IMG/VR virus record: IMGVR_UViG_3300045988_054096
Coordinates: 55,944-119,943 of that record
Length of the DNA: 64,000 nucleotides
Direction: 5' to 3' (one strand)
DNA from: a virus
The translations under genes were made by a program, and so were the position numbers. Positions 1 through 64,000 of this stretch are shown here, piece after piece (the stretch's first letter is position 1; each line of letters opens with the position of its first letter). The notes under the pieces were generated by a model, which saw nothing but the letters and a program-made list of their open reading frames with translations, did not search any database and had not been told where the DNA came from.

Positions 1-310
1 CAGGAGTATTGATTACAGTTAATCCTTTCTTAATAGCCATACCACTTCTAGGACGGACCTGTACCTCATACCCTTCTGGAATCGCTCCGAATATGCCAGT
101 AGGGATAACAGTACGTGCCATAGGTTCTAACCTTAGCATGGTTAGTGGATGTCCTTCACCTGCGAATATAATTCCACCATCTCCATAAATCTTTAAGGGA
201 TTATCTGGAGATACTCTACTAAAATCAGCTCTCAAATCGCAGCCTGCATCAGTTGGGCAGGTATATTCCGGATTCTTGTTATTAGAATTGTTGTAAATAG
301 GTACTTTCAT
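1..310 (-). CDS. dut: dUTP diphosphatase (dUTPase), N-terminal part; gene continues past window start
   Basis: minus-strand translation from ATG 308-310: MKVPIYNN...[35 protein letters not shown], with dUTPase motifs RPRSG and the G-rich uracil-binding beta hairpin; ATG overlaps stop of upstream gene. Confidence 0.65.
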
Positions 311-1017
311 TGTTCAAAAGTTTTAGGTTGAAATTTATTATTATCTATCACTAAATACTGTTTAACACCCAAAGCATCACAAAACCATATCTCACTCTGT
401 CCAATCGTATTATGAGTATGATATATCCCTTTTTGGACTGGAGTGTGTCCAACTACTTGGTTCCATTCTTCAATATTACATTTACATAATGTTTGTGGCC
501 TAATCCATACTGGAGGTTGTGTTTCTGAGTCACCATAGCAATCCCCGTAATAATTTGGAGTAAATCCAAATAGTTCTGATGGTTCTAGGGAGTTTATATC
601 ATGAACAGAATCTATCCCGGAGTTTTTCATCCAAACGTCTGATACTCCAGCATGAGAGAAGATAGTTTTCAGTTCCTCATCAATGTAAACCCACTGAGTT
701 AGTTTCAGGAACCTTTCTTTAAACTCGGGTTGAGCCATAACATTCCAAACCTGACCATTCCATCCAGAACATTCTGCCCAATAATAGCCAAGATGCTGAG
801 TATCGTGATTACCTCTCAGGAGGATAACTTTATCTGGATTACTCCCCTTATATGTCAATATTTCTTCCAAGTTACTCAGCTGTTGTTCAGCACTAATGCC
901 TTCATGTGTTGAAACATAGTCTCCTAGAAAGATAATCTTATCTGGATTCTCCTTCTCAATTATTTCTTTCCAGAACGGTCTGCCATGTGTATCTCCTAAT
1001 ACAAGAATCTTACTCAT
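307..1017 (-). CDS. calcineurin-like metallophosphoesterase (Ser/Thr phosphatase family)
   Basis: ORF track 236 aa; GDTHG...GDYV...GNHD phosphoesterase motifs. Confidence 0.65.
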
Positions 1018-1303
1018 ATTGTTTATTATTTAGATAATTAAGTAATTCCTCAGAAACGTTTCCACTTTCTGAATAGAATGCCTTAATTGGTTTTCCACTC
1101 TTAAGTACAATTGCAAAAGGATCTAAGGATGCTCCCCAATAGTTCTTTAGAGCCCATCCATCTTTCCTTCCTTTCTTAGTACTAATATCAATAAAGTTAA
1201 AGGTTAGAGAATCATTACTAAACTCTCTAACCTTCTCAATTTGTTTCTCGTCACTATAGACAACTGATACTTCTATCATAGTAATAATAGATATACTCCG
1301 CAA
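1010..1303 (-). CDS. hypothetical protein
   Basis: 97 aa ORF, overlapping start/stop with neighbours (operon packing). Confidence 0.3.
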   Translation of the reverse strand: MRSISIITMIEVSVVYSDEKQIEKVREFSNDSLTFNFIDISTKKGRKDGWALKNYWGASLDPFAIVLKSGKPIKAFYSESGNVSEELLNYLNNKQYE

Positions 1304-1650
1304 AATATTCCTACCAATCCATCCAGAATTAAGAAGTTGATAGCTCCTCTTTTAAATTCTTCTGGATTAATAGGAAGCATAATTGAAATGTTTGGTATCT
1401 CTGACTTATTTAGCGTATGAGCCATTACTAATTTAATGATACTCAATACTACTAAAACTACTGCCAATAAACTCATGCATCCGTCCTCATTTTTAAACTT
1501 TCTCGTATATTACAGTTATAGAGCCTTCTCCCCCTCTGGTAATGAAGGCTGGCTTATAACCCTCTACTATCATAGCATTGAGAGCCTTTTCAAGCTCTCC
1601 TGCTGTTCTATAAGTACTTACTTTGTATTGTTCCATATTATTTAATTTAT

Positions 1651-3897
1651 TTATTCACAACGAGACCAAGAACACTTACTACAATGTTCACAACCTCCTT
1701 CTCTTATAATATCTGAGCCACACTCAGGACACTTACCCTCTACTTCTGCAGGTAAATATTTACTCAAAACTCTACACATCGCTGAGGAGAATGATGTAAT
1801 GTTCTGATTTACTTTTTTAGCAGTCTTGATAATGTACTTGATACTTATTCCATGTCTTAATAGCATAGAACTGTACAAAGTTGCAGCTTTCTCTTCAACA
1901 TTTATATCGGTATCTAGTAGATTATCAATATGTAAGAACTCAGAATTAAGGCTATACTTACCTTTTTCAATCTTAGTGATGGTACCTTTATGTTGAGGCA
2001 ATTTCACCCAATTAGTAAGTCTGAATACAAACACTTCATATGGCTGATTGTCAAGTAATCCTACACAAACTACAAAGTGTTCTCCTTGAGATTTAACTGT
2101 ATAACAATCGCACTCTAAGTCCTTTGGTCTTTTCGGAGCCAAAGTATTCGGAATGTCTATTGGCTTCTCAGTTGTTAGGATGCCTTCTCGATAACATCCA
2201 GATCTGTAGACAGTTACTCCCTTCAGCCCGTTCTTCCAGCCCTCTATATAAATGTTATACACATCATCAATAGTAGCTTCTTTGGGAAGATTGATAGTAG
2301 AACTAATACTCGCATCAGTGTACTTCTGCAATACACCTTGCATCTTAATCCTATCAATAGGAGCTATATCCTTAGACTCTACAAAGTAGTCAGGTAGTGT
2401 AGCTAATCCTTTTGCAGGTACTGCAAAGAAATCCTCTACTATTTTAGCATCCACTTCATAATAGGTATCCTCACCATTAAGAGATTGAGTTCTTCTTGTA
2501 TAATGCAAGGCAAAGTTAGGTTCTACACCAGTACTTACCTGCAACATAGTAGCTATACTACCTGTAGGAGCACAGGTTAATAACTGACTATTATGAAGTC
2601 CATACTTACTTATATCCTCTATCACAGACTGTGGTAAACCTATACTGTTAATAAAGGAAGATTCTGCAAGTAATTTCGGATTACATTCAGGATACATTCC
2701 CTTATCTATCGCCAGAGATAAAGACTCTCCAACAGCTGCCTGTGCTATCGTCTTGTAGACTTCCTGAGTCATTCCTAGAGCAGAAACTGAACCATAGATA
2801 AGTCCTAATTTGATAAGCATATCAGCCAATCCCATAGTTCCTAGACCGATTTGTCTCCAGTTTCTAACAGAGTTCCTCTGTTCTTCTAGAGGATGTAGAG
2901 CAGCTCCTTCGTCCAGCACATCATTCAGGGCCCTCACGGCTTTCTTTACAGCATCAACAAGAGAAGGATAATCAATTGTAGCTTCATTAGTAAAGGGATT
3001 CAATACAAATTCACTAAGATTGATGCTACCTAACAAACAGGAACCTCCTGCTGGTAATGGCTCCTCAGCACACGGATTAACCCCAGCATAGCTAAATCGC
3101 TCATCATTGTTAAGCATATTATATCCAGTGATTCTATCCCAGTAAAGCATACCTGGTTCTGCCCATTCCCAATTCCTTTTGGCTAAGAGCTTTAATAAAT
3201 CTCTTGCCTTAAAAGCCTTGGTAATAGTGCCAGTTTCTTCACTTGTAAATTCAGTTATCCAGTCTTCGTCATGTATAGCAGCCTCCATAAAATCATCAGA
3301 AACTCTGATACTAATATTGGCCTTTTCACACACTCCTTGCTTGGTCTTGAGGTTAATAAACTCCTCAATATCTGGATGTTTACAGCTAATACTAATCATC
3401 AAAGCCCCTCTTCTTCCAGCTTGACCAATGAGTCCTGTTACTTGACTATATAAGTCCATGAAGCTCACAGCACCAGAAGTACTCTTAGCCGCATTATGTA
3501 CAATAGCTCCTTTAGGTCTTAGGTTACTGATGTCAATTCCGCATCCGCCTCCATAGCTATATGTTCTAGCTAGTTTAGCAGCAGTGTTAAATATGGACTC
3601 TATATTGTCCTCTGGAGGAGTAATTACATAACAATTACTGTAAGTAACTCTTCTTCCAGTGACTCCTCTACTAGCCAGAATCCTACCTCCAAAGATAAAT
3701 TTCTTATCTTTTATAAGCTCACGAACATCTTTGTTACCTCCACTTACTCTATCTAACCATTCTTCAAATGTTTCTCCATTCACTTGGTACTTTTTATGCC
3801 AAATGTCAAGAGATAGTTGATTTTCACTAAGCCATTCTTTCTCTGTCATAATTTGTAAATTAGAGTACAAATATAAGCAAAAATATTGAGAAATCAA
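1651..3897 (-). CDS. nrdJ: ribonucleotide reductase, class II (adenosylcobalamin-dependent, NrdJ-like)
   Basis: 748 aa; active-site finger loop GVNPCAEEPLPAGGSCLLGSINL matches RNR NPCGE...C.LGSINL; C-terminal CPECG...CEHCSKC zinc ribbon typical of class II; no in-frame TAG; TAA stop. Confidence 0.75.
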   Translation of the reverse strand: MISQYFCLYLYSNLQIMTEKEWLSENQLSLDIWHKKYQVNGETFEEWLDRVSGGNKDVRELIKDKKFIFGGRILASRGVTGRRVTYSNCYVITPPEDNIESIFNTAAKLARTYSYGGGCGIDISNLRPKGAIVHNAAKSTSGAVSFMDLYSQVTGLIGQAGRRGALMISISCKHPDIEEFINLKTKQGVCEKANISIRVSDDFMEAAIHDEDWITEFTSEETGTITKAFKARDLLKLLAKRNWEWAEPGMLYWDRITGYNMLNNDERFSYAGVNPCAEEPLPAGGSCLLGSINLSEFVLNPFTNEATIDYPSLVDAVKKAVRALNDVLDEGAALHPLEEQRNSVRNWRQIGLGTMGLADMLIKLGLIYGSVSALGMTQEVYKTIAQAAVGESLSLAIDKGMYPECNPKLLAESSFINSIGLPQSVIEDISKYGLHNSQLLTCAPTGSIATMLQVSTGVEPNFALHYTRRTQSLNGEDTYYEVDAKIVEDFFAVPAKGLATLPDYFVESKDIAPIDRIKMQGVLQKYTDASISSTINLPKEATIDDVYNIYIEGWKNGLKGVTVYRSGCYREGILTTEKPIDIPNTLAPKRPKDLECDCYTVKSQGEHFVVCVGLLDNQPYEVFVFRLTNWVKLPQHKGTITKIEKGKYSLNSEFLHIDNLLDTDINVEEKAATLYSSMLLRHGISIKYIIKTAKKVNQNITSFSSAMCRVLSKYLPAEVEGKCPECGSDIIREGGCEHCSKCSWSRCE

Positions 3898-3901
3898 AAT
3901 A

Positions 3902-4684
3902 TTAAGATAACCTCAATATCTGCTTTAATAGCAAGGTTTTCTCTGTTTTGTTTAGTATATCCCTAGTATCTGCGTTAGATATTAACTCGGTAAAGGCATT
4001 GTAAACATTAAACATATTCGTGGTCTCTCCAGGACGCACATAATATGGAGAGTCTTCCTTCTCATACAAGAGTTTATATGCATCAATGGCAACACTAGTT
4101 GCTAACTTTACTTTACCATATCCAGAGCTATAAGAATCTACAAGGGTATGTCTAACCCACGATCCAAGGCTTTCATTTATGAGCTTAGTGTCATATGGAA
4201 CCTCAATTCCTGATAGCTTGTCAAGCCATGCCTTAATATCAGATGTTTGTTCCATTAGAGGTTGAACACATTTAAAGCTAAAGGGTTTTTCAGGCTCGAC
4301 TTCCTGCACGTTCAAGAATGTAGGATTGAAGACACACAGATTAAGACAAGCCATATTAAGTGCTCCTCTATAGATCTTGGCGACAGGTTTTCTAGCATCA
4401 AGACCATACACTAATCCTATTACTTCCTGGTGATTATCAAAGCTATATTCCTCTGGCATTACGGCCTGTACCCAGACACGGTTAAATACAGTATCTTCTA
4501 GGTTCAAATCCTCCTTCTTTGTAATACTTATTTGGTCAGGCAACTTAGCTTGGATCCTAAAGTCGTTTGTAAACTTAGACATTCTTTCTAAGAAAGGAGT
4601 AACATATGCTTCAGTGCTAAGATACTCCTTTCCTTTTATAATAGTTGCCTTACCTTTTAAAAGTTCATCAATCGTCAATTCCAT
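3902..4684 (-). CDS. hypothetical protein
   Basis: 260 aa ORF. Confidence 0.3.
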   Translation of the reverse strand: MELTIDELLKGKATIIKGKEYLSTEAYVTPFLERMSKFTNDFRIQAKLPDQISITKKEDLNLEDTVFNRVWVQAVMPEEYSFDNHQEVIGLVYGLDARKPVAKIYRGALNMACLNLCVFNPTFLNVQEVEPEKPFSFKCVQPLMEQTSDIKAWLDKLSGIEVPYDTKLINESLGSWVRHTLVDSYSSGYGKVKLATSVAIDAYKLLYEKEDSPYYVRPGETTNMFNVYNAFTELISNADTRDILNKTEKTLLLKQILRLS

Positions 4685-5135
4685 TATTAGATATATCAGA
4701 CAATTCTGTGTAAAAGTCTATCTCTCTTACTACAACTCCTCCCCAATCTAGATAGTCATCATACAACTTCATAGCCTGCTTAATATCTTCCTCAGAATAT
4801 TCTGGAAATAATCCTTTTATTCCAGAAACAGTATCCTCATACTCGTACCCTGACTCCTCAGCTTCATATAGACGATCAGATATACTTTCCCAATCCTCTT
4901 CACTGATCACACAGTTAGAAGGATCGTGCTCTTCCTCTATTTGAGCTTTTAATTTGTCAGCTAGTTCGGAGGTAGAGCACACCCCAATGGTATGCTCCCA
5001 TGCGTCTTCATAAAATCCTCCAAACTCTACTACTACGTATACCTTAGAACGCATCGTCATCAAATACACCAAGGTCGTTAATAGGATCAACTCGCTCAGG
5101 TACAGCTTCTGGCTCAGGAACCGGAGCAGGATCAT
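4668..5135 (-). CDS. hypothetical protein (acidic)
   Basis: 155 aa ORF. Confidence 0.3.
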   Translation of the reverse strand: MILLRFLSQKLYLSELILLTTLVYLMTMRSKVYVVVEFGGFYEDAWEHTIGVCSTSELADKLKAQIEEEHDPSNCVISEEDWESISDRLYEAEESGYEYEDTVSGIKGLFPEYSEEDIKQAMKLYDDYLDWGGVVVREIDFYTELSDISNNGIDD

Positions 5136-5304
5136 TTACTTCACCTTTTAGATATGCATCCAGCTCTTTACGAGTAATTCCTTCTAATGCCATACATTGA
5201 GCCTTAGATAGATACTCTGTTCCCTTATAAGTTACAGGAACAGCATTTTTGTTTGGTTTGTAGTTCTCAAAGCTGTAGAACTTTTTTAAGTCTTTCTTGT
5301 TCAT
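5044..5304 (-). CDS. hypothetical protein
   Basis: 86 aa ORF. Confidence 0.25.
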   Translation of the reverse strand: MNKKDLKKFYSFENYKPNKNAVPVTYKGTEYLSKAQCMALEGITRKELDAYLKGEVNDPAPVPEPEAVPERVDPINDLGVFDDDAF

Positions 5305-5316
5305 AATACGTACAAA

Positions 5317-6867
5317 TTAGAGATTTTCAAATGTTCCTCTTAATAAACTTCCTCCAACCATAAGGTCATAAGACAATCCATAAGAGTTTCTACTAAAGTT
5401 ATAGTTTGCATAATCTGAAGCTCCAAATAGACTCAATACATTTCTATAATCTAATCTCTTACATGAGTTTAGAGAATTAGAGTGAAGGTCACCTTTAATG
5501 AAATGTACTTTATCTGAATGAATACCTTGATCATGCAGCCATTCATACAACATCACCTTAGATTTATCATCTAAGTTCAGAGGCAATCCTTTCTTCATAT
5601 ACTGATCATCTTTACCATGACAGCATATAAAGGTCTCTCCATCTTGCTCAAATATTCCAAAGAACTCTTCCCAGAACGTAGTAGTAACATTCGGGAATTG
5701 AGCATTTATGAGAGCAAGTAATGCCTTATTACACATATACTCGAAGTTACCTCCATGATTACCACATGGAACAGAGAAAACATTCAGCTTAGAGCAGAAC
5801 TTATTCTCCTTAGCAGCTAGAGTTCCTATAAACCACATCATCAATTCTATGAATTTATTGGCTTGTTCTCTAGCATCCATGTTTTCTGGCATATCATGGT
5901 CGAGCCTAGCAGTCTTTCCAAAGAATCCAGAACAGTCAATATTATCCCCCATAAGGACCACATTAATTGTTCCATAGTCGCTAAGACGTTTAAGTCTCAC
6001 TAAAACTTCAGACAAACGTCTCTTAGCTTCATCAAATCCATAGCCTTTGTTCTCCTTATACATTGCTCCAGAGGTTACAGCTGCCCCAAGATGGAGATCA
6101 GATATATAAAGATTAATGCTTGGATTGGAATTCGGAACCTCCTCTATTATAGTAGGATTTATATTCTCAGGCAAATTAATAACGAACTCAGATGCCATTC
6201 TTAGTTGCCTCTTCAAATCAAGATTTTCCTGAGCATACTTCTTTAACAGCTTCTCATTATTCTTGATTTGATCCTCCTCTGCCTTTCTTAAGAAACTATT
6301 CTCTTTCTCACGAAGTTGAATATCTCTCAATTCATCTTCTGAACATTCCTCAAACATATGAGGAGCAAATGGAGCAGATGCTTTGGTAATATTAAAGGCT
6401 CTAAGAATCCTCTTAAAGTCTACAAGAGACAGATCGACAAAATGTCGAGACACTACTCGTTGAGTAAGGGCATCTCCATAGTATGAATACAACCTGTGGA
6501 TTGTGTTCATTTCCTCTCTAGTCAGTCTGCCACACAACGGAGCTTTATCCCTTCTAAAGATTTGGTACTTATAGTACTTTATCCTTCCATGCTCATCTCG
6601 TATATAAGATGTTTCAGCACGATCATCTGTCTCAACTTCCTCTTCAACAGGAGCTTCCCTATGCCTAGCTACTACCTCATTATAGAGGCTTATCAAGTCT
6701 CGTACATCTTCAGATTCTTCATCATTCTGCCTTTTCAATGCAGAAATAGTGTTTACTATACTGTTATAGCTAAGACCATTATCCAAACAAAATTGGGACA
6801 ATCTTTTTCCACTATCTCTGACTGCCAGCAAGATGTCTGTGTACTTCTTTACTGTAGATTGTTTCAT
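5317..6867 (-). CDS. metallophosphoesterase-domain protein (SbcD/MPP-like) with N-terminal helical region
   Basis: 516 aa; DLHLG...GDNID...GNHG motifs in C-terminal half. Confidence 0.45.
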   Translation of the reverse strand: MKQSTVKKYTDILLAVRDSGKRLSQFCLDNGLSYNSIVNTISALKRQNDEESEDVRDLISLYNEVVARHREAPVEEEVETDDRAETSYIRDEHGRIKYYKYQIFRRDKAPLCGRLTREEMNTIHRLYSYYGDALTQRVVSRHFVDLSLVDFKRILRAFNITKASAPFAPHMFEECSEDELRDIQLREKENSFLRKAEEDQIKNNEKLLKKYAQENLDLKRQLRMASEFVINLPENINPTIIEEVPNSNPSINLYISDLHLGAAVTSGAMYKENKGYGFDEAKRRLSEVLVRLKRLSDYGTINVVLMGDNIDCSGFFGKTARLDHDMPENMDAREQANKFIELMMWFIGTLAAKENKFCSKLNVFSVPCGNHGGNFEYMCNKALLALINAQFPNVTTTFWEEFFGIFEQDGETFICCHGKDDQYMKKGLPLNLDDKSKVMLYEWLHDQGIHSDKVHFIKGDLHSNSLNSCKRLDYRNVLSLFGASDYANYNFSRNSYGLSYDLMVGGSLLRGTFENL

Positions 6868-6913
6868 TTATTTTTAATTGATTTATTCAACTTTATTTAG
6901 GTAGTTACACCGG

Positions 6914-6951
6914 TATAAAAAAAAATAAGCGGCTGTCCGAAGACAACCGCT
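6914..6951 (-). terminator. rho-independent terminator (hairpin AAGCGGTTGTCTTCGGACAGCCGCTT followed by T9 on minus strand)
   Basis: GC hairpin 6926-6951 with A-run 6916-6925 on plus strand = U-tract after the hairpin on minus strand, immediately downstream of gene 6981..7532. Confidence 0.55.
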
Positions 6952-6980
6952 TTCTAGATTTATAAGTTTAGAGTATGGAA

Positions 6981-7532
6981 TTAACCTCTCTCGATACCGA
7001 ATACGAGATAAGTTCCAACACGAGAACTCTTAGATGGAGTATATGCAGCATGGAATGCAACAGGCTGACCCTCAACAACTTGCTTAGTATAAGTACAAGT
7101 CAAACTTCCCTTATATCCCTTCTTAGCATAGAGTTCCTTAGCAAGCTCCTTAGCTTTAGCCTTAGTTTCATCAGTTTCAGCAAGCACTGCACCAGTTGCA
7201 TCGTCAATAAGCTGATAAATAGTCTTATACTTACGTGTCCCCTTCTCGTTCTTAACATCGTCAATACGATAAGGACGTTCACGAGTATCAGCTACAGCAG
7301 CCTCTTCAGTGATTACAAATCCTACACCAGCAACATTCTTAGACTTCTTAGCAAGATAGTCTAGCATAAACTGCTTCTTATCAGCATCAGTAATTCCGTT
7401 TACTTGTTTCTTACGGAACATCTTATATGCTTGTGTTGCATCACCCATAATGTCAAACGGAGCTTTTGCCAATGCCTCTTCTTTAGTTACTCCAGTTACT
7501 TCCATTCTCTTAAAGTTCATAATTTGTGTCAT
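6981..7532 (-). CDS. hypothetical protein
   Basis: 183 aa ORF. Confidence 0.3.
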   Translation of the reverse strand: MTQIMNFKRMEVTGVTKEEALAKAPFDIMGDATQAYKMFRKKQVNGITDADKKQFMLDYLAKKSKNVAGVGFVITEEAAVADTRERPYRIDDVKNEKGTRKYKTIYQLIDDATGAVLAETDETKAKAKELAKELYAKKGYKGSLTCTYTKQVVEGQPVAFHAAYTPSKSSRVGTYLVFGIERG

Positions 7533-7814
7533 AATTCAATAGATTTTAAAAGGTTTATATTTCAAAAAACATTAATTCGTATCAACATCTTTCATCTAAC
7601 ATCACAAAATTACTATTTCTTATTGAATTACCAAAATAATAACCTGTAAAATTATCTTAAACCTCTAAATCTTTATCTCTTGCTTTCTCAAACCTTGGTA
7701 CTGCAAATATAGTTATAATTTGAAGTGTCCCAAACGTGAGGAAGTTACAAATCCGTTAAATAGTGTTAATGGATTTTATCTACACAAATTCTCTAACCTT
7801 ATCTATTGCTGCCG

Positions 7815-8153
7815 TTAGAACGGCAACCAGCAAGATAAAATCTCTTTCACCTTAGCTGGAATTTTTTTGTCCTCAATCCCAAATGTTGGGAATTGCTTGC
7901 ATCCATATGCAAAATCAGAACATACTACTGCCAGGCCTTTTATTTGGTCTTCTGGAATACCATCAGCCAACTTTCGTATTACTTGATAGTGAGTAACATC
8001 TGGTTTCTTTTCCTTCAGCTTTTCCGTAAGATAGCACACTAAGGAAATCAAGGCAAACTTGGTATTTATGTCAGTATTAAGATACCCTGTGGTAAAGTAC
8101 TGACCATACATCCTTTGCATTTCTTCATACGGAGGAGTTTTAATTATGTCCAT
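7815..8153 (-). CDS. hypothetical protein
   Basis: 112 aa ORF; stop overlapped by an imperfect hairpin TTGCTGCCGTTAGAACGGCAACCAGCAA (7806-7833). Confidence 0.3.
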   Translation of the reverse strand: MDIIKTPPYEEMQRMYGQYFTTGYLNTDINTKFALISLVCYLTEKLKEKKPDVTHYQVIRKLADGIPEDQIKGLAVVCSDFAYGCKQFPTFGIEDKKIPAKVKEILSCWLPF

Positions 8154-8156
8154 AAG

Positions 8157-9233
8157 TCAATCAAAACGATAACCTTTACTGTAATAATGAGCAGCTAATC
8201 TTAAGAGGAACTTAAATTCATTCCATCCTTTATTAAAATCTGCTTTAGATAGCTTATAAACTTTGGTGTAATAATCCGGAATAGTCGATACTACAAGGCA
8301 ATTAGATTGCACACTACAGTTCTTCATTCCATAGAACTTATCAGCTACCAAAGTCATCAACCAGCTGTACAAGGAAAGTTCCCTGTGATAATGGAATTTC
8401 TCAAAGTTGTTACCAAACTCTGAGAGTATCTTTCCGATAGTTTTAACATCATTGACAACTACAACATTAGACTCGGTATCAATGGTATAATTATCTAACT
8501 TAGCTTTAATTCTAAAGATAAATGGTTCATATTCGGGAACTTTGACTTGGACATCAAGCAAAATTGCTTGCTCGTTTTCAGAAATTGGATCTACCACAAT
8601 ACCTTTTGGATGTAGCAATTTTTGGATAGATTTATTTCTTTTCAGGGCTTCAACGCATTGTAATACCCTTTCCCTACTCTTAGGATCAAGATATATGGGA
8701 ACCTTGTCATCCACATACTTGCTTCCCCATTCATAGGCTCTTCGTTGAGCATAATAGTCCTCACACTTAATACGGAGAGTTTCCATTTTATCAGCATCCA
8801 TCTTTCCCTTGTAGTAGTCAATCTTATTAGATGCTGCAATTATTTCGTCAGCGGTTACAACACCATTAGCTTCAAACAAGGGATATAATTCGTCAGCCAT
8901 GAAACCAGCTTTAGCTGTAGGTCTATTTACATTATCTACTAAGATAAAGCTTTCAGGTTGTAATACTAATTGATGAACTGCTGATCCAAAGATCAGTGCA
9001 TCACTATACTTATTATGTTTACTCAATCCTTCAAAGAAGGCTTCTGGATCATTGTCTTGATATGGATTTAGCAAGGAGAGTCTAGAATTACTGATATATC
9101 CACTAAACTTTTCACTAAAGTATTCGGCATCATCAATCTTCTGCAACCTTAGTGTATCCATTAGTGGGATAATTTCAATACTATCTAAGTACTTCTCGTC
9201 TATAATCATCCACGAGGTCTTTAAAGTAATCAA
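8157..9233 (-). CDS. putative nuclease (PD-(D/E)XK-like), function uncertain
   Basis: 358 aa; GSAVH and D...E.K-like segments; weak. Confidence 0.25.
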   Translation of the reverse strand: MITLKTSWMIIDEKYLDSIEIIPLMDTLRLQKIDDAEYFSEKFSGYISNSRLSLLNPYQDNDPEAFFEGLSKHNKYSDALIFGSAVHQLVLQPESFILVDNVNRPTAKAGFMADELYPLFEANGVVTADEIIAASNKIDYYKGKMDADKMETLRIKCEDYYAQRRAYEWGSKYVDDKVPIYLDPKSRERVLQCVEALKRNKSIQKLLHPKGIVVDPISENEQAILLDVQVKVPEYEPFIFRIKAKLDNYTIDTESNVVVVNDVKTIGKILSEFGNNFEKFHYHRELSLYSWLMTLVADKFYGMKNCSVQSNCLVVSTIPDYYTKVYKLSKADFNKGWNEFKFLLRLAAHYYSKGYRFD

Positions 9234-9726
9234 ACATGGTATCTTTAAACAGAAAATAACTCTCTTCTATTTCCTCCTTATCAAGACTGAAAATTCGGCC
9301 AACTGGTCCCCACTTACGATTATGTTTACCATCTATAAGCAGACATGGTACACCATTAAGATTTAGGTCAATGAAATTGGATATACTATCATCTACAAAT
9401 ACATCAACCCTTCCTTTAATGCGAGGAGCTTTACTAGAAAGCTGGCAAGGAATTTGATATATTGGAGCTGGAGGTAATCCGTTCTCTACTAGAAACTGTC
9501 TTGACCATGTTTTTGGATGCACCCTCTTAGTGCAATACAGGGTAGGAACGAAATTAGGCCTATGGATGATTGGAAGATTCATCCAAAAGTCCTTATCGTT
9601 TATAAGTATTCTACTAACATTCTTGGTAATTTCACTATCTCTCTTAGGAGTTCCAAACCTCTTAAGGTAGGGACCAATGAAGTCACATATTGTGTCATCA
9701 ATGTCCAATCCAATCTTTAATCTCAT
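9181..9726 (-). CDS. 5'(3')-deoxyribonucleotidase (HAD superfamily, NT5C-like)
   Basis: 181 aa; N-terminal IGLDIDDTICDF = HAD motif I DxDxT as in NT5C family. Confidence 0.55.
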   Translation of the reverse strand: MRLKIGLDIDDTICDFIGPYLKRFGTPKRDSEITKNVSRILINDKDFWMNLPIIHRPNFVPTLYCTKRVHPKTWSRQFLVENGLPPAPIYQIPCQLSSKAPRIKGRVDVFVDDSISNFIDLNLNGVPCLLIDGKHNRKWGPVGRIFSLDKEEIEESYFLFKDTMFDYFKDLVDDYRREVLR

Positions 9727-9932
9727 AATTCTTCAACGTCTGTTATTCTTCCTATTAAAATGTCGTTGTTGTTAAGGTCATCCTTAAAGGTATCCCAATC
9801 GTCACTATCAGAATAGTCTTCGTACATAAGCATCAACTTCTCCTTACAATCAGCAAGGGAGGTAGCCATAATTATGTGCTTATCTACTTTGGATTTCTGA
9901 ATGTCACAATACGGGACAATGTATTTGTTCAT
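9723..9932 (-). CDS. hypothetical protein
   Basis: 69 aa ORF. Confidence 0.25.
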   Translation of the reverse strand: MNKYIVPYCDIQKSKVDKHIIMATSLADCKEKLMLMYEDYSDSDDWDTFKDDLNNNDILIGRITDVEEL

Positions 9933-10414
9933 TTTCTCGTGCTATGGTAATTTTCTAATAACTTATAAAAAAACTCAACGTCTATAACAGCAACAGTTCC
10001 CTTGCTGTTTTCTCCAGCTTGTGCTGCTTTCTTCCAGATCAGAACAAAGTCTCTAGGGTCTGGACACTCAGATTTTATGTTGAAATAATTTGGAAAATTC
10101 GCGCAGTGTTTGGATTGTATAGCAACCTCTAGTTCACCGGAGGGGTCAGCAATATCTACCTTATTCGCATCTAACTTCTTAGACTCTCCGGCAGATCTAC
10201 ACACGTTCTCATATCCTATGTTTTTAAGTCTTTCAACAATTTCATACTCCAAGTCCTTACCTTTATTTTTAGATTTCTTGGCACGATAATACCTTGCAGT
10301 ATAATCATCAAGCCATTCAAACTTTATTCCATCCTTACCACTACCTCCAGGCTTATTGCATCTAATTTTAATAGCTGCTATAGATACTCCCGTTTCTTGA
10401 CTAGCTTCCTCCAT
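9929..10414 (-). CDS. hypothetical protein (possible nuclease/resolvase-like)
   Basis: 161 aa; basic, E..D..ExK-like segment DIADPSGELEVAIQSKH; weak. Confidence 0.25.
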   Translation of the reverse strand: MEEASQETGVSIAAIKIRCNKPGGSGKDGIKFEWLDDYTARYYRAKKSKNKGKDLEYEIVERLKNIGYENVCRSAGESKKLDANKVDIADPSGELEVAIQSKHCANFPNYFNIKSECPDPRDFVLIWKKAAQAGENSKGTVAVIDVEFFYKLLENYHSTRK

Positions 10415-10467
10415 AGAGTTAAAGTCCTTAGTAGTTCCGTCTTTAAAAGTAGCTCTACAAGCTGTGT

Positions 10468-11499
10468 TTAAGTCTTTCTTCTATCCCTTAGCCATAAAAC
10501 AAATTTTTTAATTAAGTTCAAAGTTTCTTTTCTTCCGTGATCCTTGTAAAAGTCAGAAATGTCTTTACTCCCGCACTCTTTTGGAATGCAGACATATACA
10601 AGTTCTGGATGTTCTCTTCTAATTTTAGCCATGTTATATAAGCCTGGTCTATCATTATCATAGAACACTACTATGTTTTCGAATCTACTCTTTAGTTCTT
10701 CAAGCACAGCATCCGAGATAAACAAGTTCTCACTATTAGGTGCACACGCAGTAATACCACATGAATATAAGCACATAACATCCTTTAGCGACTTGGTAAT
10801 CACTAATAACTTCCCACTTTTTGGAAGCTGATCGTATCCCTGAATCTTCTTACTCGGCCAATTAGTAATAAATCTAAAGGATGTTCTTTTAGGAAAATAA
10901 CATCTCCAAAGCTCAATCCCCTGATACTTCTTACCATAATAGCCAAAGATAGGGCAGTGTTGTTGTGATTTGGCAACCAACTGTCCATTCAAGAAGACGT
11001 GTTTACAGGAATAAACATTAAAGCGTTTAAGGGTTTCCAGAGTTATTCCATACTTTCCCCACCACTTCAGTTCTAAGTCAGTAAAATCTTGTACCTCTAC
11101 CTGTATCTTTGACATTTCCTTATCCTGCATTCTGACAGGGTGTTCATTAATCTTTCCAGAGTTTTTCTGAAGAGACTTATCTCGCACAATCCCCATGTCA
11201 TTGGCAATTATTCTAAGAGCCTCAAAATAATCACAATGAAACATCTCTTGGACTACCCCAAATATATTCAGATGTTGTCCAGTAGCGAAGTCCTTAAAGA
11301 TTAGAGTGTTAGATCCATTCCTATAGAAGCTACAAGTAGGTCTTCTATCCTTTCTTAGAGGAGATCTAAACAATCCTTTCTTTACAGGCACATGAAGATA
11401 ATACTCCATAAGTTGCTCCTCAGAAAACCTAGACAAGATCAACTCTTTTGTAATCTTAGGTTTAAACGAGAAATCCACATTCATATTCCTTATTATCAA
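10468..11499 (-). CDS. DNA primase (TOPRIM domain, DnaG-like)
   Basis: 343 aa; TOPRIM DxD motif VVFYDNDRPG, N-terminal Cys/His zinc-binding-like region. Confidence 0.5.
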   Translation of the reverse strand: MIIRNMNVDFSFKPKITKELILSRFSEEQLMEYYLHVPVKKGLFRSPLRKDRRPTCSFYRNGSNTLIFKDFATGQHLNIFGVVQEMFHCDYFEALRIIANDMGIVRDKSLQKNSGKINEHPVRMQDKEMSKIQVEVQDFTDLELKWWGKYGITLETLKRFNVYSCKHVFLNGQLVAKSQQHCPIFGYYGKKYQGIELWRCYFPKRTSFRFITNWPSKKIQGYDQLPKSGKLLVITKSLKDVMCLYSCGITACAPNSENLFISDAVLEELKSRFENIVVFYDNDRPGLYNMAKIRREHPELVYVCIPKECGSKDISDFYKDHGRKETLNLIKKFVLWLRDRRKT

Positions 11500-11569
11500 A
11501 ATACAAATTTAGTAAATTTCTAGTAAAACCCAAAACAGAGCGACCTACTTGATAAATAGGTAGCTCTAA

Positions 11570-12328
11570 TTAATTATCAAGCAGTGATTCGAAGTCTAAG
11601 TCCTCAGAACCTCCTGATACTCCATCTACGTCAGCGGCTGTAGCAGAATCAGCATCGCTCATATCAGTCGGCTTGGCAGAAGCCAACTCAGATTTCTTTG
11701 CTTCCTCATAGGAAGAGAAAAACAGATTTGGACCAAACGGAGTCACCATCCATGTATACCATTCTCCGACCTGTACTCCATTAGAAGCAGCTCTCTTTTC
11801 GTCAGTAGCCTGAGCAATACCAACACAGTTAGGAAGTGTAGCATACATATGTCCCTTGCTGTTTCTTCCAACAAGCTTCATGCTTGTAGTAGTCTTATTA
11901 GCAACTTTGTCTATCATGGCCTTAAATGCCTTGATAAATTCATCGAATGTCTTACACTTATCTACCACTGAGCTAAACTTCTCAATAAGATCTGGAGCGA
12001 AGGCATGACCAATAGCAGCCAATTTATAACATGTTTGTTCCCATCTACTCGGTAACTGACGCTTACCTCCATTAGGCATATCAGAGCTACCTCTTTCTAC
12101 TGCCTTAGGGTCATTTATATCAAAGAAGAAGGTGCTATCGTTATAGATACCCTCGTCGTTACCAAAGGTAATAACAAGACTCTTCCACGGATTTCCGTCG
12201 GCACTAGTACCTTCCTTTATTTCAGTTCCTTTAATGGTTACATTGTCGTTAATTGTATAGGGCTTAAGATAAGATACGCTGTTAGCTGGTTTTACTTGTG
12301 CAAATGAATTAAAATTGAATGCAGACAT
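11570..12328 (-). CDS. hypothetical protein with acidic C-terminal tail (possible ssDNA-binding protein)
   Basis: 252 aa ending SEDLDFESLLDN, resembling acidic tails of phage SSBs; speculative. Confidence 0.3.
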   Translation of the reverse strand: MSAFNFNSFAQVKPANSVSYLKPYTINDNVTIKGTEIKEGTSADGNPWKSLVITFGNDEGIYNDSTFFFDINDPKAVERGSSDMPNGGKRQLPSRWEQTCYKLAAIGHAFAPDLIEKFSSVVDKCKTFDEFIKAFKAMIDKVANKTTTSMKLVGRNSKGHMYATLPNCVGIAQATDEKRAASNGVQVGEWYTWMVTPFGPNLFFSSYEEAKKSELASAKPTDMSDADSATAADVDGVSGGSEDLDFESLLDN

Positions 12329-12339
12329 ATTAAATCAAA

Positions 12340-12963
12340 TTAGAGTTTGAAAAAGTTTGAATCTATCTCAGTGATATTTGCATCTTCGTCATCTACTAAT
12401 TCTTTTACATCTAAATCAAAGGGGAGATCCTCATCCTCTCCTCCTTCTACACTAACATTATCATCTCCAATTAACTGCTCTGGTTTAACAGACTCGGATG
12501 TGAGTATAAATAACCCTGGCTTACTTGGATGAGGAACAAGAATAAATTCCTCTCCATACTTGACTAGCTCTTCCCTATTATGTCCTCTACAAGCAACTGT
12601 ATTGGATTTCGTGAGCTTATTTCCTGAGCTTATCCCAAAGGCAACACTTGTGCCTATAACTGGAACATCACCTCCCTTTCCTTGCTCATATCTGATGTTG
12701 AGCTTAGAATCTGTGTCAAGTCCCATGAGTTCAACAGCAGCATTGTTCAATCTATACTTATTGCCCTCCAAAATTAACTTTGGCTCTTTATCTTCGTCTT
12801 GTACAACCTTCTTCTTAGCAGAAGGTTTCACTGCTTTGAGATCAGAATTATCAATACTTCTATCAATAAGTCTTGTTTCCAAAATCTCACCTGTGTCCGT
12901 ATTAACGGACATTTCATAGGTGAGCTTTACAGTGAAAGTTTCTTTCTTAATTGTATCAGCCAT
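12340..12963 (-). CDS. hypothetical protein (acidic C-terminus)
   Basis: 207 aa ORF. Confidence 0.3.
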   Translation of the reverse strand: MADTIKKETFTVKLTYEMSVNTDTGEILETRLIDRSIDNSDLKAVKPSAKKKVVQDEDKEPKLILEGNKYRLNNAAVELMGLDTDSKLNIRYEQGKGGDVPVIGTSVAFGISSGNKLTKSNTVACRGHNREELVKYGEEFILVPHPSKPGLFILTSESVKPEQLIGDDNVSVEGGEDEDLPFDLDVKELVDDEDANITEIDSNFFKL

Positions 12964-13655
12964 TAATCTTCCTCGTTATATTCCTTGATTCTATTAATAA
13001 CTAGATCTAAGTCATTGTCAATTAATATCTCAGGGAACAGTCCCATAGGAGTCTTGGCTGTACAAGTTCCGTCAGAATTGGTAACAAACTTATACTCGGT
13101 CTTGTTATCTTCATTCTGTATAACTCTAGTAAACAAAACATAGGTAAACAATCCTTCAAGTGTAATTACACTATCCAACATCTTACCTTGAGTTTTTATT
13201 TTGTAGTAAGGATTGATATTGTCTCCAGTATTCTCACTATGAGTAAGAACACACACTGTTAGGTCATCACGCATACTCATAGCAGCCTTAAGAGCCTCAT
13301 ATGCGTGCTTAGCCATGTCGGTAAACTTACCATATCCCTTTTCATCTACTCTAGCCATTGCCTCAAAAGCTTGAAGATACTGATAATCGTCAATAATCAG
13401 AGTCTTAATATGTGGCATCTTCTTATCAACAATTGCCATTATCTTCTTTATGTTGTCAATATTAGCAGTGGTGTAGAAGTTACCAGAAATCTCATTACCT
13501 GCAATCTTTAAATCAGGATACTTCTTCTTAGCGCCCTTTATTCCAGGTCTCTTACCAGTAGTACTGATGATAAACGTTTCCTCTGGATTAAGATTCCTAA
13601 TACTAGAGGTCTTTCCACTTCCACTTTCGCCAACGATTGCTATTAATTCTGCCAT
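12963..13655 (-). CDS. RecA-like P-loop ATPase (Sak4-like recombination ATPase candidate)
   Basis: 230 aa; Walker A GESGSGKT near N-terminus, Walker B LIIDD. Confidence 0.4.
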   Translation of the reverse strand: MAELIAIVGESGSGKTSSIRNLNPEETFIISTTGKRPGIKGAKKKYPDLKIAGNEISGNFYTTANIDNIKKIMAIVDKKMPHIKTLIIDDYQYLQAFEAMARVDEKGYGKFTDMAKHAYEALKAAMSMRDDLTVCVLTHSENTGDNINPYYKIKTQGKMLDSVITLEGLFTYVLFTRVIQNEDNKTEYKFVTNSDGTCTAKTPMGLFPEILIDNDLDLVINRIKEYNEED

Positions 13656-14728
13656 TATAAGATAAATTTAGATTTTTGAGTGATTTGTACATTATCTTCT
13701 ACATCTAATAGCCAATCTGAATTACTATACTTTTCATAATCATATATCTCTTCAGGCCTAGGTAATTCTGCAAATAAACCAGTCCGACCATAGAAGGCAC
13801 AACCCACTTCTACATCGGCTTCGCCATACCTATTCTTCAACACAGTGATTACTCTGAAATTCTGCTGAAGTGCCTTAATATCATATCCTCGATAGCTAGT
13901 TAGCTTTTCTCTATGAGGATTAAATATTGAGATGATTACTTCACTATCCTGAGCTGGAGCTCCAGTATCCTTAGTATCATCAATCCTAAGATTATTCAAA
14001 CCTTCCTTTCTTCTATCCATAGAAGTAGAACTTCTATTAGCCTGCATAATAACTACAGGACTAATCTTACACATATTTCTAAGTGTAACGAGGTAAGAGG
14101 ATATTAAGTCCATTTCCTCCTTTAAAGTTCTTCCATTTGTTCTTCTTGCTAATGACAAGTGGTCAATAATCACAAGGTGAACCAGGTTCTCATTATTAGG
14201 ACGATAGATCTTTCGGTTCTCTATTTCTTCAAATGTTCCTCTCTTTTGTAGCTCTTTCATAAGAGTAGAATATAGACTATCAGCGCTAAGAGACTTATCA
14301 TATACCTTAACAACCTGCTCTACTTGATGTAACCAGGGCAGGCACTCTTTAACTATTTGATAGTTTTCATCACTTAGTCTATAATTCTTCTTTCTTGACA
14401 ATAGCTCTTTTACAGACAATTCTACATGATACTTCTCAAAGATATACATACTCAAGAGCTTAGCGTAAAGCATTTCGGCAGACATCTCTAATGAGAAATA
14501 GGTAACTGCGAAGTTACCATCGTCTAGATGCTCCATCAATGGCTCGTATATATAAGAATACAAAACCAATGAAGTCTTACCAGAGCCAGTTGGAGAAAAT
14601 ACGAGAGTATAAGTAGATTGTGTTACTCCATCAATCACCTCTTCGAGTTTAGGTAAGCCCATAGAATAACCCCAGTTTTTACCTTCTCTACCAAAAGTGA
14701 TTTGGTGCATAAGAGAGTTAGTAATCAT
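13655..14728 (-). CDS. DnaB-like replicative helicase (RecA-fold C-terminal domain)
   Basis: 357 aa; Walker A SPTGSGKTS, Walker B VIIDHLS, DnaB-type arginine finger region. Confidence 0.55.
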   Translation of the reverse strand: MITNSLMHQITFGREGKNWGYSMGLPKLEEVIDGVTQSTYTLVFSPTGSGKTSLVLYSYIYEPLMEHLDDGNFAVTYFSLEMSAEMLYAKLLSMYIFEKYHVELSVKELLSRKKNYRLSDENYQIVKECLPWLHQVEQVVKVYDKSLSADSLYSTLMKELQKRGTFEEIENRKIYRPNNENLVHLVIIDHLSLARRTNGRTLKEEMDLISSYLVTLRNMCKISPVVIMQANRSSTSMDRRKEGLNNLRIDDTKDTGAPAQDSEVIISIFNPHREKLTSYRGYDIKALQQNFRVITVLKNRYGEADVEVGCAFYGRTGLFAELPRPEEIYDYEKYSNSDWLLDVEDNVQITQKSKFIL

Positions 14729-15366
14729 AGCATTTTGACGGATTCATAATTAATATTACCTTCTCCATCTTTTAATGCTTGTAATTCCAGCCACCTTTGG
14801 TCTATAATGAAGCTGGCCAGAGTATAGTTGATGATGTTGTGCTCTTTTGCCCACCTAACTAACTCTATGATATGATTATGACGTTCAGGGTTCCATCCAA
14901 TGTTTCTTCCATACTTGAAATAAGCATCTTCCAATGAGTCGAACTTTTTGCTAACAGACCTTAATCCAACTACATTGCCCTGAACCGATCCAAATTGAGG
15001 ATATTCCTCGAACAGTTCCTTTCCTAACTCAAAAGAACATTTATATAATGTCTTGATGAATATTTTGTTAAACGGGATGGAGTATGGATCGAATGCTTCC
15101 CCTTCCTCTGGAATCTTATATGATTTTAGAATGATACCCTTCTCCTGTAAAGACAGTAATATCTCCCTTAGCTTAGTTCCACAGTCATAGAGCAGTTCTA
15201 TATAACTCTTAAAGAGTTCTTCCGTATCTTCGTCCTGCAGTATGAGCAAAGTTCTTACAATCATTAGCTCATTGGGAGTAATTCTGTACTTAGTGAGTAA
15301 GGCAATCTCCTCCTCTAAGTTTAATGTCAAATTTTTCAATATCAGTTTACAGTTATAATTGCACAA
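14725..15366 (-). CDS. hypothetical protein
   Basis: 213 aa ORF overlapping stop/start with helicase genes. Confidence 0.3.
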   Translation of the reverse strand: MCNYNCKLILKNLTLNLEEEIALLTKYRITPNELMIVRTLLILQDEDTEELFKSYIELLYDCGTKLREILLSLQEKGIILKSYKIPEEGEAFDPYSIPFNKIFIKTLYKCSFELGKELFEEYPQFGSVQGNVVGLRSVSKKFDSLEDAYFKYGRNIGWNPERHNHIIELVRWAKEHNIINYTLASFIIDQRWLELQALKDGEGNINYESVKML

Positions 15367-15580
15367 GGTACATCTGTAAACTGTAATACGGTACTACTCT
15401 TTCGAGTTTTTATTAATTACATACGGGCTAAGAAACTCTGACATTAATTCACATCCCCTTTCTCGCATTTTAACAATATCATATAACTTCCCTTCATATT
15501 CAATTGGTTCATTTCCTTCGTAACTTCCTAATATCATTAATAATGCCAAGAGTTCCACTTGCTTTTCTTGAATCATGTTT

Positions 15581-16864
15581 TTAATATCTAAATGTAAAAT
15601 CCTTTATCTTTTTAACATACGGTTTAGGCTCATCACCTTGCAATACTGCATCAAGTCCATTCTCATCTATGGTGATAAATGGGCTATTTTTATGAGAATT
15701 TGCAAACCACTTAGTCTCAATCGTTTGATCAATGACTATGTTAAATATTTCTGCAAGTTTATCTCCTTCCTTTCTTATGGTTCTTCCTCTTCTCTGTATC
15801 GACTTTGTTTCTGACGAATCGAGTCCTAGGATAATAGCTACTGACAATCCTTTAATGTCAGCACCCTCATTCAGTTTCACGCAAGAGTTAATAACTCCAG
15901 ATTCTTGGCGTTCAAACTCTTCTAAAGTGATTCTGTTCTTTTTCTTGGAACTATTCTTTCCAGTGTAGACAACCCCATATCCAATGGACTCAGCCATCTT
16001 TACATTACTAGAGAAAGTAATTATCTTAGCACCAGGTCTAGCCTCAATGATTTTCCTAGCTATCTCTAGTTTCTTCGGATGATTATTGATAAATGCTTTT
16101 CTCTGCTGTATGGTTCTTATAAAACCAATTGCATGAATTGTTATCATTCTGAATGCGTGCTTTCTCTCTTCTTCAGAGGCACCAGGTTTGCATATAGCAT
16201 CCCTATATTTAGCACGATTTCTAAAACCATCCTTTCCTATCATAGACATTGCAAGACCAAAATCGTAATTAAAGAACTCAAAATGTTCCACAAATTCACT
16301 ATTCAGAGCTTTATACTCATTTATGTCATCAACATCTATAAGGACTTGATATTCCTTAAAGTTTGATAGCCATCCATTTATGAGAGCTTCTTCTGTTGTA
16401 ACTCTATCAATAACAGGACAATACTTAGCAATGATTTCATGTTTACCATCTAACCTCTCAAAGGTCGCAGTCAATCCAAGAATATATCTATACTCAACGG
16501 TGTTGAATATTTCTTGAAAAGTATCAGAAGCATAACGATGGGCTTCATCAATAATAAGAATATCACATTTCCATTTTCTCTTAATGACAGTGTTAACTAT
16601 CTGTACATCAGAGTTTAAACTAAGCTGATTATTGTCAAGATGTTGTAACCATTGTATCCGTAGGTTATCGGTGGGTACTACTACGAGTACCCTAAGATCC
16701 CGATACTTATTCAATACGGATTTTATACACTTTATGGCTGTCCAAGTTTTTCCAAAACCAGTAGCAAATTCAAAGGTTCCCTTGCATTTGCTCTTAATCC
16801 ACTTCACTCTAGCCTCTTCTTGTCTTTCGTCACGAGTCTGTTGTTTAAACAACATTTCTGGCAT
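15581..16864 (-). CDS. superfamily II DNA/RNA helicase (DEAH)
   Basis: 427 aa; motif I TGFGKT, motif II IIDEAHR. Confidence 0.55.
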   Translation of the reverse strand: MPEMLFKQQTRDERQEEARVKWIKSKCKGTFEFATGFGKTWTAIKCIKSVLNKYRDLRVLVVVPTDNLRIQWLQHLDNNQLSLNSDVQIVNTVIKRKWKCDILIIDEAHRYASDTFQEIFNTVEYRYILGLTATFERLDGKHEIIAKYCPVIDRVTTEEALINGWLSNFKEYQVLIDVDDINEYKALNSEFVEHFEFFNYDFGLAMSMIGKDGFRNRAKYRDAICKPGASEEERKHAFRMITIHAIGFIRTIQQRKAFINNHPKKLEIARKIIEARPGAKIITFSSNVKMAESIGYGVVYTGKNSSKKKNRITLEEFERQESGVINSCVKLNEGADIKGLSVAIILGLDSSETKSIQRRGRTIRKEGDKLAEIFNIVIDQTIETKWFANSHKNSPFITIDENGLDAVLQGDEPKPYVKKIKDFTFRY

Positions 16865-16962
16865 AATCTAACAATATACATAGTAAAGCACTATAGCCAT
16901 CTATATATGTATTAATTAAATTACAGCAGTTTGGAAGAAAATTTATGTACCAAGAATACAGA

Positions 16963-17832
16963 TTAAGCATCAAGAGTAATACCTCTTTCGTTTGCAACGA
17001 GCTCAATCTGACGCATTCTTTCTTGCCACTGTTCAATGTGGAACTGAACCTCGTCCTCTAATCTAAACAATACCTTGTTTCTCAACACAGTAAGCTGATC
17101 AGTAGTAAGGTCAGAATACTTCTTAGGTTTAAGATTAACCATTGCACGCAATTCACTAAAGTTAAGTCCTGTAGGCTTTACAGTAAGTCTAACAGTAGGC
17201 TTAATATTAAGACGTTCCTTAATTACTTCAAGTTTACTACGTGTATTACCGTCTTTGTCCTTCTCATCAAACTCCTTCATTTCTGCTGGAGTCAAATATA
17301 CACCCATGTTCAGAATGAAGCTAAAGGTGATATGTTTGTTGTCAAAGTGTCCCAGTCTATCAAGACCTCCATCCAATACTTCCTCAATAGAAATTCTCTC
17401 AAACTCTCTGGGAAGTCCTCCAGTAATAGTTGCGATAGAAATGCTATCAAGTTCGTTAGAAGGAAACTCATCCTTTCTAGCATTCATACAAGAACGAATA
17501 TCTTGAATATAAAGATGTCTAGGATATGGCTTTCCATCAGCACATAGTGCTCCAGACTCTAACTTACGAAGGAATAACTCAACATTACACTTTCTTCTCT
17601 GGTCCTCGATAATGTTCAGAAGGACATATCTTCCAGGATTTAACTTATCTTCACTATAGAGCATGGACTTACAATGCTTATAGAAAGTATTCAGCTGTTC
17701 AGGAGTAGCATCTACTAGACGTATTTCCTCCTGAGTCTCATCAGACTTTCTGGCAAGTTTCCATACAAAAGATTTAGTGTCGTTATTCTTAGCCTCTATA
17801 GCTTCCATAAGTTTTTCTCTCATCACTGTCAT
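16963..17832 (-). CDS. hypothetical protein
   Basis: 289 aa ORF. Confidence 0.3.
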   Translation of the reverse strand: MTVMREKLMEAIEAKNNDTKSFVWKLARKSDETQEEIRLVDATPEQLNTFYKHCKSMLYSEDKLNPGRYVLLNIIEDQRRKCNVELFLRKLESGALCADGKPYPRHLYIQDIRSCMNARKDEFPSNELDSISIATITGGLPREFERISIEEVLDGGLDRLGHFDNKHITFSFILNMGVYLTPAEMKEFDEKDKDGNTRSKLEVIKERLNIKPTVRLTVKPTGLNFSELRAMVNLKPKKYSDLTTDQLTVLRNKVLFRLEDEVQFHIEQWQERMRQIELVANERGITLDA

Positions 17833-17875
17833 AATCCAATATTATTTCTCATACTAATTAAATTTTATAGGTTAT

Positions 17876-18184
17876 CTACATTATATACTTGTTCTTATCT
17901 TTCTCCTTAGGCTTAGATACAAATTTATCAAATTGTATACCACTGTAATTGTAGGGAATCATTTTCTCTCCATCAAACCACTTGTCTACACCAGCTCTGA
18001 TTTCAAAGAAGTTTAGGTATCCTACCTCATCAATGTCAATCATGCGATGGTTCCAGTTTGGGTATCTAGTACACATGACATACTTTGTATCCTTAAGTAT
18101 CTCTTCATCTAAACACTCAAATACGTAAGTAACATATCCTAGAGTGTCTACTTCCTTAGCGACTAATCGAGCTAATATGGTCAT
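17876..18184 (-). CDS. hypothetical protein
   Basis: 102 aa ORF. Confidence 0.25.
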   Translation of the reverse strand: MTILARLVAKEVDTLGYVTYVFECLDEEILKDTKYVMCTRYPNWNHRMIDIDEVGYLNFFEIRAGVDKWFDGEKMIPYNYSGIQFDKFVSKPKEKDKNKYIM

Positions 18185-18350
18185 GCTTCAGCATTGCAGC
18201 CATCTCTGTAGTAAGTACAGCCATACGCTGCAAAATTAGATGCACATTTACCAATCTCGGGAAAGCAAGGGTATCTTTGGCATTGCTTGCACTTCCTGTT
18301 CGGAAACTTCAGCTTAACTCCAAACTTATCCTTTTCAATCCCAACAGGAT

Positions 18351-18773
18351 TCATTTTAACAATAGCCATACTAATAATCCAACACCAACTGTAACACCAC
18401 CAACCTTCCAAACCAATAGAGCATTGTTCTTTCTCTTTATCTCCTTGTTCAGTTGTTCAATCTTAAGACTATAAGACTCGGTTAGTCCTTCGTAGTTTCT
18501 CAACTGCAAAGTTCTAAGTGAATCTGTTTTAAGCAACAACTCATTGTCTAGCTTATAGTTAGAGATTTGTTTAAAGAGAAGGTCATTCTCTCTTAAAAGT
18601 TTTTGATGTTCAACAAAGATTAAATTTGCTTCCTTTAACTGATTAGGGGTTATCAATACTATCGAGTCTTTCTCTATTCTGCTTGAGATATTCTGTGAAA
18701 AACACGTAGTCGTCATTGACAGAATTAGAAAGAATAATATCACGAATTTCTTCATAGTTCTTTTCGTTATCAC
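18351..18773 (-). CDS. secreted/lipoprotein-like protein with C-terminal TM (u-spanin- or o-spanin-like)
   Basis: 140 aa; signal peptide MKKFVILFFLILSMTTTC, coiled coil, C-terminal TM VGGVTVGVGLLVWLLL; embedded/overlapping arrangement with 18643..19008. Confidence 0.3.
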   Translation of the reverse strand: MITKRTMKKFVILFFLILSMTTTCFSQNISSRIEKDSIVLITPNQLKEANLIFVEHQKLLRENDLLFKQISNYKLDNELLLKTDSLRTLQLRNYEGLTESYSLKIEQLNKEIKRKNNALLVWKVGGVTVGVGLLVWLLLK

Positions 18774-19008
18774 TTATTTTAATAGTAATAGTATTAATTG
18801 AACTCCTAACTGAATCTCGAGTTTGTCGAAGAGTGGAGAGCTCTAACTCTAACGAATCTATCCTCTCAGTATAGATGCTAAAGTCAGGCTCTTCACTCCT
18901 TGGTCTACTTAATAAGATAAACCCTAAAGCAAGATTAATTGTTATAGAAAGAATTAGGACTGCTTTCCATGCTTTTTGCATTTGCCCTTGTTCTGATTGT
19001 TCAGCCAA
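18643..19008 (-). CDS. type II membrane protein with coiled coil (i-spanin-like)
   Basis: 121 aa; N-terminal TM AVLILSITINLALGFILL then periplasmic coiled coil; 3' end overlaps next ORF by ~130 nt in another frame. Confidence 0.3.
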   Translation of the reverse strand: MAEQSEQGQMQKAWKAVLILSITINLALGFILLSRPRSEEPDFSIYTERIDSLELELSTLRQTRDSVRSSINTITIKISDNEKNYEEIRDIILSNSVNDDYVFFTEYLKQNRERLDSIDNP

Positions 19009-19526
19009 GCTAGATAGGTGTTTACATTATCAAGGAATTTCGGATCCTTCTGCACACCTTCTACAACAATCTTCTCTACTTCTGAGAAATTCTCCTTAAG
19101 ACCTTCCATCTTCTTTCTCTTCAGATAACGTTCCTTAGAATCGTTATAGCCCTGAATATAGACATCAGGATTGGCCTTCAGATACTCAGCTTCCTGCTTC
19201 AGGAAAGCCTCTACCAAGGTCTCATTAATATAACCAGGATCAGTTACATACAGTACAGGCACAGAATTTCGCGCTCTAGCTACTGCTTTTAGCACGCCTA
19301 CCTTCTCAACAAACTCGTCTTCAGGATTGCAGATGGAAACACCAATACGGATTCCCTTCTCAACTGTTCCTACACAGTTGGCCTCAATTCCGTCTGGGCA
19401 GATGATAAGAGGAAGTTGACCACTCTCATTAACCAAACCATTAGTTACTGCTGCAACCACAAAGTGATGAGTTCTACCTGCGTAATCAACAAACGAATCC
19501 TTAAGTACATTAACGTGTTCTTTCAT
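18954..19526 (-). CDS. hypothetical protein
   Basis: 190 aa ORF. Confidence 0.3.
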   Translation of the reverse strand: MKEHVNVLKDSFVDYAGRTHHFVVAAVTNGLVNESGQLPLIICPDGIEANCVGTVEKGIRIGVSICNPEDEFVEKVGVLKAVARARNSVPVLYVTDPGYINETLVEAFLKQEAEYLKANPDVYIQGYNDSKERYLKRKKMEGLKENFSEVEKIVVEGVQKDPKFLDNVNTYLAWLNNQNKGKCKKHGKQS

Positions 19527-19805
19527 TTTTTCTTAAATTTTTTCTTTTTGACATTTGGTTCATATACAGGGAGATTATTCTCCCTTATAAATTCGTAAGG
19601 AGCTCCTATAAGAGAGATTTCTTTCTCAATTACATAGTCCTTATAATATTTAAGTGCATTTCGACACTTTATGTGTAATAGTCTATCAGTCTTAAAGAAC
19701 CTACTTCCTAATACACAGAATCCCCACTTCCAATACTTATTTATACAAACTTCGTAGAGGAAATATGGTAGTACCTCTATTCGAGAGCCGTCGTATACAT
19801 ACGTC

Positions 19806-20258
19806 TTAGGTTCCTGGCCAGAACGGTCTTTCATTCGGGGCATAGGTCTTCCCATTATAGACATACTTGGTAACTAGACACTCATTGTATCCAGTTTTAC
19901 GGTTTTTCGAATAGTAATTGAAGAGAATATCTCCAACTTCGTGTTGCATACACTCAGTTGAATATGTAGTGTGAGGAAACTTCTTATTCTTCTTCAGATA
20001 TATAATAAGCTTTGCTCTCACTGGTATACTCTTCCGAGGAACACTGTGGAAATGAATTCTTTCCTTGTGTTTGCAACGTTCTGATCGTAGTACTCTCTTC
20101 TCATATGGAGTCTTTGTCCACACATTCTTGTCTCTCGGAGCAGCGTGTGGAGGACGGATTCCCAACTCAATCATCAGTTCATCGTCGTGAACATCAACCC
20201 AGCGATCTTCTTCACGCTGAGGTGCCTTAGAAGGACTTTTAACATTTTCTTGTTTCAT
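19806..20258 (-). CDS. hypothetical protein
   Basis: 150 aa ORF. Confidence 0.3.
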   Translation of the reverse strand: MKQENVKSPSKAPQREEDRWVDVHDDELMIELGIRPPHAAPRDKNVWTKTPYEKRVLRSERCKHKERIHFHSVPRKSIPVRAKLIIYLKKNKKFPHTTYSTECMQHEVGDILFNYYSKNRKTGYNECLVTKYVYNGKTYAPNERPFWPGT

Positions 20259-20356
20259 GCGTGTATATTACCACACTTAGTACTTTATAAATAACATACT
20301 TGTAATCATACAAGATATGTTGACACACTCGCTTACATCTAGGACAAACCATTGTC

Positions 20357-20830
20357 TTAGTGATTGGATAAATTATTCTTTTCATATTTTGAGAAAAATG
20401 AATTAATCATACCTTTCACATACTCATTGTCATCACGATTATACATCTCATTCCAATCTCCATTCCTATATAACCATTTGAGGTTTCTACTAGTAATGTC
20501 TCTTACAACATACTTCTTGAGATAGGTAACATCACCTTCATTTACAACACCTCCACCAGAGATGGAGATGCAATAATGTTCACAGGTTTGTTTTCCAGTA
20601 ACAGAGTTTGGAAGACACATATTCTGGACTTCGCTGTTAATACAGGCTTCGTCTTTCCTCTTGTAATCGTAGATAACAAGATCATACTTAATCCTTAGTT
20701 TGTCAAGGTGACAAGCAATCAGATATGCAACGTAACAACATCCTCCACTATTTATACTGTAGAGTTTATCAAGACAGCTGCACAGACAATCTAGTGAATA
20801 TTTAAGATCGTGAACGTTTACAAGCCGCAT
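20357..20830 (-). CDS. hypothetical Cys-rich protein
   Basis: 157 aa ORF with many Cys. Confidence 0.3.
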   Translation of the reverse strand: MRLVNVHDLKYSLDCLCSCLDKLYSINSGGCCYVAYLIACHLDKLRIKYDLVIYDYKRKDEACINSEVQNMCLPNSVTGKQTCEHYCISISGGGVVNEGDVTYLKKYVVRDITSRNLKWLYRNGDWNEMYNRDDNEYVKGMINSFFSKYEKNNLSNH

Positions 20831-21086
20831 AAAGCTTTAAGTGAATCTAGTTCCTCTTTAAATTCTTCAAAGTAAGTCAGAAGCCTAATTGACTCCTCAT
20901 TATGCTTACAGCACACTCTGTAGTGCGCTATCTTCTTAATGGCATATTCTAGACCAATGCCATAGGCGACGTTCTTGAACTCTAGCCTAGCTTCTTTTCC
21001 CTTAGGTTGAACCTTGTATAGTAACTCAAGATCATACTTAGGGCAAGAGTCACTAACAGGAGTTAGTCTAAAGTCCTTTTCTTCTA

Positions 21087-21410
21087 TTACCATTCAGGAT
21101 TATAATTGATATAGAACTCCTTATCTATAACATAATCAATAAAGATCTTAGGGCACTGTTTAACGGATCTTAGTAATTCGTTAGAGTCTGGATCATAGAA
21201 GTCCATGACAGGCTTTCCATTCTCATAACGTATTACAACTTTCCTAACAGAGTCAGGAGTTTTTTCTGACGTAAAGGTAATAGTGGCACTATCTCTGCTA
21301 ATCCATTCAGACAGAGCTTCGTCCAACTCGAAAGTGGACTTGTACCCTTTGGCTCCAAGAGATATATACCAACGACCCTTTACAACCTTTAGGTAAATTT
21401 TATGGTTCAT
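21087..21410 (-). CDS. hypothetical protein
   Basis: 107 aa ORF. Confidence 0.3.
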   Translation of the reverse strand: MNHKIYLKVVKGRWYISLGAKGYKSTFELDEALSEWISRDSATITFTSEKTPDSVRKVVIRYENGKPVMDFYDPDSNELLRSVKQCPKIFIDYVIDKEFYINYNPEW

Positions 21411-21649
21411 TTCTCTAACTTCTTACATATAAAGTCAGCAATACTTCCGATTGGTTCTTTCAATATAGAAAGTTCCTCGTCAGTAACTTCAACATCATAC
21501 GTCCTTTCTACATACCCCATAAGGTCTATAGCATCAAGACTGTCTAACCCAGCATCATTAGCTAGACTAGACTTTTCGTCTAGCTCTACTGGATACCCAA
21601 GATCGGAAGTAATGAAGTTGATTATACTAGCTATAACTTCTTCTCTCAT
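21407..21649 (-). CDS. acpP: acyl carrier protein
   Basis: 80 aa; phosphopantetheine attachment motif LGLDSLDAIDL. Confidence 0.75.
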   Translation of the reverse strand: MREEVIASIINFITSDLGYPVELDEKSSLANDAGLDSLDAIDLMGYVERTYDVEVTDEELSILKEPIGSIADFICKKLEK

Positions 21650-22812
21650 GATTCTACACTAATTAACAGAGAGCTATTAGTTCCTCCTAGCCCAAATGAA
21701 TTGCTTAGTATCATTTTAGGTTTGGTTTCTACTAACTCTTTTCTAATATTCAATCCCATTGAAAAGTCAGCAGTATTTATGTTTGGAGGAATAAATCCCT
21801 CTCTAGCTGCAAGAAGAGAATATATCACCTCACTTGCGCCAGCCATCCACATCTCATGCCCAGTTAGTGCTTTAGTAGCACTAATATAGGGAGAGTTTCC
21901 AAACACTACTTTTATTGCATCAGCTTCTATTTTATCCCCTTCCCTAGTACCAGTAGCATGAGCACTTATAAGAGAAACATCTTCCGGATATACATCTCCC
22001 AAAGCTTTCTTCATACAAGATATTTGAGATTCAGTAGTACTAACCACTAACTCTCCAGAGGATGTAGCACCATACCCAATTATTTCTCCGTATATTTTAG
22101 CTCCTCTAGAGAGCGCATAGTCGAGATCTTCTAGAACTAGACAAGCAGCTCCCCCACTAGGAACTAATCCACTTCTCATCTCATCAAAAGGTCTCACTGC
22201 TTCCTCCGGATTTGGACTAACAGAGAAGTTTCCAAGAGCATCAAACGCAAATACTGAATATTCATTGACCTCTTGACATCCTCCACATAGTATTGCTGGT
22301 TCAATTCCTTGCTTTATAAGAGCATATGCAACTCCTATAGCATGACCTCCAGAGGCACAAGCTCCTCCAACAGAGAATGACGTTCCTCTCAACTTAAAAA
22401 GGTTGGTAATAACTGCTGTAGGATTGGAATTTAGAGTCTTAATGACATGAGTTGGTCCAAGTTTTGATGTTTTGGTGTGCTTTCTCCACATATCAATGGA
22501 TTCAGCCATAGCTCTAGAACTACTATCATTTCCAATAATAACACCACAATCTGTAAGACCATCTGAATCAGTAAGTGCTTCTGATGCTGCCACGTAAGCA
22601 TATTTACTTTCATCTGACATGAATCTTTGAAGTGGTCTCGGAATGAAAGGCTCCTGTAACTTACCAGTGAGAGTAGATCGAAATCCTATATCAGTCCTAG
22701 GTGTATCAGCGACAAGTCCACACTTTCCACTACGAAGTGATTTCAGAACTTCCTCCTTACCAACACCAAGACAGGAATATATTCCTATCCCAGTAATGAC
22801 AACTCTCTTCAT
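21646..22812 (-). CDS. fabF: beta-ketoacyl-ACP synthase (KAS I/II, FabF/FabB-like)
   Basis: 388 aa; active-site GGACASG Cys, HATGT His, C-terminal NSFGLGGTNSSLLI; start overlaps ACP stop. Confidence 0.8.
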   Translation of the reverse strand: MKRVVITGIGIYSCLGVGKEEVLKSLRSGKCGLVADTPRTDIGFRSTLTGKLQEPFIPRPLQRFMSDESKYAYVAASEALTDSDGLTDCGVIIGNDSSSRAMAESIDMWRKHTKTSKLGPTHVIKTLNSNPTAVITNLFKLRGTSFSVGGACASGGHAIGVAYALIKQGIEPAILCGGCQEVNEYSVFAFDALGNFSVSPNPEEAVRPFDEMRSGLVPSGGAACLVLEDLDYALSRGAKIYGEIIGYGATSSGELVVSTTESQISCMKKALGDVYPEDVSLISAHATGTREGDKIEADAIKVVFGNSPYISATKALTGHEMWMAGASEVIYSLLAAREGFIPPNINTADFSMGLNIRKELVETKPKMILSNSFGLGGTNSSLLISVES

Positions 22813-23114
22813 CGAACAGGAATTAAATAGTATTTCACTCCATTGATCAGCTTCTTAAAGAAGCCTAAGTCCACTGTTGATTCAATACGAAGTACCTCAT
22901 CAGGGTAAGTATAGACCTTCAACTTGCCATCTTCTTTTAAGAAGTAACACAGTGCCTCTTCATTAGAAGTATCTGTGATTATACAGATCTGGTTATCACT
23001 AGGCTTAAGTATATCCATTATTCCAGAGTCTGACTCCTTTATAGGATATATCTTGCCATCAAACTCCAGATGCCACTTAGAGTTTGCTTTTACAATTTTA
23101 ATAGTTTTAACCAT
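22809..23114 (-). CDS. hypothetical protein
   Basis: 101 aa ORF. Confidence 0.3.
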   Translation of the reverse strand: MVKTIKIVKANSKWHLEFDGKIYPIKESDSGIMDILKPSDNQICIITDTSNEEALCYFLKEDGKLKVYTYPDEVLRIESTVDLGFFKKLINGVKYYLIPVR

Positions 23115-23230
23115 TATGCCCCAGTAATTACCCTCTGTTTGATGCCTCCAGGACGAGTGGTTGCATCTTTATACTTCTGATCTTGTTTATCCCACCAAGC
23201 CTTGGCTAGTTCGAGATTCTTTAACTTTTT

Positions 23231-23950
23231 CTTATACTTCATTTAGTTCTTTATTTAAAAGATTAATAACTTGTTCATCAGAGAGTCTATAATCAACTTC
23301 TATAAGTTTAATATTAGATCTCTTACATAAAGCTCTTAGCAGATTATCTCTAGTCTACTATTTATTGAAATCAGCTACTCCTCCTGAATGAAAGAACGGA
23401 ATATATTGATAATGCTGTACTCCATTGTATTCAATTATATACTTCTTGTTATTAGCAAAAACTACAAAGTCAGGTATAATAATATTTATTCCATTTATAG
23501 TTTTGGGAAGCACTATTCTGACCTAACTTTTATAGGAATACTCATTATCCTCTAGGTATTTCCTAATAAGAGATTCTCCAGAAGTTTCCTAACACCTAGG
23601 GCATCCACATCCCATTAAATGATTATGAGGAGTAACTAGGAAGATACCATGTTTAGGGCAAGTAACTTCAATATAAGAATGCATACCAGTGTATTTCCCA
23701 TATTTAAATCTACTTCCCCATCTAATGTAAGCTCTGCGCTCAAATTCTTCCTAGGAAATTCGGCTGTTTATTCCCCTCTGTTCATAAGAACACTTACGAC
23801 ATCCTCTACCAGACAAATGGTCGCTAGGAGTCTACTAAAATTCTCCATGAATAGGGCAGATTATAGTTACCTTAGTCTTATTCCCCTAATAATTAACTCT
23901 AGAATAATCATAGAAATCTCCATGAACTTTTCTTGCTTTCTCTATAAACT
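23231..23950 (-). CDS. homing-endonuclease-like protein (duplicated CPxHGxF(QQ)TPxxHLxGxGCPxC zinc ribbons + DUF559/PD-(D/E)XK-like C-terminal domain), TAG-recoded
   Basis: single minus-strand frame gives coherent ~235 aa protein ...KVHGDFYDYSRVNY*GNKTKVTIICPIHGEF**TPSDHLSGRGCRKC...CPKHGIFLVTPHNHLMGCGCPRC*ET...PDFVVFANNKKYIIEYNGVQHY...FNK**TRD...NEV with 8 in-frame TAG (incl. two TAG-TAG pairs) and TAA stop at 23231-23233; start codon not resolved. Confidence 0.5.
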
Positions 23951-23979
23951 ACCTGTTTGTTAATTTCTTTTCATCTTTA

Positions 23980-24498
23980 TTATTGATTTTTTGTATTAAG
24001 TAAATCTGCATATTTTACAGCCTCTTTTAGGCTCTTTCCTTCATAGAATCCTTGAAATATATTATTGATGTAAGATTTAGTATTTATATCCATTTTAATT
24101 TTAGGACTATACTTCTTCCACCAATCTATTTCATTTCTAGGATTTCCTCCATAAGTTCTGCAGGCGGCTAGATAATCACAAGCTAACTCTATAGCATATT
24201 TCCTTGGCATCTCAGCAGGAATGCCTCCATCATCAAGACTATGAATCCAATATTCATAGTGATGAGGATTTCTTCCTCTATGATGCAAGAATGTTTCAGA
24301 ATAGCCATTGATGTTTCTCTCATTAGCCAAGAAACTGATTTTATCATCCCAATACTTTATTGAGCGACTAAACTCAGTCCAGTTAAACTTAGACAAATCA
24401 TGCATTATTCCTTGCCAATATAAGCCAACCTGAAAACAATAATAGGCTACCCAAAACTTATGTGTTAATATTCTTTTCAATAGTTTTAATCCCACCAT
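23980..24498 (-). CDS. hypothetical protein
   Basis: 172 aa ORF. Confidence 0.3.
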   Translation of the reverse strand: MVGLKLLKRILTHKFWVAYYCFQVGLYWQGIMHDLSKFNWTEFSRSIKYWDDKISFLANERNINGYSETFLHHRGRNPHHYEYWIHSLDDGGIPAEMPRKYAIELACDYLAACRTYGGNPRNEIDWWKKYSPKIKMDINTKSYINNIFQGFYEGKSLKEAVKYADLLNTKNQ

Positions 24499-24899
24499 GT
24501 CTGCATTCTGTACAGCCTTAACTTATTATATAGGTACCAAGCCTTTGCTTGACGCAAGTAATCTCTCATTGTTGGTTCCTCTAATTTGAGAAAAGTTCCA
24601 AATCTACTAGCATTTTTAATGTTGACGTACTTAACCAGAGTCCATTTGTTGGGATTACCAAGTCCTCCCCATGAAACAGCACTATCTTCCTCCATGATAA
24701 TCCCAAGAAGTTTAATAGCAAGTTTCACTTCTCTAGCAACTCTTTCTGACCCTACAGCTACAGGTTTATCACTAGAATAGAACTCATACATTCTATTCAG
24801 CATTTCTCTCTCAATTTCCAAGTTAAATCCAAAGTCCCAAGGCTGGAACTTCATAGCTGATTTAATTAACTTCTTGTTCTTATTCTTTCTTAGTTTCAT
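24486..24899 (-). CDS. hypothetical protein
   Basis: 137 aa ORF. Confidence 0.3.
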   Translation of the reverse strand: MKLRKNKNKKLIKSAMKFQPWDFGFNLEIEREMLNRMYEFYSSDKPVAVGSERVAREVKLAIKLLGIIMEEDSAVSWGGLGNPNKWTLVKYVNIKNASRFGTFLKLEEPTMRDYLRQAKAWYLYNKLRLYRMQTWWD

Positions 24900-25309
24900 A
24901 ATTTCTGCGAGGCTGCAACAGCCAATTTATCTGCACGTTCATTCCACTTATCACCACTATGTCCTTTAACGTGTTTAAATTCGACATTTGGACATAGTTG
25001 TTTAACACGTTCGAATTGTTTATCGAACTCTTCCCACAGCTTTACATTCTTCTTTCTTTTCCAACCAAGAGATGCACACCCTATGCAATACATACTGTCG
25101 GATATAATAGTGAGAGAGTCAATCGGATTCTTTATGAGTCTAAGCCCAATTATCATAGCAGCAACTTCAGCTTTATTATTAGTACCTTCCAAAAACATTT
25201 TAGAATATTCTAAGATAGGACGGTCATTTTTTAAAATTACTATTCCAATTCCCATTTGGTCTTTGACTGAGCTATAAGCTCCATCTGTGTATATCGTATA
25301 ATTATCCAT
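24896..25309 (-). CDS. rnhA: ribonuclease H (RNase HI)
   Basis: 137 aa; YTDGAYSS...TNNKAEVAAMIIGL...ISDSMY...HVKGHSGDKWNERADKLA matches RNase H catalytic DEDD pattern. Confidence 0.75.
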   Translation of the reverse strand: MDNYTIYTDGAYSSVKDQMGIGIVILKNDRPILEYSKMFLEGTNNKAEVAAMIIGLRLIKNPIDSLTIISDSMYCIGCASLGWKRKKNVKLWEEFDKQFERVKQLCPNVEFKHVKGHSGDKWNERADKLAVAASQKL

Positions 25310-25844
25310 ATTCCCATAAATAATTGTAAGCAGATTTACGTTTTCCAGAGCAACACATAGAAATCAAAGAGTGATTATTTACTCCTATCGTCTTAACAGC
25401 TTCAGCCATACTAGAGTATATTGCTATTACTTCTCCATCAAATGATCTCTGGATAACTTTCTTCTTTCTAGCAGAGTTACCTTTCTCAATTACATTACTA
25501 TAATTTAGATTATTAAGGCTTGTTGACCATTCTAAGTTAGTAGCTCTATTGTTTGACTTATCCTCATCAATATGGTTGACCTGTGGAAGATTCTCTGGGT
25601 TAGGTATAAACGCCTCAGCTACTAACCTGTGAATCTTTGGATTTTTCTTCTTTCCATCCCTCGACAAAGATACGTACAAATATCCTGCACCATCCGAATT
25701 TGGTTTTAAAATCTTTTCTGGGATGGTTCTATGACCAGTTATCTTATGTGAAACGACTCTTGCAAGGCTTTTCACATTACCTATGTTACTAACTTGATAC
25801 AAACCTTCATAATCCTTAATATCCTTCCAAATTTCATTCATCAC
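25302..25844 (-). CDS. HNH homing endonuclease (NUMOD4 + HNH_3)
   Basis: 180 aa; WKDIKDYEGLYQVSNIGNVKSL NUMOD4-like N-terminus; VNHIDEDKSNNRATNLEW HNH motif. Confidence 0.7.
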   Translation of the reverse strand: MMNEIWKDIKDYEGLYQVSNIGNVKSLARVVSHKITGHRTIPEKILKPNSDGAGYLYVSLSRDGKKKNPKIHRLVAEAFIPNPENLPQVNHIDEDKSNNRATNLEWSTSLNNLNYSNVIEKGNSARKKKVIQRSFDGEVIAIYSSMAEAVKTIGVNNHSLISMCCSGKRKSAYNYLWEYG

Positions 25845-25859
25845 ATATCAATGTATAAT

Positions 25860-26096
25860 TCATAATATAGATACGCTCCAGTTAGTTATTACAGTGTATA
25901 ATAGAAATGTTATAACCCAGAATATAATAAAATATCCAAAAACTTCCATTACAGAATCAAGATACTTAATATCAGAAAGATCCCAATATCCTCTACGTTT
26001 ATACTGATTGCGTTTCGACTTGTAATGTAAGTACGCTACTACTAATATTATAACTACTAGTAGTACAATTAGTAAAAATAAACTTCCAACTGTCAT
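25860..26096 (-). CDS. small membrane protein
   Basis: 78 aa, two TM helices. Confidence 0.3.
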   Translation of the reverse strand: MTVGSLFLLIVLLVVIILVVAYLHYKSKRNQYKRRGYWDLSDIKYLDSVMEVFGYFIIFWVITFLLYTVITNWSVSIL

Positions 26097-26100
26097 AATC

Positions 26101-26150
26101 TAAAAAAAAATAGCCCCTGCAAGAGTATATGACTACTCTCACAGGGGCTT
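26101..26150 (-). terminator. rho-independent terminator
   Basis: hairpin AGCCCCTG...CAGGGGCT (26112-26149) followed on minus strand by T9 (plus-strand A-run 26102-26110); downstream of gene 26156..26461. Confidence 0.5.
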
Positions 26151-26155
26151 AAACC

Positions 26156-26461
26156 TTATGATTTGAGATAGTCTACTATTGCTTGTAACTTATTAGCATC
26201 TTCTTTCTTAAATATAAATTCGTCAAAATCCCCATATATGGAACGGTGACCGAAAATATACTTAATAGCATTCTTTATACGTTTCCAGAAGGAGTCTGGT
26301 TTTAAGTGAATCCAAAGATAAACGTCCCCTCCTCTCTCAGGGAAGTAGTTAAATGTTAATTGATGCTCTGGACTATCACATTGACATATAAAAGATTTGC
26401 TTTCCATATCTGCTAAATAATTTACAAGGTAGTATCCATCTACTTTACCTTTATATTTCAT
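26156..26461 (-). CDS. hypothetical protein
   Basis: 101 aa ORF. Confidence 0.3.
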   Translation of the reverse strand: MKYKGKVDGYYLVNYLADMESKSFICQCDSPEHQLTFNYFPERGGDVYLWIHLKPDSFWKRIKNAIKYIFGHRSIYGDFDEFIFKKEDANKLQAIVDYLKS

Positions 26462-26706
26462 ACTAATAAATTAAAAAGCTCCCTAACTGCGCTCTTGACA
26501 TTACATCGTGGACCGTAGGATTTTACACCAGGGGGATTCAGGTTTGGAGCTTAGCTACTATAATCCCTTATTCACCATGTCCTATTCTCTTGAGAGTTTC
26601 AGAAGGTTCCTCATAGAACCTATCTACAGGCACTATGATTTCGTGTCCTGCGCCTTCTTCAACCTTGGAATCAATAATCTTTAAAGACCACAGAGCTTGA
26701 ATAAAT

Positions 26707-27228
26707 CTAAGCTCTGGATTCTTGCACAGAGTTTCCCTCAGAAGCTCCAACAGCTTTTGGTTGGATTTTATTCTTTCGCTTACGTTTTTGTCCATGATAA
26801 AATTCTCCTTTAAACGAATCCTCGTTGAATCCTAGTCTATCACGAGTGATGATATTCAGTTGTTCCTCTTTTTCCTTTCTCTTAGCCTCTATTTTATAGA
26901 GGATCCACTTATTTTCTTCCTCTTTTCGTTTTTCTTGTTCCCTTTCAAGTTTCCTTCGCATCTTTGCTTGTTCAGCAAAGTACCTATAACATTCTTTGGA
27001 ACCTCGCTCACAAGTATAGCTATCACACTTGTACACTGGAGATATATAGTCGTCAGGTTTTATGCCCTTAGAAGCTAGCTCAAACCTTAGTTTTATGGCT
27101 AGTGTTTTATTGATATAACCTCCAGAGTCCATAATATGTCTATATCGTCTGTAACCAATTCTTCCATAGATGTAGGCATTAACTCTCCAACTGGAATCTA
27201 TTATCTTATAAAGAGGGGTTGGGATCAT
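26707..27228 (-). CDS. hypothetical protein; reading frame stays open ~45 codons upstream of its ATG and may be the C-terminal part of a gene continuing from 27347..27616 through a frameshift
   Basis: 173 aa ORF; upstream in-frame sequence LKLLHGYVDEHEETPGERWPNEYYFDDDRVLQKRERKGRKNKL looks protein-like and abuts the stop of ORF 27347..27616. Confidence 0.3.
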   Translation of the reverse strand: MIPTPLYKIIDSSWRVNAYIYGRIGYRRYRHIMDSGGYINKTLAIKLRFELASKGIKPDDYISPVYKCDSYTCERGSKECYRYFAEQAKMRRKLEREQEKRKEEENKWILYKIEAKRKEKEEQLNIITRDRLGFNEDSFKGEFYHGQKRKRKNKIQPKAVGASEGNSVQESRA

Positions 27229-27346
27229 TTTAGTTATTTTTACGAGTTTATTTTTCCTTCCCTTACGTTCTCGCTTTTGTAGAACCCTATCATCGTCAAA
27301 GTAATACTCATTAGGCCAGCGTTCGCCAGGAGTCTCTTCATGCTCA

Positions 27347-27616
27347 TCAACATACCCATGTAGTAGTTTTAATGGACGGAGAGAACCGTTCTCTTATCTT
27401 TTTAAACACGTATTGATAGTCTTTTCCAACAGACTTTTCCAAGAAGTTATCTATCCATCTATAGAAACTTCTATTAAAATGATCCCAGTAACAATAACCG
27501 TACTGATATTTTAGTCTTTTGCTATGTCTATTTACAGAAGACCTCATACTTCTATGTGTTGGAAGACATATATCCTCCCAATCACTACAATTGTATTGAT
27601 TCAAATGAAGTTTCAT
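27347..27616 (-). CDS. hypothetical protein (possible N-terminal part of frameshift-split gene)
   Basis: 89 aa ORF. Confidence 0.3.
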   Translation of the reverse strand: MKLHLNQYNCSDWEDICLPTHRSMRSSVNRHSKRLKYQYGYCYWDHFNRSFYRWIDNFLEKSVGKDYQYVFKKIRERFSPSIKTTTWVC

Positions 27617-27638
27617 ATAAAAATCTTTGGAATATTAG

Positions 27639-27718
27639 TACTGGGACTCAAACCCACACGGGCATTACTGCCCATCAGATTTTAAGTCTGATGCGTCTAC
27701 CAATTCCGCCATCCCAGC
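27639..27718 (-). tRNA. tRNA-Leu (anticodon UAA), type II
   Basis: cloverleaf GCTGGGATGGCGGAATTGGTAGACGC...anticodon loop CTTAAAA...GGGTTTGAGTCCCAGT; long variable arm. Confidence 0.7.
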
Positions 27719-27756
27719 ATAAAGTGCTAAGAATACTCCTAGTACTCAGTAATTTA

Positions 27757-28881
27757 TTAGAATGCAAGACCGCCTCTATACAGCGAAGGTCTGTTCTCCA
27801 AGTTGAGTATCTTGAAGTAATACCTATCACCATCTCCTGTTTCAGTCACAAGAATACCATCTGCAGTAAGAGGTTCAACTACTAAGCCATAACCTCCAAA
27901 CGGGTCTCCGGGTCTTAACAAGTCTGCGGCAGTCATCGAGCTTACTCGTCTACGATAAATATCAAGATCATCTTCATCAAGCGTATATTCTTTACCCTCA
28001 CTGTCCTTATCCTTAGTACCAACCTTAGCCAAAGTATCCCTGAAGATAGCAACAGAGTTTTCTTCACTTGCGTTGTAATAACTATACTGAACAGAATAGG
28101 AATATTGCGCTTGTTCTACGTTTATGAAGTTCTTGAAATCATTGATAGAGCACTTATGAATATTAAGCTCCTCAACTATACTCTTAAGAATGTCAATCGT
28201 AGATATAGCTAAGGAATCAATGAAGGTAAGTACTTCTTGTACTCTACTCTTATCCTCTAGACAATCATTCAAGTACTCCATGATTACGTCTGTGGACAGA
28301 TTTCCAAATGACTTCTTATATCTGATTCTTGAGGGGCGACCAATGAAGTTCTCATTGATGTACAACTTGTTTGTAGTCAAGAGAAAGACTCTCCTATAAG
28401 GACTGTTAAATACACCATCCATTATGGATAGAAGTTCAAGATCATATCCTTTTCCTGTATCAAAATTCTTCTCAAATTCATCAAAGAATAACACACAAGG
28501 ACTGTTAATCTTAGAAATAAAATCAGCAAGTCCAGGATACGGAGCATTAATCAAAATTACAGGAAGCTTAGTTTTATTTGCTATAATTTTAGCAGTAATA
28601 GTTTTACCAGTTCCCTTAACTCTATTGAACAAAATTCCAAGATTGGAAGTTGTGTTCTCGAAGGTAGTCATAATATGTTCTATCAGCTTCGATTCCATAC
28701 CGTAAATCTTGAAATCGAAATGAAATTCATCAGCAAAATCTTCCAAAAAGATTTCATGACGATCGGGATCAAAATTCATAGTGTAAACACGTTTAGGTAA
28801 CTTATCAATTATCTGAATCGTGTCATCAACTTGCTTAAGGACTCTTCCGTTCTTAAGCCAAACAATGTTAGGTGTACTCAT
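27757..28881 (-). CDS. AAA+ ATPase
   Basis: 374 aa; Walker A GTGKT, Walker B VLFFDEFE. Confidence 0.5.
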   Translation of the reverse strand: MSTPNIVWLKNGRVLKQVDDTIQIIDKLPKRVYTMNFDPDRHEIFLEDFADEFHFDFKIYGMESKLIEHIMTTFENTTSNLGILFNRVKGTGKTITAKIIANKTKLPVILINAPYPGLADFISKINSPCVLFFDEFEKNFDTGKGYDLELLSIMDGVFNSPYRRVFLLTTNKLYINENFIGRPSRIRYKKSFGNLSTDVIMEYLNDCLEDKSRVQEVLTFIDSLAISTIDILKSIVEELNIHKCSINDFKNFINVEQAQYSYSVQYSYYNASEENSVAIFRDTLAKVGTKDKDSEGKEYTLDEDDLDIYRRRVSSMTAADLLRPGDPFGGYGLVVEPLTADGILVTETGDGDRYYFKILNLENRPSLYRGGLAF

Positions 28882-28892
28882 TTAAGTTATAT

Positions 28893-29378
28893 TTAGAATA
28901 TACAACACATGGAAGCAATAAAGAACATAATGGAAGTTATACAGCCTATGATCACCCTAGCAGCGGAGGTATCAGTAAAGTCTCCATTGTTTTTCTCGTC
29001 TGTTTCCTTAATTTGGTTCAATACTTTAACCATAATTACAGCAACTGTGATTAATAGGAAGAATCCTACTATAAGTCCAATTATGTCCTTGTACAGGATT
29101 TTCCAAGATAGCATAAAAATAGCAGACTTCCCTAAATTGGACTCTGCTAACTTTATTGTATTGTCACTAATTGCTTTGAATGTCTCATTGACAGCTATTC
29201 CAATTTCGGTTCCTATGCTGGAATCGTCATTGTCATCGCTTACAACAGCATTTTCTCTCACATACTTTTGAGTTTCTTCAGGGAGATTCTTGAAACAATC
29301 CTCTGAAATCGTTACAGTTTCTGCAAACATTCCCACACTACATATCATAGCCATGAAAATAAAAATTAATCTTTTCAT
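28893..29378 (-). CDS. membrane protein with signal peptide
   Basis: 161 aa; N-terminal signal, two C-terminal TM segments. Confidence 0.35.
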   Translation of the reverse strand: MKRLIFIFMAMICSVGMFAETVTISEDCFKNLPEETQKYVRENAVVSDDNDDSSIGTEIGIAVNETFKAISDNTIKLAESNLGKSAIFMLSWKILYKDIIGLIVGFFLLITVAVIMVKVLNQIKETDEKNNGDFTDTSAARVIIGCITSIMFFIASMCCIF

Positions 29379-29400
29379 CTATATTACTATTAAAAGTTTG

Positions 29401-29482
29401 TAGGGCCGGAGGGACTCGAACCCTCACACCCGAAGGCGACAGATCCTAAATCTGTTGCGGCTACCAGTTACGCCACGACCCC
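29401..29482 (-). tRNA. tRNA-Leu (anticodon UAG)
   Basis: GGGGTCGTGGCGTAACTGGTAGCCGC...loop TTTAGGA...GAGGGTTCGAGTCCCTCCGGCCCT. Confidence 0.65.
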
Positions 29483-29644
29483 AAAATTTAGAACACCTTT
29501 GCTAGATTACCTACTTATCTAATCTAACTAAGAGTCAGCTCTCTTTTAACCATCAAAAGAGCAGTAGGAATGTATTAACCTTCAACATCATTGGACTAGT
29601 CCAGCTAGCTATTAACCAACTTAGCTTGATTTATAATGCAAGAG

Positions 29645-29673
29645 AATACTTGCTGCAAGTGTTCTTGTTATGT
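29645..29673 (+). promoter_or_regulatory. variant copy of conserved intergenic motif (ACTTGCTGCAAGTGTTCTTGTTATG)
   Basis: matches consensus aaTTGCTGTnnGTnnTCTTaTta found at 8 other intergenic sites; directly after stop of gene 29681..29971. Confidence 0.3.
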
Positions 29674-29680
29674 CTAGTAA

Positions 29681-29971
29681 TTAGTTCGTGTTAAATCCGT
29701 AACCAAATCCTAGTCTAGTAGTTATATACTTGCCTATGTCACCAAGTTTCTTTCTAAGCCTTGAAACAGTAGTGTCAACTGCTCTTAAGGAAACTTCTGA
29801 GTCCCATACAGCTTGCATAATCTCCTTTCTTGTATAAATTTTATCTCTATTCTTTAGAAAGAATACCAATAGGTTATATACTGTTTTAGTAAGATTTACT
29901 TCTACTCCCTCTAAATAGCACTCTTTCTTGTCCAAATCTACTACCAGAGTTTTAAATTCTATTTTATTCAT
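29681..29971 (-). CDS. winged-helix DNA-binding protein (OmpR/PhoB C-terminal effector-like)
   Basis: 96 aa; YTRKEIMQAVWDSEVSLRAVDTTVSRLRKKL...TRLGFGY pattern of trans_reg_C. Confidence 0.55.
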   Translation of the reverse strand: MNKIEFKTLVVDLDKKECYLEGVEVNLTKTVYNLLVFFLKNRDKIYTRKEIMQAVWDSEVSLRAVDTTVSRLRKKLGDIGKYITTRLGFGYGFNTN

Positions 29972-30594
29972 TTTCCTATCTTAGTTTCTTCATCATATTT
30001 CCGATAACGATAATAACTTCTTTCTCCACATTTATTCTTAGATTTATAAGTATCTAATTGTGAATCACAGTTAGGACATATACATCTAAGATTATCCCTC
30101 TTATTATTAGAAGCGTGACCATCTATATGATCCAGAACAAACACTAGAGGTTTCCCATTCCACTCTGGTTTCATTCCACATATAGCACAAACTCCTCCCT
30201 GTTCTTGAAGTATATCGTCTTTGAAATGTTTAGGAATATAATTGGCTCGCATTATAGAAGGATCCCCATCTAGTATTTTTTGATAGCCTATTTTATGATT
30301 ATATTCTAGTCCACATTCAGCACAACAGAACTTATTGGAATATCCACTTACCTTTTTAAATTCTTTTCCACAGTTCGCGCAGACTCTTGTAGGAACCTTT
30401 ATAACTCCTTTATTGAAAGTTTCTCTATCGTTAACAACTCTTCTTTGTGGAAGTTCAATTCCAAGTCTTAGTGCAACTTTTTTAATATTAGATCCACTGC
30501 AATTATATCTTCTTCCTATTTCTTCATAGCTTAATTTTTCGACTAATATCAATTGTTCTAAGTTTTCTTTCTCTGATTCCCATTTACTTTTCAT
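29968..30594 (-). CDS. HNH endonuclease with N-terminal HTH
   Basis: 208 aa; HTH EIGRRYNCSGSNIKKVALRLG; C-terminal CAICG...VLDHIDGHASNNKRDNLRCICPNC HNH motif. Confidence 0.55.
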   Translation of the reverse strand: MKSKWESEKENLEQLILVEKLSYEEIGRRYNCSGSNIKKVALRLGIELPQRRVVNDRETFNKGVIKVPTRVCANCGKEFKKVSGYSNKFCCAECGLEYNHKIGYQKILDGDPSIMRANYIPKHFKDDILQEQGGVCAICGMKPEWNGKPLVFVLDHIDGHASNNKRDNLRCICPNCDSQLDTYKSKNKCGERSYYRYRKYDEETKIGK

Positions 30595-30706
30595 AATTCA
30601 TATAATTTGTTCAAATATACGAATAATAAATTTCGAATCAAAGTAAGATTACGAATATTTGCTTAAGCTGTTGAACTTAGGAGTAGATATAAGGTCTTAA
30701 ATTTGG

Positions 30707-30781
30707 TACACCCGGTGGGATTCAAACCCACAACCTACGCCTTAGAAGGGCGTTGCTGCTATTCAGTTGAGCTACGGGTGC
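30707..30781 (-). tRNA. tRNA-Arg (anticodon UCU)
   Basis: GCACCCGTAGCTCAACTGAAT...loop CTTCTAA...GTGGGTTTGAATCCCACCGGGTGT. Confidence 0.6.
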
Positions 30782-30883
30782 CTATAAGCAGGGCAATTTA
30801 GTTTTTCAGGTCATTTCGGACTCTCTTCGAAAAGTTTTATAGTGCTATACGCTATAACCACTCGCCCTACTGTCAGAACACTT

Positions 30884-30952
30884 ACTTTTGGGATTCGAAC
30901 CTCTTAATTAGAAATTAAGTGTGCTACCATTACACCACATATCCTATAAAAT
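30884..30952 (-). tRNA. tRNA-like, nominal anticodon UCU, Gln-type D-arm, weak T-stem/acceptor (possible pseudo-tRNA)
   Basis: GGATATGTGGTGTAATGGTAGCACACTTAATTTCTAATTAAGAGGTTCGAATCCC; D-arm identical class to tRNA-Gln and the CUA suppressor; acceptor pairing not found. Confidence 0.3.
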
Positions 30953-31039
30953 GGCGGATAATAGAAAGTAAATATAATAACTCTTAATAACTATCCCAAG
31001 TTAAAAAGTGTTAATCAAAAGATAGCTTGTTGAAGGAAA

Positions 31040-32956
31040 TTACTTCACTTCTTCAAACGTTTCAGGCTTCTCCTCTGACTCTGGCTTTGTCTCGATAGCC
31101 TTCTTGCCAAACATATCCTTGAAGGTCTCCTTCAAAGGAATGCTACGGAGCAGATCCAATGCAGGATTCAAGTTCTCGGCAGTCTTAGCCATGAAGTTAC
31201 CTGCGGTATTCTCGTTACCATACACAGTAACCTCACCAAGATGAACGTGTTCAAACATCTGAGCAGATGCTTCGGCAATACCCTTAAGCTGATCAACAGT
31301 CTTATACTGTACAATCATCTGCGGAGTCATACCACACTCAATCATCTTCTCAACTGCCTTAGCAGGAGCTAACTCAATTGCAGTAATCTTATCAGCTTCA
31401 GCCATAAGAGATGCTCTCTTACCTTCTGCCTCAGCTAACAGTTTCTTCTTGGTACCTTCAGCCTCTGCCTCCATGATTTGCTGAGTAGCTTGAGCTTTCG
31501 CTTCGGCTTCCTTAGTAATCTTAGCTGCTTCCGCTTCTGCTTCCAAGATGGCCTTCTGCTTGATTGCCTCTGCCTCAATTGTAACTTGTTCCTTCTTCTT
31601 CTGAGCAGGAACAATTACTTCGGCGTGCAATTTTGCTTCAGTTGCCTTAGCTGCAACCTCATTAACTTCAACTTGCTTTTCCTCACGAGTCTTAGCAACT
31701 TCCATTTCTGCATTGACCTTAGATACACCTGCTACACGCTGTGCTTCTGCCTCAGCCTTAGCAGCTTCTCCCTTAGCCTTAGATACTTCAATGGTTGCTG
31801 TCTGTTCAGCTACGCCAGCTTGCTTGTCAGCCTCAGCCGCACGCTGTCTCTTCAGAGATTCATACTCTGCAACCTTAGCTTCCTGCTCATTGATAGCCTT
31901 CTGAGTTTCTGCTTCCTGCTCTTGCTCGGCTTTAGCCATACGAATTTGCTTCTGAGCCTCTGCCTCTGCTTGAGCTGAAGCTGCTTCTGCTTCAGATTTA
32001 GCTACAGATGCTACTGCTTCTGCCTTACGAGCTGCTGTAGCTGCTTCTGCTTCAGCCTGTGCCTTAGCTACATTAGCTGCCTTCTCAGCCTGCTGATTTG
32101 CTACACCAGATTCCTTAACCTTGTCAGCTTCTGCCAACTTGATTTCCTTCTCCTGGTTAATTTCAGCTACACGTACCTCTTGCTGTTGCTTAGTTTCAGC
32201 TACCTGAGTGGCTCTTTCCTTCTCTGCATTTGCTACAGCAATTTGACGCTCCTTCTCAGTATCTGCGATCTGGATGTCTCCTTTCTTCTTCTCTTCAGCA
32301 ATGTCAGCAAGTGCCTGAGCTTCTGCCTTAGTAGCAGCTTTCTTACCAAGATTTCTGATGTAGTTTGCATCATCAGTAATATCAGCATTGTTGATATTGA
32401 TGATACTGAAACCAACCTTGTTCAACTCAGTTTCAATATTCTCTTTAGCTTTGCCCAAGAACTTAACACGGTCAGCATTGATTTCTTCAATAGTCATTGT
32501 AGCCATCAGACTTCTTACCTCACCAATAAGAATATCCTTGATTTGGTCAGAAATTTCTTGTGGACTTGACGTTAAGAATCTACTTGCTGCATTCTGCATA
32601 AGAGTGTCAGTAGTTCCAATACCAGTCGTTAAAGTCACAGGAATAGTAACCTTAATCATCTGACTAGAAACTCCTGCTACAGATGCCTGAATTTGAATAG
32701 GTTTAAGAGACATCTTCCTCCAATCCTGGATCACAGGGAATACAAATGTACCTCCACCATGAATAATCTTGGAAGGAAGAATCACAGTTTCACTCTTCCC
32801 AGTAGTGGGATTGGTTACTGACTTCTTGCCAGCTTTACCAAACACTACTAAGATTTCATCACTTGCGCAACGACGATAGCGCGACATCAGACTAATAAGG
32901 GTCAAGATCACGAGAACTACTATAATTCCCGCGATAATTAAACTTGAAGTAAGCAT
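31040..32956 (-). CDS. flotillin-like protein (SPFH/band-7 domain with long Ala/Glu/Lys-rich coiled coil)
   Basis: 638 aa; N-terminal TM, SPFH domain, extended AEAEA/KAEAEA coiled-coil repeats (source of spurious plus-strand shadow ORFs). Confidence 0.55.
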   Translation of the reverse strand: MLTSSLIIAGIIVVLVILTLISLMSRYRRCASDEILVVFGKAGKKSVTNPTTGKSETVILPSKIIHGGGTFVFPVIQDWRKMSLKPIQIQASVAGVSSQMIKVTIPVTLTTGIGTTDTLMQNAASRFLTSSPQEISDQIKDILIGEVRSLMATMTIEEINADRVKFLGKAKENIETELNKVGFSIININNADITDDANYIRNLGKKAATKAEAQALADIAEEKKKGDIQIADTEKERQIAVANAEKERATQVAETKQQQEVRVAEINQEKEIKLAEADKVKESGVANQQAEKAANVAKAQAEAEAATAARKAEAVASVAKSEAEAASAQAEAEAQKQIRMAKAEQEQEAETQKAINEQEAKVAEYESLKRQRAAEADKQAGVAEQTATIEVSKAKGEAAKAEAEAQRVAGVSKVNAEMEVAKTREEKQVEVNEVAAKATEAKLHAEVIVPAQKKKEQVTIEAEAIKQKAILEAEAEAAKITKEAEAKAQATQQIMEAEAEGTKKKLLAEAEGKRASLMAEADKITAIELAPAKAVEKMIECGMTPQMIVQYKTVDQLKGIAEASAQMFEHVHLGEVTVYGNENTAGNFMAKTAENLNPALDLLRSIPLKETFKDMFGKKAIETKPESEEKPETFEEVK

Positions 32957-32972
32957 TAATTAAAAAATTATT

Positions 32973-33470
32973 TTAAGAAATGTAATAAATTCCATCCTTG
33001 TAAGAGGTTATTTTTAGGATTTCTCCAGGCTGTACCTCTCTATCAGCCTTACAGATTATTTCTATATAATCAGGGTTGCAAATAACACAGCTACATAGTC
33101 CATTCTCAAGAGGACAATAAATAGTTACTGACCTCCCCACTAACTCATCGCCTTCTTTCCTAGTAGGTTCTGAATTAAACTTCATACATAGTTTATAGAC
33201 TAGATATAGAATAAACATAAGAGCAATACCAGCAACACAGGCTATAGCAATCGTAATTGCAGTGACTTTACCTATAACCATGAGCCACCCAGAAAATCCC
33301 ATAGCAAAGTGAATCAGTCCCTTAAATGACAGAAGATCACTAACACTGAAATCAACGTTTCCATCAAAGTCCACGTCAAGGTCAGTATCAGAGATTCCAA
33401 GATTAGATAAGATAAACTGAACGATAAATATGCCATAGGATATTATACCCAAGATGTAATACCATTCCAT
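32973..33470 (-). CDS. NfeD-like membrane protein (partner of flotillin)
   Basis: 165 aa; multiple TM helices then C-terminal beta-rich domain; immediately upstream of flotillin as in yqiJ-yqiK pairs. Confidence 0.35.
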   Translation of the reverse strand: MEWYYILGIISYGIFIVQFILSNLGISDTDLDVDFDGNVDFSVSDLLSFKGLIHFAMGFSGWLMVIGKVTAITIAIACVAGIALMFILYLVYKLCMKFNSEPTRKEGDELVGRSVTIYCPLENGLCSCVICNPDYIEIICKADREVQPGEILKITSYKDGIYYIS

Positions 33471-33473
33471 AGA

Positions 33474-33818
33474 TCAAAAGGTTAAATTATTAGGAAACAA
33501 CTCATTCTCGAAATCGACATCATTCCCTATATAATCGCCATTAGCAGACTGATTAGCAACAAGAGCTCTCAGTCTTACTGTACCCATGAATACAGACTTG
33601 GCAATAGGTTCTGGATAAACCCTTTTAAGAAGAGTCTGGATATTTATACGGCTATCTATATAATTACTGAAATCTTCTGCATACATTAAAATAGCATTGA
33701 AGATATATAGCCACAATTCAATCTTCTTAAAATTATAGGTAGGACGAAGCAGTCTAAATTCAATAGTCTTGTTTACTTTGTAACAGATAAGGTTGATGAA
33801 GTTTACCCAATAATACAA
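33474..33818 (-). CDS. hypothetical protein (TTG start in track; true start uncertain)
   Basis: 114 aa ORF. Confidence 0.25.
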   Translation of the reverse strand: MYYWVNFINLICYKVNKTIEFRLLRPTYNFKKIELWLYIFNAILMYAEDFSNYIDSRINIQTLLKRVYPEPIAKSVFMGTVRLRALVANQSANGDYIGNDVDFENELFPNNLTF

Positions 33819-33984
33819 ATGTTATAGCAAGTTCTTTATCTTGCATCCTAGAGTTTCCCCTAGGTATCGGACTATATCATCATCTACATGAGATGTTGGG
33901 CGCTCGTGGGCACATTATATTCTCCTAATAGAGTTTCAGTGCCTAGTCTCTGAACCTTCTAGAGTTGTTAAGCTCTAGCTCGGC

Positions 33985-34461
33985 TTAGGATTGCCTTGTA
34001 AAATCAGCAACTTTGCAACATAAATTTTTGAAATCAGAGTCGGATAATCCATTTTTCATGATATTAATGGGTTTGTATACCCACTGTACATTTCCAATTT
34101 CATATCCTTTGTCAGAATCAATTCTATCAACTGAAGCATTGGATTCCCCTTTCGGAGTATCTACTACTTGTAGGTCTATACCTGTATAAGCACATTTGAA
34201 GTTTTGCTTCTGCAATACTTTATATAGATCTTCCAAGGTCACACTACAATCAATAATTTTACCTCCACGAATAAGATTATCTTTTATAGAGGATAACCAT
34301 ACAACATGCATTCCGTTTTCATCAAAATAGCCTCTGGACTTTCGCTTATCTGGATAATTATTTTTCCTTCCACACTTTCTACAACATTTAAATTGCATTT
34401 TCTCTAGTTCTGAAAGGCGTTTATAATCAATATTTCCACATCTGCATTGAAATTTTACCAT
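33985..34461 (-). CDS. HNH endonuclease
   Basis: 158 aa; N-terminal Cys cluster, C-terminal ASVDRIDSDKGYEIGNVQWV HNH motif. Confidence 0.5.
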   Translation of the reverse strand: MVKFQCRCGNIDYKRLSELEKMQFKCCRKCGRKNNYPDKRKSRGYFDENGMHVVWLSSIKDNLIRGGKIIDCSVTLEDLYKVLQKQNFKCAYTGIDLQVVDTPKGESNASVDRIDSDKGYEIGNVQWVYKPINIMKNGLSDSDFKNLCCKVADFTRQS

Positions 34462-34652
34462 ATATCTATCTTGATGTTTAACAAAATCATCCTCTAAAAT
34501 GGTGATAGCATCTATCCCCTATAATAGGGATATTTTTGATAACTTCCTCGTTTTAATTCTGTATTTTTCATATTACAAATATACTAATTTTATTTAGGTT
34601 TCCCTAAATTCACCCAATTTATTTTTCTAATTGTCTCCAATTAGCCACGCCA

Positions 34653-35549
34653 TTACTTTCGACGTGTAGGTATTCTCCATTTAGCTCTCCTCTCAACGTC
34701 ATTAGGATGAGTGAGATCGCCAAGGAAGGGTCTTCCCACAAGATCCTTGTACATCTGACCAAAGTCACGATATGGTCTCAACTTTGAGCAATAATCCTTT
34801 CCATTAGCTTTGTATTCAGAACTTCTAAAGGTTAATGGTGGGACTAGTTGAGAAATGTCCTTTTCCAATAACCTGCAAAGCGCTTGAGCTCTGATAATTG
34901 CATTGGGATCCAATGGAAACCCTCCAAGGTGGATATGTAGAGAACACTCCTTGTTAAAAGCAGTATACTCTTTTAAACTCTTCAATTCTTGTTTTAGAAG
35001 AGACAATCCATCATTACCATTAAGGACAACCGTAGAGTACTCTAATCCGGAGATTGATCCATCTCGCAAAGGAATTAGTCCGTCCCTGAAACAAATATCC
35101 TCTGGTATGTATCCCATAGAAGTTTCAAATTCTAACCCAAATGTATACTTCAGGTACTTAGACAGAGTGTATTCAGTATCCTTATCAAGCACCCTCTGTT
35201 TTCCATCGAAAAGGCAAAAGCTTTCAACAGCTTCATATCTTTTATCAAAGGAATACGGAAACCCTCCTTGTCCTTTTACATTTGTCTCATAAACAAGAGC
35301 TTCTTCTGGAAAATCAATAGTAGATATGTATATGCCTTTACTCTGACTATACACTAAGTGATCTTTCAAGAGCTCTTTATCTCCCCTAAAGACTTCCGTT
35401 CCACTAGAAGTTTCAATCATAACATCTACCACAGTCTCTCGTCTACTAGAATAACCCAATACGACCAGCCCGGGAAGATGTTTCACTACAACACGTTCAC
35501 ATTCTGAAAGTGGTAGAAATTGTTTAGTTATTTCATCAAAGACTTGCAT
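34653..35549 (-). CDS. amidoligase (glutamine-synthetase-like COOH-NH2 ligase, Pfam Amidoligase_2-like)
   Basis: 298 aa; FGLEFE...RDGSISGLEY...CSLHIHLGG signature. Confidence 0.55.
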   Translation of the reverse strand: MQVFDEITKQFLPLSECERVVVKHLPGLVVLGYSSRRETVVDVMIETSSGTEVFRGDKELLKDHLVYSQSKGIYISTIDFPEEALVYETNVKGQGGFPYSFDKRYEAVESFCLFDGKQRVLDKDTEYTLSKYLKYTFGLEFETSMGYIPEDICFRDGLIPLRDGSISGLEYSTVVLNGNDGLSLLKQELKSLKEYTAFNKECSLHIHLGGFPLDPNAIIRAQALCRLLEKDISQLVPPLTFRSSEYKANGKDYCSKLRPYRDFGQMYKDLVGRPFLGDLTHPNDVERRAKWRIPTRRK

Positions 35550-36871
35550 TCTTCTCGTATGGTTTTGAAATTAAGTTCTAGTTTGTCCTGAAACTTAGAC
35601 TCCAATGGTTCAGTATCTCTACGATAACTTGTTGATTGTCTCATTCCAGAACAAAATTGAGTGGTAGTTACAGATGTTAGCTGTTGAAGTGTACCTGTAA
35701 ATAGAATAGATCCAGTAGGAGAAATGGTCTTATACCATAGATCTCCTCGACAGAAAACTCCATCAACACTAAGGTACCTAATCACATTCTCAAATTTCCT
35801 GCTAAACTTGCTTTCAGACAATCTAGTTTCTTTCCTAAGTCTCGTTAAGAACTTAAAGCAGTTACTATTCTTCATAGCAACTCCATTAAAGAACCAGATG
35901 TCTATTCCTCTTTTTTGTTTAGATTCAACACGACCAAATCTATTGACACACAGCTTGCCATGGATACGTTTCCCTTTATAGGAATAGGTATTATCTAACA
36001 AATTGCAGCTAAGATAATTGTCATAAACAAAAGTGTCATCAGAATAATCATAGTCATCCCACTTTCCGAGATAGTCCCTGCTGTATGGAAAGGCATTGTA
36101 TGTTGGAACTACTGCTACTTCTTTAGTTTGGATACATTTCTCTCTACTATACTCCTTAATAGTTACTAGAGCAGATCCACTAAACTCTAGAAGCTCATTG
36201 CTCCGAACTGAATACGTTGTACAATCTTTCCTCAATGCAAGCAGATAGATTCCAATAGAAGAGAATACTAACTCCCTTTTGGCTTTGTCTATGCAGAAAT
36301 ACAATGGACGCTCTACCTCCGCTTCCTTGGAATAGGTATGCTTTTTAGAAGCTCCCTTAAACAGAAGTACTCTTGGAGAAATTCCTCGATAATCAACAAT
36401 AGCGAACGCTGACCCTCCATTATATTCATCGAGTACATCATAACCAGCGTAATAAAAGATTCTAGCCATGACCTGAGAATCAGTTAATCCAGTAATGTCA
36501 ATATCAGGAATATACTTCTCAGCAAGTTCCTTGTAGTTGTAGATAGTTCCATTGTGGATTACTACAAACTTTACAACCCCACCTTCGGTTAAGACAACTG
36601 GTTGAGCTGTCTCCTTAGATATTACCCCAACAGAGGCTTTTCTACAGTGCAAGAGAGCTATTCTAGCTGTCTTAACATTGTTCAAAAAGTCACTATCCGG
36701 AAAATAGTTAGCGAACAATTTAGTCTTGTCAACACCATAATCACATTTACCGTCTATAAAGACACCACAAGAGTCTCCACCTCGGGCATCATTAGCAATG
36801 CCCAAGGTACAAAACGTAGAATAATCAAACTCCCTCGGAGTTTGATTAATAATTCCAGCAATTCCACACAT
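35528..36871 (-). CDS. class II (Ntn) glutamine amidotransferase
   Basis: 447 aa beginning MCGIAGI (N-terminal nucleophile Cys2); overlaps neighbours. Confidence 0.65.
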   Translation of the reverse strand: MCGIAGIINQTPREFDYSTFCTLGIANDARGGDSCGVFIDGKCDYGVDKTKLFANYFPDSDFLNNVKTARIALLHCRKASVGVISKETAQPVVLTEGGVVKFVVIHNGTIYNYKELAEKYIPDIDITGLTDSQVMARIFYYAGYDVLDEYNGGSAFAIVDYRGISPRVLLFKGASKKHTYSKEAEVERPLYFCIDKAKRELVFSSIGIYLLALRKDCTTYSVRSNELLEFSGSALVTIKEYSREKCIQTKEVAVVPTYNAFPYSRDYLGKWDDYDYSDDTFVYDNYLSCNLLDNTYSYKGKRIHGKLCVNRFGRVESKQKRGIDIWFFNGVAMKNSNCFKFLTRLRKETRLSESKFSRKFENVIRYLSVDGVFCRGDLWYKTISPTGSILFTGTLQQLTSVTTTQFCSGMRQSTSYRRDTEPLESKFQDKLELNFKTIREECKSLMK

Positions 36872-36874
36872 AGG

Positions 36875-37660
36875 TTATATGATGTTATACTCAGAGATAA
36901 CTCTCTTAGCAAGTTCTAAATCACTATTGTTTATTACACTACAAGCAATCGCAGGACTTATGAGAGTACTTCCTTTAGAGCAGTGGTATATTGCTTTTGA
37001 AAGCTGGTCCCATACAAAGTTCAAAGTTTCTACATCCTTCATCATAGCACCGCTCAATACCCTATACTCTACACCATATGGAGTGAGTCTAAAACATCCT
37101 GCCTTACCATACAAAGAACGTCTTCTCTTATCCCTATCCCTCACAACAGATGGAATGCCAAGATACATATCTAAGTACTTAACCAATGCTACAGATGTGT
37201 CAATGTTGTTATTAGCATACCCAATGTGGAAGCCACAGCTCCTGAGGTTAGTTTTGTTTCCTTCTGGTTTAGGATTAGCCTCTTCTGTATAAGCATTGTA
37301 GTCTACATCACATCCAAAGAGTTTAGCCTGAGGACTTCTCAATTGACTAGCGTCTACCGTTTTCGATGCTGCACAGAGTATTCCGAGATCGGGATTAATG
37401 TTCTTAACAAATTTATCAATATATGCCTTCATATACTCAATGTTGTTTATGAAGGATATCCTATCATTAACAGGAGGTATATTAAACTCCGCTACGATGT
37501 TGTCGGTTTCCAACCCAAATCCACTCGGCATATCTGCTGCTACATAAGGATTTCCCTTCTCTCCAGGGATCAATCCAATAGAAGACACAACCTTCTTTGT
37601 TTTCTCATTTATGATAAACAATTCAGGATCTGCTCCTATAGTTATATTATTTATTCTCAT
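36875..37660 (-). CDS. second amidoligase-like / COOH-NH2 ligase-like protein
   Basis: 261 aa; GADPELF...SCGFHIGY...GVEYRVL resemble ligase motifs; weak. Confidence 0.3.
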   Translation of the reverse strand: MRINNITIGADPELFIINEKTKKVVSSIGLIPGEKGNPYVAADMPSGFGLETDNIVAEFNIPPVNDRISFINNIEYMKAYIDKFVKNINPDLGILCAASKTVDASQLRSPQAKLFGCDVDYNAYTEEANPKPEGNKTNLRSCGFHIGYANNNIDTSVALVKYLDMYLGIPSVVRDRDKRRRSLYGKAGCFRLTPYGVEYRVLSGAMMKDVETLNFVWDQLSKAIYHCSKGSTLISPAIACSVINNSDLELAKRVISEYNII

Positions 37661-38367
37661 CTACTAAACGTTTTACAAGATCACTAATCATTTTTGCGAC
37701 AGGAGAGTCCGGTATCATCTCTGGATGTCCTTGTACTGCAAGGCACTTAGGGAAACCCTCTTTGTGATATAGAACAATTTCAGGTTCTCCGTTCTTTATA
37801 ATGGTATCCTGGTCTATTTTTTCTCCTACATACTCATGAGATCTTCTCTGTTGTAAACAACACATCATAATCTACCCTATTCAGATTATAGGGATACTGC
37901 ATTTGATGATGTGTTGATGTAATCTGATATAGTGTATCGCCATCACTAATCTCGTGCGTATATCCTATGGCATGATTCCAACAATGCTGCACAAGAATAC
38001 CACCGTTCATAACACACAAGAATTGAGAACCTCGGCATATTCCCAAACACAATTGTGTAGGTTTGACTGACTCGAAGATTTTCTTTTCAGCAAGGTCACG
38101 CTTCTTATTACTGTGAGTATATCGATCCCTCTCACATCCATACTCTTAGGCATGAATGGAAGATTCGAAGTGTAAATTACAAATTTTACCATTCTTAGGA
38201 GTATAGTTGCTATCCATTGGTTCTGTTAAATAGAACAGATCGACTTCTTTCCAAGTAGCCATCACTAGCTTTTCACCAGGAGGTAATTCTATAGTTAGAG
38301 TACCTCCAAACTGTCTTGCTCTCTGATTTTCAGTACATGAAAAAAAGCGTTGGAAGCAATCCCGCAA
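37647..38367 (-). pseudogene. class I glutamine amidotransferase-like / peptidase C26 (gamma-glutamyl hydrolase-like), disrupted by in-frame TAA (38148-38150) and a frameshift near 37860
   Basis: fragments in track (73, 72, 73 aa) join as ...ESSIHA*EYGCERDRYTHSNKKRDLAEKKIFESVKPTQLCLGICRGSQFLCVMNGGILVQH...HHQ... then shifted ...GEPEIVLYHKEGFPKCLAVQGHPE; conserved GICRG(S/M)Q Cys and HPE His present. Confidence 0.45.
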
Positions 38368-38404
38368 CCAACGCTACAATTAACAATCTTTTCCTCATAA
38401 ATAT

Positions 38405-38478
38405 TAAAAGTTTGCACGGGCTGAAGGACTTGAACCCCCGACATTCGGTTTTGGAGACCGACGTTCTAACCAACTGAA
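38405..38478 (-). tRNA. tRNA-Trp (anticodon CCA)
   Basis: GCGGGCTTAGTTCAGTTGGTTAGAAC...loop CTCCAAA...GGGGGTTCAAGTCCTTCAGCCCGT. Confidence 0.65.
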
Positions 38479-38683
38479 CTAAGCCCGCATGAAGCTGGGG
38501 TTTACTTTTACTTCTAACCCCAGCTGTAAAAGAAGGTCGCTACGCCTGACCCACACCCGACGTAGCCTAGGCAATAAAGATACGCTTAATACAAGGGCTA
38601 AACTTACATGTTATTAATAGACTCTAATAACAAAGCCTCGGTGTTACGTTGTACTCACTTGTGCACCAGCAGTACTTCCTATG

Positions 38684-38790
38684 CGGAGGTGGCAGGACTC
38701 GAACCCGCACGCCGTGTTACCGACTACTGGTGGTTTTCCTACTACTCATATGAGTAGCTCGACTATCTCTTTACCATATCATTACTGACT
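38684..38790 (-). other. tRNA-like 3' module (T-arm GCGGGTTCGAGTCCTGC + acceptor-like CACCTCCGCA) preceded by a 16-nt perfect hairpin; no matching 5' acceptor found
   Basis: seen on minus strand; could be a fourth permuted Y-RNA-like element or a tRNA remnant. Confidence 0.2.
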
Positions 38791-38882
38791 TAGGTAGCTG
38801 GTGTATAGTCTGTACACATTTAGGAATTAATTCCACTTAGCTCGGGATTATTATCATTTATAGGGCTGATACCTTCCCCGAA

Positions 38883-39327
38883 TTAGCCAGCTTCTACTTC
38901 AGAAGTTTCCTCCTGAGCACTCGTACCCCAATCTAATGTTACTATATATTTATCCCACTTGTCTGTTAACGTAAGAGTATTCTTAACATTAATAATACTT
39001 GTAGGAATTTCATACATAGTTCCTTCTACCGTCACTATAAATAGTACATCACAACTAGTATTGTCAAATGGTCTAGTTTTAGAAGTTCCAGAAGAACCTC
39101 CACAATTCTTCAATAGGACCTCATAGTTTCCAGATTCTTTTCTAAACTAAGTTGTTTTTACAGATACTCGTAGTAACTTTCCATCTTTATCCACTACTAA
39201 ATCGTATTTTTGGGTATCGTTAAGTGGCAGTAATACAGGAATACAATTAGCAGTATAATATGCTATTGCTCTTCCTAGTCCCACATTACCCTAATGTGAT
39301 TTGTAATTAGATGTCCAAGGATTCATA
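38883..39327 (-). CDS. hypothetical protein, TAG-recoded (2 in-frame TAG)
   Basis: ATG at 39325-39327; MNPWTSNYKSH*GNVGLGRAIAYYTANCIPVLLPLNDTQKYDLVVDKDGKLLRVSVKTT*FRKESGNYEVLLKNCGGSSG... continuous into track ORF 38883..39113; TAA stop. Confidence 0.5.
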
Positions 39328-39376
39328 ACACTAAATTTTTTTTTTAATTTCAAGACCACTCCCTTACCAATTAGGG

Positions 39377-39655
39377 TTACACCTCCAGCTTTAGTACTGA
39401 CTTATTCCACCAGTCTGTTAAGTCTTTAAAAGTAAATCCAAATTCATCTTCAAATTTTTCTTCTGGGACAGATTCAACATTTAGGTTTACTGCCCAGTGC
39501 CAACAAGCCCTCATTTCTTCTTCGTCTATAGGCTTTTCACACAACCATGTATCATCTAGAACCATGTCTAGAAAGACTTCATGTAATTGTTTAAATACAT
39601 TTATTTTCTCAATAGTTTCCATAAGCGGAGAGGCTGGGTTCCGACCCCAATGCAC
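39377..39655 (-). CDS. hypothetical protein
   Basis: 92 aa ORF. Confidence 0.3.
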   Translation of the reverse strand: MHWGRNPASPLMETIEKINVFKQLHEVFLDMVLDDTWLCEKPIDEEEMRACWHWAVNLNVESVPEEKFEDEFGFTFKDLTDWWNKSVLKLEV

Positions 39656-39712
39656 CGAAATGCACGATCAGATTAGCAGTCTGTCCTTGCTCCATTGCAA
39701 GTTGCTCTCTCC
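39626..39712 (-). tRNA. tRNA-Ser-like (anticodon GCU), type II, non-canonical T-loop
   Basis: GGAGAGAGCAACTTGCAATGGAGCAAG...loop CTGCTAA...long variable hairpin GTGCATTTCGGTGCAT...GGGGTCGGAACCC...CCTCTCC. Confidence 0.45.
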
Positions 39713-39742
39713 AAAAGGTCTGGGTTAATCCAGACCACAAAT

Positions 39743-39973
39743 TTACTGCTTAGCTATATGTGCGACAGTAGCAAGATAAGCCTGTTCAAAGAACTTGCGG
39801 ACTTCCGGGTTGTCTACCATAACTCGTGCAAGCAAGTTACAGAGATCCTCTCCAGTACCAGCAATCATAGTAGAAGTTACTTCACCATTATCTACTACGC
39901 AGAACACGCTTTCAACCTTCGGTTGGCTAGAAAATAATTCAATGCCAGCCTTTTTCAAATCTTTTTCTTTCAT
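39743..39973 (-). CDS. hypothetical protein
   Basis: 76 aa ORF. Confidence 0.3.
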   Translation of the reverse strand: MKEKDLKKAGIELFSSQPKVESVFCVVDNGEVTSTMIAGTGEDLCNLLARVMVDNPEVRKFFEQAYLATVAHIAKQ

Positions 39974-40003
39974 TTTATCTATATTAAAGTGTTAAAGTAC
40001 TTG

Positions 40004-40077
40004 GGTGTTGTACTGGACTCGAACCAGTGACTACAAGTGCCACAAACTTGCGTTCTACCAACTGAACTAATAACACC
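40004..40077 (-). tRNA. tRNA-His (anticodon GUG) with encoded G-1
   Basis: G-GTGTTATTAGTTCAGTTGGTAGAAC...loop TTGTGGC...ACTGGTTCGAGTCCAGTACAACAC-C; extra 5' G pairs with C73. Confidence 0.65.
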
Positions 40078-40083
40078 ATGTGG

Positions 40084-40158
40084 AGGCTAGAGTCAGATTC
40101 GAACTGACGAAACACCGGTTTTGCAGACCGTGGGATTAGACCACTCTCCCATCTAGCC
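40084..40158 (-). tRNA. tRNA-Cys (anticodon GCA), CCA encoded
   Basis: GGCTAGATGGGAGAGTGGTCTAATCCC...loop CTGCAAA...GTCAGTTCGAATCTGACTCTAGCCTCCA. Confidence 0.65.
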
Positions 40159-40209
40159 AATTACAGAGTACAATTTCTAAACATTACAATTTAAAAGATT
40201 GGTGTTTGA

Positions 40210-40238
40210 AATGAGTTGCTGTTTGTACTCTTCTACTA
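40210..40238 (+). promoter_or_regulatory. conserved intergenic motif copy (GAGTTGCTGTTTGTACTCTTCTACTAACG)
   Basis: consensus aaTTGCTGTnnGTnnTCTTaTta; ~57 nt upstream (minus-strand sense) of tRNA-Cys 5' end. Confidence 0.35.
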
Positions 40239-40451
40239 ACGATTTTCTAAACGTAATCACTACGTGTAGTATAGGTTTAAAGATAGTTTAGAATATGCTT
40301 TTGAGCGTGAGCTCCCACCGCCTGAAGCTCTAAGTGTTCTTGGCTCTCAACTCAGATAAGGCTTATCTGTATAGAATCACCGCCTATTCTATATCTAACA
40401 TACTCCCTTATGGACTAACCACTTGGCCTTTTTGAAGTGAAACTATCTTTC

Positions 40452-40646
40452 TTATTCCTTTATGTAAAGCCCACAATGGCATACATCTTTCTCTCTATAA
40501 TCAGAACATGGACAATGTTTATCATAAGATTCATTATGACATGGACATTCCCCATCACAGATATTTATTCTTTTGATAATAGCTTCTGCAATCTTCTGAT
40601 TTACTTTCCATCCTTCCTTACAATTTGCTTTTACCTCCTCTAATGT
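40452..40646 (-). CDS. small Cys-rich (metal-binding-like) protein; track ORF start at 40700 overlaps tmRNA 3' end so internal Met (MTLEEV...) is the likely start
   Basis: CDGECPCH...CPCSD...CHCG pattern. Confidence 0.3.
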   Translation of the reverse strand, partial: TLEEVKANCKEGWKVNQKIAEAIIKRINICDGECPCHNESYDKHCPCSDYREKDVCHCGLYIKE

Positions 40647-40665
40647 CATAACATACAAGTTAAAG

Positions 40666-41152
40666 TGGAGATGGAGGGAATCGAACCCTCGTCCAAACAA
40701 TCCTTAATAATAAGATAACGTGTGTCTCTATTTTATTTATCAGCTGTTGAGGTTCAGCTTATTTAGTTATATGACACTAACAAACTAGGGCTGACCAGAA
40801 TGTCAACGCTCCACCACCTACTTTTTAACGCTAAAGCAGGAAAACGAGTGTTTGTGGTGAGTCAACCACGCAGGCACACATCCCTTCTGTTTAAAGACAA
40901 TAATAGGAGATTCAGCTCTACTAACCTGTGGCTTTCGAGTTAAGCACAGTGGCTTATATCCTTCTGCTGTACACCTCTTCCGTTTCTAGGTCTCTCCCTG
41001 TAACCCGACTCAACACATCAACAGCTGAGCCAGCTGCTTAGGCAGCCATTCTTACTTCATTGTAGTTTGCATTTATTGTTTTCCTTCGTTTAAAGAGATC
41101 GCGCTCTACACGTCTTATTACCTCGTAATCGTTGTCAATACCAAGCATCCCC
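40666..41152 (-). ncRNA. ssrA: tmRNA (ssrA), ~487 nt, tag peptide ANYNEVRMAA
   Basis: 5' GGGGATGCTTGGTATTGACAACG pairs with 3' CATCTCC-A; 3' end TTTGGACGAGGGTTCGATTCCCTCCATCTCCA closely matches tmRNA consensus GGACG.GGGTTC.A.TCCC.CCA.CTCCA; internal frame GCA AAC TAC AAT GAA GTA AGA ATG GCT GCC TAA (41070 to 41038) followed by hairpin GCAGCTGGCTCAGCTG. Confidence 0.6.
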
Positions 41153-41158
41153 AATAAT

Positions 41159-41277
41159 CAGAAATCTATTCAACTTGTCTTTTGCTCTGCCAACTGAGCT
41201 ACCTCCTGTTTATAATGTCTAGTCAGGAGGATGAGACTCGAACTCATGACTCAAAGATCCCTTCAATAGCTTTGCTG
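41159..41277 (-). ncRNA. Y-RNA-like (YrlA-like) RNA with permuted tRNA-like domain
   Basis: minus strand 5'-CAGCAAAGCTATT GAAGGGA TCTTT GAGTC ATGAG TTCGAGT CTCAT CCTCCTG A [CTAGACATTATAAA] CAGGAGG TA GCTC AGTTGGCA GAGC A AAAGA CAAGTTG AATAGATTTCTG-3': T-arm + 3' acceptor precede 5' acceptor + D-arm; AAAGA/TCTTT and CAGCAAAGCTATT/AATAGATTTCTG form a long terminal stem with 7x7 internal loop where an anticodon arm would be. Confidence 0.45.
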
Positions 41278-41298
41278 TTAGATTTCTTATTAGTGAAG

Positions 41299-41372
41299 TT
41301 GGGAGAACGGGATTCGAACCCGCAACCTCTACATCCCAAATGTAGTAGACTAGCCTATTGTCCTATCTCCCA
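41299..41372 (-). tRNA. tRNA-Pro (anticodon UGG)
   Basis: TGGGAGATAGGACAATAGGCTAGTCTACTACA TTTGGGA TGTAGAGGTTGCGGGTTCGAATCCCGTTCTCCCA. Confidence 0.6.
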
Positions 41373-41425
41373 ATAAGTGCAGAATACTTCTTCTTAGCTT
41401 TATCAAATCCCAAAATTGATGCTCA

Positions 41426-41454
41426 AGAAAATTGCTGTAAGTATTCTTATTATT
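41426..41454 (+). promoter_or_regulatory. conserved intergenic motif copy (AAAATTGCTGTAAGTATTCTTATTATTAA)
   Basis: between tRNA-Ile and tRNA-Pro; ~54 nt upstream of tRNA-Pro 5' end on minus strand. Confidence 0.35.
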
Positions 41455-41470
41455 AAATCAAAAAGGCGAG

Positions 41471-41544
41471 TTGGGTGACTGGGACTTGAACCCAGAACCT
41501 CCTGATTATCAGTCAGGTGCGCTGACCAGTTGCGCCATCACCCA
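41471..41544 (-). tRNA. tRNA-Ile (anticodon GAU)
   Basis: TGGGTGATGGCGCAACTGGTCAGCGCACCTGA CTGATAA TCAGGAGGTTCTGGGTTCAAGTCCCAGTCACCCA. Confidence 0.65.
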
Positions 41545-41597
41545 ATATACAGAAGACCTGTTTTAGCGTTTTCAATTTACAAGATTGATGCTTAAAC

Positions 41598-41626
41598 AAA
41601 GTTGCTGTAGGTCTTCTTATTAATAT
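41598..41626 (+). promoter_or_regulatory. conserved intergenic motif copy (CAAAGTTGCTGTAGGTCTTCTTATTAATA)
   Basis: directly after stop of gene 41629..43077 and ~60 nt upstream of tRNA-Ile 5' end. Confidence 0.35.
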
Positions 41627-41628
41627 GT

Positions 41629-43077
41629 TTAGTCTTTATAATCGTCTATTGATCCATCACAATGTTCCTCCATCATCTTAATGAATCTTCTCATCGTTTC
41701 CTCATTCTTCGGAAGATGTAGAATGTCAAGTAAAGAGTCAACAAACTTCTTCTCAGGAGTTACTGACATATCCTTAGTTCTGGATAGCTCTACCTGACGC
41801 AGATAGGATTGAACTGAATACTTAATGTCGTCGGCCTTAACCTCGCACTGATTGGCAAGAACCATCATTGATTTAACTTTCTCGATGATTTCAGCCATAA
41901 ATGCTGGAGCTATATGACTAGCCTCAATAAACTTACATACATCAGTAAGGTCATCAAGAATAGTATAACATCCAATCTCAAATGACTTTCTAATGAATTG
42001 TTCTGCGGTTTCAGCGTCAAGAGGACCCATAGAGATGATAGTTCCTACACGCTTTCCTCTCAGGAAAGTAGGTTCTATAAGCTCAATATGATTAGTAGTG
42101 AACAAAGTAATGACATTCATGTCCTTAGTATCACCACCATCAAGAGTGTTCAGAATATCCTGCATGGCAGAATCACGATTTCCTCTCGTGACTTGATCAA
42201 TATCCTCAACAAAGATTAAGACCCCATGTCCAGACTGATCAATTATCTTGGACATTCTCAAAGCCTCTGCAAGCAACTTTGGATCCTTTAGATAAATAAA
42301 CATCCAATTATTAGCAACAGCCTTCTTAGCCAACTTAAAGGCTAACAAAGTTTTACCTGTACCATAACCACCTTCTAACAAGGCTCCGAACTTCAAAGGA
42401 ATACCTTTCTCCAAGCACATTGTTGGATTCATAATTCTAGCATAGATTGGTCTGAGAGCATATTCAGTTTCTTTGCTAAGAACCATGAGTTGACGGTCAA
42501 TACCGCTAAGGTCGAGTATCTTTGGATCATTAATGTCTGAAATTTCCAAAGCCTGTCCTTTGTAAATGGAATTTGTTCTCAAATTGTGCTTAGTAACCTC
42601 AATAATATCATCCATTAAGGACGAGAAACGGAACTGACACTTACCAGTAATAACCAAGTCATGTGTACTACTATCGTAGTTAATGTTAATGCTAGAGCCT
42701 TCTCCAAGTCCTTCTAATGAGATGTCGCCATATGGAGCTTTAACCCTTGTTCCGTCTGCAAGAGTAATGTCCACGGTCTGAACACTTGATTCACCAGATG
42801 GATTCCGTTGTTCTTTTGAAACAACTGCTCCAAAGACTTGAGAGATAGCTTGGTTAAGCTGATAAATACCATCATTACGAAAGCAACGGATCCTATAGTT
42901 GATCTTTGCCATCTTTTTGGATTGCTTGAGCTCATTGTCAATGTAATCAAGTGCATCAGCATACTTGATTCCAGGCTGAGACATGATCTTCACAAACTTG
43001 TCTTTCATAGCCATTTCATACTGATTTACTTTCTGTTCTAACACTGAACTCTTGCCTCCTTGAATAATTTCTTCCAT
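41629..43077 (-). CDS. AAA+ ATPase
   Basis: 482 aa; Walker A GGYGTGKT, Walker B LIFVEDID. Confidence 0.5.
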   Translation of the reverse strand: MEEIIQGGKSSVLEQKVNQYEMAMKDKFVKIMSQPGIKYADALDYIDNELKQSKKMAKINYRIRCFRNDGIYQLNQAISQVFGAVVSKEQRNPSGESSVQTVDITLADGTRVKAPYGDISLEGLGEGSSININYDSSTHDLVITGKCQFRFSSLMDDIIEVTKHNLRTNSIYKGQALEISDINDPKILDLSGIDRQLMVLSKETEYALRPIYARIMNPTMCLEKGIPLKFGALLEGGYGTGKTLLAFKLAKKAVANNWMFIYLKDPKLLAEALRMSKIIDQSGHGVLIFVEDIDQVTRGNRDSAMQDILNTLDGGDTKDMNVITLFTTNHIELIEPTFLRGKRVGTIISMGPLDAETAEQFIRKSFEIGCYTILDDLTDVCKFIEASHIAPAFMAEIIEKVKSMMVLANQCEVKADDIKYSVQSYLRQVELSRTKDMSVTPEKKFVDSLLDILHLPKNEETMRRFIKMMEEHCDGSIDDYKD

Positions 43078-43341
43078 CTAAAAATAATTTAAAATTTCAG
43101 TTTACTTATTTTCCTTTTCATTGCTCGATAGTTATCAAGCGTAGTTGTTAAACATCCCAAACATAGAGTACCATTATCTTTAGTAATAGTCAAATTCTTT
43201 TCCTCTATGGTAGAACTAATAGTATGACTCTTAACTGCTTCGTCAAGAACAGATAGTCTTATAGCTGTATTCTTGCAAAACACTATATCCTTCTCAGGAA
43301 TATAAATTACGTCATACCCTTGAATTTCTCCTACTACATAC

Positions 43342-43539
43342 CTATCGCACATTTGCATACACCATTATTCCTACTATAAGTAGGATTACCAGAACAAGTG
43401 CTATAGGTATCCACAGAGGTGATAATACCCATAACCAAGACCATGTTATTACTCCACACAATTTTAACACAATGAAGGCTACTAACAAAATAGATAGTAC
43501 ACCTGGACCTTGATAAATTATTTGCTTCTCCATAATCAT
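43342..43539 (-). CDS. small membrane protein
   Basis: 65 aa, two TM helices. Confidence 0.3.
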   Translation of the reverse strand: MIMEKQIIYQGPGVLSILLVAFIVLKLCGVITWSWLWVLSPLWIPIALVLVILLIVGIMVYANVR

Positions 43540-43553
43540 TTAGATATTTCTTG

Positions 43554-43626
43554 AGGCCCCACTCGGATTCGAACCGAGGTTTCAAGATTACAAATCTAGT
43601 GTTCTAACCAACTAAACTATAAGGCC
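43554..43626 (-). tRNA. tRNA-Thr (anticodon UGU)
   Basis: GGCCTTATAGTTTAGTTGGTTAGAACACTAGA TTTGTAA TCTTGAAACCTCGGTTCGAATCCGAGTGGGGCC. Confidence 0.6.
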
Positions 43627-43718
43627 AATTAAGTGAGGAAGAAAAGATTCGAACTTTCAAAACAATCATACCTAGAATTTGATCTGCTTTACCATTTTGC
43701 ATACTTCCTCATTAAGAG

Positions 43719-43791
43719 CGGAGGGTAGGGGACTCGAACCCCTACTCCCAAGATTAGTTATCCTGTGCTTTAACCATTAAGCTAACCCTCC
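43719..43791 (-). tRNA. tRNA with atypical anticodon loop UAACUAA (nominal anticodon ACU with A33; loop contains CUA); identity undetermined
   Basis: otherwise perfect 73-nt cloverleaf GGAGGGTTAGCTTAATGGTTAAAGCACAGGA TAACTAA TCTTGGGAGTAGGGGTTCGAGTCCCCTACCCTCC-G. Confidence 0.45.
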
Positions 43792-43862
43792 AAGGACTAA
43801 CTTGAAAATCCTCAATGATAGCCCTTGGTTGTGAGAAATGCGTTCAATAGACTTATGCTTAA

Positions 43863-44001
43863 GCTCTTTATTTATGCCTTGCGTGTTAAACCACTTCACC
43901 AATGCCCCATGTTAGTAAAATATAAATAGAGGGGCATAGGGGATTCGAACCCCCGATAGCAAGGTTTAATAATTATTCATTATCAGTAAATATCCACTGG
44001 C
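43863..44001 (-). ncRNA. Y-RNA-like RNA with permuted tRNA-like domain (third copy)
   Basis: T-arm GGGGGTTCGAATCCCCT + 3' acceptor ATGCCCC, 22-nt linker, then 5' acceptor GGGGCAT + D-arm TGGTGAAGTGGTTTAACAC; flanking CCTTGC/GCAAGG terminal stem. Confidence 0.35.
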
Positions 44002-44110
44002 TTCTCACTCTAACGCTAAAGCTAAAGCTCTCGACTCAATGCTGACGCTAAAATCTAGGATTATTTTAGGCTAAGTCTTAAGCTAAAGCTCTAGTCGATA
44101 TTTGTCTTAT
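43990..44110. repeat. short direct repeats AAGCTAAAGCTCT(C/A)G(A/T)C and GCTAAAG/GCTAAAA iterations
   Basis: seen at ~44012-44032 and ~44076-44098, between gene 44114..44905 and the Y-RNA-like element. Confidence 0.4.
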
Positions 44111-44113
44111 TTA

Positions 44114-44905
44114 TTATTCTCCGTAGTGTAAGAAGTTAATCATGCCTTCAACATCCAAGTTTGGATCCTCAGATTCCACATCATTAACTTCTTTCAGTGC
44201 TTCAATAACAGCAGCCAAAAGCTGACTTCTACGACGAAGTAACTCAGCACGCTGTCTTTGAGTCCACGCTCCTGTAAACTTCTGAAGAGTATAGTCTCCT
44301 GTTTCCACAGTTCTCTTCTTGATAGTTGTCTTAGCATTGTAGTTTGCAGGCAACTTAGCAGGATCGAGATTCGGATCTTTCAGGATGACTTCCTCAGACT
44401 CAGTAGTACGAGTTACACCTGTCTGCATAGGAGTTTGGAAGATTTCTCTACCAGCATACTCACCATCAGTGCAAGGTTCCCACACTTCTGCATCAGAACG
44501 AACAGGAATGTTGTTGTACATTTCTTCCCACTCTTTCTTAGTGAGAACAGTCTTCAATCTCATAAGGTCAAGAGCAGTTAGGAAACCGAAAGAGACATTG
44601 CCTACTTTCAGTTCTACTTTCTTAGCACCCTTAGAGTTGGTAGATTCTATAGAGAAGAGATTCTTCAGGTAAGGAACAGCATTTTCCTCAAACCATTGTA
44701 ACTTCTCATCTACAGTTGTTGCTACCTTAGTAGTACCCATGTAACGGGCATCTTCTTGATATCCTTCACGAGGTTTGAACGTTTTCTTGATTCCTTCAAA
44801 CATTCCTTGTTTGTTCTTGAAGAATGCGAAGTAATCACCAACCATACGATTGAATTGTGCTGCGCCATGTTCTACCTTGGCCAGCAAAGTGTTCATCTTT
44901 AACAT
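44114..44905 (-). CDS. hypothetical protein
   Basis: 263 aa ORF immediately downstream of Ro60-like gene. Confidence 0.3.
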   Translation of the reverse strand: MLKMNTLLAKVEHGAAQFNRMVGDYFAFFKNKQGMFEGIKKTFKPREGYQEDARYMGTTKVATTVDEKLQWFEENAVPYLKNLFSIESTNSKGAKKVELKVGNVSFGFLTALDLMRLKTVLTKKEWEEMYNNIPVRSDAEVWEPCTDGEYAGREIFQTPMQTGVTRTTESEEVILKDPNLDPAKLPANYNAKTTIKKRTVETGDYTLQKFTGAWTQRQRAELLRRRSQLLAAVIEALKEVNDVESEDPNLDVEGMINFLHYGE

Positions 44906-44907
44906 AC

Positions 44908-46650
44908 TTATTTCTTTTTACTTGTTTTACGTTTCGGTTTATTTACTACGACTTGCAATCTGTTCAACAAGTCCTGATCCATTGCAACCATGAAGAGTTC
45001 TTCTGCATTCTTTGGAGTACGTTTCATAGTACCAGTTCCCACGATGAATGCTACGGCTGATGGATCATAGCCAGACATATAGAAGAAGTTTGGAGCATCT
45101 GCAAAGTCTTCAAACTTAACTGCGTTTCCACTACCATAATAGTAATTAGGAATATCCCACATAATTAATTTGAAGTTCTTCACATACTCTTCGCTGAATC
45201 CAGCTTCCTTTAAGCGTCTGATAGCAGTTTGGAAGTTCGTACTGTCATTCCCACTTCCATATCTAGCAGGATTCAACTCCCCATCAGACACAAGAAGCAA
45301 TCCAGTTGGAAAGTCTTCATCCTTAACTCCTCTCTGTTTAAGATTGATAAACAAATCTATAACAGATTGGAAGTTAGTTCCACCATAGGCTTCACATCTA
45401 TCGTTGATATACTTATCAACTGGTGTGTCACCTTTCCACTGATGTAACTTACATTTGTCTGCAAACTCTGCAAATGAGTTGGTAAACGGACCAGTCAAGA
45501 ACTCAGAGAAATACAACGCCATAGATTTGCCTATATCATAAGCTGATACATTACATCCTCTAGCCTTAGAAGTCATAGAAGAGGAAGTATCTCTTACAAC
45601 AAGGAGTCTAGAATTAGTGTTAACTCCTTCCTTACCAGTCTTTACAAGCTGTGCAAACTGTGCATTGATTGTGTTCTCCTTATAGTCCTCAATGTGGTAA
45701 CAATTATAGCCACTACCAAGAGGAGTGAACAATTCAAATACAAAGCCTGTATACTTCGCAACTGGTTTAGACTGTATCCACTTAGAATACTTCTCAGTAA
45801 GATTGTGATTCTTCAGGAACTCAGAACCAACGAGAATAGCCAATGCTCTACCAGCAATATGATCGAAGTTAATCTTATCATACAACTGTTGAGAAATCAG
45901 CTGTTGCCATTGGTGAGCTTTTCCCTCAGATTTCATCTTACGATAAGCCTTATAAGCAGACTCTTTCTCCAAATCTGGAGAGAACTTACGAGCTATCCAT
46001 CTACCAATTAAGGTATCAGCCTGAGACTCCACAGTCTTACAGTTCTTGTTAGTACGGATAGCAGGCATATACTTTCTTACCAAGTGAGTAGTCTCTGGAT
46101 TTGTGAATCCAGCAGCTATTACAAGGAAGAAGAAATTCCAATCAAGCTTTCTGCCTTCCCACCCATGATACTGTAAGTCAAGGGATAACATCTGGAAGAC
46201 ATCTTTCCAAGAACCAGCGGCAACGAAGTATGCAAAGTTTGCTTTGAACGTCTTCGGTTGGTTGATAGCCAACCACAACATTCTCATAATGCCTTCGTTC
46301 TTCAAACCCTGTCCTCTCTGTACTTCCAACTCTTCGATAGAACCATCATCCTTTACTACCTTTGACTTACGAGTAATCAATCTGATATACACTGCAAGTT
46401 TCAGACACAACTTCGGATCAAGGCTCCAGAGCAACTCCATGTCCTTTGCTACTTCCTTATAAGAGCGAGGCTCTTTAAAGTATGATATGGCAGCGAAGTT
46501 ATCTACAAAGTCATTGCCAGAAGTGTTGTACTTCTTAGCTCCATTTCCAGATTGGACTACAGAAGTTTCCTTCATCCCTTCTTTCAGAAATTGATTTTCA
46601 GTTCCCTTGTTGGTATCCATAAGGGAACTAAGTTTCTTTTCAAATACCAT
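44908..46650 (-). CDS. rsr: Ro60/Rsr ortholog (TROVE-like helical N-terminal region + C-terminal von Willebrand A domain)
   Basis: 580 aa; vWA MIDAS DTSSSM, GGTNF, LLLVSDGE, and C-terminal MSGYDPSAVAFIVG closely parallels Ro60 DVSASM...GGTDCS...MCGFDTGALDVI; no in-frame TAG. Confidence 0.5.
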   Translation of the reverse strand: MVFEKKLSSLMDTNKGTENQFLKEGMKETSVVQSGNGAKKYNTSGNDFVDNFAAISYFKEPRSYKEVAKDMELLWSLDPKLCLKLAVYIRLITRKSKVVKDDGSIEELEVQRGQGLKNEGIMRMLWLAINQPKTFKANFAYFVAAGSWKDVFQMLSLDLQYHGWEGRKLDWNFFFLVIAAGFTNPETTHLVRKYMPAIRTNKNCKTVESQADTLIGRWIARKFSPDLEKESAYKAYRKMKSEGKAHQWQQLISQQLYDKINFDHIAGRALAILVGSEFLKNHNLTEKYSKWIQSKPVAKYTGFVFELFTPLGSGYNCYHIEDYKENTINAQFAQLVKTGKEGVNTNSRLLVVRDTSSSMTSKARGCNVSAYDIGKSMALYFSEFLTGPFTNSFAEFADKCKLHQWKGDTPVDKYINDRCEAYGGTNFQSVIDLFINLKQRGVKDEDFPTGLLLVSDGELNPARYGSGNDSTNFQTAIRRLKEAGFSEEYVKNFKLIMWDIPNYYYGSGNAVKFEDFADAPNFFYMSGYDPSAVAFIVGTGTMKRTPKNAEELFMVAMDQDLLNRLQVVVNKPKRKTSKKK

Positions 46651-46898
46651 TTTGCTTTACTTTTATAAAGTTACTTATTCTTAATAGCTCTTATTATACA
46701 TTCAATACCATCAAACATTACACCCAGGATTATTATAAATCCTATAAAGTGCCAAAAATCTCCTAGTATGTATTGTACTACTTCCATACTTATTATTAAT
46801 TATTAGTTCAGTGTCGAGAATCGAACTCGAATTAACCATTCACCTCAGCGATAGGAGCATACTCCCTTTGAGTATGTCCTTTAAACATCATAATCTTG

Positions 46899-47033
46899 TT
46901 GTCTTTAAGCTGCTTTCTTAGGTTCAACCTTCGGCTGCACATAAGGAATCATGCCGCTTGGAGTCCACACATAAGGATTGGCACTGTTTTCTAAGTACCA
47001 CTTAACTGCTTTCTTCAACAATTTAATCATAAT
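46899..47033 (-). CDS. small peptide (44 aa), paralog of 47068..47160
   Basis: MIKLLKKAVKWYLENSANPYVWTPSGMIPYVQPKVEPKKAA vs MLKYLKKIAKWYFEAYAKMYPNGYYPSTL; each followed by ATCTACAAATCT motif. Confidence 0.25.
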
Positions 47034-47206
47034 GAAAAAAGTTTAATTAATAATGAGTTAATCTACAAATCTTACAACGTAGAAGGATAGTATCCATTTG
47101 GATACATCTTGGCATACGCTTCGAAATACCACTTTGCAATCTTTTTCAAATACTTCAACATACAATTTAGTTTAGTTAATATCAATTTTATCTACAAATC
47201 TAAAAG

Positions 47207-47279
47207 TTGCGGGAGTGGGAGTCGAACCCACGACCATCGGCTTATGAGACCGCTAAGCTACCACTGCTAACATCCCGCA
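47207..47279 (-). tRNA. tRNA-Met/Ile2 (anticodon CAU), elongator-type
   Basis: GCGGGATGTTAGCAGTGGTAGCT...loop CTCATAA...GTGGGTTCGACTCCCACTCCCGC. Confidence 0.5.
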
Positions 47280-47455
47280 ATATAAAGGCTGTATCGTCGC
47301 CTTGTACGGAGGACTTTTATTGCCAGCTCCAGAAGGTTGATCAGACACAACTGTTTGGTATAAGCCATTACGCTGTTATAGTCCAACTTCGAGCGGTTTT
47401 ATCTCTACTTCACTTAGATGCCCAGACTAAGACCCGGTATCAAGTTTTGAACCTG

Positions 47456-47520
47456 CGGTGCATACGGGAATCGAACCCGTGATAGACAGTCACGTATCCT
47501 AGCCGTTAGACCAATGCACC
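47456..47520 (-). tRNA. short (65 nt) tRNA-Asp-like (anticodon GUC); anticodon stem and T-stem share nucleotides, possibly atypical or degenerate
   Basis: GGTGCATTGGTCTAACGGCTAGGATA CGTGA CTGTCTA TCACG GGTTCGATTCCCGTATGCACC-G. Confidence 0.35.
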
Positions 47521-47709
47521 TTAGAGCAGTTCTTGTTCAAACAATTCAACATGGTTATAAGCCCCTCCCCAACTAAGAGGAAATTCATTCTCTTTCTCCT
47601 TTTTATATTCTGCTGCCTGAGTGTAATATGGGAAACTCTTACAAGTTACCTTATAATTTTGAGGAGCATTCATTGGATGAAAGATTACCACTACTGTATA
47701 TACCTTCAT
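47521..47709 (-). CDS. hypothetical protein
   Basis: 62 aa ORF. Confidence 0.25.
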   Translation of the reverse strand: MKVYTVVVIFHPMNAPQNYKVTCKSFPYYTQAAEYKKEKENEFPLSWGGAYNHVELFEQELL

Positions 47710-47766
47710 AATTTACTAAAATTTCAGAAGACTGTTATAATTCCTCCTTTCAAACTAGAACACTGA

Positions 47767-47795
47767 GCAAATTGCTGTTAGTCTTCTTGCAAATA
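47767..47795 (+). promoter_or_regulatory. conserved intergenic motif copy (CAAATTGCTGTTAGTCTTCTTGCAAATAT)
   Basis: consensus match; ~63 nt upstream of ORF 47709 on minus strand. Confidence 0.35.
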
Positions 47796-47864
47796 TAAAA
47801 TGGAAAACTTAAAGTTCAAAAATCAGAATACCATCTTTTTATTCTAAACCACACTTTAGAAATA

Positions 47865-47893
47865 CAAAATTTGCTGTTGGTATTCTTATACTC
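47865..47893 (+). promoter_or_regulatory. conserved intergenic motif copy (CAAAATTTGCTGTTGGTATTCTTATACTC)
   Basis: consensus match. Confidence 0.35.
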
Positions 47894-47899
47894 GTAACG

Positions 47900-48365
47900 C
47901 AAACAGTCCTACATTTCTGCAAGCCTTGATGCAAATATTTTCGTTCTTAGGGTGCTGTTACACCAAATGCTCTAAGGGCGGTTACTGACATTGAACGTAT
48001 ATGTGCATTGACTTATTTACACATTAGCCTAGTTCGTTCTCCTAGTAAAGGCTAAGGGTATCACGTACCCTCTCGATCTTAATTCCAGGTTCCTCTCGTA
48101 CTGTTGGAACTTATCAATAACTGACTCCGACACTTAATATCACATTGAGCAACGTATAGGAACCCTCGCCATTTCAGACTTGGAATACTACTCTCCGAGA
48201 TTAATGCTTATATCTCCCTGTGGTTCTACGGAAGGACCAGTAAGTTCTATACCTTCACGCTTGTCTACATTGTGTTAGCTAGACACAACTTATGGGATTT
48301 CCCATTAACTTCCACTCGCAACTCTTTAAATGATGGCTACTTCCAAGCCTACATCCCCAAGAACT
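47900..48365 (-). other. ~460-nt non-coding region, candidate structured RNA
   Basis: no ORF >30 codons in any frame even allowing TAG read-through; contains sarcin-ricin-like CAGTACGAGAGGAACC and several GC-richer helices; flanked by motif copy and tRNAs. Confidence 0.25.
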
Positions 48366-48800
48366 TTATTCAAATTTCGGAATGTCAGAACGATCATCAT
48401 AATATCCCTCATCTCCAACGAGAGTAGCAAGACATCCATGCATATAAGGAATCAAATCAGGATGATTCTTATAACACATAAATAGTTGCCAGCTCATAGA
48501 AAGGCTGTTACCACTATGACCTTTGTCAAAGAATGGCAGATTGTCCTTTATATTTGTAATAAGTTCAAAGACATCACTACCATATCTCTCATTTATCATT
48601 TTCACAACATCATCTGCTGACACATCCTTAAAGTATTCAGCAAACGACAGAGCTTGTGCTATACAACCCATTTCATATCCATACAAATCATCTTCTTCAA
48701 AAGAATGATCAGTACCTGCTTTGAACAGACGATTGAATCTTTCAATTCTGTCTTGAAACTCCTGTGGGAGTTGATCTTTTGTTAATTTCTCGTAATCCAT
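48366..48800 (-). CDS. hypothetical protein
   Basis: 144 aa ORF. Confidence 0.3.
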   Translation of the reverse strand: MDYEKLTKDQLPQEFQDRIERFNRLFKAGTDHSFEEDDLYGYEMGCIAQALSFAEYFKDVSADDVVKMINERYGSDVFELITNIKDNLPFFDKGHSGNSLSMSWQLFMCYKNHPDLIPYMHGCLATLVGDEGYYDDRSDIPKFE

Positions 48801-48819
48801 AATCTTAAATTTGCTTTAG

Positions 48820-48892
<73 letters not shown>

Positions 48893-48899
48893 ATGTTAG

Positions 48900-48974
48900 T
48901 ACTCCCTGATAGATTCGAACTATCGACCTTTACCTTGTAAGGGTATTGCTCTGAACCAACTGAGCTAAGAGAGT
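48900..48974 (-). tRNA. tRNA-Val (anticodon UAC)
   Basis: ACTCTCTTAGCTCAGTTGGTTCAGAGCAATACC CTTACAA GGTAAAGGTCGATAGTTCGAATCTATCAGGGAGT. Confidence 0.6.
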
Positions 48975-48978
48975 ATAG

Positions 48979-49051
48979 TGCCTCCAGAAGGACTCGAACC
49001 TTCAGTCCACGGTTTAAGAGACCGTTGCTTTAACCAATTCAGCTATAGGGG
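48979..49051 (-). tRNA. tRNA-Lys (anticodon CUU)
   Basis: GCCCCTATAGCTGAATTGGTTAAAGCAACGGT CTCTTAA ACCGTGGACTGAAGGTTCGAGTCCTTCTGGAGGC. Confidence 0.6.
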
Positions 49052-49060
49052 CAATGCTTG

Positions 49061-49131
49061 TTCTCCCACTAGGAGTCGGACCTAGGTCTCAGAATTAAAA
49101 GTTCTGAGCTCTACCGTTGAGCTATGGGAGA
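49061..49131 (-). tRNA. tRNA-Lys (anticodon UUU)
   Basis: TCTCCCATAGCTCAACGGTAGAGCTCAGAA CTTTTAA TTCTGAGACCTAGGTCCGACTCCTAGTGGGAGA. Confidence 0.6.
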
Positions 49132-49599
49132 GAGAGTGTTCCCAGTCTAAAAGCCGTGGCTAATAGGTGGGAACTAGCATATATGCTAGAACTGCCTAGG
49201 AAGGCAGTAAAGGAAGAAAAGAGAGACTAGCTTGTGTAGGCTTACCTCTACCATACATAGTCTTAGTCTCTGTCACTACATAAAGTAGCCTGTACTCGTT
49301 ACATAAATGAGTGAGCCAACTCCAGCAGTTTCTTGTTGAAACTCTTTCAAAGTCACCAGTTTATAGATTACTGGAAACTGAGGTACTTTACTAAAGTGAG
49401 AATACATGAACCTTGTTAGTCTCAAGGTCCTCGTTCACCTGAGCTGCTATTCGCATAGCATCACCGATTTTATCAAATGTTGTAGCCCTGTTAGGGTTAC
49501 TTACAATAATGATTTCTCCGTCTTGTCCTTGCCTTATAAAGGCTTTAGGACTAATCTTTAAAATGTACATATTCTTCTATTTTTAGGTTAATATTGTGT

Positions 49600-49677
49600 A
49601 CTGGTGGAAGGACTTGAACCTTCGACCTTGATGGTATAAGCATCCTGCGCTAACCGACTGCGCCACACAGTGTAGAC
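49600..49677 (-). tRNA. tRNA-like with anticodon UAU (Ile?), imperfect acceptor
   Basis: CACTGTGTGGCGCAGTCGGTTAGCGCAGGATG CTTATAC CATCAAGGTCGAAGGTTCAAGTCCTTCCACCAGT. Confidence 0.35.
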
Positions 49678-49890
49678 ACACACGAAGTGTGCATTGTCTC
49701 TTTAAGGATAGAGACTATCCTGCCAGGTCGGGTCATTGTAATGAGTCTACAGCAAGTGTGTCAGCTGATAGTGTGTCAACAGCTACAGTATCAACCTTTA
49801 CTGAATCAACTTGTTCAACATTCTTTGCAGTGTTACCACATGAAGTGAACATTGCTCCACACATCAGTGCAAAACTAATTAAAAGTGCTT

Positions 49891-50620
49891 TCATTTTAAA
49901 ATATTATTTAATAATGTTATTATTTGATCTTGAGAATAAGTATAAGGAATTTCAACTAGATTTAGTTTCTATTCCTCACAGTATCTTCTAAGATCCTCAT
50001 CTCTTACTTTCTACTTTAGGAAGTCTCTTTCAGCCTTTTCCTAATCCCCTGTAAACGGAATAGGTATATAATGCTATCTACCATTATATTCTATTACAAT
50101 CTACTTGCTTGGAATATAGAAGTCAACAATTATTTTCTTTCTGGATCTAAAGTTTCCTTCTAATTCATACTAAGACAGGTAGTTAATTTGTCCTCCATCA
50201 AGATAGCTTGATATAAGCCTCTCTCCGTGACTTTCTTTACACTTCGGACATCCATGTCCATATATGTGTATGCCTGGTGTCTGAAGGAATGAACCGTGTA
50301 TAGGACATATTATTTCTACCTTTTGATGTTGTCCGCAGTACTTTAGAGTAATCATACTTGTCCTTATGAACCTACTTGGCTTTCCTTATGAAATCTTCCT
50401 AAGTATCAGACTTAGCCTTACGCATCTTCTCCCTTCCACATTTTGGACATCCTGACCCACTCAGGAAAGAATTTGCGCTCTTTTCAAATTGTCCATGTAT
50501 AGGACAAATTACAGTTATTTTATCTCTACTACTAACATAAACGGACTAAGAGTAATCGTAGTCCTAGGTAGGATAAATTTCCTTAGCTTTCTAGATAAAC
50601 TCTTCTGTAGTTAGCTTTCT
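49891..50620 (-). CDS. second homing-endonuclease-like gene (paralog of 23231..23950), TAG-recoded and split by a frameshift near 50345
   Basis: MRKLTTEEFI*KAKEIYPT*DYDYS*SVYVSSRDKITVICPIHGQFEKS...GCPKCGREK...DT*EDFIRKAK*VHKDKYDYSKV / frame change / KYCGQHQKVEIICPIHGSFLQTPGIHIYGHGCPKC (track ORF 50170..50355) then read-through ...NYLS*YELEGNFRSRKKIIVDFYIPSK*IVIEYNGR*HYIPIP... to TGA at 49891-49893. Confidence 0.4.
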
Positions 50621-50631
50621 CATTTCTAATG

Positions 50632-51078
50632 TTACTTAGCTCCATCACACAACGAGAATAAATAGTCAAATTTGTTAACATTTTGAATAAATGTCTCACA
50701 TTCTGACTTCAATCCAGCATATAATGGATTTTCAGGAATTTGTTTGTAGAAGCTAAGAGTTCCTGCTTTTACTTCATCAACGAATTGTTGAGCATTCTAA
50801 GCATTACCTGGATCTCCTTTAACATCACTCGGTCCTAAATGTACACTTAGTACTCCCATGATGCCTTCTGCAACAGTATCCTAATAATCTGAGATAACTT
50901 CTAAGAACTCATCCAAATACACATGGACGTTCTTCTTAGGAGCTGCCCAGTGTAAGTTCTTACATTTTGTTTTCCATCCTTCCAACTTACAGATAAAGTC
51001 GAGGAAAGGTTTAAGGCCTGATACCTATCCTCCATTCTGAAATACTGGAGTTCTTGGAACTAGTGGTACTATACTCAT
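50632..51078 (-). CDS. Dps/ferritin-like protein, TAG-recoded (3 in-frame TAG)
   Basis: MSIVPLVPRTPVFQNGG*VSGLKPFLDFICKLEGWKTKCKNLHWAAPKKNVHVYLDEFLEVISDY*DTVAEGIMGVLSVHLGPSDVKGDPGNA*NAQQFVDEVKAGTLSFYKQI...CDGAK, TAA stop; Dps-like LHW...YLDEF...D.VAE pattern. Confidence 0.55.
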
Positions 51079-51133
51079 TCTAAAAATGCATTTTTAATTG
51101 TTAATAAATAGAATCTATTTGCTACATCCAAAG

Positions 51134-51205
51134 TTGGAGCAAGAGGACTCGAACCTCTACTGTAAGATTCAAAATCTTATGTGCTAACCATTACACCATG
51201 CTCCA
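51134..51205 (-). tRNA. tRNA-Gln (anticodon UUG)
   Basis: TGGAGCATGGTGTAATGGTTAGCACATAAGA TTTTGAA TCTTACAGTAGAGGTTCGAGTCCTCTTGCTCCA. Confidence 0.65.
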
Positions 51206-51272
51206 ATTTATTCTAGATTAGACTTATAATAGTCTATCCAATAATCAGCCTCCATATCTTCGAAGATCTCTT

Positions 51273-51455
51273 TCAGTTCTTCACCGGACAGATTTTCATA
51301 CGGATCGTCCATATTAGGTAACTAATTTGATTAACTAAATAACGTTTAAACCTCTTAAATAGAGATTCTTCTTCATAGCATTCCCATAGTGAACTATACT
51401 CCAAATCATCTAAGTTGGAGCAATGTAGAAGAAAGTCTTTACAATCGTGGTTCAT
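51273..51455 (-). CDS. hypothetical protein
   Basis: 60 aa ORF. Confidence 0.25.
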   Translation of the reverse strand: MNHDCKDFLLHCSNLDDLEYSSLWECYEEESLFKRFKRYLVNQISYLIWTIRMKICPVKN

Positions 51456-51576
51456 TTTCTCCCTTTTCTATGTTTTTTGTTTAAACATTTAACATAAAAT
51501 GGTGTAGTTTTTAATTCCACTACAGGCCTCTCAAGTAACTCCTTTAGACAAGTGAGTTCTAGGTAATCTATTCCAT

Positions 51577-52032
51577 TCATATCTCTAAATTATTTTCTAT
51601 TCGTTTAACTTTATCAACATAGGTTGGATCTGTTGCATACTTGATTCTTATAAGGAAATCATAGTAATCCTCACCATCTCTATGTTTGTACTCAATCATG
51701 TTTTTATATCCTTCTATACAATCAGTCCAGTGATCAAATGAATAATATTCTTTTCTCTTGCTATTATACAATCCGAACAGATTATTTCTTTTGATACAGT
51801 GAGCTGATGTGTAGTTTCCACTCTCTAACTTAGCTTGAGCTAGCACGATTCGTGGGTGCTTTATATTATAATACTCTAAGGCTAAATATAGAGTTGAATC
51901 ACTTAACTCTTTATGCAGAAATGAAGTATCTTGGACTTCAATTCTTGTTTGTTGAGGAATTACCTCAATATCGTGGAAACTCATGGATATGAAGCAAAAT
52001 AAAATTATTAGTAATATTCTTTTCATAAACAC
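51577..52032 (-). CDS. secreted peptidoglycan hydrolase (mannosyl-glycoprotein endo-beta-N-acetylglucosaminidase family) - endolysin candidate
   Basis: 151 aa; signal peptide MFMKRILLIILFCFISMS; VLAQAKLESGNYTSAHCIKRNNLFGL matches glucosaminidase AQAxLESGWG...NNLFGI motif. Confidence 0.55.
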   Translation of the reverse strand: MFMKRILLIILFCFISMSFHDIEVIPQQTRIEVQDTSFLHKELSDSTLYLALEYYNIKHPRIVLAQAKLESGNYTSAHCIKRNNLFGLYNSKRKEYYSFDHWTDCIEGYKNMIEYKHRDGEDYYDFLIRIKYATDPTYVDKVKRIENNLEI

Positions 52033-52041
52033 AAGTTTTAG

Positions 52042-52125
52042 TGGGAGAGGTAGGACTCGAACCTACAGTCCTCGAAAGGAGCGGATTTACAGTCCGCACG
52101 GCTACCAATTACCGGTTACTCTCCC
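52042..52125 (-). tRNA. tRNA-Tyr (anticodon GUA), type II
   Basis: GGGAGAGTAACCGGTAATTGGTAGCCGTGCGGA CTGTAAA TCCGCTCCTTTCGAGGACTGTAGGTTCGAGTCCTACCTCTCCC. Confidence 0.65.
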
Positions 52126-52179
52126 AAATGATAGTTCATTAGTTACGAAGGAGAACTATCAAGCCTTCAAAACGGTTAG

Positions 52180-52779
52180 CTAACCAAAAAGAGTATTCAA
52201 TTGCTCCTTTAACGCATTAAGTCTTTGGATAGTAATTGTTAACTTTTCATGCTTTGCTTTTAAATTACTGTACTGTATTTTCTGCAAAGTTACTGTATTT
52301 TTCAACGACTTATTCTCAGAGAGAAGCTTTTTATTTTCATCCCATATACTATCTGCTAGATTAAATTCTTCAGATCTTTCCTTAATCGTAGCTTCTAGTT
52401 TAGCTATTTTTCCTACTGCCTCTATAAGTTTTTTCTCAGCTTTCTGAGAGGCATTCATAAATGCAGTCATGGAAGAAGAAACCTCTGGATACACTAGAAG
52501 TAAACTTCTTAGATATGGAATAATTGTATCTTCTCCGAGAGTTGCAGATACTCCAATACTAGTTTTTATCACATAAAAGCCAACAGATGTTTTAACAATA
52601 TCAATATCCTTTAGCTTTACTTCTGCATTAAAGTGATCAGCGAATCTTACTATAATTTCAAATTCCTTTCCATAAGATACCTTGTAGTACCTAGAGTTAT
52701 ACAATTTCGATTGATGCTCCAGTTTACCAACACGAGCAAGGTACCTTTTAATTGATTCATCTCTTTTGCTCTTTAACAT
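52180..52779 (-). CDS. hypothetical coiled-coil protein
   Basis: 199 aa ORF. Confidence 0.3.
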   Translation of the reverse strand: MLKSKRDESIKRYLARVGKLEHQSKLYNSRYYKVSYGKEFEIIVRFADHFNAEVKLKDIDIVKTSVGFYVIKTSIGVSATLGEDTIIPYLRSLLLVYPEVSSSMTAFMNASQKAEKKLIEAVGKIAKLEATIKERSEEFNLADSIWDENKKLLSENKSLKNTVTLQKIQYSNLKAKHEKLTITIQRLNALKEQLNTLFG

Positions 52780-53099
52780 ATTATTTAATCTTTTGGGTTA
52801 TCAAAGATAATCCAAAGTAATCCTACAGCTTTGACTAGAAGAGCTGCCTACTGCAAGATCTAGCATATAATAGGTACTACGTTCTGTACTGAACTATATG
52901 ATAGAATTACTTTGGTGATAGTTTTAGGCTAGAAACTAACAAACCTACTCAATCAAAAAGATGGAACCTGTGCGTTTCGCTATACCATCATTACTCTGCA
53001 TCACGTCCACAGGCGACGCTATGGCATATCCCCAATTTTCCATAGTGGTGCTCAGACAGTTTTAGGCCGCAACCTAAGAACTGTGGTGGGTAGCACGAG

Positions 53100-53175
53100 T
53101 GGGAGCTGACTGAATCGAACAGATCGCCTAGGGTTTTTCAGACCCTCGTGCAATAACCATCTACACCAAGCTCCC
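53100..53175 (-). tRNA. tRNA-Phe (anticodon GAA)
   Basis: GGGAGCTTGGTGTAGATGGTTATTGCACGAGGGT CTGAAAA ACCCTAGGCGATCTGTTCGATTCAGTCAGCTCCC; weak T-stem. Confidence 0.5.
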
Positions 53176-53259
53176 TTAAAGACTTACTATCTTCACAGAC
53201 TGTAAGCCAAATAGTTACAAAACAATTTCATGCCAAACAATTCATCAATCGGAAAGAGT

Positions 53260-53331
53260 GGACCGTGTGGGACTCGAACCCCGACTTCAGCTTGCAAAGC
53301 TAACGTGTTAGCCAATTACACTACACAGCCC
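53260..53331 (-). tRNA. tRNA-Ala (anticodon UGC)
   Basis: GGGCTGTGTAGTGTAATTGGCTAACACGTTAGC TTTGCAA GCTGAAGTCGGGGTTCGAGTCCCACACGGTCC. Confidence 0.5.
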
Positions 53332-53549
53332 ATTATAAATGTTAGTACTGTACACTTCTTACGTCTTATATGGAATACTTTTCCGTTGCTTTGAGACTGA
53401 CCTTACACTGTTGTATATTACTGAGCTACAGCAGGCACTCTGAAATTTCTAATCCCTCAAACCATATATGACAGCCACTTACATTTTCGCAATCATAGTG
53501 GACGACATTTCCCTCGCACAGTAGGGTATTACTCTTTCTCTGATTACTA

Positions 53550-53644
53550 ACAGAAAATCAGATATGTATTCATTTAAAGTGCTCTAAACCAGCTGAGCTA
53601 TACCCGACGAATCGGATAGCAGGATTCGAACCTACGACCCCTTG
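53550..53644 (-). ncRNA. Y-RNA-like RNA with permuted tRNA-like domain (second copy)
   Basis: minus strand: TTCATTAATG...GTAGG TTCGAAT CCTGC TATCCGA T [TCG] TCGGGTA TA GCTC AGCTGGTTTA GAGC A CTTTAAATGAA; 3' tRNA half precedes 5' half with 3-4 nt linker; termini TTCATT/AATGAA pair. Confidence 0.4.
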
Positions 53645-53663
53645 CTTGGAAGGCATTAATGAA

Positions 53664-53692
53664 AAACAATTGCTGTTACATATCTTATTAGC
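53664..53692 (+). promoter_or_regulatory. conserved intergenic motif copy (AAACAATTGCTGTTACATATCTTATTAGC)
   Basis: abuts 5' end of Y-RNA-like element and follows stop of gene 53694..53939. Confidence 0.35.
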
Positions 53693-53693
53693 A

Positions 53694-53939
53694 TTATCCT
53701 AAAAACTTTATACCACCTACACACGTATGATATGACTTCTTACCATTCTTTTCTAAGATATAGTAGTAATCCCTATAAGTATAAGACATACCTATAAGGG
53801 TTTTTACTTCTCCTGTAGGCTCTACTACTACTTGCTGGCCAAAATGCTTACCACATTCTCTAAACCATTCTGGGAAGTCTTTATCGAAGCCATCCTTGAT
53901 TTCATTATTGGCTAAGGCAGACCCGTCGTAAATACCCAC
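53694..53939 (-). CDS. hypothetical protein
   Basis: 81 aa ORF. Confidence 0.25.
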   Translation of the reverse strand: MGIYDGSALANNEIKDGFDKDFPEWFRECGKHFGQQVVVEPTGEVKTLIGMSYTYRDYYYILEKNGKKSYHTCVGGIKFLG

Positions 53940-54075
53940 CTCTTCCCCCCCCCATTATCATAATCCTCAATTCTATGAAAATCTTTCTTGTAGTGTTCAT
54001 ATTCCCAAATACAATACCTATCTCTATAAGTTCTATCTTTGGGATCTTTAGCCAAAGCGGGTTCAGCTAATTTCT

Positions 54076-54456
54076 TTAATTCTTCGATAAGCTCCTTTCT
54101 ACCCATGTTGATGATTTAGTTTTTACTGGCTTGGTTTCAACAAGATTTACAAACCGGCATTCAAGCATTTTCACACCAGTTTCTACAAACTCTACATCCC
54201 ACCCTCTGTATCCACTATCTCCAATAATCTTTACGGGAGTTCCAGCAGGATATATAATCATCTCATTAAAATTGTTAGGAGTTTTATACCATTCCTTTGG
54301 CTCTCCTAAATAAACAATATCTCCAATCTTCATTTTGATATAATTTTTACATTTTGCGCACGCTACTGGATTCGAACCAGTGATGGGGCTTTTGCCACGG
54401 CAGATTAACAGTCTGCTGCCTTCGTCCACTCGGCCAAACGTACAGAATGCTACCAA
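54076..54456 (-). CDS. hypothetical protein
   Basis: 126 aa ORF; note 3' region overlaps tRNA at 54357..54443 so true start is probably downstream. Confidence 0.2.
   Translation of the reverse strand: MVAFCTFGRVDEGSRLLICRGKSPITGSNPVACAKCKNYIKMKIGDIVYLGEPKEWYKTPNNFNEMIIYPAGTPVKIIGDSGYRGWDVEFVETGVKMLECRFVNLVETKPVKTKSSTWVERSLSKN
54357..54443 (-). tRNA. type II (long variable arm, Ser-like GCC...GGC D-arm) tRNA carrying anticodon GUU (Asn codons)
   Basis: GTACGTTTGGCCGAGTGGACGAAGGCAGCAGA CTGTTAA TCTGCCGTGGCAAAAGCCCCATCACTGGTTCGAATCCAGTAGCGTGC-G; perfect anticodon stem. Confidence 0.45.
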
Positions 54457-54624
54457 TTAATCAAGATGATCCCAACATCTATTCAGATTAATTGTAGCCG
54501 AGCCATTTTATTCTAGTAAAAATGACTAAACACCTAAGACTCTATCACCTCAAGTCTTACAGAGGTACAGAATTAGCAGTATGTAAACCCGGCAGCTTAT
54601 CGCATAGCCCTTGCGTGGGAATAG

Positions 54625-54696
54625 TAGTGCTACTGAGAATCGAACTCAGATTTCTACCTTGAGAGGGCAGTTACCTAACCGTTAGTAGATAGCACC
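54625..54696 (-). tRNA. tRNA-Glu (anticodon CUC)
   Basis: GGTGCTATCTACTAACGGTTAGGTAACTGCC CTCTCAA GGTAGAAATCTGAGTTCGATTCTCAGTAGCACT. Confidence 0.5.
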
Positions 54697-54877
54697 ATAC
54701 CAGAGTGCAATCACCCACTTGTCTGACCTAACGTCGCAGAGACCAATTTACGGCATTCATAACCCAAAGTATGCGTAGGGCTGCTCTCTAAGAGCAGAAT
54801 CAAAGTAATACAGAGTACATTTAGGGATTTGAACCCATTCCTTTAAAGTGTGACAAACTTCATTGTTAAACCATAGA

Positions 54878-54906
54878 AATTGCTGATGTACTCTTGTTAT
54901 TAACCC
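54878..54906 (+). promoter_or_regulatory. conserved intergenic motif copy, variant (GAAATTGCTGATGTACTCTTGTTATTAAC)
   Basis: consensus match with one substitution. Confidence 0.3.
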
Positions 54907-55013
54907 AAAAACAATCATCAAAGAAATCAGATAGCGTTTTGTGCTAATTATTTTACCTCGCTAACACTGACGAGTCTCTTTATAAAACCCAAAATTATAA
55001 GAAATCAGTATAA

Positions 55014-55042
55014 TTAATTTTGCTGTACGCTATCTTATAATC
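55014..55042 (+). promoter_or_regulatory. conserved intergenic motif copy (AATTTTGCTGTACGCTATCTTATAATCTA)
   Basis: consensus match. Confidence 0.35.
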
Positions 55043-55066
55043 TAATTCAAAAAGTCATGTTTTTGA

Positions 55067-55138
55067 GCGGGGATAACGGACTCGAACCGTCGCCTCAACC
55101 TTGGAAGGGTTTTATGCTACCACTAACACCAATCCCGC
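55067..55138 (-). tRNA. tRNA-Gly (anticodon UCC)
   Basis: GCGGGATTGGTGTTAGTGGTAGCATAAAACC CTTCCAA GGTTGAGGCGACGGTTCGAGTCCGTTATCCCCGC. Confidence 0.5.
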
Positions 55139-55445
55139 GAAAGATTTCAATGCAAAAGTAGTAATAACTCCAGAAACTCCAAATCTAGATTATGTTAATT
55201 TTTGTAAAATCTCTAATCTATTGGTTTTCAGTAATTATTACTACTCTATGCTCAGTATTCCACATAAGGTGGATTGTTATCATCAGAATCATGCTTCTCA
55301 CACAGCCACCAGATGAATGCAGTGGCTAAGATAAAGAGTATTGTTACATACATACTTTTAATTTTTCGTTACAGAAAACAAAGATAGTAATAGATCTGGA
55401 TTGCTCCAAAAATATTACTATCTAAGTTGTTATTTTAGGGTGTAT

Positions 55446-55865
55446 TTAGAGTTTCTTATACAGTCCCTTGTACGGAGCAAAGACTTCAAAGCCGTTACTT
55501 TTCAGTAAATTTACAGCTTCCTCAATTTCCTTACTCTTGAGCACTTCTTCTCTCTTCTTTCGAGCATAATGAGCACTTGCATACCCGTTTGCCTTCTTTT
55601 GATAACGAACATAAATACCCTGAAGTGTCTGATGATGAATTGGAAGCTGATTCTTCCATGTCCACATATCACCTTCCACTCTTACTAAAAGGCCAGAGTT
55701 TCTAAATTCCGCAAAGAACAAAGGATTTGATGGAATGCCACAGGCCTTGAGCGCATTCCGGAAATCTTCCTCAGCTAAGGGAAGATCTCCAGATTGAATA
55801 CTGTGCTTTCTGAACTCGTTTAGTGCCGCTATGTGATCCATGGCGACAAAGGCATTCTTTCTCAT
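55446..55865 (-). CDS. hypothetical protein
   Basis: 139 aa ORF. Confidence 0.3.
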   Translation of the reverse strand: MRKNAFVAMDHIAALNEFRKHSIQSGDLPLAEEDFRNALKACGIPSNPLFFAEFRNSGLLVRVEGDMWTWKNQLPIHHQTLQGIYVRYQKKANGYASAHYARKKREEVLKSKEIEEAVNLLKSNGFEVFAPYKGLYKKL

Positions 55866-56251
55866 AACTCGGCAGTGTTCAAAAGGTTGTACAGTGTGTT
55901 CTTCAAACTCTCAACGATTACCTCGTCGTTAAGCTGCCGACCTTGGAACTTGTCCAAAATGGCATTACGAATGCCCTTTCTCTTTGCCATTTCCTTGTCA
56001 TATTCAGCCTTTCTCTTTGCCATTTCCTTGTCATATTCAGCCTTTCGCGCATCATACAGAACTTTCTCTTTCTTCCTGTCCTCCTTCTGAAGATTGATGT
56101 ATGTTTTCTCTGGCTCTACAGGAGTGCCTGGAAGAACAACATCACAAAGTCCATAGTTCTTATTGGCTTGAACTTGTACTTTGTAGGGAGAAAAGCCATT
56201 CTTGTTGTTTGTAACTTTAAGATTCAAAACGATAGATTTTGCTCCTATCAT
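55862..56251 (-). CDS. hypothetical protein with internal duplicated peptide KEMAKRKAEYDKEMAKRK
   Basis: 129 aa ORF spanning the 33-bp tandem repeat. Confidence 0.3.
   Translation of the reverse strand: MIGAKSIVLNLKVTNNKNGFSPYKVQVQANKNYGLCDVVLPGTPVEPEKTYINLQKEDRKKEKVLYDARKAEYDKEMAKRKAEYDKEMAKRKGIRNAILDKFQGRQLNDEVIVESLKNTLYNLLNTAEL
55978..56043. repeat. perfect 33-bp tandem duplication (TTCTCTTTGCCATTTCCTTGTCATATTCAGCCT x2)
   Basis: two identical adjacent copies 55978-56010 and 56011-56043 inside a coding region. Confidence 0.8.
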
Positions 56252-56379
56252 AGCTATTTACCCTCTAGCAGGATTTATTAGTGCTAGAATTAAATTCCGT
56301 TTACTTTCCTCCGGCAACGTCAACTAAGTTTAACCACGTGTTACTGGTCTTCGCACGAGCTTAGCAAAGGTTAAAATAG

Positions 56380-56465
56380 TGAGAGTGAGACGAGTCGAAC
56401 GTCTCTTTGAGAATCAAACTCCATAGTATTATCCGAGTATAGTCACTAGTAAACTATACACTCCC
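56380..56465 (-). tRNA. tRNA-like, type II length (86 nt), anticodon arm not resolved
   Basis: GGGAGTG TA TAGTTTACTAGTGACTAT...variable hairpin TTTGATTCTCAAA...AGACGTTCGACTCGTCT CACTCTC; good acceptor/T-arm. Confidence 0.35.
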
Positions 56466-56530
56466 TTGATGGCTACAGCTTCGCATTCTGTAGCCTTACC
56501 CAAAATTGGGATTCATGGTTGCAATTGTAG

Positions 56531-56605
56531 TAGGGAGTGTTGGATTTGAACCAGCATCACTACATTATGGACCTGATAGTATGTTCACCATTACACCAAC
56601 TCCCA
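56531..56605 (-). tRNA. tRNA-like, anticodon arm not resolved
   Basis: TGGGAGTTGGTGTAATGGTGAACAT...GCTGGTTCAAATCCAACACTCCCT; acceptor and T-arm present. Confidence 0.3.
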
Positions 56606-56652
56606 TAAAATCCTACTATCTTCACAGACTGTAGGATCGAAACAACCAAAGA

Positions 56653-56901
56653 TTACTCTTTCTCTGTGCTATCAGCAATCATTTTAAGCACAGCCTTAAG
56701 TGCTGCAGGACCAGATCCTTCTTTTCTGAGAATAACTGCTGCCATAGCTGAGAATAATGCCTTCTTAGCTATTTCTTCCGGAAGCTTCTTCAGTGTGTCT
56801 TTGATATCATCTGGAGATAAAATACCTGCACTACCCATTGATGCAAAACGCAATGCTTCATCTAGCTGTTCTTCTGTCAAAATAATTTTCTTTTCGTTCA
56901 T
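56653..56901 (-). CDS. hypothetical protein
   Basis: 82 aa ORF. Confidence 0.3.
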   Translation of the reverse strand: MNEKKIILTEEQLDEALRFASMGSAGILSPDDIKDTLKKLPEEIAKKALFSAMAAVILRKEGSGPAALKAVLKMIADSTEKE

Positions 56902-57169
56902 AATCTTAAATATTTAAGTGATCATTTAAAAGTTAATTCATTAATTTATAGAAGAGCTTATATCCTGATAAAGTATATAACTCTCTGATAGACAAAGTAG
57001 CACGACACAGATAGTATAATACTGTACAAATAACTATCCATGCTAGTGTTACTCCAAGACCCTTATCGACAATACTGTCAATACCTCCTATGAACAACAT
57101 TATCGTAAGTGCTGTTGTCCATAACAGAATACCTTTTAATATCTTCTTCATATTCTTATTGTTTTCAAG

Positions 57170-57634
57170 TTATACAAACTTAAATGTATGAAATTCTTCC
57201 AGTTCGAGTGTTATTAGCTCTTTATAGAAGTGTTCCACAAAGTGTTCTGCTTGTTCTCTTTCTTTAAAAATCCAATGATTTGAAAGTAAGCCATGTCCAC
57301 AATACACGCCATCATTCTCAAACCCTAACTTTCCTTCCCATATTGTTTTAGCAGTATCAATGTAGACGTTAAACATTTGATCATCTATCATTATTTTCCC
57401 AGCATATGTTCCGTGGTTTGGCTTAGAGCAAGGTCGTGCTAAAACGATTTCTGGGACATAATAAAGCCCAGAAGTGAGTTCTACTTTCCTTCCTCTTGAC
57501 ATAAACTTATACACAACAGAAAGTTTGGAGTAAAGATCTGAGCAATTAGCTGGAAGTGATGTAGGAAGAGCAACCATAAGAGTATAATCATTTACAATTT
57601 CCTCTTCTGGAAATGCTCTTAAAGTTATATCCAT
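57170..57634 (-). CDS. hypothetical protein
   Basis: 154 aa ORF. Confidence 0.3.
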   Translation of the reverse strand: MDITLRAFPEEEIVNDYTLMVALPTSLPANCSDLYSKLSVVYKFMSRGRKVELTSGLYYVPEIVLARPCSKPNHGTYAGKIMIDDQMFNVYIDTAKTIWEGKLGFENDGVYCGHGLLSNHWIFKEREQAEHFVEHFYKELITLELEEFHTFKFV

Positions 57635-57799
57635 ATTTTTATTGTTTTTGGATTTGCGTTTTACAGCTTAAACCTTACTGTCTCTAATCTGAGCTGGCCG
57701 ATTAGAGCTTATAAGTAAGGAACTAGCTGTCCTCAACGGCTTGGAAAGTTATTTAAGTTTTTGTGTACATTAGCTATACCAAATCTCTGGATACATGGC

Positions 57800-58090
57800 T
57801 TATTTTGATTTAATGATTAATGTGTAATCATCCGGTATGTCTGGCTCTCCCTCTTGTTCAAAGAATATGATACTGATTTCGTTATCATACTCTTTAAAAA
57901 TACGGTTTGTTAAATACTCTTTCTGCTCTTTGGTCAACTGACCGTTGAAGCAGATAGCATTTGCTGGCGTGTCATCCTCATTGTCATTCTCTAGATTCAT
58001 TTCACCTAAGTAGAGAACTACACTAGCACGGACACTAGGAATGTAATCCAATTTGTCTTCTGTTGCTGTTAAAATAATTAATGTTTTCAT
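57800..58090 (-). CDS. hypothetical acidic protein
   Basis: 96 aa ORF. Confidence 0.3.
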   Translation of the reverse strand: MKTLIILTATEDKLDYIPSVRASVVLYLGEMNLENDNEDDTPANAICFNGQLTKEQKEYLTNRIFKEYDNEISIIFFEQEGEPDIPDDYTLIIKSK

Positions 58091-58119
58091 TGTTCTGGGT
58101 TTTAAATGTTAATAATTAG

Positions 58120-58191
58120 TACCTCTACCAAGAGTCGAACTTGGATCTTATGATTCGTAGTCATACATTCTATCCATTGAACTATAGAGGC
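58120..58191 (-). tRNA. tRNA-Arg (anticodon ACG)
   Basis: GCCTCTATAGTTCAATGGATAGAATGTATGA CTACGAA TCATAAGATCCAAGTTCGACTCTTGGTAGAGGT. Confidence 0.6.
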
Positions 58192-58866
58192 AGGTGAGCA
58201 ACCGTGTTTCACAACAGAGTTACTCTGAATATTGAAAAATATTTTAGAAAATGAAGCAAGCATAGAACTTGCTATTGTAATCGTGTTACAAACATTAGTT
58301 TCGCAATAGCTACTTATCTCCCCACCTCGTAAAGGTTGTTTGCATAGAGAGATTTTTCACCAGCTATATCGGATGCTGGTGATGGAGTTTCAACCATTCT
58401 ACTTAAATATATTGGGATTTAACAGTTCCCTACTGTCAGCTTTCAGAATAAGGCTAGCTACTTATTCCTCCATTACTACTGTCTTGGTTTACTAATTTAC
58501 ACATGACTTTTCCCTACTACTTCCTCTGTCAAGTAATTATCCTCCCAAGGAATGTCCCTATAGTAGTTTTAACTTACAATTAGTTTTAGTAAGTGGTTAA
58601 TCATATAACAGTCAGTTTTGATAGACACTTATTATAGATTCCGGACTCTACGACAGTTATCAATCATGTGTAGGTAGTTTACAGAACTCTACCAAACTCT
58701 AAACGCAGCCTTTTTTCACTTCGGTGGTCTATGCTGCCTAACCACGCCTACATACGTAGGTATTCGCTTTAAATAATCATAATGATGGAAGTTTAAAGTA
58801 TATACGCTTCCAAACTATTTTGTTAAACAATAAACGCCTGTCTATTCCAGGCTGCCAATAGGTATT

Positions 58867-59118
58867 TCACCTACACAAATCTATATCATTGTCTGCTCCA
58901 TTTCGAACATACAACTTATAGATTTCTCGGTCTAACTCCTTTAAGGAATCAATCCGAATTTGAGCCCAAGTATTCCAAGGATCATCGCATAACATCTCAG
59001 TATACCAATCAATCTGGTTACTAATAGATATTAACAACGACTCAATGGTTGTACAATTGAACTCTATGAAAAGGCTTTCAAGATTTTTCATATCTGTGAA
59101 ATTTAAAGGGTGAAACAA
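58867..59118 (-). CDS. hypothetical protein
   Basis: 83 aa ORF. Confidence 0.3.
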   Translation of the reverse strand: MFHPLNFTDMKNLESLFIEFNCTTIESLLISISNQIDWYTEMLCDDPWNTWAQIRIDSLKELDREIYKLYVRNGADNDIDLCR

Positions 59119-59436
59119 TTAATAAACATATTTCCCTACCTTTTTATAAAATTGGTAGTTAACCTATACACTACCAGGTTCCTAACACTTACACTTTGAT
59201 ACCCTTGTTAGGGTATTTCGTATCAATTTTCAGATGCTCGTCAGAAAGTTTTTAGTGCTAAAATATTTTTGTACTCTCTAATTTATGTTTGTAACATATT
59301 TTTGTTTGATACTATTATCTCACAAATTCTGAGTGAAAATTATTTTTGTTCAATTTTCAATGAAAAGTGGGTGTGATTTGTAGAGAGAAAGCCATTTGAT
59401 GCATGGTTTTCACCATCGCAGCTCACTCACATCACA

Positions 59437-59700
59437 TCAATTGAACATCATGTATACAACCACACAAATTGCTACAACACAAAGTATAAAGAATATAGTC
59501 TGTTCTTTCTCTGTAGGCTCGTCCATGATCTAAACTATTAAAACTTTAAGTATCTTCCACCAATCTCCTATACATTTCAACATCCAATATCCTATTATAC
59601 CTTTTGGATAAAAAGTATCAGGATAAATGGATTGGAGACTCCCATCCTCATTGCGAATCAGAGAGTCCCCAACCTTAGTTCCACGAATGCACTTTATCAT
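59437..59700 (-). CDS. small membrane protein, TAG-recoded (1 in-frame TAG), start overlaps upstream stop (ATGA)
   Basis: MIKCIRGTKVGDSLIRNEDGSLQSIYPDTFYPKGIIGYWMLKCIGDWWKILKVLIV*IMDEPTEKEQTIFFILCVVAICVVVYMMFN, TGA stop; C-terminal TM. Confidence 0.35.
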
Positions 59701-60170
59701 GCAGCAGCTACTACAATGTCAATTGTAGGAATCTGCGTATTCATGAGACTAGTAGTGCCAAAGCGAAGAGTACGAATAGTTTCCATGTTCGTTACCTTCA
59801 CTGTCTTACCGGCCAGTGCACGCATAGCTTCCTCAACAGTACCATGCTTACGATACTCTTCAGCTGCAGTACCAAGAGTAAACTTACGTTCACCTGTACT
59901 TGTACCGTCCTCGTTGTACACAGTACGAGACTTAGTAAACGTGGAAGGATAGAACCTCTTCGCATTGCCGTCAGCCAGAGTTACCCAGATATACTGAGCA
60001 GTATTATCACCAATTTTCTGCTCATATACTTCGAACTCCGTTGGGAATGTAAACTGATCACCAACTTCCAGTGCTACGTTTTCCAAACTACGTACACCAC
60101 CCTTAAAACCAGTGACTTTCTTGTCACCATTTGCGAGAGCTCTTGCTTTCTCGACTTCTAACTTTGCCAT
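59697..60170 (-). CDS. hypothetical protein
   Basis: 157 aa ORF. Confidence 0.3.
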   Translation of the reverse strand: MAKLEVEKARALANGDKKVTGFKGGVRSLENVALEVGDQFTFPTEFEVYEQKIGDNTAQYIWVTLADGNAKRFYPSTFTKSRTVYNEDGTSTGERKFTLGTAAEEYRKHGTVEEAMRALAGKTVKVTNMETIRTLRFGTTSLMNTQIPTIDIVVAAA

Positions 60171-60323
60171 AATACAAAAGTTTTAAATGATTAATAAATA
60201 AAGTTATATTCTCTTTTTAAGTGTGAGAAATATGATTTCACTTTTAAATGAAAAAAGAAAATTTTTGAAGCGAAGTCTATACGCTAAGTTAATGTCGCCG
60301 TCTATACACTTGGCTAGGTTATA

Positions 60324-60340
60324 AGAGTGTAAGTATATTT
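60324..60340. repeat. direct repeat TATATTTGGCTAGGTT (copy 1; related copy at 60297-60312)
   Basis: identical 16-17 nt copy at 61424-61440; the pair brackets the GC-rich ORF 60719..61174. Confidence 0.6.
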
Positions 60341-60372
60341 GGCTAGGTTGTTTATCAGATAAAATTAGTTAT

Positions 60373-60648
60373 TTAGATAATAGTAGAGAAAAGCTAAGGA
60401 AAAGAAAAGGGCAAATCCCACTAATGTGAGAAATGCCCTTTATTCTATCGTTTGAGTTTCAGTTGCTGAAATCTTGCTCTGGCTTTTCTTCCATTATCAT
60501 ATCTTTCAATGATAATAGAAACTGGGGAAGAAATTTCTATTGTATAGGAGAATGCGAATTGTCCAAGAATAGTTATTCTTCTTCCGTATTTGTCGATGAA
60601 TTGTCCACGAATCTGACCAGTGCAATTTGCTTGATTGTAAGTTTTCAT
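60373..60648 (-). CDS. hypothetical protein; track ORF ends at TAG and may continue through 3 TAG codons to TAA at 60373-60375
   Basis: ...QQLKLKR*NKGHFSH*WDLPFSFP*LFSTII then TAA. Confidence 0.25.
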
Positions 60649-60718
60649 AATGTGTAAATGTTAGGAGTGAATGAATAAAAGAGCAGTTTAACGACTTGCT
60701 TAGGTCGGTGGAATTAGA

Positions 60719-61174
60719 TTATTCCATGAAGTTCAGTTCCACAAGGAAGCTGGCAACAGTCCGACCGTCTTTGGTCAGCGATGCGTAAGGCACGCGATTG
60801 ACGACGACCTTCTTGTCCTTGCAGCCATCCACAATGGCTTGCAGGATTTCCCCATTGGTGTTGTGTGCAGCAATCTGCTCACGACAGAACTTGTTGAAAG
60901 TTCCGTCAGGAGTAACTACCGTACCGTCTGCCTTAACACGGCTGCGAAGCACAGTGCTAAGGAACAGACTGCCCACACTAGTGGTCAGCACAGGATTGAG
61001 GTAGGCATCTTTCGACACCTTGCCGTCCATCTCGGCTTTCTCGTAAGAGAAGCCCGAAACGGTGAATTGCACATTGTGCTGGAATGGAGAGTTGCCCCGC
61101 TTGATGCTTGTAGAAGCGTTAGCGGTTTGAACTTCGTTTGCCTCGGCTGTCTGGAAACCAGTAAGTCTTGCCAT
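60719..61174 (-). CDS. hypothetical protein encoded in a GC-rich (about 50 percent) island
   Basis: 151 aa ORF; local composition sharply different from the ~33 percent GC of the rest of the window; no TAG. Confidence 0.35.
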   Translation of the reverse strand: MARLTGFQTAEANEVQTANASTSIKRGNSPFQHNVQFTVSGFSYEKAEMDGKVSKDAYLNPVLTTSVGSLFLSTVLRSRVKADGTVVTPDGTFNKFCREQIAAHNTNGEILQAIVDGCKDKKVVVNRVPYASLTKDGRTVASFLVELNFME

Positions 61175-61423
61175 AATGTAAAGTGTTAGGTCTGTGGTTG
61201 CAGTTAGTGAACCACCAAGTTTAGCCCATTTGCTTTGAAACAGGCAAAGTCGTGCAGTAGCTTAACGTCCGACTGCAAACGGGACGCTACTCGAAGCCGC
61301 TGACGACGAGGACGAGCTGACAGTGCTCGATTCGATATATGTATATATATCTATATAATTATAGTTGTATATATAGGATAGGTTTTATATTTATAGTGTC
61401 ATAAAATTTTCGAAGAAAATTTT

Positions 61424-61440
61424 TATATTTGGCTAGGTTA
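61424..61440. repeat. direct repeat TATATTTGGCTAGGTTA (copy 2)
   Basis: matches 60324-60340 and 60297-60312; adjacent AT-rich TATATA low-complexity stretch 61318-61400. Confidence 0.6.
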
Positions 61441-61666
61441 TAATCATTTTCATTTTCCATTTGAGACCCCGGAGGGGGTGAAAATGGTAGTGTACTCCCC
61501 CGTATATAACATTCTAAAAATTTTATTTATAGAATATTATTCAGCCAATATATAATCTCTACCTTACTGTATATAGAGAATCCTATCTTAAATTCGGAGA
61601 CAAATAATACATTTCATCCGGAGTCATATTATTATCATACATTTCTTTTACCAATGGAATAATTCT

Positions 61667-62002
61667 CTAACGAATTTCGTTTTTATTAGTAAAGTATTGG
61701 TAATCCAATTCACTTTCCAAACCCATAGGGGAGGGGGATTTTAATATCTTATCATTTAAATATTCTACTACATGGAACTCACTTTGATTATATTGTCTAT
61801 GTCCGAACTCGTGCATAATAACATTCTCTATGTGAGAATCGTTTGATTGTTCTCTATTCATATTAATGTTAAGAGCTATGGTTTCTCTCTTAGATATTCC
61901 TTTCTTACTAGTTACATCATCAAACAACTTAAATACATTATCATCTTTAATAGATGTAGTAGCTCCAAGTATTCTGTCTAATTCTATTGGATCATATTCC
62001 AA
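61667..62002 (-). CDS. HEXXH zinc-metallopeptidase-like protein (ImmA/IrrE-like?); apparent TTG start, possibly fused by frameshift with upstream ORF 62003..62158
   Basis: 111 aa with HEFGH motif; upstream 50-codon ORF ends TGA overlapping. Confidence 0.35.
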   Translation of the reverse strand: MEYDPIELDRILGATTSIKDDNVFKLFDDVTSKKGISKRETIALNINMNREQSNDSHIENVIMHEFGHRQYNQSEFHVVEYLNDKILKSPSPMGLESELDYQYFTNKNEIR

Positions 62003-62157
62003 TCCTTCTTCTTCTAAATCTATTTACCCAGAAATCACTATAATAGAATCGTTCTACACTTTCTAGAACTTCATCTAGTCTGCCTCCTAAGTAGCTAGAT
62101 ACCTCCTTATAAGTATCAATACATTGTGGTCTTGAAATAAGTTTATTTAGTTCCATA

Positions 62158-62194
62158 ACAAAAAAAAATGCTAGCCAATAATCTGACTAGCATT
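62158..62194 (-). terminator. rho-independent terminator
   Basis: hairpin ATGCTAGTCAGATTATTGGCTAGCAT followed by T9 on minus strand (plus-strand A-run 62159-62168); downstream of the suppressor tRNA. Confidence 0.5.
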
Positions 62195-62400
62195 TGCTCT
62201 CTAATTTTAATACGCATCAGTACTTAACCGATAGTTCATTTATCTTATCTAACCAATCTAGTACAAATTGCTCATTTTGCAGTTTAGCTTTTTCAATTTG
62301 ACTCATCAATTCCTCTAACATTCCAATAGACAGTTGGCACATATTCCAAAGTCTATTCTTTTCATTTGCATAAATCATAATGTCATAAAAGTATAAGTTA

Positions 62401-62470
62401 GTCCTCCCCCAAGGATTCGAACCCTGACCAAGTGGGTTAGAGCCACCTGTGCTACCATTACACCAGAGGA
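62401..62470 (-). tRNA. amber suppressor tRNA (anticodon CUA), Gln-like body
   Basis: TCCTCTGGTGTAATGGTAGCACAGGTGG CTCTAAC CCACTTGGTCAGGGTTCGAATCCTTGGGGGAGGA-C; perfect anticodon stem, loop C-U-CUA-A-C; D-arm GGTGTAATGGTAGCAC shared with tRNA-Gln(UUG) at 51134-51205. Confidence 0.65.
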
Positions 62471-62506
62471 GAATAAGGTTGCAGGAATTTCACCTGCAAA
62501 GTATTA

Positions 62507-62947
62507 TTAGAATCTGTTATAGACATCAACCAATTCATTGATTTTATCTTTAAGATGATCACAAATTATTTGTGAAGATTGGCCAATCATTTCACTAACT
62601 TCAGCAGCTTCTTCTTCAGTAAAAGTATCCTGATTTAGAAGTTCATCAAATCTTTGTATATCAAAGTACTGATCCATTTCTTCAGCAGCTTCAACGAATA
62701 AGCAATCATCAAGCTCTTCAATACGTTCTTTATATTCTTTGATAATCTCCTTTATGCAGGAATCATCAAATCCTTCAACAGCATCTTCATTGTCAGAAGT
62801 TATACTAATGTTAATAACTCCATCTTTCTTGTTTAGAGCAATTTTAGTGCCATTCACTTCTAAACTCTCTTCAGCCCCATCTGGAATTGCTACATTAAAT
62901 ATATTGATGAGGTCAAATAATGCTTTAACTTCTTGTAGATTTTTCAT
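62507..62947 (-). CDS. hypothetical acidic protein
   Basis: 146 aa ORF. Confidence 0.3.
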   Translation of the reverse strand: MKNLQEVKALFDLINIFNVAIPDGAEESLEVNGTKIALNKKDGVINISITSDNEDAVEGFDDSCIKEIIKEYKERIEELDDCLFVEAAEEMDQYFDIQRFDELLNQDTFTEEEAAEVSEMIGQSSQIICDHLKDKINELVDVYNRF

Positions 62948-63109
62948 GTTGTTTTATTTTACACTGCAAATATATACAGTATTTCAGTAAGTAAAAAGTT
63001 AATTATTGTTATTTCTTATTATCTTTTGTTTCACTACTGCAAGTATAGTAACTAAATCTAGAATATAAAAGTGAATTTATCTTAAAAGATATTAATCTTA
63101 CTCTCGTTC

Positions 63110-63310
63110 TTATAATTGATATTCTCTTAGATTATTATAGGAGATTTCTACACCTCTATCTATATAGAATCTTACATCTCCATCTTTAGAAAGATGTCTA
63201 TCACATTCTTCCTCAGAAGGGAAATGATCAAGTTCAAATCTAATAGTTTTTAAAGGTCTAGAATGTTTACCTTTAGTCCAAATCCATACGTCAATCATAA
63301 AATTTCTCAT
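63110..63310 (-). CDS. hypothetical protein
   Basis: 66 aa ORF. Confidence 0.25.
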   Translation of the reverse strand: MRNFMIDVWIWTKGKHSRPLKTIRFELDHFPSEEECDRHLSKDGDVRFYIDRGVEISYNNLREYQL

Positions 63311-63340
63311 AGTAATTAAGTTTTAAAAATCGTTAGTTAT

Positions 63341-64000
63341 AAGTTTATCTACAAATCTATAGTATACCTCCATTCTTTAAAGTGAATCCCTATGCTGTCC
63401 ATTCAGGAACAGTCTACATATTAAAATCTATCATCTTTGGTCTTCTTAGCCAGTCTAGACCAACATTACCAGGAGCTACATCGTCTACAACTACTTGTCC
63501 ATTTGTGTAAGCTCTATACTATACATTTGGGTCGTTAACTCTTCTAAATCCAGACCTCTCCATAGCTCTATCTAATTTACTAGCGTACTTTGGAAATGTC
63601 TATTCAGTTAAGATTCTTAGTTTTCTCTAAACATAAGTAGGTAATTTGGTTCCTCTGTCTTTTACATATCCTATATACTTACTCGGAACTGTGTTAGGTA
63701 TCTAGTTCCTAGCAGCCATTTCTTCTACTGGAATTGAAGTCATTTTACCAACAGTAGTTGGAGTATTATCAACAACTACAGCTTCTGCACCTCCGCCTAT
63801 AGGATTCTTAGAATACTATTTAAGAGTTCCTAAAGCTCCATTCTTAGAAGGAGCTCTGAATACTCCTTTAGTAAGTCTATTATAGAGCTATGCAGACTTT
63901 CTTCCAGCTGTACCGACTGCTCCTGCTATTCCCGCACCTGCCACATTACTAGCATAATCAAAATTAGATTGTATAGCAGCCTAACCTTCTGGAGTTGTAT
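63341..64000 (-). CDS. Gly/Ala-rich structural-like protein (tail fibre/virion protein candidate), heavily TAG-recoded, 5' part beyond window end
   Basis: one minus-strand frame reads ...NVAGAGIAGAVGTAGRKSA*LYNRLTKGVFRAPSKNGALGTLK*YSKNPIGGGAEAVVVDNTPTTVGKMTSIPVEEMAARN*IPNTVPSKYIGYVKDRGTKLPTYV*RKL...GGIL*ICR then TAA; 10 in-frame TAG, no TAA/TGA. Confidence 0.5.

Follow-up and report, generated by a model that had tools for sequence, protein, structure and literature searches.

RESULTS

A CUA tRNA gene downstream of a phage lysis module

At positions 62402 to 62472 of the window (the whole 64,000-nt stretch of viral DNA analyzed here, with a G+C content of 37% and genes all on the minus strand) lies a 71-nt minus-strand tRNA gene with the anticodon CUA, recognized by ARAGORN, by the Rfam tRNA model RF00005, by its predicted fold, and by covariation within its family. 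ARAGORN reports the gene as 72 nt at 62401 to 62472. RF00005 aligns over its full length (model positions 1 to 71) to 62402 to 62472 with 53.3 bits (E = 1.2e-8), compared to a gathering score of 29. A previous sequence-only reading of the window had proposed a minus-strand tRNA(CUA) at 62401 to 62470; both programs find a full-length tRNA fold there with the same anticodon register, although the 5′ end proposed for it was two acceptor-stem bases short (U1 is at 62472).

Upstream, the stop codon of ORF146 (62507 to 62947, minus strand; 146 amino acids, no TAG) lies 34 nt from the tRNA. This ORF is syntenic in the related contigs L017, L018, and L156. It had no family match, and PHROGs assigned no function to the ORFs flanking the tRNA. 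A TATATTTG motif of the Bacteroidota −7 box type is found at 62967 to 62974, 20 nt upstream of the ORF146 start codon. Between the ORF146 stop codon and the tRNA, a scan for terminator-like structures detected a minus-strand 7-bp hairpin, TTGCAGG...CCTGCAA (62479 to 62499), which is probably a weak terminator or processing signal; in the alignment with relative L006, a hairpin of another sequence occupies the same place. On the downstream side, a small minus-strand ORF of about 53 amino acids can be read from the sequence at 62217 to 62378, between the tRNA and the terminator, and in contig L157 a 53-amino-acid gene is called at the same place. The same strand then carries an intrinsic-terminator-like hairpin of 13 pairs (stem 62195 to 62166) followed by a T-run, spanning 62156 to 62195, which is likely to be where the tRNA-bearing transcription unit terminates. 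The rho-independent terminator previously described after the tRNA is thus a real hairpin with a T-run, but it does not follow the tRNA directly, being situated about 205 nt downstream, past the small ORF. A scan for sigma-70 promoters returned 13 matches versus 13.0 expected in shuffled sequence, i.e., no excess.

Structure and conservation of the tRNA

The RNA consists of the acceptor strand UCUCCUC, the linker UG, the D-stem strands GUGU and GCAC enclosing AAUGGUA, a single A, the anticodon stem GGUGG/CCACU enclosing CUCUAAC, a 4-nt variable loop (UGGU), the T-arm CAGGG-UUCGAAU-CCUUG, the acceptor strand GGGGAGG, and the discriminator A73 at position 62402. The first pair is a U1-G72 wobble. 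CCA is not encoded, the gene running on past its terminal GGA as CUAAC. The D-arm is a 16-mer, GGTGTAATGGTAGCAC (also given as GGUGUAAUGGUAGCAC). The anticodon stem, initially described as perfect, does have 5 bp but includes one G27-U43 wobble, while the 7-nt loop reads exactly as proposed (C32 U33 C34 U35 A36 A37 C38), in a register on which ARAGORN and Rfam agree. With its 7-bp acceptor stem, G18-G19, 5-bp anticodon stem, U33, purine at position 37, and UUCGAAU loop, the molecule has the features of a type I elongator cloverleaf.

The combination of this D-arm with the CUCUAA loop pattern is carried by 16 IMG/VR contigs. Two of them, L006 and L013, have the same tRNA with one or two differences, and the others are diverged members of a single family. 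Among 185,579 bacterial and archaeal species genomes, the pattern was detected in only one contig. The tRNA type is, from these searches, essentially phage specific. In the nine family members that could be aligned, 98.9% of the cells at the 21 cloverleaf pairs are paired, and 14 of the 21 pairs show compensatory (two-sided) changes. None of 500 shuffles reached the observed values, and sliding the pairing partners reduced pairing to about 50%. The D-arm, the CUCUAA loop, and the G10-C25 pair are invariant across the family, and the first pair, 1-72, is always weak or mismatched (U-G, U-A, A-C, or C-U). The gene encodes a genuine tRNA that is under selection.

The phage and its host signals

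The first 37.7 kb of the window (from position 1) are tiled by standard-code ORFs, including those for a ribonucleotide reductase (RNR), a DnaB-like helicase, a Toprim primase, a superfamily 2 helicase, a ketoacyl synthase, and an SPFH protein. ARAGORN lists 27 tRNA or tmRNA genes in the whole window, all on the minus strand; in the region from 38 to 62 kb, ARAGORN and Rfam identify about 29 tRNA genes, one tmRNA, and one group I intron. ORF146 is encoded residue for residue on L156, a 170,664-bp human-gut metagenome contig (ENA ERZ916200), whose DNA shares sequence at the window's end, collinearity with the window being incomplete. The IMG/VR relatives of the window phage measure 100 to 190 kb. 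The window belongs to a human-gut phage of roughly 170 kb, from a clade with genomes of roughly 170 to 190 kb. When 9 kb were compared by megablast with 50,697 phage records (INPHARED), there was no match, and tblastn with the DUF2828 protein recovered distant phages only, the best protein match being 42% identical.

Shine-Dalgarno motifs precede 5 of 57 ORFs, compared to 23% of random positions, and TAnnTTTG, the −7 box of Bacteroidota, occurs more often than expected (93 versus 65.5 ± 8). The scarcity of Shine-Dalgarno motifs and the excess of TAnnTTTG are weakly compatible with the Bacteroides/Prevotella host that had been suggested. Among the window ORFs of at least 300 amino acids that were scanned, there was no synthetase and no release factor.

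In-frame TAG codons are confined to a minority of genes

The 57 standard-code ORFs end in TAA (n = 37), TGA (n = 15), or TAG (n = 5). In-frame TAG is absent from the RNR, DnaB, primase, and helicase genes; it is confined to a minority of the window ORFs, which are open only if TAG is read as sense. One lies among the TAG-free replication genes, a minus-strand homing-endonuclease-like gene with DUF723 repeats and a C-terminal nuclease domain (23232 to 24014, 9 in-frame TAG codons), which is a client of the suppressor. A second homing-endonuclease paralog, also on the minus strand (49891 to 50635), has 11 in-frame TAG codons, one of them at the invariant Q of an EYNGxQH motif, and is split over two frames. 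Further examples are an ORF at 50632 to 51093 (3 TAG codons), a PD-(D/E)XK endonuclease near the group I intron (2 TAG codons), and the 3′ part of a TAG-rich minus-strand ORF that is truncated by the end of the window (63345 to 64000; 10 TAG codons), the last gene of the lysis module before the tRNA.

The lysis module itself can be followed beyond the window end on L156, where it immediately precedes ORF146 and the tRNA and shares their strand. It comprises an endolysin with NlpC/P60 and Phage_lysozyme2 domains (9 in-frame TAG codons), a 209-amino-acid protein (6 TAG codons), two small membrane-like proteins (0 and 2 TAG codons, respectively), and a 318-amino-acid protein (17 TAG codons), i.e., a sum of 34 TAG codons in four genes. 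The last is the full version of the ORF at 63345 to 64000 (positions 8647 to 9603 of L156), in which the 17 TAG codons compare to two CAA and no CAG codons. Its counterparts in L017 and L018 are nearly identical or frameshifted and offer few informative substitutions. The recoding of TAG reported in the sequence-only reading is therefore real as far as the in-frame codons are concerned, though limited to a minority of the genes.

Glutamine is the best-fitting residue at TAG

For the endonuclease at 23232 to 24014, the closest homologue (P0001, 88% identical) has Q at nine of nine TAG sites. This comparison was rejected for circularity, since the database entry is itself a translation in which TAG stands for Q: the P0001 contig does not yield the P0001 protein in table 11, and 12 of the 15 Q residues of that protein are TAG codons. 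We therefore relied on four endonuclease homologues verified to be standard-code translations. The TAG within the EYNGxQH motif of the endonuclease at 49891 to 50635 corresponds to Q in all four of them, and the Q of the same motif is CAR coded in the paralog at 23232 to 24014 of the same genome. At the TAG of residue 60 of the latter gene, three of the four have Q.

A codon tally of the endolysin, based on 73 distinct lysozyme-domain loci of which 57 have no TAG in the aligned region, points in the same direction. At residue 276, a TAG in the window phage, 29 of 56 distant TAG-free homologues have CAG or CAA, the next most common residue being Thr (n = 9). In the L169 orthologue (67% identical), CAA encodes residues 248 and 276, both of which are TAG in the window phage. 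Among close relatives, TAG is kept as TAG at 34 of 37 and 13 of 15 positions in two comparisons; where it changes, CAG or CAA is the commonest replacement (5 of 10), the others being GAR, AAG, and Arg codons. The standard-code homologues show E, K, T, N, or A in the variable columns in which many TAG sites fall, and PDB homologues of the NlpC/P60 domain have K or Q at one TAG site. Given this diversity, the assignment rests on a few conserved columns, which all say Gln. Judged from the standard-code homologues, the endolysin codon tally, and the exchange between TAG and CAR codons, glutamine is the best-fitting residue at TAG, and TAG is almost certainly read as glutamine, in agreement with the earlier proposal.

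Affinities of the tRNA body

The window contains a tRNA-Gln(UUG) on the minus strand at 51134 to 51205, detected by ARAGORN and Rfam, with U1-A72, G2-C71, G3-C70, and A73. Its D-arm, GGTGTAATGGTTAGCAC, is that of the suppressor with one extra T, and at 30890 to 30944 there is a D-arm 16-mer identical to the suppressor's within a truncated pseudo-tRNA that lacks the 5′ half of the T-stem and the 3′ acceptor strand. The D-arm type said to be common to the suppressor, the tRNA-Gln(UUG), and a tRNA-like element at 30884 to 30952 is thus indeed shared, apart from the extra T in the tRNA-Gln(UUG) and with the qualification that the tRNA-like element is a pseudo-tRNA. Beyond the D-arm, the tRNA(CUA) and the tRNA-Gln(UUG) have in common the universal T-loop. 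Overall identity between the two is 61%, compared to 62% with the window's tRNA-Ala, 61% with tRNA-Arg, and 59% with tRNA-Trp; since this is the level seen with unrelated tRNAs of the window, the tRNA-Gln(UUG) is not a close paralog.

A sample of IMG/VR hits to a 17-nt version of the D-arm, taken regardless of anticodon, includes 89 tRNAs with intact anticodon stems, among them 52 Gln(UUG), 11 Trp, 8 Pro, 5 Met, and 5 His. When the suppressor was compared with 895 distinct phage tRNAs, its nearest neighbor with an anticodon other than CUA was a tRNA-Trp(CCA) (79%), followed by a tRNA-Gln (75%). Isoacceptor profile hidden Markov models (HMMs) with the anticodon masked score 45.2 bits for Gln versus 42.7 for Trp (cross-validated accuracy 75%); with the D-arm masked as well, they score 21.6 bits for Trp versus 19.9 for Gln (cross-validated accuracy 67%). 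The ends and the anticodon loop have their own affinities. U1 is found in 81% of phage tRNA-Gln(UUG) versus 9% (3 of 34) of tRNA-Trp, and A73, the commonest discriminator in the former (40%, 29 of 73), occurs in 6% of the latter, 85% of which (29 of 34) have G73. Moreover, C32, A37, and C38 match the phage tRNA-Gln loops CUUUGAC and CUCUGAC. The acceptor end separates the two classes better and favors Gln. The Gln-type body previously attributed to the suppressor finds support in the D-arm and in U1 and A73, but not in the classifier, which ties Gln with Trp; descent from a Gln tRNA, or from the tRNA-Gln at 51134 to 51205 as a paralog, is not established, the identity being 61% and a Trp-like body equally near.

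Identity elements for charging

Recognition by glutaminyl-tRNA synthetase (GlnRS) uses U35, G36, the 10-25 pair, pairs 1-72 and 3-70, and the discriminator (PMC9976931). When these elements were inspected, U35 and G10-C25 were found in the suppressor, and its first pair, U1-G72, is weak but is not the U-A pair. The acceptor end otherwise reads C2-G71, U3-A70, and A73, i.e., without the G2-C71, G3-C70, and G73 of Escherichia coli. In a host without GlnRS, charging of the suppressor would have to proceed via a nondiscriminating GluRS and the amidotransferase, which prefers U1-A72 (PMC9976931). On balance, we infer that the tRNA is most likely charged by the host's glutaminyl-tRNA synthetase.

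A second CUA tRNA in the window

Overlooked in the first reading of the window, a second, noncanonical tRNA(CUA) is located on the minus strand at 43634 to 43710, detected by ARAGORN and Rfam (38.5 bits) and supported by its orthologues and their folds. It has a UUCUAGG loop, a D-stem of 3 bp, an anticodon stem interrupted by an A-A mismatch, and G37-G38, and it shows no isoacceptor affinity (best profile, 7.9 bits). At least 15 related contigs have an orthologue at the corresponding site; in these, the D-arm and the CUA arm are separated by an extra hairpin that covaries, which causes ARAGORN to mislabel them. A Ro60/TROVE-like gene adjoins this tRNA.

At the 62.4-kb site, L018 harbors another canonical CUA tRNA (73% identical) between identical flanks. 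The site thus behaves as an exchangeable cassette in which a canonical suppressor is always present.

DISCUSSION

A probable phage-encoded amber suppressor

Taken together, the sequence data make it very probable that the locus encodes a phage amber suppressor that is charged with Gln by the host and reads UAG as Gln in the TAG-bearing genes. Support for UAG read-through in vivo is indirect and comes from conserved ORFs of full length that have 2 to 17 in-frame TAG codons. In the mechanism we propose, ORF146, the first hairpin, the tRNA, the small ORF, and the terminator would form, in this order, a minus-strand unit placed directly downstream of the TAG-rich lysis module, transcribed either from a Bacteroidota-type promoter near 62967 to 62974 or by read-through from the lysis module. 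Host enzymes would trim the tRNA and, because the gene does not encode it, add CCA. A host enzyme, most likely GlnRS in view of U35, G10-C25, and the weak 1-72 pair, would then charge it with glutamine. Reading of UAG as Gln would permit synthesis of the full-length NlpC/P60-lysozyme endolysin and its neighbors, the homing endonucleases, and, presumably, structural proteins encoded beyond the window, and the TAG-free replication and nucleotide metabolism genes would be translatable before the suppressor accumulates. In this scheme, we infer how far the transcription unit reaches, when it is expressed, which enzyme charges the tRNA, and what the host is. The scheme as a whole is the one put forward for recoded gut phages (bioRxiv 10.1101/2021.08.26.457843).

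Alternative readings

The body of the tRNA could alternatively be of Trp ancestry, a single change at position 35 sufficing to turn CCA into CUA, in which case it might insert Trp or still take Gln as the E. coli tRNA-Trp amber suppressor does. We regard this as unlikely. In its favor, the nearest neighbor is a tRNA-Trp(CCA) whose T-arm and 3′ anticodon-stem strand are almost identical to those of the suppressor, the D-arm-masked profile leans to Trp, and 11 of the 89 tRNAs with the same D-arm are Trp. However, the tRNA has A73 where most phage tRNA-Trp have G73, a U1 that is rare among them, and a C32...A37-C38 loop configuration that matches the phage tRNA-Gln loops, and the body of the tRNA-Trp encoded in the window differs from it. 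In E. coli, the two major TrpRS determinants are the CCA anticodon and G73, and as both are missing here, charging with Trp is improbable; insertion of Trp is also at odds with the conserved TAG columns, which align to Q and not to W. By analogy, either ancestry, Gln or Trp, would so lead to charging with Gln. The presence of the tRNA(CUA) at 43634 to 43710 means that the tRNA at 62402 to 62472 need not be the sole or main suppressor, and a somewhat less probable reading is that the former does the work, the latter being a redundant, exchangeable extra copy. Its synteny in at least 15 related contigs, its invariant UUCUAGG loop, and its covarying stems are in line with such a role, as are the variable occupancy of the 62.4-kb site, where the L018 version is 73% identical between identical flanks, and the report of two or three suppressor genes per genome elsewhere (PMC10607447). 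Yet that tRNA is noncanonical, scores 38.5 versus 53.3 bits, has no isoacceptor profile match (best, 7.9 bits), and in relatives contains an extra hairpin, while the 62.4-kb site always holds some canonical CUA tRNA (L017, L018, L156, and L006), which argues for a need for that tRNA. There is a slim chance that the two tRNA(CUA) genes represent structurally unrelated lineages for different jobs, one canonical, exchangeable, and Gln/Trp-like at the end of the lysis module and the other fixed and noncanonical (with five arms in relatives); UAG decoding could then be staged or have two meanings (amino acid or timing), or the second RNA could be a tRNA mimic bound by the Ro-like protein and no decoder at all.

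Two further readings carry very little weight. ARAGORN labels the suppressor as a pyrrolysine tRNA, but it prints that label for any CUA anticodon. In tRNA-Pyl, the D-loop is small and lacks G18-G19, the anticodon stem has 6 bp, the variable loop has 3 nt, and a single base separates the acceptor and D-stems; the tRNA described here has G18-G19 in an ordinary D-loop, UUCGAAU, a 5-bp anticodon stem, a 4-nt variable loop, and two linker bases between the acceptor and D-stems. No PylS-like protein was found among the scanned ORFs of at least 300 amino acids, and at conserved columns TAG pairs with Gln and not with Lys-like positions, leaving the pyrrolysine assignment hardly credible. Only marginally better is the notion of a decaying tRNA remnant in a phage whose in-frame TAGs are marks of pseudogenes. 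The window does contain degraded tRNA-like pieces, such as that at 30890 to 30944, and the TAG-bearing endonuclease at 49891 to 50635 is split over two frames. Nevertheless, the suppressor is a complete cloverleaf for which relatives show strong compensatory variation, the ORFs with in-frame TAG have their full length, are conserved, and contain domains (e.g., NlpC/P60 plus Phage_lysozyme2), and the TAG positions stay TAG in relatives (34 of 37 and 13 of 15).

Relationship to known systems

In E. coli supE, a tRNA-Gln whose CUG anticodon has become CUA inserts Gln at UAG. The phage suppressor resembles it in the CUA anticodon, U1, the weak first pair, G10-C25, and U35, and its CU-CUA-A loop is one base from the phage tRNA-Gln(CUG) loops CUCUGA(A/C). 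It differs from supE in lacking G2-C71, G3-C70, and G73, and in being a phage-borne gene that serves genes in which TAG is an ordinary sense codon, instead of suppressing rare nonsense mutations. The E. coli su7 suppressor, a tRNA-Trp (CCA to CUA) that is charged with Gln, is a second parallel, the body of the phage tRNA being as near to phage tRNA-Trp as to tRNA-Gln; unlike tRNA-Trp, in which G73 and A1 or G1 are typical, it has A73 and U1. With su7, there is a precedent for a non-Gln body being rerouted to GlnRS by CUA with U35 (PMC9976931).

Published accounts of gut phages already cover TAG-to-Gln recoding, phage-borne CUA tRNAs, replication genes kept in the standard code, lysis genes that are recoded, and dependence on the host GlnRS (bioRxiv 10.1101/2021.08.26.457843; PMC9523058; PMC10607447). 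The window phage conforms to these code 15 phages (crAss-like, Lak, the “gemstone” clades, and phAss-1/Phassvirus) in being a large gut phage with a CUA suppressor and TAG codons that align with Gln, in having standard-code replication genes and recoded lysis genes, and in that a phage synthetase is not evident among the window ORFs of at least 300 amino acids; like some of them, it has more than one CUA tRNA per genome (PMC10607447). In contrast to the published code 15 phages, its lineage is without a near match in INPHARED, and in contrast to the Jade example, in which the code-change operon precedes the lysis cassette, its tRNA lies directly downstream of the lysis module (bioRxiv 10.1101/2021.08.26.457843). 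The arrangement is thus already known, and the novelty here is a phage lineage missing from the reference phage collection that was searched.

Implications

Two points of caution for annotation pipelines emerge from this analysis. Similarity of the anticodon-masked body alone cannot assign CUA suppressors to Gln. Besides, public protein databases hold code 15 translations, so that arguments of the type “TAG aligns with Q” can be circular.

For the phages themselves, the data indicate that part of the genome of this uncultivated gut-phage clade is read in genetic code 15. Gene calling therefore has to treat TAG as Gln, as otherwise the endolysin, the lysis neighbors, and the homing endonucleases fragment. 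The position of the tRNA, at the 3′ end of a lysis module rich in TAG codons, makes for a concrete unit on which the published proposal of recoding as a gate to lysis can be tested.

Variation at and around the main suppressor gene

At the site occupied in the window by the main suppressor, the canonical tRNA(CUA) at 62402-62472 (minus strand), the related viral locus L018 carries a different tRNA(CUA) (10476-10548; acceptor UGCCUUA, loop CUCUAAA), with 73% identity to the window gene and with identical flanks. Judged from this comparison, the suppressor tRNA is swapped as a cassette while the site remains fixed. A hairpin lies directly 5′ of the suppressor tRNA both in the window (62479-62499, minus strand) and in a second related locus, L006 (about 476-505). 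The two hairpins are unrelated in sequence, a pattern that points to conservation of the structure but not of the sequence.

The CUA-tRNA family to which the main suppressor belongs also includes long members of 88-90 nt, found on viral contigs at L003 103-192, L012 681-768, L009 5232-5319, L002 2321-2409, and L001 1387-1476. Their extra arm, in the variable region, consists of a 3-bp stem and a 7-nt loop (CUCUGAA, CUUUGAA, or UGCUGAG) with a Gln anticodon at its center. In effect, these predicted amber suppressors bear a second, Gln-anticodon-like hairpin and, speculatively, this arm might supply GlnRS with the G36 that is absent from the CUA anticodon.

An unusual tRNA cluster beside a Ro60-like gene

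The second, noncanonical tRNA(CUA) (43634-43710, minus strand) belongs to a lineage represented at L139 7292-7383, L145 7357-7451, and L147 7368-7461, among others, throughout which the loop UUCUAGG is invariant. The relatives are 92-95 nt long and adopt a five-arm fold. Inserted after the D-arm and ahead of the CUA arm is an additional hairpin with a covarying stem (CAGUC/GACUG or CAAUC/GAUUG), which is missing from the window's own copy.

A further tRNA at 43719-43791 (minus strand) has orthologues at L138 7116-7192, L139 7149-7224, L145 7214-7289, L147 7224-7299, L151 3678-3751, and L154 7117-7192. At this site the anticodon loop differs from relative to relative (CUCUUAA, CUUUCAU, CGUUUAA, CGGUUAA, GCAUUAA, and CUUUUAU; UAACUAA in the window), with the tRNA body almost constant. 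A non-U at position 33 is frequent in the group, and ARAGORN labels its members Lys, Glu, Asn, or "Ser(ACU)." The tRNA is a conserved scaffold bearing a hypervariable anticodon loop, and the group may represent a decoy or target-escape element instead of a decoder.

Directly upstream of the cluster are genes for a DUF2828/DUF7788 protein (44908-46650, minus strand), which is TROVE/Ro60-like and annotated as "RNA-binding protein" in other phages, and for a DUF7873 protein (44114-44905, minus strand). Between these genes and the cluster lies a permuted tRNA-like piece (43897-43954; weak cyano_tmRNA match, 16 bits), in which the T-arm and 3′ acceptor strand precede the 5′ acceptor strand and D-arm. 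Together, the two genes and this piece may form a Ro/Y-RNA-like module.

Other minus-strand elements of the window include a phage-borne tmRNA gene (40663-41152; Rfam, 97.2 bits), with an unusual tag peptide predicted by ARAGORN (VQQKDISHCA), and a group I intron (38742-38945; Rfam, 61.1 bits) overlapped by a PD-(D/E)XK endonuclease ORF with two in-frame TAG codons (38883-39401). A truncated tRNA-like remnant (30890-30944) shares its D-arm with the main suppressor, has the anticodon loop UUUCUAA (UCU), and is without the 5′ half of the T-stem and the 3′ acceptor strand.

Database translations and terminal TAG codons

P0001, the closest database homologue of the nine-TAG homing endonuclease, and P0121-P0138 are code-15 translations of recoded phage genes in the public protein collection, with TAG given as Q. 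Because the collection includes such translations, tallies of TAG aligning to Q drawn from it risk circularity where the underlying DNA has not been verified.

Five minus-strand genes end in TAG (9181-9183, 17876-17878, 26707-26709, 52180-52182, and 61667-61669) and are otherwise TAG-free, an in-frame TAA or TGA following 2 to 42 codons later. An active suppressor would give these five gene products short C-terminal extensions.
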